From Eledone cirrhosa (lineage: Eukaryota): a stretch of 64,000 bases of DNA. Position numbers and translations under genes: made by a program. Location: contig OZ024744.1 of NCBI GenBank assembly GCA_964016885.1, forward strand, positions 54,622,001-54,686,000. The letters run 5' to 3'. The notes under the pieces are model-generated. The model searched no databases. It was not told where the DNA came from and saw nothing but the letters and a program-made list of their open reading frames with translations. Below, piece after piece: positions 1-64,000 of this stretch (the first letter of the stretch is position 1; each line of letters begins with the position of its first letter).

Positions 1-1090
1 CTCTGGTGGATGGAGTTTGCTATTTGCTGGATGCTTTCCATTGTGTTTTTCTCTGGTTCCTGACTGTTCTTTAGTGGGGGTGTCTTAACTACGATGTTTA
101 TATCATCTACGTAGCGGGAGTACATTATCAGGGTTAAGCTGTCTTCTAATTGTTCATTAAGTTTTTGTTTAAGTCTACTGTCCCACCATACCATGAACAA
201 GTTAGCTATGTCGCCTGCAATGCTAACACCAATGGCTGCTCCTTCCTCTTGGGCATATGTTTTACCATTAAATTTGAACATATGTTCCTTAAGGGTTAAT
301 TTTATGCTGGCCCCTACCGCATGTGCAATCATTTTCTTCAGTTCATCGTGGTTTTCGGGTGTCCGTATGGCTCTGGTCCACCCGTTCCATCTATCTGTGT
401 GGGTTTTCTTGGCCATTGAGGTAATGGTAGGTGGTCTGCCTCTTGCTGGTCTTGTAGGGCACAGGTTGCTAAGGTCATAAGTGTCTAGGTAACTATTACT
501 ATGGGCAAGCTTAAGTAGAAGTCCCAGCTCACTGGTATCAATCCCACGGAACACAACCTTGCTCTCGCTGATCATTTCGACGCATTTCTCCACAGCAAAA
601 TCCACGTCAATAGATGGATACAGGGACACAACATCCATACTGCCTATTATGCAGTTTGTTAGGTCCCCAGATCGGTTACCCGCGCCGATTCTGCTGAGGA
701 GGTCCTCCGTGCTGTCACACACATCTGGGGACATCACAATGATGGGGCGTATGATCAGGGAGAGGAAGTAGGACAGTCTGTAGTTACTAGCAATGTTAGC
801 CCCACAGACTGGCCGTGTTGGTGGTCCCGCGACAGGGTCCCAGCCCGTTTTATGGTCTTTTCGAAACCCATACAACGCCGGCACGTCATTGTTCCAGGCC
901 TGGAAGTTGTTGGCAGTCCTTTTGTTGGGCTGCATTATATTTGTCCACATCACCATATGGGCATTGAGGGTTTTTTCTCTATCCTCATGCTCCTGTGGTG
1001 TTACCTCTCTTGTGTTAGTGATGTGGGGTTGCATTGCCTGGATGTAGTTTGGCAGGCTGTCAACCGACATTCTGCCAGACTTGTCTGTTG
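1..1090 (-). mobile_element. Penelope-like element reverse transcriptase fragment (runs off the left edge of the window)
   Basis: Manual minus-strand translation gives TDKSGRMSV (~1085), IIGSMDVVSLYPSID (~640), YAQEEGAAIGVSIAGDIANLFMVWWD (~260-180) and MYSRYVDDINIVV (~125-90), which are PLE RT motifs. Confidence 0.85.
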
Positions 1091-1144
1091 GTATGATAGC
1101 AATAAATAAACTCATGGTATGATAGCAATAAATACCAGAGTGTA

Positions 1145-1678
1145 ATGTTCATCAATACAACCCCTAGAGGCGAACTAGCCTACAAATTTAGAAGAGCCCT
1201 AAAGAAACATAATCTCAATATTAAGATAGTAGAAAGACCTGGTACCTCCGTAAAAACACTTATTAGCAAGACATACCCGTTCCAAAGACCCTCATGTATA
1301 GATAAGAAATGTATAACCTGTAAAATAAGCCCCCATATTAACTGTAAAACTAGAAATGTAGTATATAGCATAAGATGTACTGAAGGACAATGTAGAAACA
1401 AAAATATAGTGTACATAGGTGAGACAGCTCGTAGTATAGGGGAACGAATAAATGAACACTGGCGAGACCTCCAAGATAGTAAAGAATCATCTGTGCTCTA
1501 CCAACATGCTAAGATAGAACACAGGGGTAAATTAGAGAGCATAGAAATAAAAATAGAATCCACACACAAGAAAGACGCAATGTTTAGACAAATTACAGAG
1601 GCAGTAAGCATAAAAGAATTAAAACCAAAATTAAATAGAAAATATGAGTGGAACAGCAACATCACAACTTACAATTAA
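1145..1678 (+). CDS. GIY-YIG endonuclease, C-terminal part of a PLE ORF (inverted relative to the RT)
   Basis: CxxxxCxxC linker, NVVYSIRC...YIGETARSIGERINEH...LYQH...RQITEAVSI...KLNRKYEW. Confidence 0.88.
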   Translation: MFINTTPRGELAYKFRRALKKHNLNIKIVERPGTSVKTLISKTYPFQRPSCIDKKCITCKISPHINCKTRNVVYSIRCTEGQCRNKNIVYIGETARSIGERINEHWRDLQDSKESSVLYQHAKIEHRGKLESIEIKIESTHKKDAMFRQITEAVSIKELKPKLNRKYEWNSNITTYN

Positions 1679-1975
1679 GGACAAAATGAAAACACACACT
1701 CACATAGAACAAACAACTTACAATTGAAAACACACACAAAATGAAAACACACACAAGACAAAATGAAAACACACACACACATAGAACAAACAACCAACCA
1801 ACAACAAATAAATAAATAAACAAACAAATATAAATAGAAAAATAGAAAAATGAACACAAACACACACAGACACCCGGATGTGGCGCATGCGCAAACTGAA
1901 CACGCAACCCACACACAAACAAAATGGCGTAGGATAGAAGAAAGGAAAGGCAGAGAAACGAAGAAAGAAATCCCC

Positions 1976-2020
1976 AGTCACTGAAGAGGTCACAGAGTGT
2001 GTGACGAAAGAACTATGACT
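1976..2020 (+). ncRNA. Type I hammerhead ribozyme in the PLE 3' UTR/pLTR
   Basis: AGTCA-CTGAAGA-g-GTCACA gagtg TGTGAC-GAAA-gaac-TA-TGACT: stem I AGTCA/TGACT, 6-bp stem II, minimal stem III, 300 bp downstream of the GIY-YIG stop. Confidence 0.8.
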
Positions 2021-2171
2021 ATATATATATAAACAACTATCTGGTTGTGGAACCAACCAACCAACCAGAAATTTATAAATTTGTAAATTTATAAATATAT
2101 ATTAAATTAAATTGAAGTGAAAGCAACTGGTGCGTGTGTTTCTTATTGGCAACATGACCCTCCCAAAGTAT

Positions 2172-2237
<66 letters not shown>

Positions 2238-2768
2238 ATATGTGTTTGTGTGTTTGTTTATGGTTGCGCGTAAGTGTGTGAGTGAGTATGTTTTTTTGTT
2301 TTTTTGTTTTTTTGTAAATGTGTCTGTTGATTTTTGGCATATAGTTGATTAGTTTAAGAGAAGTTCGAAGATAATAGTAAGATATGCACTCAGTATTTTG
2401 AATCTGTCTGCAGAATTCTCTAGACCTTTGTCACTTAGTAGAACCTTAATGATTTTAGCTTTTAAAGAATCTCCCTTTTCTTTAATTCCATCGACCATGA
2501 CTGACCCCCCACTGATTTAATAGACATCTGTTAGCTTAAGAGAAACTTAATGACAAGGAATGGTATGCCATCCGGAACCTGTTTATAGAATTCTGTCTGC
2601 CCTTGTTACTCTAAAAACATAAATAAATAAAAATAAACTATAGCTTTGTAGAATTAGCTTTTAATGAATTCCCTTTTCTATCAACCAATGACCTGCACCC
2701 ATCCCACTCCCCACCCTCTCCTACCACTTGTAGAGACCTATAAATACCATTTTTATTTTTTGATACCC

Positions 2769-2819
2769 AGATTCCTGATGATTTCTAATGAATGAAACAG
2801 TTCTAGTCCTGTAGAATCT
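2769..2819 (+). ncRNA. Type I hammerhead ribozyme
   Basis: AGATTC-CTGATGA-t-TTC taat GAA-t-GAAACAG ttctagtc CTGTA-GAATCT: 6-bp stem I, full stem III, GUA cleavage triplet. Confidence 0.8.
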
Positions 2820-2901
2820 CATCTATATTAAAACTTTTATACTCTGCTATGTATTGAGTACCTTACTTACTGTGGTTACCTCCGATTCAACCCGGAATAA
2901 C

Positions 2902-3087
<186 letters not shown>

Positions 3088-3228
3088 ATATATACACACA
3101 CACATACATAAATACACACTTATACCTACATATATATATATATACATACAAATATACACAAACATATATATTTAAAAAACAACACATATACTAATGTATA
3201 CATGCACATACATATATACACCCACATA

Positions 3229-4818
3229 CATCATCATCGTCATTTTACATCCGCTTTTCCCTACTTGCAAGGGTGGGACGGGTCTTATTCAGCACAGCAT
3301 CTCTCCACTTGTCACGGTCCTTCGTCATCTCCACCGTGAGCTTCAGCGATCTGAGGTCTGTTCCAACCACCCCCGCCCATGTTTTTCGTGGTCTACCTCT
3401 GCCACGTCTTCCTTCAACTGGCCTTTCTTGGCACTTCACCCATCAGTCACCCTCCATGCGCATCACATTTCCATACCACCTCAGTCTCGTCTCCCGCACA
3501 CTACATTCTATCCCTCTCAGACACAGTTTCTCTCTCAACACATCCATGCTGGGTCGTTCTCGCACATTGACATTGCACATCCAACAGAGCATGCTTGCCT
3601 CATTTCTCTCCAGCCGTCGCATATCCTCTGCAGTTGCTGCCCATGTCTCACTACCATGCAGCATCGCGCTCCTCACACAGGCATCATATAACCGGCCTTT
3701 TGTACGCAGGGAAAAACCCTTCTTCATCAGCAGAGGAAGCAGCTCCCTAAACTTCTTCCAACCCGTCCTTATTCTAGATACTATGGCCTCAGAACACCCC
3801 CTCCTCTGCTAATCTGATCTCCTAGGTACCGGAAGCTATCCACCACTTCTATAGCACCCGCCTGCATTTGAGAAATGTGTCTGTCAATGCGACTTCTACT
3901 GTCTAATTTCCCAGTACATCTACTGCATACGTATTTCTCCCTACCTGTTAGTTTGCCTGCTATCCCACTACATCTCTTGTGTACCCAGGATCTGCAATGC
4001 GTGCATTTTATAGAATTTATGCCAGTTCCTTTTCTGCATATCGAACATGGCCATTTCCCTGACGGAATCAGAGTTTTGTCCTCTTTTCTACTCGTCAACA
4101 CTTTTGTCTTAGCTAGATTCACTCTCAGTCCTCTTGCTTCCAACTGCTGTTTCCATAGCCAGAATTTATTCTCTAGCTCCTCAACTGATTCTGCTATAAG
4201 AACCAGATCGTCAGCATAGAGAAGTTCCATGGGCAGCCAGTCTTAAACTCCTCTGTTATGGTTTGGAGGACTATAATGAACAAGAGCGGGCTGAAGACCG
4301 AACCTTGATGTACTCTTACTTGTATCTGGAATTCCTCACTAAACTCCATTCCTATTCTCACTTTACTGACAGCACCCCTGTACAAAGTTTGCACTGTCCC
4401 CACAAGCCATTCCTCAACACCTAGTTTCCTTAGGGACCACCAGATGACAGATCGGGGTACCCTATCAAAGGCCTTCTCTAGGTCAACAAAGGCTATGTAT
4501 AGTGGCTTATTCTTCTCTAAGAACCTCTCTTGTAATTGTCTCACCAAGAAGAGGGCATCTGTTGTACTTTTCCCAGGCACAAAACCAAACTGCATCTCAT
4601 CTAATTTGACCCTTTCTGCCACTTTCATAACCTGATCCATCAGTTGTATACCCCTATAATTGCTCCTCTCCAGAGCATCCCCTTTACCTTTGTAGCAATT
4701 TATGAGAATACTGCTGCACCAGTCTTTGGGTATGACACCACCATATACAGCCTGATTGATGATGCGTGCAACCAGTTTAGTGCCTACGTCCCCTGATGCC
4801 TTCAGCATCTCAGCAACT
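3229..4818 (-). mobile_element. RTE-clade LINE, 5'-truncated and frameshifted (RT, Cys/His finger, 3' end with (ATG)n tail)
   Basis: ORFs 4194-4898, 3781-4230 and 3443-3727: QFGFVPGKSTTDA, FVDLEKAFDRV, VHQGSVFSPLLF, LLYADDL, CSICRKG..CTHCRSWVHKRC, RLRWYGNVMR; tail of GAT repeats. Confidence 0.9.
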
Positions 4819-4977
4819 ATACATATATGCATACTCATACCTGCATTCATAGATACAAACATACATAAACAATAAAGACATAAATGCACACCTAACACTC
4901 ACATATATATGGTTATATACATTCACATATACACTTTCCTCCATACGTGACACATATTTTTGAAATTTGTTTTATAC

Positions 4978-5101
4978 GTTCTGAAGATGAGGTTCGACCA
5001 TAGTTCAATCCTAATATCTTCTAGATCTATCGATTCATATATTGATAGGTCTCAATCTTATGGATCGAATTGTGATTTTGTCCTCTGAAACAATTGTAAA
5101 C
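4978..5101 (+). ncRNA. Type I hammerhead ribozyme with very long stem II
   Basis: GTT-CTGAAGA-t-GAGG...(~90 nt)...CCTC-t-GAAA-CAATTG-TA-AAC. Palindromic stem III CAATTG; inner TTCGA.CCATA pairs with TATGGATCGAA. Confidence 0.7.
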
Positions 5102-5163
5102 AAATAAATATTTTTTCAAGAATTTGGTTGTTTTTTTCATACTATAATTTATATATATATACA

Positions 5164-5410
5164 TGTAGCGACTAGCGCCACCTTGCCCGGGGAGAAAAAA
5201 CTAATTGGAGTTACTTCCCCGTGGCCAGTATATAAGGGAGTGTTCCGACGTCATTCGACCTCACTTACTCTTTTTGGCGGCACCTCTCAAACTGGTCACA
5301 TCGAGCGCAAGCATGCTAACCTTTTTTCAACCATATCTTATAATTCAGGATTATACCTTGTCATGACACGAGGCACATTTGTTTACCATATTTGTAATAC
5401 ACGGACTACA
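5164..5410 (+). mobile_element. Putative solo LTR
   Basis: TGTAG...CTACA inverted termini and an internal TATATAAG; no clear target-site duplication (TSD). Confidence 0.5.
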
Positions 5411-5698
5411 ATATGTGGTTAGAAAAAGCTACCTCACTTACCGATTTTCACAGGTGCCGCTAGATCCCATAGCTGGTTTCTCCTCTTCCACGAGCGTACA
5501 ATCCAACTCGTCAAAACCGGGAGCTGCAACACTCGCGTCCACCACGTTCCTGATCACCGCTAGAGAGAGGCCGACCTGCTGGCCATTCCGGTCGAGCACC
5601 CTTCCGGCCAAGCACCCTTCCGGTCAAGCACTCTTCCGGTCGAGCACTCCCAAGCTTCCAGCCACCGCACACCACACCATACGCCCCCCCCCCCCATC

Positions 5699-7528
5699 TC
5701 AAGGATCAATTTCCCCCTCGTCCTTCTGCATATGAAAGTCTGCTGTCCAGGTTGGTGGTTTGCGACTTCTTTGCGATCTCTGCAGTGTTGGGGCGGCACT
5801 TTGGGTTTCCTCTTCCTCGGAGTCCGTTGACACAGTGATTCTACGGACATCCAGGACATGACGTGGTACTCCGTCCACGGACACATTGTTCTGGGAATTT
5901 ACGGCCGTCACCGTTCCCCTTCCCCATTGAGATGTGCAACGTGCATTTGGGGGCTTAACCCAGACTTCTTCGCCCACCTGCACGAATGCATTCTCTCTCC
6001 CCACTAGCCGTTGTGGTGGCGTGCACGGGTGCCGCCACTCGTATCTTAATACTGCTCTGTGTGGCACCGATTCCTCAACCTGTCCCACCCGAGGGGACAT
6101 GTTGTACCAGAACACTGCCTCCATTGGTGAGATGTGGCCCCGCTCCGCCATTACTTTGATCGTCCGGTGGTGTCGCTCCACGATTCCATTTCCGCTCGGC
6201 TTGTACGCTGCTCTGAAGAAACGGTCCACCTTCCATCCATCGAGCATCTCCCTCAGCGCCTCCGAGCGGAACGCTGTTGTCCATCAGCAGTTCGTCCACA
6301 GGGCCCCGCTCCAAGAACACCTCTCTCAACGTCCGCATGATTTCCTCGGCCGTTCCAGTCTTCATCTCCCTCCATATCGCCATCCGTCCCGGTTCACAGT
6401 CGACCATCAAGAGGTACGTTCCCTGTCAGTAGTGTGTTACATCCACCACCAATCGCTTCCAGTCGCGATCGACCGGGAGGCTTCCCGTTTCGTGCACACC
6501 CGGGGTGGGATCAATGGACTGACATCGGACGCAGCCTCTAACCACCCTTTGAACACTGTGTCTGTTAACGTCCGAGTCGATTCTCCTGGCTAGGAACAGG
6601 CTCCTATCCACTCCCATGTGGTGCATGTCATGCAACCCTTTCAGATTCGACTCGGTCAGCCGACACACGGCAGCTATCTCCTCCGGCGCTTCCATCCAGG
6701 CTTTCTTCACCCTGGTTAAGACGTCCGCCCTATTTTTCTCTGAGGGCACGAAAACTACGCTCAGCCTCAGGTCGAACTCGGTGGCCAGCTCTCCTAAAGT
6801 TCCCAGGCGACGCTTTATCAGCATCTCCGCCGCCCCTCTCGTTCGCACTCTCTTCTCACTGGTGAGCACTGATCTCACCCATCCGAGTACAGTAGCCGAG
6901 TCGGTGCGTATCTCGATGGTGTGCAGTCCCCACCTCAGGGCGAGGTTCACCCCTCTCAACACCGCGTCCAGTTCGGCCACATTGATGTGGTTGCAGTCGT
7001 CCTTCTTCCTAAGCCAGGTTGCATCCTCGACCTCTACATCTATCTTCAACGTGACATCCAGCGCTATGCTGCTGGCATCGCACCATACGGTCCCGCTCTG
7101 CGATTTGGAAACTTACCAGCGTCCCCGCACTGGGTCGTCGGCCTTCACCCTCTCCACGATCTCCTGCATCATGGCCACCGTCCTCTTTCCCACTCTGTCA
7201 CCCCTCCCGCTCGTCTCTTGACATAGCTGTATACCGTCCGGATCCACCCAGCAATCGGGTAGTGACCCACCAACTTTCCACACACCGAGAAAAGCTCCCG
7301 CTTACTCGTACGTGGGCCCAGTTCTGGAACTTCATTTCCCCTCTGGAATACTAAGACGCCCGTCCTGTCTCGACGTAGCCTAAGTCCCAGCGCGGCTCCT
7401 CCTTCCAACGCTTCTGACGGCTTCGCAGCCACTCCATACCCCTGTAAATGGCTCGTGACCTCCGCCGCCGACACTACAGACTCGTCCACTAGGATGTCGT
7501 CAATGTAGGAATTAGTGGCCCTCTTCAT
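5699..7528 (-). pseudogene. Gypsy RT C-terminus, RNase H and integrase (frameshifted ORFs 7169-7528, 6426-7049, 6075-6410, 5699-6247)
   Basis: YIDDILVD; INVAELDAV..TDS..NRADVLT; HDMHHMG..CVRCQ; GPVDELLMDN; GNGIVER. Confidence 0.85.
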
Positions 7529-8426
7529 CTTGTCGGTCTTTCGCCATGATATTCGGTGAGAAGCTCAGCCCGAAACCGAGCCTGGTCAGGCAATATGTCC
7601 GGCCCTTATATCTGACCAGCTGATACTGCCAGAGCTTCTCATCTATATGCAATTGGAAGTATGCCGACTTTAGATCTACGATTGCGGAACCCCCCGCTAT
7701 GCGTCTCCACTCACGCAGGGTTTCCCCACAGACATCCATGACCTCGCCACCCGTGTGGCACGACACGTGCTCGTTCAGCTCCTGAAAGGCCAGTACCGGC
7801 CTCACCTTATTCTTCGTGGGTTGCGCCACCGCCATTAACGGCAATACTCCGCACTTCACCTCCTCTTTCCAGGGAAGCAGTATGCCCTCCTCAATCCATC
7901 TCTCTACCTCTCGCTCGAACTTGCTCCTAATGTCTCCCTTCAATGTGTGTTGATAGCAGCCCACTTTGGTCTTCAGTATTGGTGGTTCTCCCTTCCAGTA
8001 CCACTCAACAACCCATCGCTGCCCATCGAATACGGCCTTGAAGTCTTTGTTCTGCTCAGTGTAAGCGGGGTATTTCTCCTCGCGGGCCTCCTGGTTCTCC
8101 TGTCGCGTACTCACAGCGCATACCGATGCGGCGCCGCCAAACGACACACCGACGTTGTTCACTGTGACGCCTCCTAGACGGCCAACTGCGTCCATGTCCA
8201 TAACCACGCCGATCCCATCCACCACGTTGTCGACTACGATGGCAGAAAGCCTTATTTTCCTTCCCCGTACCGCCATCTCCACCTCGCTGCGACCTCGGCA
8301 TTCAATTTTCCTACCGTCGACTGCCTTTACTCTGCTCTTCCCTCTCCGCCTCTGCGCCACCCCCGCGGTCACCAGTGTCGTCGTACAGCCCGTGTCCACG
8401 AGGGCTCGCTGTGGATTTCCCCTCAC
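7512..8426 (-). pseudogene. Gypsy aspartic protease and RT N-terminal part
   Basis: LVDTGCTT, KVRPVL.FQELN, DLKSAYFQ, YCLTRLGFGLS. Confidence 0.85.
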
Positions 8427-9226
8427 GAAGACTTCGACAACGGGCAGCGCCTCTACTCGTAAGGGGCAACTACCGGCGCAGTAGTTCCCCTTGGATCGTT
8501 TCCCTGGTCGCAGTTAGTAGCGATGTGGCCTGGTCGCTTACACCGGTAGCATATTATTTCCGGCCTTGACTCTTTACAGTCTCTCGCCATGTGCGGGCCC
8601 TGGCACCTAAAACAGCGACCTCTAAACGTTCACGGGCGACCGCGTGCCGTGGTTGCCTCCGTTTCACCATTTCGCTGCCAGCTGTCTTGGGCCTCTGTAG
8701 TTGCTATCGCCGCGACACTCTTCTTGGCATCTTCTGCTATGATGCGGGCTTGTAACCCGGGACTTGCTGCAGTTTCACCGCTATGTCGTGTGGAAATCCA
8801 TTTATGAACGCCAACCGCACCGTGCGTTCGCATTCTACCTGATATCCAGCCAACATGGCCAATCGCCGTATGTCCGCTGCGAAAATGTCAACACGTTCAC
8901 CGTTCCATCTAATTCTTGCCAACTTAGCAACAGCGGCTAACGGTCCCACCGCACACCACACCATACCCACACAATAAACGCAAGTTATTTTGATACTCGT
9001 TTTGAGAAGCTTATCATGCCTCAGTTATTACTTCAAATGTAGTGAGAGATAATTCTCACAAAAAGAAATTGTATGAAAAATTCTACTATATCTTATTTCT
9101 ATTAAATTTATTAGTTTGGATCCGGTGGTGCTTACTGGAGTAAGTAACCCTGGGACCAACCCACTAAATATATATATATATAATGAAAGAATGAAGATCG
9201 GCAGTACAACAAGGGGCTTTATTTCA

Positions 9227-9339
9227 AGTATTAACCATTGTTTCATTGATCAGGGGAGGCTAAAGGCCGCTAATCACTCGAAGTTGCGTCACTCGACCTT
9301 AAATACAGTGTTTACCTCTGATTAAATCCTCAGAATACT
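9227..9339 (-). ncRNA. Type I hammerhead ribozyme with long stem II
   Basis: Minus strand: AGTATT-CTGAGGA-t-TTAATCAG...CTGATCAA-t-GAAA-CAATGG-TT-AATACT; perfect 6-bp stem I. Confidence 0.7.
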
Positions 9340-9923
9340 AGAGAACTCACATATGGCAATGATATATATATAGATACAGCGTAGAATCAAAACAATATCA
9401 TCAATAATAAAATATAATGATAAAGAGGTAAAGAAGTTACAGATGTAAAAAGTTAAAAAAATAAGTTAAAAAATATACAAGTACAGAATACGATAGTTGA
9501 TAATAGTGGTGGTGGTGAGTAAGTGTATGTATAAAGATGTGAGGGTGGAGGTAATACTAACATGAAAAGCAACATTAGATATATACATGCATGCGTGGTG
9601 GTCAAATCTCAGAGGGTTAGAAGTAGAGAATAAAAGGTAGTAACAAATGACAGATAAAAGATTTAAAAAAAACAATAAATTAAAAATTAAGTGAGAGATA
9701 GGAGGATGAGACATAAGGGATAGGGCTAAGGACGGGGAAGGAGGATTTTGATATGTGTGTGTGGTAAATGTTTAGCGTGCTGATTGTCTTATCTTAATGG
9801 GGTTGATGTGGCTTCAGGGAGAGAGAGTGAAAGAAAGGTTAGGAGATTTATGATCTAGTGACCTGTCAGTCAGTTGACAGCTGATAACAGTGAGGTGGTA
9901 TGTATTCCGTACATTTATAATTA

Positions 9924-10032
9924 TTTCCGCCGAGGTTAACTTTGCCTTTCATCCTTACGGGGTCGATAAAATAAAGTACCAGTAATACACTGTTTTAATT
10001 GCTGGCCTTGTGCCAAATGTAGAAACAATTAT
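9924..10032 (+). mobile_element. tRNA-derived SINE family A, 3' part
   Basis: ccgccgaggttaactttgcctttcatccttacggggtcgataaaataaagtaccagt...ttgtgcc..agaaacaatt, shared with at least 7 other copies in the window. Confidence 0.8.
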
Positions 10033-10661
10033 AATTATTTCCACGGTTCTTCATGCAATCGAGATGTCCTTCATGCATTTGCTGTTGGTTATGAGAACGG
10101 TTTCCTCAGATGAAAACCGATGTTTGATATGTCGCTGGCTGGAAAAACACACGTCCTAATGCCTGTGTGCCCAACAGACATATGAGTTTTTGAAGGGTTT
10201 GCCCGCCGCCATGTTTGCTAGAAAAAACTATCAACGAAAAAGACGAAAAGAACGAAGAACTGTGTAGCCAAAACCCAGTAGACAGTGGAAGCAAAAAATG
10301 GACCTCTAAGGGAGGGTATATTTTGTTGACAACCAACTATAGACAACAACAACAACAACAACGACGACAACAACAACGGCAATAACAGCAAACCGCCGAC
10401 CAATATTGTCCACACTGGCCGCAATCGTCGTAGTGATATTACCACCCTACTGACAACAACTAAAGCAACAGCTACAATAAACACTTACAACAACAACAGC
10501 AACAACGACAACAACAGCAAAAACAGACCAGCGTCGTGTATACAGGCCGCAACAGTCGTAGTGACGGCATCACCCTGTCGACAATAACAGCGATAACGTC
10601 AAAACCCGGGATGAAATTAACATCATTCATACCCCCAGGAAGACACTGATAGGTTTCGACG

Positions 10662-11405
10662 GTGAGCTCTGAACTAGGAGAGCGTGGCCGGACAATTTCA
10701 CATCACGATGGGTCGAGTGACTCGGCGCAGGTTACTGACCTGGTGGGCCTCTACATCCTCAGGAACCTGAAAAGCGAGATCCCATCGGTAGGCGGTGGAA
10801 TATACCGCGACGATGCGTTGTTTACGCTATTCGACCACAGCAACATCATGATAAATAAGACTAGAAAAAGCTTAATTAGATTTTTCAAAAACCTAGGCCT
10901 CAGCATAGACATAGAAAATAATAGAAAGATAGTCAACTTCCTGGATGTTACCCTCAATCTAGAATCCGGCCTCTACTACCCGTACCACAAGCCGAACGAA
11001 TGCCTCAAGTACGTAAATGCCAACTCCAACCATCCTGGGTCAGTCAGGAGAGCCATAGTTAATAGCGTATCCCGTAGAATTTCTTCTCTGTTAGCTAGCC
11101 AGGAAACCTTCAATATCGTAGCTATCTATTATAATAATGCCCTTAATAATTCAGGTTACAAGGAAGGAATTAAGTTTATACCTAGTCTAATGAATTACGG
11201 TACCACTGACAGTAACACATCGGTAGCAATCAACGACGGGATCATCACGACTAGGACTTCATTACTCATCCCTAATACCACACTACAGAGTAATCCTGGA
11301 GGAACTGCTAACCATGGCTTATTACGAAGGGACAGGACCTCGCCTACTTTGGAAAACAAGGAAGCCGACACGGTGGAGCCGCGGAGGACATGTGTGGGCC
11401 CGTAG
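10662..11405 (+). pseudogene. Penelope-like RT fragment (YRDD type)
   Basis: DSAQVTDLVGLYIL..GIYRDD..NFLDVTLNL..YYPYHKPN..YVNANSNHP..RRIS..YNNALNNSGY; the C-terminal part loses similarity. Confidence 0.85.
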
Positions 11406-11553
11406 TAAGCGTGGAAGGTACGAACCGCTTCCCTCGCTATGAACGGAGACCACTCAGTTCGGGGTGCTCCGATCGGCTTAACCAACCCCACGGGGGGGGG
11501 GGGGGCATGGCTCTCCCAGTCGTCCGCAGCGAATATGTAACACATACTCTGAC

Positions 11554-12245
11554 GGATTCACCGAACTTTTATTATAATGCTCGGTGTGTTTGTAAACGAA
11601 AAACGGAAAAAATGAAATGGAATGGAATTTCCCACTCTTAGTACGGCATTATAATAAATGTTCAGTGAATCCATACGTACATATATATATGTGTGCATGT
11701 ATGTATATATATATACATACTACTGTACGTCTGTATACATATATGTATGTACGTGTACATACTTATATTTAAGTAACAGCCGTACTAAGAGTCGGAAATG
11801 AAATTTCGTTTCATTTTTTCCGTTTATCGTTTTCGGTACCCAGGCCGATTAACTCACTCGATATGCAAATTGGGCTACTCAGCCGTTAATATGCATAAGG
11901 TAAGTATATACGTTCAACAATCTGGCAGGAAGGTATACGTTGCTGACGATAGCTAATAAGCTTGAAACTAGTACAGCGTTCCTTTGTCAGTGTTGAACAA
12001 ACGAGCAACGATGGTTGCTAGACACTACGGCTTAATACGGGATGTCTGTTTACAAACACACCGAGCATTATAATAAATGTTCGGTGAATCCATACGTACA
12101 TATATATATGTGTGCATGTATGTATATATATATACATACTACTGTACGCCTGTATACATATATGTATGTACGTGTACATACTTATATTTAAGTAACAGCC
12201 GTACTAAGAGTGGGAAATGAAATTTCGTTTCATTTTTTCCGTTTA
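11554..12245 (+). mobile_element. PLE pseudo-LTR-like unit: HHR plus tail, with direct and inverted partial copies
   Basis: 11646-11825 is a direct repeat of 12065-12245; 11554-11597 and 11601-11647 are reverse complements of 12048-12091 and 12199-12244. Confidence 0.75.
11938..11978 (+). ncRNA. Minimal type I hammerhead ribozyme
   Basis: CGTTG-CTGACGA-t-AGCT aata AGCT-t-GAAA-CTAG-TA-CAGCG, palindromic stem III; stem I extends as an imperfect rod 11912-11998 (GTTCAACA/TGTTGAAC). Confidence 0.85.
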
Positions 12246-12271
12246 TATATATATATAATATATATATATAT

Positions 12272-12332
<61 letters not shown>

Positions 12333-12419
12333 TATATATATTTCATTTTTTCCGTTTATATATATATATATATTATATATATATATGTGTATATATATAT
12401 ATGTATATATATGTATATA

Positions 12420-12471
<52 letters not shown>

Positions 12472-12806
12472 TATATATGTATGTATATGTACCATCGTTG
12501 CGAAACATATTTAGGTTTCGAGGTTCAAATTCGTCTACGGAGCGGGTTTGGATTTTGAAATTTAGATTTGTCCAGGAATCACGGCCTTTGCCAATATAAG
12601 CTTGTCTTTATTGACTTATATCGAGACAGACAAATTGTATTCACTTTAATTAGTTTATTTCATTAATAGCTAACTTTGTCTGTTACAATGCAAACACGTT
12701 TTGTGTTTATCATATATTTTAATGTATTTAACTGCTCGGAAATGCCCCTTTTCTTGGAGCTGAATTATTGTAAACGACTGAGAGTTTATTCTCAAAATAT
12801 AATATA

Positions 12807-12843
<37 letters not shown>

Positions 12844-13234
12844 CACACACACACATACACACACATATATATACTTCTTTTACTTGAATTCATTCTTAAT
12901 GCATAACATGCTAAATATAGGTTTCAGAGATAATTCAGTGCTGTATACTGAACAAATAAGGAATTGTTTGTTTGCTAATCTATAGTTGTGCAGCTTCCTT
13001 CCATTTAGAAGAAATTCTAGCAATTTCTCACCCAACAATTATCATCCATACACAAGTCCACGACAGAGCAGTCTTCTCTCTTGCACATTGCATCTGATTG
13101 TTTATATAACTTAGTTTTTCCTTCATTACGTCTGTATTTCCAGCAGAGAATTGCTACCCACCATCTACTCTGGACTTCACACATCATCAGCATAAAATGT
13201 TAATGTCACACTGCCATAACAACAGCACACTTAA

Positions 13235-13648
13235 CCCTTTAGCATTTAAACTGGTCGTATCCGGCCAGAGTTCTGTCACCTCTATCCGTTCAAACCAGCT
13301 ATAACTGGCTGTTCATGCTGATATTACGGTGTTATTCACAAGAAAATCATACTGAAATCTCATAAATTCAGATATCATGTGAAATATTTATGTGAGGTAA
13401 AACCATAAAACTATACTAGTATATATAGAGTAATTGTTTCTACTTTAGGCACAAGGCCAGCAATTACCCAGTACATTACGGGTACATTATTTTATCGACC
13501 CCGTAAGGATGAAAGACAAAGTTAACCTCGGCGGGATTTGAACTGAGACTGTAAAGGGACGTAACTATGCTAGAAAGCATGGCGTCCAACCCTCTACCGA
13601 TACTGCCAATTCACCCAGTATATATAGAGTAATGGAAATGCAGAGGGA
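13235..13648. mobile_element. piggyBac-like MITE interrupted by SINE family A (13435-13616, minus)
   Basis: TTAA-CCCTTTAGCATT left end matches the copy at 31602; the SINE is flanked by the 17-bp TSD agtatatatagagtaat (13418-13434 and 13617-13633). Confidence 0.75.
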
Positions 13649-13837
13649 CTGGTATGTGGGGACCATATAAGCTAAGGTTTTCCTCGGAGAGAAAAAAAGA
13701 TCTTGTGTTCCAAGCAAGGCTCAGTGGCGGTTCAGATGAGCCAAGAGAAGATGAGTTCGCAGAGGAAGGGGTGAGGTTTTAAAAGTGACGAGTGGATTTG
13801 GACAAAAGTCTGGTAGAAGATAGGTTTGAGTGGATGG

Positions 13838-16800
13838 CAGTACCACCACAGTACCACCACAGTACCACCACACTACCACCACACTACCACCACAGTACCA
13901 CCACAGTACCATCACACTACCAACACACTACCACCACAGTACCACCACAGTACCACCAGACTACCACCACAGTACCACCACACTACTACCACAGTACCAC
14001 CACACTACCACCACACTACCACCACACTACCACCACACTACCATCACACTACCAACACACTACCACCACATTACCACCACTGTACCACCAGACTACCACC
14101 ACAGTACCACCACACTACTGCCACAGTACCACCACACGACCACCACGCTACCACCACACTACCACCACAGTACCACCACACTACCACCACAGTACCACCA
14201 CAGTACCACCACAGTACAACCATACTACCAACACACTACCACCACACTACCACCACACTACCACCACACTACCACCGAACTACCACCACAGTACAACCAC
14301 ACTACCACCACAGTACCACCACACTACCACCACACTACCACCACAGTACCACCACACTACCACCACACTATCACCAGAGTACCACCACACTACCACCACA
14401 CTATCACCAGAGTACCACCACAATACCACCACACTACCACCACACAACCACCACACTACCACCACAGTACCACCACAGTACCACCACAGTACCACTATGC
14501 TACCACCACAGTACCTCCACACTACCTCCACACTACCACCACAGTACCATCACACTACCACCACAGTACCACCACAGTACCACCACAGTACCATCACAGT
14601 ACCACCACAGCACCACCACACTACCACCACACTACCACCACAGTACCATCACACTAACACCACACTACCACCACACTACCACCACAGTACCACCACAGTA
14701 CCACCACAGTACCACCACACTACCACCACAGTACCACCACAGTACCATCACACTACCACCACACTACCACCACACTACCACCACAGTACCACCACACTAC
14801 CACCACAGTACCACCACAGTACCACCACTCTACCACCACACTACCACCAATCTACCACCACAGTACCACCACACTACCACCACACTACCACCACAGTACC
14901 CCCAATCTACCACCACAGTACCACCACACTACCACCACATGACCGTCACACTACCACCACAGTACCACCACACTACCACCACACTACCGCCACACTACCA
15001 CCACAGTACCACCACAGTACCATCACAGTACCACCACAGTACCACCACACTACAACTACACTACCATCACACTACCACCACAGTACCACCACACTACCAA
15101 CAAACTACCACCACAGTACCACCACACTACCACCACACTACCACCACAGTGCCACCACAGTACCACCACACTACCACCACAGTACCACCACAGTACCATC
15201 ACAGTACCACCACAGTACCACCACACTACAACTACACTACTATCCCACTACCACCACAGTACCACCACACTACCACCACACTACCACCACAGTGCCACCA
15301 CAGTACCATCACAGTACCACCACACTACCACCACACTACCACCACACTACCACCACAGTGCCATCACAGTACCACCACACTACCACCACACTACCACCAC
15401 ACTACCACCACAGTGCCATCACAGTACCACCACACTACAACCACACTACCACCACACTACCACCACACTACCAACACACTACCACCACAGTACCACCACA
15501 CTACCACCACACTACCACCAAACTACCACCACAGTACCACCACAGTACCACCACACTACCACTACAGTACCACCACACTACCACCCCACTATCACCACAC
15601 TACCACCACAGTGCCACCACAGTACCACCACACTACCACAACTGTACCACCACACTACCAGCACATTATCACCACACTACCACCACAGTGCCACCACAGT
15701 ACCACCACACTACCACCACACTACCACCACACTACCATCACACTACCACCACACTACCACCAGAGTACCACCACACTACCACCACACTACCACCACGCTA
15801 CCACCACACTACCACTACAATACCACCACAGTACCACCACAGTACCACCACACTACCACCACAGTACTACCATAGTACCACCACAGTGCCACCACAGTAC
15901 CACCACACTACCACCACACTACCACCACACTACCACCAAACTACCACCACACTACCACCACACTACCACCCCAGTACCACCACACTACCACCCCAGTACC
16001 ACCACACTACCACCACACTACCACCACAGTACCATCACAGTACCACCACACTACCACCACAGTAACACCACCACAGTACCACCACACTACCACCACAGTA
16101 CCACCACACTACCACCACAGTACCACCACAGTACCACCACACTACCACCACAGTACCACCACACTACCACCACACTACCACCACAGTACCATCACAGTAC
16201 CACCACAGTACCACCACAGTAACACCACCACAGTACCACCACACTACCACCACACTACCACCACAGTACCACCACAGTACCATCACAGTACCACCACAGC
16301 ACCACCACACTACCACCACACTACCACCACAGTACCACCACACTACCACCACACTACCACCACAGTACCACCACAGTACCACCACAGTACCATCACACTA
16401 CCACCACACTACCACCACAGTACCACCACAGTACCATCACACTACCACCACACTACCACCACAGTACCACCACAGTACCACCACACTACCACCACAGTAC
16501 CACCACAGTACCACCACTCTACCACCACACTACCACCAAACTACCACCCCAGTACCACCACACTACCACCAATCTACCACCACAGTACCACCACACTACC
16601 ACCACATGACCGTCACACTACCACCACAGTACCACCACACTACCACCACACTACCGCCACACTACCACCACAGTACCACCACAGTACCATCACAGTACCA
16701 CCACAGTACCACCACACTACAACTACACTACCATCACACTACCACCACAGTACCACCACACTACCAACAAACTACCACCACAGTACCACCACACTACCAG

Positions 16801-19800
16801 CACACTACCACCACAGTGCCACCACAGTACCACCACACTACCACCACAGTACCACCACAGTACCATCACAGTACCACCACAGTACCACCACACTACAACT
16901 ACACTACTATCCCACTACCACCACAGTACCACCACACTACCACCACACTACCACCACAGTGCCACCACACTACCACCACACTACCACCACAGTGCCATCA
17001 CAGTACCACCACACTACAACCACACTACCACCACACTACCACCACACTACCAACACACTACCACCACCACAGTACCACCACACTACCACCACACTACCAC
17101 CACAGTACCACCCCACTACCACCACAGTACCACCACACTACCACCACACTACCACCACTCTACCACCACAGTACCACAACAGTACCACCACAGTACCACC
17201 ACACTAACAACACATTACCACCATACTACCACCACACTACCACCTCAGTACCACCACAGTACCATCACACTACCACCACACTACCGCCACACTACCACCA
17301 CAGTACCACCACACTACCACCACACTACTGCCACACTACCACCACAGTACCACCACAGTACCATCACACTACCACCACACTACCACCAAACTACCACCAC
17401 ACTACCACCACACTACAACCACAGTACCACCACACTACCACCAAACTACCACCACACTACCACCACACTACCACCACACTACCACCACACTACCACCACA
17501 GTACCACCACACTACCACCACACTACCACCACAGTACCACCACACTACCACCACAGTACCACCACACTACCCCCACACTACCACCTACCTACCACCACAG
17601 TACCACCACACTACCACCACACTACCACCACACTACCACCACACTACCACCTACCTACCACCACAGTACCACCACAGTACCACCACAGTACCACCACACT
17701 ACCACCACATTACCACCATACTACCACCACACTACCACCTCAGTACCACCACAGTACCACCACACTACCACCACACTACCGCCACACTACCACCACAGTA
17801 CCACCACACAACCACCACACTACCGCCACACTACCACCACAGTACCACCACAGTACCATCACAGTACCACCACAGTACCACCACACTACCACTACACTAC
17901 CATCACACTACCACCACAGTACCACCGCACTACCACCACAGTACCACCGCACTACTACCACAGTACCACCACACTACCACTACAGTACCACCGCACTACT
18001 ACCACATTACCACCACACTACCACCACAGTACCACCACAGTACCACCACTCTACCACCACACTACCACCAAAGTACCACCACACTACCACCACAGTACCT
18101 CCAAAGTACCACTAACTACCACCACACTACCACCACACTACCACCACACTACCACCACAGTACCACCACACTACCACCACACTACCACCACAGTACCACC
18201 ACAGTACCATCACACTAACACCACACTACCACCACACTACCACCACAGTACCACCACAGTACCACCACAGTACCACCACACTACCACCACAGTACCACCA
18301 CAGTACCATCACACTAACACCACACTACCACCACAGTACCACCACAGTACCACCACACTACCACCACAGTACCACCACAGTACCACCACTCTACCACCAC
18401 ACTACCACCAAACTACCACCCCAGTACCACCACACTACCACCACAGTACCACCACACTACCACCACATGACCGTCACACTACCACCACAGTACCACCACA
18501 GTACCATCACAGTACCACCACACTACCACCACACTACCGCCACACTACCACCACAGTACCACCACACTACCATCACAGTACCACCACACTACCACCACAC
18601 TACCGCCACACTACCACCACAGTACCACCACACTACCATCACAGTACCACCACACTACCACCACACTACCGCCACACTACCACCACAGTACCGCCACAGT
18701 ACCATCACAGTACCACCACAGTACCACCACACTACAACTACACTACCACCACAGTGCCACCACAGTACCACCACACTACCATCACAGTACCACCTCACTA
18801 CAACCACACTACCACCACACTACCACCACACTACCACCACAGTACCACCACACTACCACCACACTACCACCAAACTACCACCACAGTACCACCACAGTAC
18901 CACCACAGTACCACTACAGTACCACCACACTACCACCCCACTATCACCACACTACCACCACAGTGCCACCACAGTACCACCACACTACCACAACTGTACC
19001 ACCACACTACCACCACATTATCACCACACTACCACCACAGTGCCACCACAGTACCACCACACTACCACCACACTACCACCACACTACCATCACACTACCA
19101 CCACACTACCACCAGAGTACCACCACACTACCACCACACTACCACCACGCTACCACCACAGTACCACTACAATACCACCACAGTACCACCACAGTACCAC
19201 CACACTACCACCACAGTACTACCATAGTACCACCACAGTGCCACCACAGTACCACCACACTACCACCACAGTACTACCATAGTACCACCACAGTGCCACC
19301 ACAGTACCACCACACTACCAGCACAGTACCACCACACTACCACCACACTACCACCAAACTACCACCACACTATTACCACACTACCACCCCAGTACCACCA
19401 CACTACCACCACAGTACCACCACACTACCACCACACTACCACCACACTACCACCACAGTACCACCACACTACCACCACAGTACCACCACAGTACCACCAC
19501 ACTACCACCACTCTACCACCACAGTAGCACCACAGTACCACCACACTACCACCACACTACCACCACACTACCACCACACTACCACCACACTACCACCTCA
19601 GTACCACCACAGTACCACCAAACTACCACCACACTACCGCCACACTACCACCACAGTACCAACACACTACCACCACACTACCGCTACACTACCACCACAG
19701 TACGGCCACAGTACCATCACAGTACCACCACAGTACCACCACACTACCACTACACTACCACTACACTACCATCACACTACCACCACACTACCACCACAGT

Positions 19801-22800
19801 ACCACCACAGTACCACCACACAACCACCACACTACCACCACAGTACCACCACAGTACCACCACAGTGTCACCACAGTACCGCCACACTACCACCACAGTA
19901 CCACCACAGTACCACCACAGTACCACCACACTACCACCTCAGTAACACCACACTACCACCACAGTACCACCACAGTAGCACCACAGTACCACCACAGTAC
20001 CACCACAGTACCACCACAGTACCACCACACTACCGCCAAACTACCACCACAGTACCACCACACTACCACCACAGTACCACCACACTACCAACAAACTACC
20101 ACCACAGTACCACCACAGTACCACCACACTACCACCACACTACCACCACAGTACCCTCACACTACCACCGCACTACCACCACAGTACCACCACACTACCA
20201 CCACACTACCACCACAGTACCACTACAGTACCACTACAGTACCACAACAGTACCACAACAGTACCACCAGAGTACCACCACAGTACCACCACAGTACCAC
20301 CACACTACCACCACACTACCACCAATCTACCACCACAGTACCACCACATTACCACCACAGTACCACCACAGTACCACCACACTACCACCACACTACCACC
20401 ACAGTACCACCACAGTACCACCACAGTACCACCACACTACCGCCACACTACCACCACAGTACCACCACACTACCACCACAGTACCACCACATGACCGTCA
20501 CACTACCACCACAGTACCACCACACTACCACCACACTACCGCCACACTACCACCACAGTACCACCACAGTACCATCACAGTACCACCACAGTACCACCAC
20601 ACTACAACTACACTACCATCACACTACCACCACAGTACCACCACACTACCAACAAACTACCACCACAGTACCACAACACTACCACCACACTACCACCACA
20701 GTTCCACCACAGTACCACCACACTACCACCACACTACCACCACAGTGCCACCACACTACCACCACACTACCACCACAGTGCCATCACAGTACCACCACAC
20801 TACAACCACACTACCACCACACTACCACCACACTACCACCACACTACCACCAAACTACCACCACAGTACCACCACAGTACCACCACATTACCACTACAGT
20901 ACCACCACACTACCACCCCACTATCACCACACTACCACCACAGTGCCACCACAGTACCACCACACTACCACAACTGTACCACCACACTACCAGCACATTA
21001 TCACCACACTACCACCACAGTGCCACCACAGTACCACCACACTACCACCACACTACCACCACACTACCATCACACTACCACCACACTACCACCAGAGTAC
21101 CACCACACTACCACCACACTACCACCACGCTACCACCACACTACCACTACAATACCACCACAGTACCACCACAGTACCACCACACTACCACCACAGTAAT
21201 ACCATAGTACCACCACAGTGCCACCACAGTACCACCACACTACCACCACAGTACCACCACACTACCACCACACTACCACCAAACTACCACCACACTACCA
21301 CCACACTACCACCCCAGTACCACCACACTACCACCACAGTACCACCACACTACCACCACACTACCACCACAGTACCATCACAGTACCACCACACTACCAC
21401 CACAGTAACACCACCACACTACCGCCACACTACCACCACAGTACCACCACACTACCACCACACTACTGCCACACTACCACCACAGTACCACCACAGTACC
21501 ATCACACTACCACCACACTACCACCAAACTACCACCACACTACCACCACACTACAACCACAGTACCACCACACTACCACCAAACTACCACCACACTACCA
21601 CCACACTACCACCACACTACCACCACACTACCACCACAGTACCACCACACTACCACCACACTACCACCACAGTACCACCACACTAACACCACACTACCTC
21701 CACACTACCAACACATACCGCCACACTAACACCACACTAATTCCACACTACCACCACACTACCACCACAGTACTACCACAGTACCACCACACTACCACCA
21801 CACTACCACCACAGTACCTCTACAGTACCACTACACTACCACCACACTACCACCAAAGTACCACCACACTACCACCACATTACCACAACAGTACCACCAC
21901 AGTACCACCACAGTACCACCACACTACCACCACACTACCACCACAGTGCCACCACACTACCACCACACTACCACCACAGTGCCATCACAGTACCACCACA
22001 CTACAACCACACTACCACCACACTACCACCACACTACCAACACACTACCACCACAGTACCACCACACTACCACCACACTACCACCAAACTACCACCACAG
22101 TACCACCACAGTACCACCACACTACCACTACAGTACCACCACACTACCACCCCACTATCACCAGACTACCACCACAGTGCCACCACAGTACCACCACACT
22201 ACCACCACACTACCACCACACTACCATCACACTACCACCACACTACCACCAGAGTACCACCACACTACCACCACACTACCACCACACTACCACTACAATA
22301 CCACCACAGTACCACCACAGTACCACCACACTACCACCACAGTACTACCATAGTACCACCACAGTGCCACCACAGTACCACCACACTACCACCACACTAC
22401 CACCACACTACCACCAAACTACCACCACAGTACCACCACAGTACCACCCCAGTACCACCACACTACCACCACAGTACCACCACACTACCACCACACTACC
22501 ACCACAGTACCATCACAGTACCACCACACTACCACCACAGTAACACCACCACAGTACCACCACACTACCACCACAGTACCACCACACTACCACCACAGTA
22601 CCACCACAGTACCACCACACTACCACCACAGTACCACCACACTACCACCACACTACCACCACAGTACCCCCACTCTACCACCACACTACCACCACACTAC
22701 CACCACAGTACCACCACAGTACCACCACAGTACCACCACAGTACCACCACACTACCACCACTCTACCACCACAGTGCCACCACAGTACCACCACACTACC

Positions 22801-25800
22801 ACCACACTACCACCAAACTACCACCACACTACCAACAAACTACCACCACAGTACCACCACAGTACCACCACACTACCACCACAGTACCACCACACTACCA
22901 CCACACTACCACCACACTACCATCACACTACTACCACACTACCACCAGAGTACCACCACACTACCACCACAGTACCACCACACTACCACCACGCTACCAC
23001 CACACTACCACTACAATACCACCACAGTACCACCACAGTACCACCACACTACCACCACAGTACTACCATAGTACCACCACAGTGCCACCACAGTACCACC
23101 ACACTACCACCACAGTACCACCACACTACCACCACACTACCACCAAACTACCACCAATCTACCACCACAGTACCACCACATTACCACCAAAGTACCACCA
23201 AACTACCACCACACTACCACCACACTACCACCACAGTACCATCACACTTCCACCACAGTACCACCACACTACCACCACACTACCACCACACTACCATCAC
23301 ACTACCACCACACTACCACCAGAGTACCACCACACTACCACCACACTACCACCACGCTACCACCACACTACCACTACAATACCACCACAGTACCACCACA
23401 GTACCACCACACTACCACCACAGTACTACCATAGTACCACCACAGTGCCACCACAGTACCACCACACTACCACCACAGTACCACCACACTACCACCACAC
23501 TACCACCAAACTACCACCACACTACCACCACACTACCACCACAGTACCACCACACTACCACCACAGTACCACCACAGTACCACCACACTACCACCACAGT
23601 ACCACCACATTACCACCACACTACCACCACAGTACCACCACACTACCACCAAACTACCACCACACTACCACCACACTACCACCACAGTACCACCACACTA
23701 CCACCACACTACCACCACAGTAACACCACCACAGTACCACCACACTACCACCACACTACCACCACAGTACCACCACACTACCACCACTCTACCACCACAG
23801 TACCACCACAGTACCACCGCAGTACCACCACACTACCACCACACTACCACCACAGTAGCACCACCACAGTACCACCACACTACCACCACACTACCACCAC
23901 AGTACGACCACACTACCGCCACACTACCGCCACACTACCACCACAGTACCAACACACTACCACCACACTACCGCTACACTACCACCACAGTACGGCCACA
24001 GTACCATCACAGTACCACCACAGTACCACCACACTACCACTACACTACCACTACACTACCATCACACTACCACCACACTACCACCACAGTACCACCACAG
24101 TACCACCACACAACCACCACACTACCACCACAGTACCACCACAGTACCACCACAGTGTCACCACAGTACCGCCACACTACCACCACAGTACCACCACAGT
24201 ACCACCACAGTACCACCACACTACCACCTCAGTAACACCACACTACCACCACAGTACCACCACAGTAGCACCACAGTACCACCACACTACCGCCACACTA
24301 CCACCACAGTACCACCACACTACCACCACAGTACCACCACACTACCAACAAACTACCACCACAGTACCACCACAGTACCACCACACTACCACCACACTAC
24401 CACCACAGTACCCTCACACTACCACCGCACTACCACCACAGTACCACCACACTACCACCATACTACCACCACAGTACCACTACAGTACCACTACAGTACC
24501 ACAACAGTACCACAACAGTACCACCAGAGTACCACCACAGTACCACCACAGTACCACCACACTACCACCACACTACCACCAATCTACCACCACAGTACCA
24601 CCACATTACCACCACAGTACCACCAAACTACCACCACACTACCACCACACTACCACCACAGTACCACCACAGTACCACCACAGTACCACCACACTACCGC
24701 CACACTACCACCACAGTACCACCACACTACCACCACAGTACCACCACATGACCGTCACACTACCACCACAGTACCACCACACTACCACCACACTACCGCC
24801 ACACTACCACCACAGTACCACCACAGTACCATCACAGTACCACCACAGTACCACCACACTACAACTACACTACCATCACACTACCACCACAGTACCACCA
24901 CACTACCAACAAACTACCACCACAGTACCACAACACTACCACCACACTACCACCACAGTTCCACCACAGTACCACCACACTACCACCACAGTACCACCAC
25001 AGTACCACCACAGTACCACCAGACTACAACTACACTACTATCACACTACCACCACAGTACCACCACACTACCACCACACTACCACCACAGTGCCACCACA
25101 CTACCACCACACTACCACCACAGTGCCATCACAGTACCACCACACTACAACCACACTACCACCACACTACCACCACACTACCACCACACTACCACCAAAC
25201 TACCACCACAGTACCACCACAGTACCACCACATTACCACTACAGTACCACCACACTACCACCCCACTATCACCACACTACCACCACAGTGCCACCACAGT
25301 ACCACCACACTACCACAACTGTACCACCACACTACCAGCACATTATCACCACACTACCACCACAGTGCCACCACAGTACCACCACACTACCACCACACTA
25401 CCACCACACTACCATCACACTACCACCACACTACCACCAGAGTACCACCACACTACCACCACACTACCACCACGCTACCACCACACTACCACTACAATAC
25501 CACCACAGTACCACCACAGTACCACCACACTACCACCACAGTACTACCATAGTACCACCACAGTGCCACCACAGTACCACCACACTACCACCACAGTACC
25601 ACCACACTACCACCACACTACCACCAAACTACCACCACACTACCACCACACTACCACCCCAGTACCACCACACTACCACCACAGTACCACCACACTACCA
25701 CCACACTACCACCACAGTACCATCACAGTACCACCACACTACCACCACAGTAACACCACCACACTACCGCCACACTACCACCACAGTACCACCACACTAC

Positions 25801-26551
25801 CACCACACTACTGCCACACTACCACCACAGTACCACCACAGTACCATCACACTACCACCACACTACCACCAAACTACCACCACACTACCACCACACTACA
25901 ACCACAGTACCACCACACTACCACCAAACTACCACCACACTACCACCACACTACCACCACACTACCACCACACTACCACCACAGTACCACCACACTACCA
26001 CCACACTACCACCACAGTACCACCACACTACCACCACAGTACCACCACACTACCACCACAGTACCACCACACTAACACCACACTACCTCCACACTACCAA
26101 CACATACCGCCACACTAACACCACACTAATTCCACACTACCACCACACTACCACCACAGTACTACCACAGTACCACCACACTACCACCACACTACCACCA
26201 CAGTACCTCTACAGTACCACTACACTACCACCACACTACCACCAAAGTACCACCACACTACCACCACATTACCACAACAGTACCACCACAGTACCACCAC
26301 AGTACCACCACACTACCACCACAGTACCACCACACTACCACCACACTACCACCACAGTACCCCCACTCTACCACCACACTACCACCACATTACCACCACA
26401 CTACCACCACAGTACCACCAGACTATCAACACAGTACCACCACAGTACCACCACAGTACCACCACACTACCACCACACTACCACCAGACTACCAACACAG
26501 TATCACCACAGTACCACCACTCTACCACCACACTACTACCACAGTACCACA
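13838..26551. repeat. 12.7-kb tandem satellite, 11-bp unit TACCACCACA(C/G)
   Basis: Continuous array of taccaccacac and taccaccacag with scattered variants; recurring variant blocks show higher-order duplication. Confidence 0.97.
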
Positions 26552-27467
26552 TGTGTCATGAAGCAACCTTTATATGTTAATCTTGACAATGTGGTGAAGA
26601 ATACATGCAATTTTTGTTTACGTTGCAGTTCAATGTAACCCTTTGTTACAATGTTGTAGAGGCTTTATATATGCTAAAATATGTTAATATATGCTAATTT
26701 ATGTGGGATTAACAGTTACTATAATACTTTCTTCTTCAGTTCACTGAGGGGTATTGTCAATGAATGACCAATTCCTGTTTACCTTTATCATGAAATCAGA
26801 TGCAAATTTACATGTAGCACACACATACACACACTCATACACTTATTGATACCCACATACATGTATACAGGTTTATTTAGGGTTATGTAATATATGCTGT
26901 TTTTTATAAACCCTTTGGACTGGTCATATTTTTTACAATGCAGGGGTACTAACAATTTTATCTTAGGTATAACTTCTGACTACAATATGTGAGACTTTCA
27001 AACGAGACTCCAACCGAACTCCTGACAATTCTGACACATTGTTTATTTATAATAATCTGCTGAGCCCGCTGAGTCCATTTCTTCAATTCCAAAGGGGTGT
27101 TCACCACAACACTGTCGAAACTATTTTCTTCTATTTCCTTTATATTTTTCTCTTCTTGGCTAAACTACGGCTCACCTTGTTTCTATCTCTTCCGTTTCAG
27201 TTGAAGCACATTTGTTTGTAGCATTTGTTTGGGAGGGGCTTTATGCGTGTAATTGGTCAATAGCCACAGTTTATCCTATGTCATCCTGTTTTGTTCTATT
27301 AATGTCCCATTGTGCACAGAAATGAATAGTATCAACTTTAATTTCCCAAAACTATAAGGATGTCCAGACTTTGACTGATGAGACGTTCACCCTCCAGTTT
27401 TCAGTTGCTTTTTTTCTGTTTTCCTTTTTCCTTGTCTTGTGTGTGTGTGTCCCCACTCCCGCACCCA

Positions 27468-27498
<31 letters not shown>

Positions 27499-27567
27499 AG
27501 CATGAACCTAATACTAACACTGTTTGTACTGCACTCTTCATTATTGTTTTTGTTTTTTGTTTTTAAC

Positions 27568-27599
<32 letters not shown>

Positions 27600-27613
27600 C
27601 TCGTATATATATA

Positions 27614-27885
27614 TTGAAAATAGAATTAGAAGCTCTCACTGTATATAGACTTCAGAAAATAGTCAAATATTAGGGCATATGCAATCCCTTAACAAAAAAA
27701 AAATGGGCTTTAGCATGCAGGTGATGGTGTAATCGGCTAACTCACTTATCACGAAAATTAAATATGTGGTTCTGATTCCCAAGTAAGCTAACGCCCTTTT
27801 TTCCCATTTTGGAGGTTCATATGCCCTAATATTAGATTATTTCCTATAGTCAATATACAGTGATAGCTTTTAATTCTGTTTTCAA
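27614..27885. mobile_element. Foldback element with ~75-100-bp inverted arms around a tRNA-like core
   Basis: TTGAAAATAGAATTAGAAGCT.TCACTGTATAT.GACT..AATATTAGGGCATATG pairs with CATATGCCCTAATATT..AGTC.ATATACAGTGA.AGCTTTTAATTCTGTTTTCAA; the loop has TGGTGTAATCGG (A-box-like) and GGTTCTGATTCCC (B-box-like). Confidence 0.6.
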
Positions 27886-28567
27886 AATTTTCAATTGCCA
27901 CCACATTCTAATTCACACGTGCTTATATATATATATATATCATCATCATCATCGTGTAACGTACATCTTCCACACTAGCATGGGTTAGACGGTTTTGTTC
28001 CATTTGATAGGGGAATGGTTGGGAGACCATGTCTCGCTTGCACGGAAGCGTGTCTGACAGGTTTTTTTTACAGCTGGATGCTCTTCCTAACACCAACCAC
28101 ATTTACAGTGTTGACTGGAGGCTGGCGTGCGGGAGTTGTATGTAGTGTTGGGATTAGAGAGGTAGATCTAAGGTTGGGTACTTATCTGTTGATGGGCGAG
28201 GTGTAAGGATGCGGCTGAAGGGTGGAGTATTAGGACATCGGTGGAGTGTTTTGATGTTGGAAGTGTATAGAAGGAGGAAGGGAGGGGATGGAAAGGTGGT
28301 ACATACTAGATATATGCTTCAACCTGTATATATATATTTATATATATATTATATATTTATTATCATCATCATCATCATCATCGTTTAACATTCCTTATCC
28401 ACGCTAGCATGGGTTTAACAAGTTGTCTCATTAGAGACATGACAGCTCAAGTGACCATGTCATGCTCATACAAATCTGTTTCTGGCTTGGTTTCTATGGT
28501 TGAATGCCCTCCCTAATGCCATCCATATACATCACTGATTCTTTGTTTTCCATTATATATATATATA

Positions 28568-29300
28568 TCATCATCATCACCATAACGTCCATTCTTCCAT
28601 GCTATCATGGGGTAGACAAGTTGACCTGTTGTGGGCAATGCTAGATCAGGTGACCATGCTTTACTTATACTGGACTGATTCTGGCTTGGTTTCTACAGCT
28701 GGATGCTCTTCCTAATGCCAACCTCATTTACAGTGAGGACTGGGTGCTTTTTGTAGTGTCACCTACATGACCACTTTACAGTGTGAGCTGGGTGCTTTTT
28801 GTCATGGCACCTACGCGGTCACTTTAGAGTGTGGGCTGGGTGCTTTTCCTCATCATACTTACACAACCCCTATACAGTGAAAGTGTGGGTGAGGGTGGGG
28901 TAGGCCATACTGTATATATACTTCAGCTTCAGCTGTGCCCATGGGAAGTCAGGTCCACTGTATTACTGCATAATGCCAGAGATCTCGGTCCTGTGTCATC
29001 GTCTTTGAGATGTACAATTGGGCAAGGTCAGCTTTTATCACCTCATCCCAAATCTTCCTGGGACTTCCTCCTCCATGGCTTCCATTAACTTTGAGCACTC
29101 TACACCTTTTTAGGTAGCTGCCATCCTTTATACACATTACATGGCCATACCAACGTAATCTCCTCTCCAGCACACAACATTTGATTCCTCTTAAGCCTAG
29201 TTTTCCTCTCAGTTCGTTTATGCTTTGCTGTTCACGTATATTACTATTACGCATTCATCGAAGCATGAAGATTCATTTCTTTCCAACCTATACAAGAGAA
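28568..29300 (-). mobile_element. RTE-like LINE 3' fragment with long 3' UTR and (ATG)n tail
   Basis: ORF 28949-29254 [24 protein letters not shown]; the UTR is shared with many SINE-like copies (gggcatccagctgtagaaa). Confidence 0.8.
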
Positions 29301-29488
29301 GGCTGGATTCCAAATATTCTTATTCTTTTAATGTTGCAAAAATGCCAATACATATTTCTATGGCTTGCTTACATCATGAGATTATTACACTAGACATTTG
29401 GTGATGTCATCAGGTGTAAATTGCAAAGATTAACTAATCAATTGCTGGTTTACAGCAAACATAAACAGAGAATAGAATTGATATAGAG

Positions 29489-29765
29489 CAGGCAGGAGCA
29501 ACCTTTTTCGAGAAGATATGGCTCATCATCAGATGGGCCACAAGCGCTAATTTACATTCGTGCCCACATTAAAAAAAGGGCGGTAACTCAGGTTGTTTTG
29601 ATTTGTTTCTTCAGAATTCGTACATGTTGTTTTCCCCGATCGTAAAAATGATAGAAAGATAAATTATGACTGAAAAGTTGGGGTAAAAAAATCAGAAAGA
29701 TTTCTCTTAGGTGACTTAGGTGAGCCATTCAGAAAGCTTCGCGGGCCACAGGTTGCCCATGACTG
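29489..29765. mobile_element. hAT (Charlie-like) MITE, degenerate
   Basis: CAGgcaggagCAACCT...AGGTTGcccatgaCTG termini with flanks atatagag/gtctagag (8-bp NTCTAGAN-like TSD). Confidence 0.55.
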
Positions 29766-30734
29766 GTCTAGAGACTGCACACCATTGAGTGTTACTGATA
29801 TGACAAACCACCTCCTTATGCTGGCATATAAGTGATAAACATCATTTAAAGAAAAAAAATGAAAAATGAATTAAATGAAAACGAAATGGAAATTTCCATT
29901 CCATCTATTGTTATAGTTATAGTTGTGGAAGGATTTTTTGTAAGTACTGGTGTATACAAGCACAGAAAACATTTAATTGCTTATAACCTAGAGCTTTATC
30001 TAAAAGTTGACATTTCATAAGATGTAACATACTTTTACTTTTCAGAAGCCATATGTGTTGTTAAGTTTTATATCTAATGTTTTCTTTTTTTTTTTTGTAA
30101 TGTTTTTAACAAGTGCTTTCAGTAAGACTAAATCTGGCAAGTCATTCGATATATTCATATATGTAGACAAAAATTAAAACTGATAACAGCTTCTCATATG
30201 ATTCATCATCATCATTGTCATTGTTGTTTTAACATCTACCCTCTCTGCTAACAAGTGTTGGACAGGTCTACATAGACTAGTCAGTACTGAAGCAGAGCTA
30301 CAGACCTCTCAGGCTGAAAGGTCAATCACAATCATCATCATTTTAACGTCTGCTTTCCTTGACAGCAAGGGTTGGACATGTCTACATAGACCAAGTCAGT
30401 ACTGAAGCGGGGCCACTAAAGAGGCTGTCATGTCCTTGACCACAAACCACTTCATATCACACACCGGGTGCATTTATCATGTAGGTCACCAACACCAGGG
30501 AGGCTGTCACATCCCTGACATGACTAAAGGGTGCCCTGCTTGGCAAGCCCTCCATGGCTGAACGCCCCTCCCAACGCCAACCACCAAGCAGAGCATACTG
30601 GGTGCACACATTGTGCAGATCACCAACACTAGGGAGGCCATCACATCCTTAATACAACTGAAAAGCCCCCCCCCCTCCTGCTTGGCAAGCTTTCTACTGC
30701 TGGACGCTCTTCTTATCACCAACCACTTTATAAT

Positions 30735-30900
30735 AATTGTTTCTACTTTTGGAACAAGGCCAGCAATTACCCAGTGCATTACTGATGCTTTATTTTATCG
30801 ACCCCGTAAGGATGAAAGGCAAAGTTAATCTCAGCGTAAAAGGGCGTAACTCTATGCTGCAAAGCATGAGATCTGACCCTCTACCGATACTGCCAATCAA
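30735..30900 (-). mobile_element. SINE family A copy
   Basis: Reverse complement of the family A consensus with an internal deletion. Confidence 0.75.
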
Positions 30901-30985
30901 CCACTTTATAATATATGAAAAACATGTAAAATGAATATGAATCTCATTCCAAGATATTGAGATAGAACAACCAAGTTGGCTTGAA

Positions 30986-31500
30986 TATTAATATAGAAGC
31001 AATAGAGAGATCATAAAACTATGATATGGAATACAAGCAGTAGAGAGATCATAAAACTATGATATGGAATACAAGCAGTAGAGAGATCATAAAACTATGA
31101 TATTAATATAGAATACAAGCAGTAGAGAGATCATAAAACTATGATATTAATATAGAATACAAGCAGTAGAGAGATCATAAAACTATGATATTAATATAGA
31201 ATACAAGCAGTAGAGAGATCATAAAACTGATATTAATATAGAATACAAGCAGTAGAGAGATCATAAAACTATGATATTAATATAGAATACAAGCAATAGA
31301 GAGATCATAAAACTATGATATGGAATACAAGCAGTAGAGAGATCATAAAACTATGATATTAATATAGAATACAAGCAGTAGAGAGATCATAAAACTATGA
31401 TATTAATATAGAATACAAGCAGTAGAGAGATCATAAAACTATGATATTAATATAGAATACAAGCAGTAGATCGATCATAAAATTATAATATGGAAACAAG
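30986..31500. repeat. Minisatellite of 44-bp and 38-bp units
   Basis: agtagagagatcataaaactatgatattaatatagaatacaagc (44) and agtagagagatcataaaactatgatatggaatacaagc (38), about 12 units. Confidence 0.95.
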
Positions 31501-31601
31501 CATAAACGTCAAAGATTCCGTCATAGAATTAAAGAAAATGAAAGAATATTTGATGCTCAAAAGTCATTCTTGCTTGAATGCCATCTTATTTTTTCTTTTA
31601 A

Positions 31602-31822
31602 CCCTTTAGCATTTAAACTGTCCATATCTGACCAGCATTCTCTCACCTCTTTCTGTTCAAACTGCCTGTAACCAGCTGCTCATACTGATGTTAAGGTATT
31701 GTTCTCAAAAAAAATAATATCAAAATCTCATAGATTCCATATTATGTGAGATAATTATGTGAAGTAAGGCCTTTACCGTGAAAAGATCAAAGTAAATATA
31801 GAGTAATAAAAATACTAAAGGG
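31602..31822. mobile_element. piggyBac-like MITE
   Basis: TTAA|CCCTTTAG...CTAAAGGG|TTAA: terminal inverted repeats with TTAA TSD. Confidence 0.85.
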
Positions 31823-32634
31823 TTAATCAATTGACAGGATCCCAGACCTAATTCACTTTACCGAGTGAGGTGGAACACATCAAATCGGACCAAGGAAAGA
31901 ATATTTCCATTGGTCTTTACGTTGCTGATACTATCTACTGGTTGCAACTTCTGGTAGAAAGAACAACGTGAAATAAAATATTTACAAATCCTATTTAGTG
32001 CCCTTATATTCTAGCAGAGGTAAAAGATTTGAAATATTTTTAAAATGCAGTTTCCAAATATGGTGACTTAGAGCCAAAACAATATATATTATATGTCATA
32101 TATCACCACCATCTGGAATCACAACACAAATGTTCCCAATACATGTTGCAAAGTGATTGGTGTAAGGAAGGGCACCCCCCAAAAAAAACAACAACAACAA
32201 CAACCCCAAAATGGAACATATGAGCAAGACATGGTCACCTGACTTATCAAGACACTGTATGTCACAGCCTGTCTAACCCATGCACGCCCCTACACATACA
32301 AGCACACACAATTTGTAACTCAACCTATAGTTTTGCATGGCTTCTTAAAAGATTCCTTCTTCATAATATGTCTTTTGAATCTGACTGCTTGCTCTACGCT
32401 AACTGTTTTGATATTGTTGTTTGTTCTTGAAAGCTTGTGAGGTTGGTAAACCTTATTTTTGTTCTTTATAATCTCCTAAGGATATGTGAATTGTAGGTAA
32501 TATGTATGGTGTAGTTAATTGTTCTGCAAATACATGTACCATTATAACCATATTGAAATAGATGTAGAAATAAAGGATAAAGGAATGGATGTAAGGTGAT
32601 AATCTTGATTTTTTTTTCTAATATTGAATATATA

Positions 32635-33101
32635 TCATCATCATCATCATCATCATCATCATTTTACGTCCGCTTTTCCCTGCTTGCAAGGGTGGGATGG
32701 GTCCTATTCAGCACAGCATCTCTACACTTGTCATGGTCCTTCGTCATCTCCACTGTGAACTTCAGCGATCTGAGGTCTGCTCTCACCACCTCCGCCCATG
32801 TTTTTCATGGTTTTCCTCTACTACGTCTTCCTTCAACTGGCATTTCCTGCCACTTCTTCACCCATCTGTCATCCTCCATGCACATCACATGTCCATACCA
32901 TCGCAGTCACCTCTCCCGCACACAACAATTTATCCCTCTCAGACACAGTTTCTCTCTCAACACATCCATGCTCGGCCGTTCACGCACATTGACATTGCAC
33001 ATCCAACGGAGCATGCTTGCCTCATTTCTCTCCAGCCGTCGCATATCCTCTGCAGTTGCTGCCCATGTCTCACTACCATGCAGCATCGTGCACCTCACAC
33101 A

Positions 33102-33105
<4 letters not shown>
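32635..33105 (-). mobile_element. RTE LINE 3' fragment (same family as 3229-4818)
   Basis: High identity to 3230-3685, MLHGSETWAATAEDMRRLERNE, (GAT)n tail. Confidence 0.9.
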
Positions 33106-33150
<45 letters not shown>

Positions 33151-33157
<7 letters not shown>

Positions 33158-34207
33158 AAGGTATGTCCATTGAATCATTTGATAAGATATATACACATCT
33201 CCTCTCCCAATCAGCATAATCAACCACACAAAAAAACAATTAAACCAGGCTATAAGATTAAAAGGCACCTATGAAGAGATAATAGATAAATAAACGACAG
33301 CCATCTATTCGCGATCAACAGCTATAGAATATTTACCCAGCATTTCAATAGCACGTGGAAATCGATTAAATATATCGTCAACCATACACAATTAGGTATA
33401 AAATTAAAGTTAGAAGAAAAAATGTATATAAACATACCAAGATTACGTTTCTACCCCATGGAGTTTCATTGGCTTTTGGAAATATCCGATCAAGGATAAA
33501 TTCACGAGCTTCGAAATCATCAAGAAACAAACTCACTTGGACGAAGATTTTTCTTAAATGATCCCCGCCAGAAACGAATTCAAAATGGCTAAGAACTGTG
33601 ACGTGGCAGTGGTCAAGTCAGAAAGAATGTGATTGGTGCCTTACGGCGAGTGGGCTGGTTGCTAGAAAGCGCAGCCTAATATTGCCTAAATTGCATCTCA
33701 ACCTTATGGGAGACTATCAAATATAAAGATTTACATATACACAAACTAGAGAAAGTCATAGATATATATATGTGTGTTTTTGGCAACCATTCACTATGTG
33801 GCTCAATGACGAATTAATTAATTAAATAATCAACAATCAAAGCAATATATTGGTATGTTTATATACATTTTTTCTTCTAACTTTAATTTTATACCTAATT
33901 GTGTATGGTTGACGGTATATTTAATCGATTTCCACGTGCTATTGAAATGCTGGGTAAATATTCTATAGCTGTTGATCATGAATAGATGGCTGTCATTTAT
34001 TTATGTATTATTTCTTCATAGGTGCCTTTTAATCTTATAGCCTGGTTTAATTGATTTTTGTGTGGTTGATTATGCTGATTGGGAGAGGAGATGGTGTATA
34101 TATCTTATCAAATGATTCTATGGACATACCTTATTGTATATTGCTTTGATTGTTGATTATCTAATTAGTTAATTCGTCATTGAGCCACATCGTGAATGGT
34201 TGCCAAA

Positions 34208-34211
<4 letters not shown>
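33151..34211. mobile_element. Non-coding inverted-repeat element carrying an HHR (PLE pLTR-like)
   Basis: 33151-33440 is the reverse complement of 33850-34140; 33775-33848 is the reverse complement of 34138-34211. Confidence 0.8.
33447..33528 (-). ncRNA. Type I hammerhead variant (C3U core, long stem II)
   Basis: Minus strand: GTTTC-TTGATGA-t...t-GAAA-CTCCATGGGG-TA-GAAAC; 5-bp stem I, near-palindromic stem III. Confidence 0.6.
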
Positions 34212-34242
<31 letters not shown>

Positions 34243-34245
<3 letters not shown>

Positions 34246-34397
34246 TGGTGAGAACAGACCTCAGATCATTGAAGCTCACGGTGGAGATGACGAGGGACCG
34301 TGACGAGTGGAGAGATGCTGTGCTGAATAAGACCCGTCCCACCCTTGCAAGCAGGGAAAAGCGGACATAAAATGATGATGATGATGATGATGATGAT
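34243..34397 (+). mobile_element. RTE LINE extreme 3' end
   Basis: gacccgtcccacccttgcaagcagggaaaagcggacataaaat(gat)n. Confidence 0.85.
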
Positions 34398-35308
34398 ATA
34401 TATGACTTTGTTTAGTTTGTGTATATATAAATCTTTATATATATATATATATCATCATTATTGCCGCTTTACGTCCATTCTTCCACATTAGCATGGGTTA
34501 GATGGGTTGTCCTGTTGTGGGCAATGCCAGGTCAGATACCTTGCTCATACAGGAACTGATTTTGGCTTGATTTCTACAGCTGGATGCCCTTCCTAACACC
34601 AACTTCATTTACAATGAGTACTGGGTGCTTTTTACCGTGACGCCTACACGATCACTTTACAGTGTGGACTGGGTGCTTTTTGTCGTGACACCTACACAAT
34701 CACTTTACTGTGGCAGGGTGGCGGGGGCATACTGTCTATATGTTTCAGCTTGTACCTTTGGGAAGTCGGGTCTTCTGTATTACTGTGTAATGCCAGTGGT
34801 CTCGGTCCTGTGTCATTGCCTATGAATGTTTGTATATATATATATATACCATATATACTCAAGTAATAGTCAATCTCATATATGAGCTGGAGTAGCTGTT
34901 ACAGCACATCTCCCTCACTGTTTTCCGGGACAATGTATTCTCCATCCTGTCTGATGGGACCAAAAGGTGGAGGGTAAGTTAGTTAGAGGTGGAGGATACT
35001 CATTCAGACGTCACACATATTCACACATGACTGTATCACATTAAACATTTTAAATTAGTGTTATTAGATTCACACTTTCGATGAAAGAGAAAAAAAGATT
35101 CAATGTATCGGACATTAGTCTTTCATCTGGAGAGTACAACAGTAGATAGATTAGAAAATAAATAATGGAAAAAAGGGGAACATATGAGTGTGAGTGTTGT
35201 TTTTAATTTTTTGTGTGTATCAGTATATATATTGGTTAAATGGTATGAACTATAGAAAATGTATGCAGGACCTCGTTGAGAACAACATGGTTGTGGGAGG
35301 CAGCCAGC

Positions 35309-35480
35309 TCAGTAATGGCATGTCAGTGGGTGGAGACCGAAAGTATCTATAGAGGTACCGCAGTGACATTTGTGAAGTTTACAGACCTGGAAACCAAGCC
35401 TCAGAGAAACAACGATGCAGAAGCAGTTGCTGTCACAAGTGATGGTACTGTGTTGAATGAAGCTCCACTGTGGTGTTGGG
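35309..35480 (-). mobile_element. Fragment resembling the zinc-knuckle region of CRE-type (RLE) non-LTR retrotransposons
   Basis: CIVVSLRLGFQVCKLHKCHCGTSIDTFGLHPLTC fits the recalled LRLG..C..H.C.CG..D..G.H.L.C pattern. Confidence 0.55.
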
Positions 35481-35714
35481 AGACTGAGCGAAAACATATA
35501 ATATAATATGTATATATCGATCAATCGAATTGATCAACAAGATTCCAGACCTCATTTGCATACCAAGTGGGGTGGAACTTGTCAAATAAGACCAAGAAAA
35601 CAAGTATGCATTTGGCAACTTAGACAATGGTGTCAGATTTTAATTCCATACATCATGTAAATTATTCAACCATCACCATTTTAAGGCTAAAACGCTTTCA
35701 CAAAAAAGTGTTAT

Positions 35715-36260
35715 TCATGATTTACTGTTTACTGATGATACTGCACTTGTTGCAATGTCCATTGAAGCAATGTCTGTTAAAGTCTGTAAGGTATTTGGTT
35801 TAACAATCAGCATTAATAAGACTGGGATGGTACATCAACCAAGGCCAACTACCCCCAGACATCCCCATGTTCCCATCACTGTTGATGGCAAGGATCTGAA
35901 GTATGTGAATCCTTTACTTACCTTGGCAGCAAGGAGAGCTTCTCTGCATTCCTGGATGAAGAGATTGTCAATCGCATCTCTAAAGCAACTGATGTTATTG
36001 GCAAACTACATCATCATGTATGGGGTGTCAGAGATATATCCCTGAAAACAAAAGTTGCAGTTTATCTTGCAGTGGTACTGACAACACTATTATACGGCTT
36101 TATAAGCTTGATGTCTTTCACAAACATTGTCTTCGATCTATCTGTGGTTATGGCACTTTCTGTAGGATTGGGTCATTTATGATGCAATCCCAACTCAGAT
36201 GGGCTGGTCATGTCCTAAGGATGACTGAGGACTGCACACCCAACATACTTTTTTTTACCA
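35715..36260 (+). mobile_element. Old RTE/BovB-like LINE RT remnant
   Basis: DLLFTDDTALVA, FGLTISINKT, YLGS, FHKHCLRSIC, QLRWAGHVLRM across frameshifts. Confidence 0.75.
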
Positions 36261-36958
36261 TAGTCACCAAACAGAGGAAAACTAGCTACATGCCTTTTTC
36301 CCAGCCAAAAGAAAGACAGCAAAGGCAATTCTTGCAATAAACTTGATCAACATGTAACAACAATTGTTCGACAAAACTCCATGTCAGCAAAGCTTTAAAC
36401 ATTGGACAAATACACATGGAATGGTTTTGTCACTGTGCACATCTCCGACAGGCCTGCCTGCTGTCACTTCTATTTTTATAGATTTTGTTTCAAACTAGTA
36501 ATGTTCCATAGTGGCACTGTTGGGTCAGTTAGTTTTAGAAGTTATCTATAGTTCTTGAGACAAAAATTATCCAAAATTACTAATAAAAATAATAAGGAGT
36601 TTGAAAAGATTTAATAAGATAGTAAGCACATTTCTCATTATTAATCTAATATTTGAAATATAGTTTAACAAAGGTTCTTATATAAAATTATGATGGAATG
36701 TTTTTAAATAAATATAAACACTTAAAAACAAAGAGCTTTCTATTAGACAACCAGGGGCAGTTTCAGGGAGTTGGTATCAAAAGGGTTAAAGAAACCTGTA
36801 AATACTAAGTGGGAGTGAGAATTTTAAGGAGTATGAATAAAATATTTTGAGTAGTGTATCATGTCACACCTTGTTTGGAAAACTGCAGGTATTTTTTTGC
36901 CAATAAATTGCAGGTGAATTAATGGATGAATAACTAACAAAATCCAATAAATCAATGG

Positions 36959-36999
<41 letters not shown>

Positions 37000-37159
37000 T
37001 CATCATCATCATCATCATCAGGTTTAGCGTCCGTGTTCCACGCTTGCATGGGTTTGGACGGGGGTTTTCCCACTTGAGGCAAGAGTGGTTGTCTTGCTCG
37101 CATAGGACTGTCTGGCGGGTTTTCTACAGTTGGATGCCCTTCCTAACACCAACCACATT

Positions 37160-37200
<41 letters not shown>

Positions 37201-37276
37201 GTATATATATGTATATATATATACATGTATATATACATGTATAAATGTATATATAAACTTAACGATGATGATGATG

Positions 37277-37322
<46 letters not shown>

Positions 37323-37334
37323 TTCTTTCTTCTC

Positions 37335-37378
<44 letters not shown>

Positions 37379-37469
37379 ATTTCTTTTCACTTTTGTTTCT
37401 AAAGTGAAAGAAAACTTGTTATGGAAATGTGATTAAACTGTAGGTATATTCCATTGATCAGATATTCTC

Positions 37470-37519
<50 letters not shown>

Positions 37520-37806
37520 TTTACGTCCGCTTTTCCCTGCTTATATATAAATATACATGCATATTCATATATGCATATACATACATATGCATACATATGC
37601 ATACATGCATATGTATGTATGTACATACATACATATGTATATACGTTCATAAATATATGTATACATACATACATATATATATATATACGTATATATATAC
37701 ATATATATATACACATATATATATATATGTGTGTGTGTGTCATCATCAATCATCATCATCACCGATAACGTTCATCTTCCATGCTTCCATTGGTTAGAGT
37801 TATAAT

Positions 37807-37993
37807 TGTTTCTACTTTTGGCACAAGGCCAGCAATTATCCCAGTGTATTACTGGTACTTTATTTTACCGACCCTGTAAGGATGAAAGGCAAAGTTAACC
37901 TCGGCGGGATTTGAACTCAGACCATAAAGGGCCGTAACTCTTTGCTGCAAAGCATGGCGTCCGACTCTCTACCGATACTGCCATTCCACCACC
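37807..37993 (-). mobile_element. SINE family A, near full length
   Basis: tRNA-like head (ggcagtatcggtagag..gagttcaaatccc) and TSD ttagagttataat at 37794-37806 and 37994-38006. Confidence 0.85.
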
Positions 37994-38164
37994 TTAGAGT
38001 TATAATGATGTCATGATGTAAGTCAAGCTAAGTTAGTTGACCATGTCTAGCTCATACAGATCTGTTTTGGGCTTGGTTTTCTATGGTTTGGATGCCCTTC
38101 TCAACACCAACCACCTTACAAGGTGAACTGGTAGTTTTTCTCATAGCACCACCACTACCAGTTT

Positions 38165-38199
<35 letters not shown>

Positions 38200-38201
<2 letters not shown>

Positions 38202-39385
38202 ATAATGAAAATATTGTGTACAGTGCTCAGGTGCACTACAACTCATCAAAAGTGTATGTATAGTACATAGGGTAATGTACAAACATCAGGAAAATGAACA
38301 GTGCACGAGTCATGATATACACATGTGTGCATGTGTATGGAAGGGGTACATCAGGTGTAGTTTTGGCGAATTTCGGGAAGCATGAGGGTTTTAAAGGATG
38401 CAGTGTCTCGGCAGCTAACAACTGACGCAGGCAGTTTGTTCCATGCTTCAGCAACTCTGAGTGTGAAAAAATGTTTCCAAAAGTCATGGGAGCTGTGCTG
38501 TTTTCTGACTTTGAAGGCATGTCCACGTGTGTTAGACACATGGAGATCAAAAAGGTGCTCAGGGTTGTTGTTGGCGAGATGGTTAAAAACTTTGTGGGTG
38601 TTTACCAAGTTCATTGCCAGACGTCGGAGCTTCAATGAATCCATGCCCAGGGAAGCAAGGCGTTCAGAGTATGGTAGGTGTTTGATGGAGGGTATGCACT
38701 TGGTTGCACGGCTCTGAACAGTTTCCAGGAGGTCAATGTTCTGAGCAAGATAGGGGTTCCAGACTGATGATGCAAATTCCAAGTGTGGTCATACCATAGC
38801 TGTATACAGCTTTAAATAGATGGCTGGAGAGCGGCTAACAAAGGTCTTGCTGAGTGATGCCAAGACACCCTCGGCCTTCTTGACAATCTTAGAGACATGC
38901 TTTGTACAACACAAATCGCTGCTGACAGTAATGCCCAGGTCACGTTCACAAGAAGACTTCTTGATATCAGTGTTGTGGAGGGAGTATGTGGACGCTGGAT
39001 TTTTCCTCCCAAAATGCATGGTGGTACACTTGTCCACAGCCAGCTTCAGTTGCTAGTCTGTGATCCATTACTGCATTGTGTCCAGGTCTGATTGTAGGAA
39101 AGAGTTATAGATTTCAGGATCTGTCCTTTTAATTTCAAGGTACAGCTTGATGTCATCTGCATATTTCAGTACCATGGTATTCTTTAAGTTGGCATCTATG
39201 TCATTAATATATGCCACAAACAAAAGGGGACCAAGAACAGATCCCTGTGGTACACCAGATGACATCTCATATGGTGAAGAATGCTGTCCTAGAACCCTGA
39301 CTACCGCTTTTCGGCTGAGAATGAAGGATTAACCAGTTAAAAAGATCATCCCTCACACCCATTGCAGAGAGTTTCGCCATAAGTC
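38200..39385 (-). mobile_element. CR1-clade LINE, 5'-truncated
   Basis: SGVPQGSVLGPLLF..YADDIKL, ERDLGITV, RPHLEFASSVWNP, RGHAFK..FFTLRVAEAWNKLP; (ATT)n tail. Confidence 0.92.
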
Positions 39386-39993
39386 TAAATATAAATATTT
39401 ATTAAAATAACAGATTAAAGTTTAAGCAAAGAATCGTTGCTTTCACCCTTAACGAGATCTTCTGAAACTCAGACTCTGGCTTGATTTCTACAGCTGGATG
39501 CCCTTCCTAACACCAACCTCATTTACAGTGAGTGCTGGGTCCTTTTTTTCTGTGGCGGCTACAAGTCTACTTTACTGTGTGGGCTGGGTGCTTTTTTGCC
39601 GTGGCACCTCCACAACCACTTTGCAGTGGGAGGGGTGGGGGCATATTGTCTATATGCTTCAGCTTCGGCTTGTACCCGTGGGGAGTCAGGTCTTCTGTAT
39701 TACTGCATGACACCAGTGGTCACTGTCCTGTCTTTGAGAGGTGCAATTGGGTAAGGTCCTAGAATCACTGTATGTCAATATGGTACACCTACAACACTTT
39801 TAAGAGTTACGGGTTCATATATACATATATATATATATACATACATATATATATGCAAAATTATAGAAGATACATATATATATATGTATGCATATGAAGA
39901 TGCTTCCGTAGGAAAGGTAAAGGAAAAGAGAGTGCTCTATGTAGACTACAGAACTTTATAGTTATGTAATAAACAACATAAGATAATTATTTC

Positions 39994-40058
39994 ATTTACC
40001 AAAGGTTTCACAAAGACAGATGAGCCTGACATAGATGTCTGACTTCGTTCATCAGAAT
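39994..40058 (-). ncRNA. Type I hammerhead ribozyme
   Basis: Minus strand: ATT-CTGATGA-ACGAAG...CTTTGT-GAAACC ttt GGTA-AAT. Confidence 0.7.
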
Positions 40059-40059
40059 T

Positions 40060-40335
40060 CTTATGTATACATAAGTATAAACACGTGCATATCATGGTCA
40101 TACACTGTTCACTTTCCTAACATTTGTACTTTATTCTATGTACTATACATACACCTTTGATGAGTTGTAGTGCTCTTGAGCACTGTACACAATCATTTTC
40201 ATTATTATTATTTTCATGAGTTCAAATCCCGCCGAGGTTAACTTTGCCTTTCATCCTTATGGGGTCGATAAAATAAAGTACCAGTAATACACTGATATAA
40301 TTGCTGGCCTTGTGCCGAAAGTAGAAACAATTATT
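40060..40335 (+). mobile_element. CR1 3' UTR followed by SINE family A
   Basis: gagttgtagtgc..gagcactgtacacaat..(att)n, then gagttcaaatcccgccgaggttaac. Confidence 0.75.
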
Positions 40336-40843
40336 ATTATTTTCATTATTATTACTTTTTAATTATATACAGGGTGTCGATCCTTTACCAGTTCATCATT
40401 ATCATCATCATCATCATCGTTTAACGTCTATCTTCCATGCTAGCATGGGTTAGAAGGGAATTGTCCCACTTGAGGCAATGTTGATCGGGTGACCATGTCT
40501 TGCTTGTATAGGACTGTATCTGGCAGGTTTTCTATGGCTGGATGCGCTTCCTAACACCAACCACATTTACAGTGTGGAGTGGGAGCCTTTTTACCGTGTC
40601 TCCTACACGACTACTTTACAGCGTGGACTGGGTGCTTTTTTGTACTGATACCTACACAACCTCTTTAGTTTGGACTGGATGTTCTGTGGTACCAACTTAA
40701 CTTTAAAGAGATAGGGTGGTGTATATATGTATATATATATACACTAGAAGGGAGCGGGCGCTCCAAGCCAAAACACACATTTATTTAGTCCGGTCCCTTT
40801 CACTCAAAATGGCCTCGGAAATGTTAACTTTTAATCAATTTTT

Positions 40844-40894
40844 GCTGTCTGAAGAAATCACGATATCAATCATCATTGAAATATGTATAACAGC
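40844..40894 (+). ncRNA. Type I hammerhead ribozyme
   Basis: GCTGT-CTGAAGA-AAT cac GAT atca ATC atc ATT-GAAA-TATGTA-TA-ACAGC; perfect 5-bp stem I. Confidence 0.75.
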
Positions 40895-40957
40895 TCAATT
40901 AATAAAGGACCTTAACATGTTCAACTTCGCATTTTCCTCTTTATATATATATATATA

Positions 40958-41860
40958 CTAGCTGGCCCATCCGGCTGGCACCCAGCTAGGTATACCAACA
41001 TGTTATCTTTTCAGGAATTCCCCCTCGACTCCAGTGCATGCCCTCTCAAGTCTGTGAGGTTGGAGTGTGGGGAGGGGGGTTTAACGTGCTCTGATGTTGG
41101 GTTTGAATAGTTTTTAGGATTCCCCAGTTCAGCAGCCAGTACGTTAAAGAAAATTGATAGTTACAACAATAAAGGCTGAATAGAGAACACATTCTTTAAC
41201 AAACAATAATTTGTACAACCGTAATGGAAATTCCAAGTAACAGAAAATATTTAAATTACATTGTTAGAGCCTCAGAGTATACAATATTTTTTTTCGGCCC
41301 TCCGGAGCAAAGATGAAGAGATTGTTTGGCGAGTTCACCCTAGAGCATCTTATATACAATTGACCATGGGAGAAGCACTGATCTCGTAGCTCGTCTCGCA
41401 GAGAAGCTCTGTAGACATTGACCTCTGGACACTATGTCAGGAGCAGGTAAGCTGTAGTGACTTAGAGGCCTACCACCAATCTCCAGGACACTGTTTTCAA
41501 GACAAATGAGCGCCTCATTGAAAACGACATCGTATCTTACGTTTGGATTGTGTCTGCATGTGCGGTGGAGGATGTCTTCAGCTAGACTTTTATGGTGGTT
41601 GTTACACAGTGCGAGAGGGTTGGTGAGATCGCAGTTGTGCAGCATAATAGCAACAAGTTTTCGCAGCTGAGAAGGGACTTTAGCAGATGGTGATTCTTGC
41701 AGGGTGAGGTACCAATGGCTGTCATCGTGTAACACACCACGCATCTGGCAAGCCAAATGGTAAGTGGAATATTGATGGCCATTGATGGAATATTGATGGC
41801 CATTGATTCTTAAAACTTGGAAAGACTGTGGTCCTCTAACCTCGAACAGTAACAATGACG
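40958..41860 (-). mobile_element. Internally deleted Helitron (Rep/Hel linker fused to PIF1 helicase C-terminus, 3' CTAG end)
   Basis: VRGPQSFQ..YSTYHLAC..GVLHDDSHW..PSQLRKL..LAEDIL (41340-41855); CFSHGQLYIRCSRV..KNIVYSEAL (~41380-41265); GC-rich subterminal segment then CTAG|T at 40958. The 5' end may lie near 42360. Confidence 0.85.
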
Positions 41861-42354
41861 ATGAGCCGTCTGTGCTTTCGTGAAATAAATAGGTTTTTAT
41901 CTGTACACAAATATATATATTAAAATAACAGATTAAAGTTTAAGCAAAAGCTTTCACCCTTAACAGGATCTTCTGAAGCTAAAAAAATCAATCTGTGAAC
42001 GCAGAAGTAAATATTTCAAAAAACGTTATCTAATGCAGACAGCCAGACATACAGAGACATATTAGATATTACAACGTTATAGCTATGTATCTATCTAAAA
42101 AGACAGACTAAGAAAAAGAGGGGAATGTTGTGCAACATCATAAGAAAAAGTGAGGAATGACGTATAACCGGAAGTGGTGACATTTGAAATTTTAAAGAAG
42201 TGAATATTTAAATAATGTCTTTAATCTTTTAACAAAATTCAGTAGACAAAAATACCCTCACTTTTTCACTTGTAAAAAGTTACATCTATGGTGCAAATTT
42301 GGTCCAGCCGTTTGGCGAAAAATTTGTTACATACATACGGCCGTCAGCTTTATG

Positions 42355-42401
<47 letters not shown>

Positions 42402-42404
<3 letters not shown>

Positions 42405-43077
42405 TCATCATCATCGTTTAACGTCCATCTTCCAGGCTAGCATGGGTTAGATGGTTTTATTCCATTTGATGCAGGAATGGTCGGGAGACCATGTCTCGTT
42501 CGCACAGATGTATCTCTGGCAGGTTTTTTACAGCTGGGTGCCTTTCCTAACACCAACCACATTTAGAGTGTGGACTGGGAGCCTTTTTACTGTGTCTCCT
42601 ACACGATCACCTTACAGTGTGGACTGTTGTGTCATCGACACAGTTGACAGAACGGGAAAGGAAGGATGGGGTAGGATGTGTGGGGTGGGGTGTACATTGG
42701 GTTAAGAGGTGCCTACTGACTGTAGGTTTGTATGTAATGGCAGTCGGGTCTTCTGTACAACTGCATGGTGCCAAAGATCTAGTGTCATTGTCTTGGAGAG
42801 GTGTAAGTGAGCAAGGTCAGTTTTTATCACCTCATCCCAGGTTTTTCGTGGTCTACCCACACCGTAGCTTCCATCAATTTTCATTGCCCTGCACTTTTTT
42901 ATACAGCTGTCGTCCTTCATACGCATCACATGTCCATACCAACGCAAACTCCTCTCCAGTACATAACATTTGGTACTTCTTAATTCGTTTATGCTTCGCC
43001 TTTAGCACACATTACTGTTACACATCCATCGGAGCATGCAAGCTTCATTTCTTTCTAATCTATGCAGGTCTTCAGCA
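42402..43077 (-). mobile_element. RTE-like LINE 3' fragment
   Basis: [32 protein letters not shown]; (GAT)n tail. Confidence 0.8.
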
Positions 43078-43619
43078 CATATATATATATGTGTATGTAT
43101 GTATTTATGTATGTATGAATCTTCTATAATTTTATTTTATACTCTGTCACAGTTGAGAAAAAAAAATTATGCTGAAATAGACTGCTTCTCCTAGCAGCTC
43201 TGTTACTCGCTAACAGTCCACCTTTTGCGACCCTGCTTCATTTTGTTTGTTTTATCGTACACGCATCATACCAACAGAATTATTTATTTTTCTGTTGCAC
43301 GAGCCAGCAATTTTATGTGGTAATTTCTTTCTTCCTATCACTTCTGTGGGCCAACACATTTTTATCCACTTATATCTGTCCCTTGAGGTAATTTTTACTC
43401 AATACTGTCATTGATGACATTTTGAGACAACATCATTTGTATATATATATATATTGTTGCAGAAGTTTCTTATACGTAGTTGTTATGTTGTAACTTCTTG
43501 AGGATAAGCCGGTCCTAGCAATCCAAAAGCACTTCACGTCAGTAGTTTATCCCAGCTAAGAGTTGGGGATTAGGAGTGACTGAGTATTTATTTATCAAAT
43601 AAAAGTAGTTAAGACGGGA

Positions 43620-43854
43620 TTGTTTCATCATAATTATTTCTTGCATGATATATATTTCTGTTACAAGGTTATGCATGTAACTTCATCAGATGCTTATGCA
43701 ATCATAGGTATATGCTGCTGGTCATGTATTACCATCGTGTTGTGATGTCAGAAGACATATCAGCCATATGATTGCATAAGTGTCTGATGAAGTCACATGC
43801 ATAACCATGTAACAGAAATATATATCATGCAATAAGGCAATTATGGTGAAATAA
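43620..43854. repeat. Palindromic element with one hammerhead per arm (43643-43693 minus; 43780-43830 plus)
   Basis: Arms of ~85 bp are reverse complements; each reads GCAT/GTGT-CTGATGA-a-GT(T/C)ACATG cataac C(A/T)TGTAAC-a-GAAA-TATATA-TC-ATGC. Confidence 0.8.
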
Positions 43855-43881
43855 TCTTTTATTTCATATATATATATATAT

Positions 43882-43927
<46 letters not shown>

Positions 43928-44337
43928 ATATATATTATATATTTATATATATGAAAAAATGGCGTGCTGCGTGGTTGCAAATGGGTTACATATGAATAAA
44001 ATTAGTCCTTCATCAGTGATCTTCCAGCCTTCATTGGTATTTCATCGCTTATATATATCATCATCATCATCATCATCAACGTTTAACGTCCGTGTTCCAC
44101 GCTTGCATGGGTTTGGACGGGGGTAGTCCCACTTGAGGCAAGAGTGATTGTCTTGCTCGCATAGGACTGTCTGGCAGGTTTTCTACAGTTGGATGCCCTT
44201 CCTAACACCAACCACATTTACAGTGTGGGTCTGGGAGGTTTTTACCGTGTTGCCTACACGGCCACATTACAGCGTGGACTGTGTGTTTTTTTGTCGTGAC
44301 ACCTACATGATCTCATTTGTTTCGGCCTGGATGGTGT

Positions 44338-44392
<55 letters not shown>

Positions 44393-44810
44393 TGTGTGTG
44401 TGTGTGTGTGTGTGTTAAATAATAACAGAGATGCAAAAATACAAAGTCTTATTAGTTTCATGCTTGGGAATGAAGATAAATATATTTTCAACATATCAGA
44501 CATTAGTCTTTCATCAGGAAAGAACAAAGTTCGGAGATTCAGTGTATTGGGAGGAGAGCAGGCAAGTCGTCTGTCGTGCAAGGGTGGAGACTGAGATGAA
44601 GAGTTTCAATATATCATTGGTGCTGCTATGTGTGTGCAGATGAAATGGCTTTCAAAGGTGTGCATGCCATTGATATTGTTTATGCCTTGCATGTGTGTAT
44701 GTGTAAGTGTGTGTATGTGTGGGTGTACACATGTGTGTATGGTGGTGCGTTTATGATTGTTATCAGTGTGTGTGTTTGGGTGAGTTTCTGCCGTTATTAG
44801 TATGTATACG

Positions 44811-45029
44811 TGAGGGCGGTGGATTGGCAGTATCGGTAGAGGGTCAGACGCCATGCTTTGCAGCATAGAGTTACGGTCCTTTATGATCTGAGCTCAAATC
44901 CCGCCGAGGTTAACTTTGCCTTTCATCCTTATGGGGTCGATAAAATAAAGTACCAGTCACGCACTGGGGTCGATTTAATCGACTTTCCCCTCCCCCCAAA
45001 TTACTGGCCTTGTGCCTATATAAGAAACC
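44811..45029 (+). mobile_element. SINE family A, full length
   Basis: tRNA-like head, family core and tail; flanking repeat attagtatgtata. Confidence 0.85.
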
Positions 45030-45529
45030 ATTAGTATGTATATGTGATTGTGTTTATGTATGTGTGTGCATAAGCTTGTCTGTATCCATATGTGTGTGTA
45101 CCAAATAAAAAAGGGAAATATTTTCAGAGCTTGTGATCAAAGTATTTGATGGGTAACTTCATAACAGAGTTGACAAAGGACAATGAGGTTTGGTGTTATG
45201 CTGTGTTGAGGAAGATCCAGCCACTAGCATAAATGTAACCTGATCCCCATCCATTCCTGTATCCCTATCCATTCTAGTATCACTTCTTAGCTAATCCTCC
45301 CCTTCTAAAGTCTTAAGATACCCCAGTGCTATTGCACCCTAGTAGCAACTGTTCCTCACCTTATGTTCTCTACTACCGCCAGGTCCCCCCCCCCCCATAC
45401 TACTACTCCTTAGCTATCCCTAGGAAAAGGAAAAGGAACATATCAACCGATATTAGTCTTTGCTCAACTAAAGTCAGGAGAAAGAAAAGACTGAAAGGTT
45501 GAAGAGAAAGATAAACAGCTGTTTATCAG

Positions 45530-45577
<48 letters not shown>

Positions 45578-45611
45578 GATAGATATATATATAAGGAACG
45601 ATCGACTTTCG

Positions 45612-45813
45612 TCAAATCGGACCGAGGGAACAATGTTTCCGTTGGTCTTTCCAATTGCTAATACTATCTATCGGTCGCAGCTCCAGGTAGAAGGAGCAAC
45701 GTGAAATAAAGTGTCTTGCTCAAGGACATAACGCATCGCCTGGTCCAGGAATCGAACTCACAACCTTACGATTGCGAATCCAATTCTCTAACCACTCAGC
45801 CACACGCCTTCAC
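45612..45813 (-). mobile_element. tRNA-derived SINE family B
   Basis: Minus strand gtggctgagtggttagag (A box), gagttcgattcc (B box), gtccttgagcaagacacttt; related fragment at 31880-31980. Confidence 0.8.
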
Positions 45814-45939
45814 TCATATATATATATAGTGTATATAAATAGTGTATATATATTATCAAATGATTCTATGGACATAATTTATAGTGTATATATATATATA
45901 CAAATGAATACAAATTATCTAATTCTATATATATATATA

Positions 45940-46557
45940 TCATCATCATCATCATCATCATCACCGTTTTACGTCCGTTCTTCCACGCTAGCATGGGTTA
46001 GACGGGTTGTCCTGTTGTGGGCAGTGTCTGGTCGGCTGACCATGCCTTGCTCATACAGGAACTGATCTGGCTTGATTTCTACAGCTGGATGCCCTTCCTA
46101 ACACCAACCTCATTTACAGTGAGTGCTGGGTGCTTTTTCGTGGCGCCTACACGTCCACTTTACAGTGTGGGCTGGGTGCTTTTTTGCCGTGGCACCTCCA
46201 CGACCACCTTGCGGTGGTGGGGGGGGGGGGCATATTGTTTATATGCTTCAGCATGTACCCATGGGAGGTCGGGTACCCTGTATTACTGCGTGACGCCAGA
46301 AGTCACGGTCGTGTGTCATTGACTTTGAGAGGTGTAGTTGGGTAAGGTCGGCTTTTATCACCTCATCCCAAGTCATCTTGGGTCTCCCCACTCCGTGGTT
46401 TCCATCAACTTCTAGTGCTCTGCACCTTTTTATGCAGCTGTCATCCTTCATACGCATCACATGTCCATACCAGCGTAACCGCCTCTCCTGCACGCAGCAT
46501 TTGATTCCTCTTATGCTCAGTCTCTCTCTCAATTCCTTTATGCTTTGTCGTTCACGT
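45940..46557 (-). mobile_element. RTE-like LINE 3' fragment
   Basis: [35 protein letters not shown] plus the shared UTR. Confidence 0.85.
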
Positions 46558-46588
46558 ATGTATGTATATATATATATATATATGTATG

Positions 46589-46637
<49 letters not shown>

Positions 46638-46799
46638 GTGTATGTATATATATATATATATATGTATGTATATATATATATATACCGTCCCACCCTTGCA
46701 AGCAGGGAAAAGCGGACGTAAAATGATGATGATGATGATGATGATGATATATATATATATATGTATAGATATATATATATATATATATGTATATATATG

Positions 46800-46842
<43 letters not shown>

Positions 46843-46923
46843 GTATGTATATATATATATATGTATATATATGTATATATATATATATATATGTGTATAT
46901 ATATATATGTATGTATATATGTA

Positions 46924-47358
46924 TCATCATCATCATCATCATCAGGTTTAGCGTCCGTGTTCCACGCTTGCATGGGTTTGGACGGGGGTTTTCCCACTTG
47001 AGGCAAGAGTGGTTGTCTTGCTCGCATAGGACTGTCTGGCGGGTTTTCTACAGTTGGATGCCCTTCCTAACACCAACCACATTTACAGTGTGGGGCTGGG
47101 AGATTTTTACCGTGTTGCCTACACGGCCACATTACAGCGTGGACTGTCTGGCGGGTTTTCTACAGCTGGATGCCCTTCCTAACACCAACCACATTTACAG
47201 TGTGGGGCTGGGACATTTTTACCGTGTTGCCTACACGGCCACATTACAGCGTGGACTGTCTGGCGGGTTTTCTACAGCTGGATGCCCTTCCTAACACCAA
47301 CCACATTTACAGTGTGGGGCTGGGAGGTTTTTACCGTGTTGCCTACACGGCCACATTT
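46924..47358 (-). mobile_element. RTE-tail/SINE-like repeat with an internal ~111-bp unit in three tandem copies
   Basis: ggactgtctgg starts at 47029, 47141 and 47252. Other copies of the family: 36998-37160, 44059-44340 and, in opposite orientation, 48738-49090. Confidence 0.85.
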
Positions 47359-47574
47359 ATATATATATATATATATACATATATAAATATATATAATATA
47401 TATATATATATGAGAGAGAGATTCACATATACACACATGCACACACACACACACATGTACCACATATATTTAAATAAATATATATATATATATATACAAA
47501 TATATATATATACAGAAATGTATATATATATATATTTGGAAACTCTGCTTCGTAGAATCGAGACATATCTGTGG

Positions 47575-48220
47575 ATCCAGCTATCTATTTAAAGCTGTAC
47601 ATGAATATGGTGCGGCCACACTTAGAATTTGCATCACCAGTCTGGAACCCCTATCTTGCTCAGAACATTGACCTCCTGGAAACTGTTCAGAGACGTGCAA
47701 CCAAGCGAATACCCTCCATCAGGCATCTACCATACTCTGAACGCTTTGCTTTCCTGGGCATGGATACATTGAAGCTCTGACGTCTGGCAACTGACTTGGT
47801 AAACACCCACAAAATTATTAACCATCTCGCCAACAACAACCTTGAGTACCTTTTTGATTTCCATGAGTCTAACACATGTGGGCAAGCCTACAAAGTCAGA
47901 AAACAGCACAGTTCCCATGACTTTCGGAAACATTTTTTCATGCTCAGAGTTGCTGAAGCATGGAACAAACTACCTGCATCAGTTATTAGCTGTCGAGACA
48001 CTGCATCCTTTAAAACCTCCATGCTTCCTGAGTTTCGCCAACACTACACCTGATGCTCCCCCCCCTCCCTCCACACACATACACACATGTATATCATGAC
48101 TCATACACTATTCACTTCCCTGGCATTTGTATATTATTCTATGTACTATACATGCACCTTTGACGAGTTGTAGTGCACCTGAGCACTTTACACAATAATT
48201 TCATTATTATTATTATTATA
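47575..48220 (+). mobile_element. CR1 LINE 3' fragment (same family as 38200-39385)
   Basis: VRPHLEFASPVWNPY..ETVQRRATK..WNKLPASV; (ATT)n tail. Confidence 0.9.
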
Positions 48221-48348
48221 TATCTTGCGATTTCTGAGTCACGTTTGATCATTGCATCGATCTTACCTCGAGCTGGTCGCCAGAGAAACAATTGTAATAT
48301 GTCTAATAAATCTTATTCGTCGCACCACTGATTCTCCGTTTCTTATGT

Positions 48349-48392
<44 letters not shown>

Positions 48393-48533
48393 GTAATAAT
48401 AATAAATTTGAAGACTAAAATCCAAAGAGGGCTCGATAAGGATAAATATATATCAAATATATAAGAACCGTAGAGCAAATATTTATTAAAATAACAGATT
48501 AAAGTTTAAGCAAAGAATATATATATATATATA

Positions 48534-48630
48534 CGGGGTGTCCCCAAAAGATGTATACACACTTTGATTACCTGTACAGGCAATATTTATTAGAATGCTA
48601 TTGAAGTGTGTATACATTTTTTGGGCACCC
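48534..48630. mobile_element. Short Tc1/mariner-like MITE
   Basis: GGGTGTCCCCAAAAGATGTATACACACTT pairs with AAGTGTGTATACATTTTTTGGGCACCC; TA to the left. Confidence 0.6.
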
Positions 48631-48653
48631 AAATATATATGCATGTATATATT

Positions 48654-48739
<86 letters not shown>

Positions 48740-49094
48740 ACGAAAAAAAAACACACAGTCCACGCTGTAATGTGACCGTGTAGGCAACACGGTAAAAATG
48801 TCCCAGTCCCACACTGTAAATGTAGTTGGTGTTAGGAAGGGCATCCAGCTGTAGAAAACCTGCCAGACAGTCCACGCTGTAATGTGGCCGTGTAGGCAAC
48901 ACGGTAAAAACCTCCCAGCCCCACACTGTAAATGTGGTTGGTGTTAGGAAGGGCATCCAACTGTAGAAAACCCGCCAGACAGTCCTATGCGAGCAAGACA
49001 ACCACTCTTGCCTCAAGTGGGAAAACTCCCGTCCAAACCCATGCAAGCATGGAACACGGACGTTAAACGATGATGATGATGATGATGATATATA

Positions 49095-49442
49095 CTAGCT
49101 GACGTACCCAGCTTTGCCCGAGTAAACAGATGATAAGAGAAGACAGGTAAAAGAAAAAATGACTGTATTGGATGTTTGTCTGGTTACAGTATGAGGCGAG
49201 TCTGTGGTGTCTGTGTAATACAAAAAAACAGTAAAAAAAATCTTCCAGATATACCAGATACTTCGTTTTACCGTTTGTGCATAGTATATGAACAATTCTA
49301 GGTGCTCCCACCTAGAATAGTGACCTCTAGGAGATGGTTCATCTTCTGCCTGACTGTAAAACGTGTGTCATTGCATAGACGTGGTTATTCCACGTTTCTC
49401 AAAAGGATGATGGAAGTTCCAATCTTTTATATTATATGTAGA
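49095..49442 (-). mobile_element. Non-autonomous Helitron
   Basis: Minus strand starts A|TCTACATATAATATAAAAG and ends gggcaaagctgggtacgtcagCTAG|T (5'-TC, 3'-CTAG, A|T target). Confidence 0.7.
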
Positions 49443-50264
49443 TATAGATATAGATAATTAATATAAAAGATGTCCGTCAATGTAAAAGAGGTCCCTATTT
49501 ACTTGAAATGGTTTATACAAATGCCAAATTAATATGGATATGGATAACATGCTTATCTATAAGTGGTCAGCTATAATAATAAAACAACAAATTATATGAC
49601 ACAAAAATTTATTCAGTAATTTCCAGGCTCTTAGCCATTGAGTAATAGACAGTAAATGTTGCCCAGAGTTCAACTCGGGGAGGTGGCCTGGTTTGAACTC
49701 CAAATGGCGGATCCTTCTACTTCGAAAATAGAATCGTTTTTCAATATTACTCTAGCCCTGGCCGACCATAGGATCCAACCTTTTTGCCAGACTCAGCATA
49801 TGATGAGATTTTATTACCACCGCAATCAGAAGCGACGCACGCAAACTTACACACGCACCCGTGCACTTACACACACGCACACACTCACACACGTTGATAG
49901 ATTTTACTTCCTGTGGAACGCTGCACGCACGCACACACATAAACATACACGCACGTACATGCACACGCACACATGTTAATAGTTATTGCTTTCCTTCCCC
50001 TCTTATTTCCACACATCACACACACATGTCTCTACACTGACACATATACACAGTGTATCCAACACAGCGTTCACTTTGCCTCTCTGTTTCTTACTCTCCC
50101 CTCTCACTCCCTCATTGGCACTATGCATATTAATTTAAGTTTGGCGTCGTTGAGGTGGGCGGAGTCATTTGAAACCTATGAACCAATGATAATCGAGAAT
50201 TATGACACACGGAATACTGACATTGTTGAAATTAATATATAGATATATATCCCAAAAATGTATA

Positions 50265-50517
50265 CAGTGTTGAACAAAATGGCAACGATGGTTGCCGAAC
50301 ACTGTACGGCTAATAATTCGGGCTGTTTGTTTACAAACAAACTGAACATTATAATAAATGTTCAGTAAATATATATATGTACATATATATATGTGTGCAT
50401 GTATGTATGTATATACATACTACTGTACGTCTGTATACATATATGTATGTACATGTACATACTTATATTTAAGTATCAGCCGTACTAAGAGTGAGAAATG
50501 AAATTTCATTTTTTTCC

Positions 50518-50519
<2 letters not shown>
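50265..50519 (+). mobile_element. Second copy of the post-ribozyme tail of the 11554-12245 family
   Basis: Aligns by eye with 11988-12242. Confidence 0.8.
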
Positions 50520-50575
<56 letters not shown>

Positions 50576-50824
50576 AAGTTAAATAAAAGTCAAATGATTA
50601 AAAAAAAAAAAATATATATATATGTTTGTGTGTGTGTATATATATATATATATAATATATGCCCCTGTGTGTGTGCGTATGAGTCTTCAAAGTACAGACT
50701 AATCTTGTCATAGGAAGGATGTCTGCACCACTTCCCACCACCTTTTAAACATATTGCATTCTGTCTGCCATTTATACCTAGCTGCACCTTAATTAGAAAT
50801 CAGAAACCACCATATATATGTATA

Positions 50825-50894
<70 letters not shown>

Positions 50895-50967
50895 TAACAT
50901 TATAATGGATGAATATTTTATATACAACCCGGTTTATGATAATGGAGTACTTACTACTACTACTCCC

Positions 50968-51036
50968 AGTAGTAGTAGTAGTAGTAGTGGTGGTGGTGGT
51001 GGTGGTGGTGGTGGTGGTGGTGGTGGTGGTGGCGGT

Positions 51037-51101
<65 letters not shown>

Positions 51102-51111
51102 CACTAGCAGC

Positions 51112-51159
<48 letters not shown>

Positions 51160-51192
51160 TCTAGTAGTAGTAGTAGTAGAAGCAGCAGTAGC

Positions 51193-51258
<66 letters not shown>

Positions 51259-51272
51259 TCTAGTAGTAGTAG
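50968..51272. repeat. (AGT)n/(GGT)n/(AGC)n compound microsatellite
   Basis: Directly visible. Confidence 0.95.
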
Positions 51273-51297
51273 CTACCCATCAGACAAGTAGATAGAT

Positions 51298-52265
51298 ATG
51301 TTTCTTTATTAGCCACAGGAGCACAAAAGAAGGGGACAAATACAAAGGGGGAAGTTTACATACAATAAAAACGTGTAAAATACTATCACAAATGCAATTT
51401 AAAGATTAATCGATTTTCCCCAATAGGGGGAGACATTTCATATGGGTAACACATACCCCCGAAAAAATGTGCAACCCTCATATCCAGGAGCACCAAGAGT
51501 GAGTACCCCTTTCCTCTCTTCCTCTTTTTACTCAACATACAGGCTGATATAGAGAGAAGGCCCATTCACTCGGGCCATTCTCGCCACTTTCACCCACCTT
51601 TCATAAAACTTGCTGGGGTACAGCACCTCTCTCTCCATCCGGATTCTTCTTCCAAAGTGGAATTTGAAAAAAAGAATCAGTTGTTGGCCGGAGAGAAAGG
51701 TGTCTAACCTCAGCCCTTTTAACCACGTCCACCATACAGCCTCTTTCGCCATAGCTATCACACAAAGGAAAACCGCCTCTCCTTCGTTTTTGAAGGAGGG
51801 TGGCGGTTTGATCATGACAATAGACTCGGTGGTCAACTGGATTGGTCCCACCCGCGACAATAGTCGTTCTACATAGCCCCACAGGTCGGTAACGCCCGGG
51901 CAGTGTACAAATGCGTGCGCGACGGTTTTTTCGTTTCGCACACATCTCGGACAGATCTTTTTCGAAGGGTCCGTGCCCGGGCGCCCATGTCTGTAGAGCT
52001 TGTCTCGAACTGGTAGAGCTCCTTGGTAGCACTGCCAGGCCAGGGACTTTTGGAAGTTGTCCATTTGTCCTGGGCGGAAAGTCCTACCGAACAGATTGGC
52101 CAGTTCGTCTTCCTCTATGCCTGGAGTTTCTCCAATCGCATCGTTGCACTTGTTGCGGACCAACCCTCTACAGAATGACAAAGTGTAGTCTCCACTGATC
52201 GCCGGGTCCGCCTGCCAGAGGGTGGAAGCGCCTGAGCACATTCGATGTGCCAGTCGCCCATTTTC
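51298..52265 (-). mobile_element. 5'-truncated Tx1/L1-type LINE copy (ORF2 C-terminal zinc-finger region and 3' UTR)
   Basis: ORF 51528-52241 LAWQCYQGALPVRDKL..CPRC..E.VAHAFVHC; nucleotide-similar to 52325-53249. Confidence 0.88.
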
Positions 52266-52324
<59 letters not shown>

Positions 52325-52325
<1 letters not shown>

Positions 52326-55300
52326 ATTTCTTTATTAGCCACAAGGGCACAAAAGAAGGGGACAAATACAAATGGGGAGTTTACATACAGGTATATGAAA
52401 ATAAAACTATTAATAAAATAACAAATAACAATTGAAATCCCCAATAGGCGGGGAGGCGTTACAGAGGGGGTTGTACACACTCCGAAAAAATGTACAACCC
52501 TCATATCCAGGAGCACCAAGAGTGAGTACTCCCTTCCTCTCTTTCCTCAACCTACCGGCTTATATAGAGAGAAGGCCCAACCACTCGGGCCATTCTCGCC
52601 ACTTTCACCCACCTTTTATAAAATTTGCTGGGGTACAGCACCTCTCTCTCCATCCTGATTCTTCTTCCAAAATGATATTTGAAAAAACGAATCAGTTGCT
52701 CGCCGGAGAGAAAAGTGTCTAACCTCAGTCCTTTTAACGTCGTCCCCCATATAACCTCTTTCACCATAGCCATAACACATAGGAAAACTGCCTCTCCCTC
52801 GTTTTTGAAGGAGGGTGGCGGTTTGATCATGACAATGGACTCGGTGGTCAACTGGATTGGTCCCACCCGCGACAATAGTCGTTCTACATAGCCCCACAGG
52901 CTGGTAACGTCCGGGCAGTGTACAAATGCGTGCGCGACGGTTTCCTCGTCGCTCACGCATCTCGGACAGATCTTTTTCGAGCTTGTCTCGAACTGGTAGA
53001 GCTCCTCGGTAGCACTGCCAGGCCAGGGACTTTTGGAAGTTGTCCATTGGTCCCGGATGGAAGGTCCTACCGAACAGACTGGCCAGTTCGTCCTCCTCTA
53101 CGCCTAGAGTTTCTCCGAGCGCATCGTCATACTTGCTGCAGACTAACCCTCTATAGAATGACGAAGTGGAGTCTCCACTGATCGCCGGGTCCGTTTGCCA
53201 GAGGGCTGTGAGCGCCTGAGCACATTCGATGTGCCAGTCACCCATTTTCCTCGGTCTTTGCTTGACCCAGGACTGCAGCTCGGTCAGCGAGACGAGTCGT
53301 GGGAAGGCTCGCCTCACGAACGGGGTCCACACCGGTTGTCCGGTGAGGAATACGTGGAGGTGCCGCAGCCTGAGCGCGTGTTTGCGCATCGTCAGCCACG
53401 GCATCCCCAGCCCTCCGTTTGAAGGGTGTTGGCAGCAGATGGATCTTCTCACCAAAGGAGCCCGTTTCTTCCAAAGGAATTGGAAGAACGTGCGTTCCAT
53501 TTTGGTGAGCGTTTTGGCTGGACAAGGCACGACGGTCAAGCGGTAGTAGATGACGGCGCTATAAAAGTGTTCGCCACCTCCGCTCGACCTTTCAAGGAGA
53601 GTTTGCACTCGGCCCACTTCTGGGTGAGCTCAAACACCTTGGCCGTCACCTCGTTCCAGTTCTGGAACCACCTGGAGGCCGGACCAAACCAGACCCCGAG
53701 CAGCTTTACCGGTCCTTCGGTCCAGCATCCGACGATACCATCAGAAGGCATCGGTTTGCCTCTCCACGTTCCGAGTTGCAAACCGACGGATTTGTCCCGG
53801 TCCAGCTTCGCTCCTGTGAACTTTTCGTATTCCTCCAGTAAGGTGCCGATTTGCGAGGTGCTCGACACCATTACTGTCGCGTCGTCGGCTTAGGCCGACG
53901 CCGCTTTTCGCAGTCCTGGTTCCAAAGGGATGCCCTGCAATAGTTCTAACTTCCGCAGTAGTGGCTCGAGAGTCAGTACGTACAAAAGGGGCATCCCTGT
54001 CGGATGGATCACGTGATATGGAACGGCTCCGTGAGGTAGCCGTTCACCTTGACTCTTGAGCAGATGTTGCTGCTGTGCATTGCAGCAATCCAGCCCCTGA
54101 ACACAGGTCCGAGCCTGTCGCCTCGAGCACCGCATCCAGGTAACGATGGTCAACCCTATCGAAACCCTTAGACTGATCCAAGTTGATCAGAGCCCCACCA
54201 AAGCCGGGTTTACACCCTACCCTCTCTATGATGTATCGCATGAGGTGGAGGTTGTCGTGTATTGACCTGGTCGGGATTGCGCATGTTCTCCCACCAGGAT
54301 TTCGACGACAAGCGCCAGCCTCTTTGCCAACACCTTGGCCAAAATCTGTAACTCTGTGTTTAGCAGAGTTATGGGCCAGAAGTTTCCTATGTCATCCCCC
54401 TTATTCTCGTCCTTCCTGACTAACGTGACTACGCCCTTGGTCACAGAACTGGGAATTCTCCCGTTCTGCTGCCAGTTGCAGTAGACCACTTCCAGGAGAC
54501 CAGAGAACAAGTCCGACATTGCTACGTAAAATTCGTAGGGCAGACCGTCGAGACCTGGAGATTTGCGTTTGCCGCATTGACTCAGCGCATCCCCTATCTC
54601 AGCGGCTGAAATCGCGCAGAACTTTGCCTCGCTGTCCGAGAGTCGTGGTAGGCCGTCGAGGTATGGACCGAAATCCATAGCCCCTCCAGGTGCGCCGCCC
54701 TGCCCGAACAGTTGAGCAAAGTGCCACTGAAAGGCCGCGCACATCTGCTTCGGCTCACGTATGACGCACCCGTCTTGGTCCTTCAACGACCGAATCGTGA
54801 ACTTGTTGCCACTTTTCGCTTCCGTCACTCGGGCCCAGCTAACAGCTTTGGCTCCCTCGTTTCCCAGAGCACGTATTTTTCTTCTGACAACGCAGCCTTC
54901 ATGCTTTGCGTCGAAGAACTGGTCCAAGGCCGTTCTCGTTGCTAGCACGCTGGCTACGTTGCCACTCCTAAGTGCCTCTTCTACTTTATCTACCAGTTCC
55001 TTTTCGGTTTTAGTTCTATCTAACACTGATTCTTTACTAAAACCTATCGAGTCTAATCTAACTGCCCTCTTGAGAGAGTACCACCATCTGTTGTTGTCAA
55101 TGGCCCCCGTCAAGTGTTGCTTAACTAAAGTGCTAATCCGTCTACTGTAGGCTTTGCATGTCGGTAACGACAAATTCAGCTTCCAGTAGCCGGGTCCCTG
55201 TCTATGGGTTTTGTCATGGGGTGATCTGAATAGGCAACCATGAACATTTGTGGACAGCTTAACATGTCCCTATCCTTCTTTCTAACTAGAACCCTATCTA

Positions 55301-58010
55301 GGTACGATCTGCGATTAGTCCACGTCCACAGTGGCACAGTCGGAAAATCTAGTCGATATCTATCGGCCAGGTCAAATAGGCCGAATAACTGTTTGAGGCT
55401 GTTACACCCCCTCTATCGGGACATGCTCCGACATAGTCCCAACGTGCATCTAGGATTCCATTCCAGTCCCCCACTAACAGCAGGGAGCGGAACGTTCCCA
55501 GAAAAGTCTCTAGACGTTTGAAGAAGTTTGGCCGCGGTGTCCCGGGTGGGGCATATGCGGCCACCAGCCTGAAGGCTCCACCTTCACTACTGTTAACGTC
55601 TAGGACCACCAGTCGACCCTCCGGGTCCAGATGTACCGTCTGTGTTACGAGGTCCAAGTGTTTCCGCAGCAAAACGGCAACCCCACCCCCACCTCCCGGC
55701 TGACAGAGAGATGCGTATATCTCAAAGTCATCGAAGATGGAGGCCAGTTGTCGCTCGCTGTGGATCCTGGACTCGCAAATGGCTACTACATCCATGCTGT
55801 GCGACCTGAGGTCGTTTAAGAGTTTGCCCTGTTTCCAGGGCATCCCCAGGCAGCGTACATTGACACATCCAACTCTTATATTGGCCATGTTGGTGCTGAA
55901 AAGTTAAAAGAGAAGAAAACACTCACCTCTTCGTCTCCTGGGGACCAGGCTGCACAATTTCCATGGGGGTGTTGGAGGGGTTGTTTGGTGTGGTGGTGGT
56001 CTCTGGCGGGGTGAGGAGGAGGTTTCTGGTGGGATGGGGTGGGGGTGGGGAAACATTTTAACAGGACTTGATTGTAGGGTTTGACGCAGGGTTACCTACG
56101 TCGTTATGGAATTTTTATTTTAACTGTTTATGTATGTCCATGGAGATCCTAATCATTTAAAGACTAGGATTCTCCGAAGAGTTTGTAAAAGTTTTCCCTT
56201 CGGTCTCCACCGAAGAGTTTTTATATATGGTGTATGTTAAAGTTTTATTGTTAGTATTTATGTAGGTGTAACATTTTTGTTGTATTGTGTTGCTTTTTGT
56301 CTGTGGTTCTTGTGTGTGTTTATGTTTTGTAGTAGGTGTTTTGTTTTCAGGAGGGGGTGTTTTTGTTTGTGCTGTTTGCGTCGCTTGTGTTGGTGTTTGT
56401 GTGTTTGTTGCATTTTTGTTTGTGTTATGTCTTTTTTCTTTTTACTGGTCGAAAAGGCTCTCCCTCATCGTCACTGGGTGACGATGATGAGGCCTCATCC
56501 ATGTTGTTGGGGAGGGGTTATGTGTGTGGGTGTTTCTGGAGTTGTTTTGGGTGGGGAGGGGTTGGGTTGGACTGTGTTTGTCGTTTGTTTTGTTGTCACT
56601 ATTTTTTTATATTGTTGTTGTTGTGGTGGTGGTGGTGATTGTTGTGCTGGTGTTGCAGGTTTTGGCAGTAGTGCCTTTTTTTGGCTAGTTAGCTGAGGAC
56701 AGGAAGCTCTCAGGTAACCCCTGCTTAAGCAGTGGTAACATGAGGGCCACCTACCCTCGACCGAAATGTTTATGTATATAAGCCCATCCAGCAGCACACG
56801 TTCCGGGATCCTAGCTATTCGTTCTGGTGTCATTTGGACCAGAACATCCAGACTAGTTCCGCTGAACAGGTCACCGGAGGACTTACCTACCGATATTATA
56901 TAGTCTTTTTTGAGGTTTAAAAATATCAATATTTGATGTGATACTTTGGATTTTTATTTTCTGTTCTTTTCCCCATGTAAGTGGGGAAAAAGGTGAATAG
57001 CGGTGACACAATTGGCAACACAGAATATTTCTGTGCCGTCAATTGGTCTTTCATTAGAATGGATAAACTCCCGTAGAGTCTACCCTTTTGAATAAAAGCA
57101 ATGTCTTTTAAGGCATTTTTTAAAGCCAACTCAATTTCGCCTTGTGAAAGTTGAGTCGGTTTTGGGGTTTTGTTTGAGACTGTCCTGAAATTCACAGTTT
57201 TCAAGGCAGCTTCTCTTCGCAAATCTGGGGGAGAGTTTATGGAGGATGATCCGTTCTCCCCAAAAGTTACATATCGTCTGGCGTTATTCAAAAGCTCATT
57301 TGCATTTGAAATATCTACCGGAGTGTAGCTTACCGTTTTCTTTACGATATTTTGTCGTTTACTTCCTTGTTGCAGTTATTGGTCTTGTTGTTATTATTGT
57401 TCTTGTTGTTGATGTTGTTTTCGTTTTTTCCGTTGTTGGTGTTGTTGTTGTTATTGGTTGTGGTTTTGTTGTCGTTGTTGTTCTTCTTGTTCTCATTGTC
57501 ACTGTTGTTGTTGATGGCGTTGTTTTGGTTTGTGTCATTCACAGTTTTCGTGTTGGTGGTGCTGGTGTTGTTGTCAGGGTGGGTTTTAAACATATCGACG
57601 TGTTTCAATGAGGTGGTGTGAGCTGCCTGTTGGCTTGACACGTTTACCGTCTCTCCACCACCTCTGTCTAATTGTTGGCTGACAGTTTTGATGTTGTTGT
57701 TGTTTTTGTTGCTGTTGTTGTTACTGTTGTTGTTGTTGGTGGTGATAGCAACAGGCAGGCAGCCTTCACCTGCTATTAGTACTGTGGAAGGTGAGATTAA
57801 CAGCCCCTCTCCACAATTCTCTGATGTGTTTTTCGTGAAGATGAGGTCAAAGAATTTGACCATTTTGGCTATATTCAAAATTCCAGTAGAAATTTTGTGG
57901 GATTTCTCCGTTTTTCGCTCTGATGGGCTTATTATTTGGGGTTGCTACCACCTACAAAGTGTAGGGTGGCAGCTTATCTACAAAATGGTGTAATAATGTA
58001 GATTCAGTTC
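52325..58010 (-). mobile_element. Near full-length Tx1/L1-clade LINE (ORF1, APE, RT, zinc finger), frameshifted, bounded by (GATA)n on both sides
   Basis: ORF1 pieces 57878-56495 with CYHCLSRGYLRASC; APE NVRCL..AICES..LVGDWN..YLDR; RT KSPGLDGLPYEFY, WPITLLNTE, NLDQSKGFDRV, ADD; AATAAA at the 3' end. Confidence 0.9.
55349..55888 (-). pseudogene. LINE ORF2 apurinic/apyrimidinic-type endonuclease
   Basis: GCVNVRCL, DVVAICES, GVAVLL, EGRLVVLD, AAYAP, LLVGDWN. Confidence 0.88.
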
Positions 58011-58031
58011 ATAGATAGACAGATAGATAGG

Positions 58032-58110
<79 letters not shown>
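58011..58110. repeat. (GATA)n microsatellite; another tract at 52266-52324
   Basis: Directly visible. Confidence 0.95.
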
Positions 58111-58111
<1 letters not shown>

Positions 58112-58223
58112 CAAACAGTCAAACAAATAGATTGATTGACAGACAGTCAGACAGGGAGATTGATTAATTGACAGGTAGCAAGATAGATATATAGATATAC
58201 ATACATATATTCATACAAACACG

Positions 58224-58576
58224 TGTAGTGACCTACATTCCGCGGGCTCACATACATTCTCTGTGCGTGATTTGGGTCAGCTCAGCCAATCAGCGCCAGT
58301 AGAAGAGGATGTATCCCTACGCGCACTGAGGGAGAAAATCCCCGCGAAGATTTGAAGAATCTCTCTCTCGCACCCGGAACTTCGAACCAGCAACACGTAC
58401 AACATGTGACGGTGAGATTTTGCACTTTGGCCTGCCGGCTTTCCGGCACAATGGCACATTTCCTTTTGTAACCTCATTTTATGTGTAACTTCAACCATAC
58501 AAGTTAACAAACATTAGTAATGCACTGGGTAATTGCTGGCCTTGTGCCTAAAGTAGAAACAATTATTTCTGCTACA
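58224..58576. mobile_element. Putative solo LTR with a SINE family A fragment inserted (58517-58566)
   Basis: TGTAG...CTACA termini, internal CCAAT, GC-rich; no convincing TSD. Confidence 0.4.
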
Positions 58577-58849
58577 ACAAAAATAAACATACATTTCATC
58601 TCTAATTTCTGCTGTTGACATCATTATTATGTTACTCGTGTCTCAATAACATTTATACACTATGCTGCTAAACACGCATACATACATACATACATACATA
58701 CATTTATATACACATACAAACATATGTACATACATATATACATACATGCTTACATATATACATACACACCCATATTTATAAATAAGATGTTTAATGATGT
58801 CTTTTATCTAATAATTTGTCATCTATATCATTTCATTCACACATTCCTT

Positions 58850-59155
58850 CGTGTGTCATGGTGTGACTGTGTGTGAAACGAGGAAATCCTGCAGAGAGCC
58901 GAGTCATGGAACGCTACAGATGTTGGTCACAGAGCACCGGTGCTGCTTGACTGGCCATATTCCACGCCTGCCAAACGAACAACACTCGAAAACAGCGATG
59001 AACTGGATTCCACCTGGCGAAGAACGTTCCGAAAAGACCTGATGGCAGCCAACATCACTTGGCATGGATGCGAAAAAGCTGCCGCTGATTGTGACCGTGT
59101 GGGCCAACTTACTGCTGGATGTGGCAAAAGCCTCAGAAGAACCTAAGAACTAAGA
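58850..59155 (+). mobile_element. RTE-X-like LINE 3' remnant
   Basis: GHIPRLP..KTAMNWIP, TWRRTFRKDL; short ctaagaactaag tail. Confidence 0.65.
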
Positions 59156-59409
59156 CCATTATTTCTTGTCAACCCGAATAAGGTCTATATAGGCCGGAAG
59201 AATTGGTATTTGCCATCTTTGTGTAAGTTCATTGCTTACCTTCCTGCTTTTCTTGTGCCTTCTATATATATATATATACATATATACACAGATGGTTTGG
59301 ATATGTTTATCTAGGTAATATTAACTGATGTGTACACTCTGACTGGTTCTTTTCACAACTGTTTTGTCATCAAGTGATTGCCAGACAATATGATCGATAT
59401 TATCATGTC

Positions 59410-59593
59410 GATTGGCAGTATCGGTAGAACGTCAGATATCATGCTTTGCCGCATAAAGTTATGGCCCTTTACGTTCTGAGTTCAAATCCCACCGAGGTTA
59501 ACTTTGCCTTTCATCCCTACGGGGGTCGATAAAATAATGCACCAGTAATGCACTGGGGTAATTTCTGGCCTTGTGCCTAAAATAGAAACAATT
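59410..59593 (+). mobile_element. SINE family A copy
   Basis: attggcagtatcggtag..gagttcaaatcccaccgaggttaactttgcc..tagaaacaatt. Confidence 0.85.
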
Positions 59594-59996
59594 GTTGTGT
59601 GTATTGATCAAAATTAACGTACAGCTTCAGTACTGACTTAGTCTATGAAGACCCATTCAACCATTGCTAGCAAGGAAAGTGATGTTAAACAATGATGATG
59701 ATAATGATGATGCTGATATTAATATCAACTGTCAAGTGAGTTGAAGTGATGTTAACATATATACTTCTACGTTATGTTACATGTTAGGTAACACGTATGC
59801 GTAGCTGCAGAGGTAACTATGGTACTAAATATATCTAGTATTTAGAGATCTGGAAAGGATCTTTGACAAAAGAGAACGGGATTTTGATGAATAGCTTGTG
59901 AGAGCGGTGCAAGTCATGTAGAAAGATACCATCCAACAGAAACAGAAAATGGGAGAGTGAAACAGTCAGATATTCAGATAACCAAATAATCAGATA

Positions 59997-60086
59997 TGTT
60001 TCTTTATTAGCCACAGGGGCACAAAAGAAGGGAACAAATACAAAGGGGGAAGTTTACATACAATAAAAACGTATAAAATACTATCT
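59997..60086 (-). mobile_element. Extreme 3' end of the Tx1-type LINE with apparent TSD
   Basis: Matches 51298-51387; flanked by accaaataatcagata (59981-59996) and accaaatagtcagata (60088-60103). Confidence 0.8.
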
Positions 60087-61107
60087 GACCAAATAGTCAG
60101 ATAGTCAGATAGTAAGATAATCAGTTAGTGAGACAGCAATGTGGGTGGAGTGGATTGGTGTAATCTCAGTAGAAATTTGAGGGAGTTGAAATACACAAGG
60201 ACTGTGAAAGAATTGTGAAAGGACTGTCCTACATAAAGACTAGTAGTTGAAAGAATGATGGGAGGAGAGAGTAGCTAACAGAAGGACTGATGGATGCTGG
60301 TGATGCAGCAAATGGTGGTGGTGGTGGTGGTGGTGGTAGTAGTAGTGGTGACAGGAGGTAAGAAAGAAACACCATGGGAAGCCAGGCAGCATGGGATTGA
60401 CTGTTTTTCTCTTCTGACTAGATGTTTGAAGATTACTCAGCCCCCAGCCATCTGTAGGATATGGGATAGGTTTAGGTTTAGGGTTAAGGTTAGGGATAGG
60501 GCATGGGTTGTATCTAGCACAGAGGATGTATGAAGGTTCTCAGCTGATTTTACCTCAAGTTTTCTTTTCATAGATTTCTAAAATATGTAAAAGATTATTG
60601 ATGTTTTTCAATACTGTCCAACACCATTCTGTTTTTTTTTTCTAAAGATATCTAGGACTACATTATCCAATGTGTCCCCCATTGGGTGTGATTTGAGAGA
60701 GACTTGACTGTTATTTTCAACAAATCAATAACATAAAATGTACTGCTTCAGTTTATGTAGATAACAAACAAACCACAAAGTAGATTCTGATGTAGGATAT
60801 AGCATAGTATTTTTCAGCATGGAAGATGCTATATTTTTTCCTAATATAAATAAAATAAATCTTGAACATATACTGTGTATCTTAGAAGACAGAGGTTAGG
60901 TTTTTCATAAGCAAGTTTTAATCTAAGACAATTAAATTCCTAAATAGAGTGTATGAATTATCAAATAAAACTAATAGAATAAATGTTGGGATCAACAGAA
61001 ACTATATTTCACTAAATATAATGTATCAACAGGAGCTATATGTCACTAAATCACTAACTATGGTATCAACTGAAACTATATGTCACTAAGTCCTAAGTTC
61101 ATATAAT

Positions 61108-61232
61108 AACCACATGGTTTTAGGTTCAGTCCCACTGTGTGGCACAATGGGCCATTGTCTTCTACTATAGCCTTGGGTTGACCAATGTCTTGAGACTACA
61201 ATTTGTTAGACACAAACTGCAGGAGCATGTCA
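61108..61232 (+). mobile_element. tRNA-derived SINE family C fragment
   Basis: ggttcagtcccactgtgtggcac..gtcttctactatagcc..gaccaa; B-box-like GGTTCAGTCCC. Confidence 0.6.
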
Positions 61233-61420
61233 TGTATACATGTTTAAGTATATATTTAAATCTAAATATATATATATATATTTAGGTTTGTTGGTTTACC
61301 ACTTGATAGAACTGGTCATTCCGTATGGTCAACCTCGATGTAATATTATGGAGAGCACTCAACGTAATGCAACTCACCCGTCTTCGTTTGTGTAGTTGGT
61401 GGTGCGAGTTCGGAGTTAAT

Positions 61421-61658
61421 TATTATAAAACAACAGGAGGCTGGACTGGTGTAAATCCTTGAAAGGTTTATTATACTATGATCATTTCAATGACCGGGTT
61501 CAGTATGAATCTGGTGACATCATCAGGTATTCGAAATATAATTTGTTATATTTCGAATACCTGATGATGTCACTGGATTCATACTGAACCCAGTCATTGA
61601 AATGATCATAGTATAATAAACCTTTTAAGGAATTACACCAGTCCAGCATCCTGTTATT

Positions 61659-61666
<8 letters not shown>
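61421..61666. repeat. Near-perfect 246-bp palindrome with one hammerhead per arm (61473-61530 minus; 61557-61614 plus)
   Basis: Arms ~121 bp, 4-nt loop; ATAC-CTGATGA-tgtcactggattcatactgaacccagtcatt-GAAA-TGATCA-TA-GTAT. Confidence 0.88.
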
Positions 61667-61695
<29 letters not shown>

Positions 61696-61907
61696 GTTTA
61701 AAATGTACATCCACATATGTATACTGAAATACTAGTATGCATATGAATACACACACGTGTACATATGTAGATGTACCGAGTTTTTCACTGGACACTTTAC
61801 TGTGAGTGTTCAGCTAGTCTGTATGTAAACACAGACAAACCGGTTTTTAGAGTCATACTGGTTTTCGAGGAAACACCTTTCCTCTATTCTTCAGAAAGCC
61901 AGACAGG

Positions 61908-61952
61908 AATATTGGACTAGTTTCGATGTTGTTACATCTCATCAGCAACATT
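61908..61952 (-). ncRNA. Inverted copy of the 62321 hammerhead
   Basis: Same sequence with one A>G change giving a G-U wobble in stem I. Confidence 0.9.
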
Positions 61953-62320
61953 TACCTATCCTCCGGCCTTTCTAGAGAATCGTAAAAGCACATATCGTTA
62001 TATGCTTTTTCTATGAAAATTAGTAGTGGGCAGACTAATTTGCATAGAGCGTGAGTACGTACCGGTTCAGCGGAGACGATAAAAACAAATAACGAAACGA
62101 AATTAAATTTCGCTTCGTTTGTAACTCACTTTTGTATGACTGACGCTTAAACAATTAAGTTAAAAATGTACATCTACATATGCATACTGAAATACTAGTG
62201 TGCATATGAATACACACACGTGTACATATGTAGATGTACCGAGTTTTTCATAATTTTCATAGAAAAAGCATATAACGATATGTGCTTTTACGATTCTCTA
62301 GAAAGGCCGGAGGATAGGTA

Positions 62321-62365
62321 AATATTGCTGATGAGATGTAACAACATCGAAACTAGTCCAATATT
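62321..62365 (+). ncRNA. Minimal type I hammerhead ribozyme, fully canonical
   Basis: AATATTG-CTGATGA-GATGT aaca ACATC-GAAA-CTAG-TC-CAATATT: 7-bp stem I, G-C closed stem II, palindromic stem III, GUC triplet. Confidence 0.92.
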
Positions 62366-62764
62366 CCTGTCTGGCTTTCTGGAGAATAGAGGAAAGGTGT
62401 TTCCTCGAAAACCAGTATGACTCTAAAAACCGGTTTGTCTGTGTTTACATACAGACTAGCTGAACACTCACAGTAAAGTGTCCAGTGAAAAACTCGGTAC
62501 ATCTACATATGTACACGTGTGTGTATTCATATGCATACTAGTATTTCAGTATACATATGTGGATGTACATTTTTAACTTAATTGTTTAAGCGTCAGTCAT
62601 ACAAAAGTGAGTTACAAACGAAGCGAAATTTAATTTCGTTTCGTTATTTGTTTTTATATATATATATATATATATAGTAAAACATTGAACGGGAACAAAA
62701 CATAGAGGCAGTACGAACAAAGGTTTATTAGTTTCACGCTCTTGAGAGTGGGGTGGTGGTGGGG

Positions 62765-62798
62765 AACGACGTTTCGGGCATAAGCCCTTCTTCAGGTG
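62765..62798 (-). ncRNA. Ultra-minimal PLE-type hammerhead
   Basis: Minus strand: ac-CTGAAGA-a-GGGC ttat GCCC-GAAA-CG-TC-gt. Confidence 0.75.
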
Positions 62799-62929
62799 AA
62801 AAGTGTGGGAAGAGAGTTCCAAGGGTGTGTAGGGGAGTGGTGGAGAGACATATAGAAAAAAGGGGGTGAGAGGAAACGGTACAAATGAAATTAAATATAA
62901 AAGCATAATAAAAATAAAAATAAACATGA

Positions 62930-63873
62930 AGTAAAACAGGTGGTGGAAGGGTGTGGGGCGTGTAGGGGTGGTGGCGGGTGGAGTGGGGAGAGGGAAGCGG
63001 GTGTCCGAGCGTGGAGGGCTGAAGGTGGTGTGTGTGTGTAGGTGTACGTGTGTGTGTATGTGAAAGTAAGAGTTGGGGGAAGAACGGGGATTGCATGTTC
63101 AGGAAAAGGTGTGTGGGGGTGGGGTGTAGGTCGGCGTGTGTGGATGGGGAGGGGTCAGAGGGGTGGGGGTAGAGGATTCCGGAGGCTAAGTGTGTAAATA
63201 TGTGGTGGTATGCACGTGTGTGTGGTGTTTATACGTGTTGTGGATGTAGGTGGCGTGTGGGAAAAAAAATGTTTGAGTGTATGTCAGTGGGTGAGTCCCT
63301 AAGGTAGTTCCGTAGAGGATGTAGTGGGATGCTGGGTAATTTCCGTGTGATGTGGTTGATTCTTGGGAGCGATGTCCAATGTGTGTAATCCGTGGTTGGG
63401 TTGGTCGGAAGAGGGGAGATGTGGGGTGCGCGCGCAACAGGAAGTGGTCAGAGGGTCAAGGCAGGCGGAGGGTTGTGTGTCTGTGTGTGGGGGGAGGTGG
63501 TTAGAGATTCAGGGCATAGCAGCAGTCCAGGAGAATGGTAAGTGAAGAAAGTCGGTGTGTCAGTGTGTGCGGATTTGCGGTGGACGGGGGAGAGGATGGG
63601 TAGGTGTGAAAGTTGGAGTGAGGAGGGGGGGTTGTATTAGTAGAGGTGTTAGTGGGATGTGTGTGTGTGGGTGGAGCGGGGAGGGGGAGGGGGAGAGAAA
63701 GGTGTGGGGGCCGGTGGAGTGAGTGTAGTGTACTGGTGTGTGTGTGCGTGTTTGGATGAGTGTGTGTAGTGAAGGGGGTGTTAGTGGAGGTCAATGGTGG
63801 TAGGGTGTGTAGAGTGGGTGGTGTAAGTAGGTGTGTGTGGGGTTGGGGGGGGTTAGTGATATTAGTTGCGTGT

Positions 63874-63904
<31 letters not shown>

Positions 63905-64000
63905 TTAGTGATGTTAGTTGCGGGGTGGTGGGGTGGATATGTGGGGCTGAGGGTTAGTGGTGGTAGTAGGGTGTGTGTTTAGTGTGAGCGTGTGTATATA
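62930..64000. repeat. G/T-rich low-complexity region upstream (minus strand) of the 62765 HHR
   Basis: Strong G+T skew with (GT)n and G runs; possibly the UTR/pLTR of a PLE. Confidence 0.5.

What the first reader, a model, noticed from the sequence alone, without database searches (positions are those of the whole stretch)
61690..62657. Young three-block inverted element with canonical hammerheads on both strands
Seen: ~330-bp inverted copies with few differences, a 172-bp inverted tail block between them, a textbook HHR, (TA)n flanks and no ORF. Five HHRs from three families cluster within 61473-62798. Inference: recent activity and clustered insertion into (TA)n-rich sites; the best candidate for functional tests.
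Basis: partly seen in the sequence, partly recalled or inferred. Interest (0 to 1): 0.75.

Follow-up and report, generated by a model that had tools for sequence, protein, structure and literature searches.

The report
Two-armed ribozyme repeat, Penelope-style insertion
This is one small copy, among more than two thousand in this animal genome, of a non-coding repeat carrying a predicted self-cutting RNA; its two back-to-back arms end at two different fixed points, as nearly all such copies do, which suggests that a Penelope-type jumping-gene enzyme likely copied the same RNA from both sides of a DNA cut.

Summary
The repeats are real but the 'three blocks' are two arms of one 463-466-nt circularly permuted unit, joined head to head at 62250/62251: a 561-nt minus arm ending at unit position 225 ('short' end) and a 407-nt plus arm ending at 299 ('long' end), both into (TA)n. 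It is a non-LTR retrozyme with at least 2,368 insertions in G000. Of 102 two-armed insertions, 89 pair one short with one long end, 3 short-short, 0 long-long. Arms of one insertion share rare variants, and intact Hydra-clade Penelope-like elements here show the same pairing (7 of 7), a Neptune-like family none (0 of 11). The hammerhead covaries but has a 1-bp helix III (dimer-type); each strand has only one, masked by the antisense arm in read-through RNA, so this locus is a poor test candidate. Cleavage, expression, circular RNA and the exact partner were not shown. Retrozymes, PLE tails and their link are published; the strict end coupling was not found in the papers read. This scan noted the same pattern before on other DNA of this genome.

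The parts
61690..62250 (-). Short-end arm: unit positions 128-463 then 1-225 (561 nt, 1.2 units); 3' end ...AACTTAATT runs into (TA)n
   Evidence: (L001)
62251..62657 (+). Long-end arm: unit positions 356-463 then 1-299 (407 nt); 3' end ...GTTTTTAT runs into (TA)n
   Evidence: (L001)
62250..62251 (.). Head-to-head junction of the two 5'-truncated arms; blunt, no overlap and no added bases
62312..62372 (+). Type I hammerhead: helix I 7 bp + UA bulge + distal stem, core CUGAUGA at 62328, helix II 5 bp, helix III 1 bp with CUAG loop, predicted cut after GUC at 62358
61901..61961 (-). Second copy of the hammerhead (core at 61945, predicted cut between 61915 and 61914); one private A>G gives a G-U pair in helix I
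62584..62657 (+). 74-nt 'tail' (unit 226-299) between the short and long end sites, with a 13-bp hairpin; second copy at 62079-62152 (-) inside the other arm
61665..61689 (.). (TA)n tract, left flank, shared with the neighbouring family-B element
62658..62676 (.). (TA)n tract, right flank, shared with the neighbouring family-C element
61280..61664 (.). Neighbour, family B: separate head-to-head insertion with two hammerhead-like cores, long end left and short end right; its long tail resembles the tail of Hydra-clade elements by eye
62677..64000 (-). Neighbour, family C: 3' part of a Neptune-like PLE (continues about 2.1 kb beyond the window), hammerhead core at 62795 with only 2 bp of helix I

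Best explanation
This is a two-armed insertion of a non-coding, hammerhead-bearing ~465-nt repeat (a non-LTR retrozyme), likely written into a (TA)n tract by a borrowed Penelope-like RT/GIY-YIG enzyme, probably of the Hydra clade, that likely primed both cut DNA ends on RNA from one source. Shown: unit, two arms, fixed ends at unit positions 225/230 and 299, TA flanks, random 5' truncation, one short with one long end, arms more alike than other copies. Inferred: the enzyme cuts both strands of (TA)n; one end primes at the long site and the other at the short site 69-74 nt upstream, with 1-2 nt of TA pairing; each cDNA runs a variable distance, usually through the ribozyme cut site (so the template is a ligated circle or an uncut multimer); the two cDNAs are joined head to head. 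Each insertion leaves (TA)n on both sides, which regenerates targets and explains the three-family cluster. Cleavage would need two hammerheads (dimer) and so would come from multi-unit loci, not from this one.
For: Unit and arms. Copy number: 1,633 exact 31-nt cores, 2,368 exact long ends, 1,156 exact short ends, controls 0. All 100 long-end and 53 short-end matches in C1:1-121 Mb were fetched, plus some loci to 164 Mb: 102 two-armed insertions = 89 long/short, 3 short/short (2 fetched because of that), 0 long/long, 6 with a non-standard end, 4 cut by the fetch; 11 of 45 one-strand clusters carry a tiny arm of the opposite type, none of the same type. By coordinates alone 31 of 32 pairs, P 7e-9. 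182 of 196 ends run into TA. Arms of one insertion: mean 0.8% apart; 63 of 67 closer than 95% of other copies; 53 rare variants shared by both arms; in the window both arms share a 2% variant. 26 of 86 insertions, and the window, cannot be fold-back copies of either arm. 131 of 172 arms cross the cut site. Hydra-clade family with intact 894-aa ORF (RWK, DKT, CxCx5C; criteria from PMC8557442 section 11): 7 of 7 two-armed loci pair short and long ends about 100 nt apart; family B 4 of 4; Neptune-like family 0 of 11 two-armed. Hammerhead: 6 of 16 pairs with changes on both sides, 95% paired, slid controls at most 52%. Two RT start sites delimiting the tail, extension of both strands and a predicted dimer are shown in vitro for a Poseidon PLE (PMC11167929).
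Against: No autonomous element with this tail or unit was found; two apparent Hydra/retrozyme chimeras were nested insertions split by TA. Poseidon-, Nematis- and Naiad-type families were not tested for the same footprint. Arm similarity could partly come from later gene conversion between inverted arms. In the window the two copies of unit 128-225 in one arm differ at 3 polymorphic sites, which a single monomeric circle does not predict; several long arrays show higher-order periods (L071, L080, L140), so array length alone does not prove rolling-circle copying. 60 of 86 insertions are also compatible by length with fold-back. No cleavage or expression data.
Confidence: 0.75

Rival explanations
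1. One priming event followed by fold-back (self-priming) synthesis: the first cDNA snaps back at a hairpin and is copied, and the endonuclease trims the second strand at the short site.
For: Self-priming at palindromic junctions was proposed for PLEs (PMC3846280 Discussion passage). About 10 of 86 junctions overlap by 25 nt or more, mostly at the two hairpins, and 5' ends are enriched at unit 251-275 (22 vs 9.9). It explains arm identity and one-tail asymmetry.
Against: 26 of 86 insertions and the window have arms neither of which is contained in the other; the short arm is the longer one in 44 of 86; most junctions have 0-10 nt overlap or small insertions; the window junction is blunt.
Confidence: 0.1
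2. Two-ended priming by a non-Hydra PLE (Poseidon, Nematis, Naiad) or by several families.
For: No sequence homology of the tail to the Hydra families examined; other PLE-type ORFs occur in fetched loci; tails and inverted arms are general PLE features (PMC8557442 passages).
Against: Hydra elements are reported to insert into (TA)n and show the identical footprint here; the TA-targeting Neptune-like family does not.
Confidence: 0.25
3. A DNA-level inverted duplication (fold-back/MITE-like element, replication error or assembly artefact) of a satellite unit.
For: Long near-perfect inverted repeats are hard to assemble; the window's own junction was not seen bridged in the listed contig pieces (inconclusive).
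Against: Outer ends fixed at two different unit positions, inner junctions variable, arms unequal and not mirror images, same pattern at about 100 dispersed loci and in coding PLEs.
Confidence: 0.03

Closest known systems
Metazoan non-LTR retrozymes (Cervera and de la Pena 2020, PMC7229834, passages seen; Li, Clavereau, Pollet 2026, bioRxiv 10.64898/2026.07.22.740005, parts 1-3 of 5 read)
   Same: Non-coding tandem unit of a few hundred nt, low GC, one type I hammerhead per unit, dimers to long multimers; helix III of one pair capped by a palindromic tetraloop as in axolotl HHR_Amex1, which needs dimers; proposed to be non-autonomous PLE derivatives.
   Different: Unit 463-470 nt, slightly above the 150-450 range quoted; insertions are mostly head-to-head two-armed with two fixed ends in (TA)n ('inverted' does not occur in the 2020 text; not described in the parts of the 2026 preprint read); no pLTR homology to a PLE found here; RNA and circles not shown.
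Endonuclease-bearing Penelope-like elements, Hydra clade (Craig et al. 2021, PMC8557442, section 11 and passages; Arkhipova et al. 2013, PMC3846280, passages)
   Same: [quoted passage not shown]
   Different: No ORF; tail 69-74 nt rather than 30-40; coupling of short and long ends is nearly strict and was counted here.
Poseidon PAc of Anolis (Frangieh et al. 2024, PMC11167929, parts 1-2 of 4 read)
   Same: Two internal RT start sites that delimit the tail; AT-rich targets; both strands cut and extended; hammerhead weak on its own.
   Different: That study saw no strand preference of start sites in bulk and, in the parts read, did not address whether the two ends of one insertion use different sites; here they almost always do.

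Membership tests
Non-LTR retrozyme | Tandem unit of a few hundred nt with one type I hammerhead per unit | tested here: met
   463-470-nt units, arrays up to 20+; this locus holds only 1.2 + 0.9 units
Non-LTR retrozyme | No coding capacity, no LTR/PBS/PPT organisation | tested here: met
   longest internal ORF 49 aa; the terminal redundancy is unit permutation; PBS/PPT not searched separately
Non-LTR retrozyme | Self-cleavage of the RNA | not testable with these tools
   core conserved and helices covary; 5' ends only weakly enriched just 3' of the cut (18 vs 9.7, P 0.011 uncorrected for 19 bins)
Non-LTR retrozyme | Expression as linear and circular RNA | tested here: inconclusive
   no RNA holder listed; contigs show the unit-to-unit joint but cannot tell circle from tandem
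Type I hammerhead (canonical, monomer-active) | Core CUGANGA/GAAA/NUH with helices I and II | tested here: met
Type I hammerhead (canonical, monomer-active) | Stable helix III in the monomer | tested here: not met
   1 bp + CUAG; constrained catalytic fold -9.1 vs -16.5 kcal/mol for the alternative; intermolecular ACUAGU duplex -6.2
Penelope-like element, autonomous | RT plus GIY-YIG ORF | tested here: not met
PLE-mobilised insertion | Head-to-head inverted 5'-truncated copy, optional tail at one end, microsatellite target | tested here: met
Hydra-dependent non-autonomous element | Shared pLTR/tail sequence with an autonomous Hydra family | tested here: inconclusive
   no match at 75% over 40 nt in the Hydra loci fetched, a small sample of 37,871 first-look candidates; footprint is shared

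The most novel reading that the evidence does not exclude
A Hydra-clade PLE dimer loads on one RNA, here often a ribozyme-made circle, and primes the two ends of a cut in (TA)n at two non-equivalent fixed sites, so every complete insertion has one tailed and one tail-less arm; this would explain both the inverted structure of PLE insertions and how animal retrozyme circles enter genomes.
Probability: 0.4. Interest if true: 0.65.

Novelty: new variant of a known kind. Interest (0 to 1): 0.42.

Why it matters
How PLEs make their tandem/inverted insertions is named as an open question (PMC8557442 passage), and the retrozyme-PLE partnership rests on co-occurrence and pLTR similarity (preprint). 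A short RNA with thousands of young insertions and a near-strict rule coupling the two ends gives a compact substrate and a sharp prediction for an in vitro test. The locus itself is an ordinary, small member of the family.

Tried and rejected
RNA evidence: no RNA holder listed; 4 coded runs laid as contigs cover the unit (organism C about 96-97% alike) but say nothing on expression. Junction test: no listed contig piece bridged 62250/62251 in 4 runs of 2 samples (most records not shown, contigs break in repeats; no verdict on polymorphism or assembly). Hydra/retrozyme chimeras L117 and L120: rejected, separated by (TA)n. The window's PLE ORF fragment at 10653-11405 as partner: its family has a different 3' end and no match to the unit in 9 other copies. 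Autonomous ORFs upstream of family B: none in 8 loci. L1-type twin priming on one linear RNA (long arm stopping at the short site): only 5 of 86 long arms start at 226-236 (expected 2.0, P 0.054). Pile-up of 5' ends at the ribozyme cut: weak, not significant after correction, and confounded by helix I. Pfam gave no hit for the Hydra ORFs; Rfam miRNA hits are hairpin artefacts below gathering scores. One long/long pair by coordinates was two separate insertions. L253 was dropped as a duplicate of L252. Paper searches found no count of coupled short/long ends; supplements were not read and subscription papers are not searched.

Full report
Observation. The two inverted pairs are there: 61685-62022 with 62251-62588 (338 nt, 5 mismatches) and 62079-62250 with 62486-62657 (172 nt, 3 mismatches), plus a 103-nt direct repeat at spacing 463. 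Read on the minus strand from 62250 the sequence is a 463-nt unit plus 98 nt of its own start. Numbering the unit from the base after the predicted hammerhead cut, the minus arm is 128-463,1-225 (61690-62250) and the plus arm 356-463,1-299 (62251-62657). So there are two arms joined head to head, bluntly, each with its 3' end in (TA)n. No ORF above 49 aa lies inside.

Family. A DNA search of the own genome gave 1,253 candidates, with the best 97-99% identical and often in tandem arrays. Exact patterns give 1,633 copies of one 31-nt ribozyme core, 2,368 long ends followed by TA and 1,156 short ends followed by TA, with 0 in the reversed controls; the patterns differ in strictness, so the last two numbers are not a ratio. 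Units are 463-470 nt. A sister family about 65-70% alike sits at 11650-12250 of the window.

Ribozyme. Rfam HH9 matches both copies below its gathering score. Across 10 aligned variants of the two families 6 of 16 pairs change on both sides, 95% of cells pair, slid controls reach at most 52% (related sequences, so not a probability). A major subfamily swaps an A-U for U-A in helix II. Helix III is one pair with a palindromic CUAG loop; the catalytic fold costs about 7 kcal/mol against the alternative, and two molecules can form a 6-bp ACUAGU duplex. This is the amphibian-type motif that cleaves well only as a dimer (PMC7229834 passages). In a read-through transcript of either strand the ribozyme is fully paired with the antisense arm, and each strand has only one. 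The locus is therefore a poor assay candidate; in the 2026 preprint 1 of 9 dimer elements cleaved, so cleavage must not be assumed.

Insertion anatomy. I fetched every exact long-end (100) and short-end (53) match in C1:1-121 Mb, loci from the core list and some more to 164 Mb: 149 clusters, one a duplicate. Of 102 two-armed head-to-head insertions, 89 pair a long end (297-300) with a short end (220-230; 50 at 230, 33 at 225), 3 are short/short (2 picked for that reason, 1 a complex multi-arm), none long/long, 6 have a non-standard end and 4 were cut by the fetch; three of the cut ones resolve to long/short with neighbouring stretches. Of 45 one-strand clusters 11 carry a 10-25-nt second arm of the opposite type and none of the same type; the rest end in TA, other DNA or the fetch edge. 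The long end is left in 45 and right in 44. Inner junctions are spread over the unit, mostly with 0-10 nt overlap or small insertions. 182 of 196 outer ends run into TA.

Template. In 67 insertions with at least 100 shared positions the arms differ by 0.8% on average, against medians of 3-13% to other copies; 63 of 67 rank in the closest 5%, 50 of 67 are at least as close as the nearest other copy; 53 rare variants are in both arms and 145 in one. The window's arms share a variant seen in 2% of copies. Simple fold-back is impossible by length in 26 of 86 and in the window, possible in the other 60. 131 of 172 arms pass the ribozyme cut site, so the template was ligated or uncut there. Some arrays have identical units across both arms (L077 6 units, L297 9 units), as a monomeric circle predicts; others have higher-order periods pointing to later expansion (L071, L080, L140), and the window's short arm has two non-identical copies of 128-225. 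Circle versus multimer is therefore open.

Partner. The genome holds many Hydra-clade PLEs (37,871 first-look candidates), with intact ORFs of about 894 aa bearing RWK, DKT and CxCx5C (criteria). Of 11 loci of one such family, 7 are two-armed and all 7 pair a short with a long end about 100 nt apart. The left neighbour (family B, 61280-61664) does the same in 4 of 4 loci where both cores were seen among 15. The right neighbour (family C) belongs to an RT/GIY-YIG family that I label Neptune-like from its linker motif (label partly recalled); 0 of 11 loci had an inverted arm. No Hydra locus examined shares sequence with the unit, so Hydra is inferred from footprint and target only (about 60%).

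Cluster. Families B, this one and C abut through shared (TA)n tracts. Since each insertion leaves TA on both sides, targets persist and nest (inference).

Comparison and novelty. Non-LTR retrozymes, their proposed PLE dependence, inverted PLE copies, one-ended tails and two RT start sites are all in print. What I did not find in five searches and the passages read is head-to-head two-ended insertion for retrozymes and a near-strict coupling of unlike ends. I class it as a new variant of a known kind. Earlier notes of this scan reached the same reading on other loci of this genome; I saw them after forming and testing my own, and they are not independent support.

Verdict. Real, ordinary member of a very abundant family; the family-level footprint is mechanistically informative and testable. 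Interest 0.42.

Noticed in passing
window 10653-12250: 5'- and 3'-truncated Hydra-clade ORF fragment abutting, without TA, a short inverted piece and 1.4 units of a sister retrozyme family (about 420-476-nt unit, hammerhead core at about 11944). Deletion across a TA tract or a true chimera; not resolved.
   Followed up: partly
window 62023-62050 (-) and 62251-62260 (+); unit positions 333-364: A hairpin starting with ATGCAAAT is kept in both retrozyme families. Newt satellite 2 is recalled to use an octamer-containing snRNA-type promoter (from memory; not retrieved).
   Followed up: no
window 62750-62800 (-): Family C hammerhead core has only 2 bp of helix I; a perfect partner for the 5' strand (GTGAAA) lies about 30 nt further on, the same in 11 of 12 loci where the core was matched: possibly a variant fold or a decayed ribozyme.
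   Followed up: partly
window 13841-26550: 12.7-kb satellite of an 11-nt unit TACCACCACAC, about 1,150 copies, with extreme strand skew.
   Followed up: no
window 40055 (-): Another hammerhead-like core with a long helix II, similar to one seen in L122; a further family.
   Followed up: no
L085 (G000:C1 about 135,855,850-135,856,280): A near unit-length single copy without TA flanks, bounded by a 12-nt direct repeat: a different integration route or capture at a break.
   Followed up: no
L071, L080, L140, L293/L294: Long arrays with 4- or 6-unit higher-order periods: retrozyme insertions turning into satellites after integration.
   Followed up: partly
run X6 (organism C): A second coded organism holds the whole unit at about 96-97% identity with the unit-to-unit joint.
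   Followed up: no
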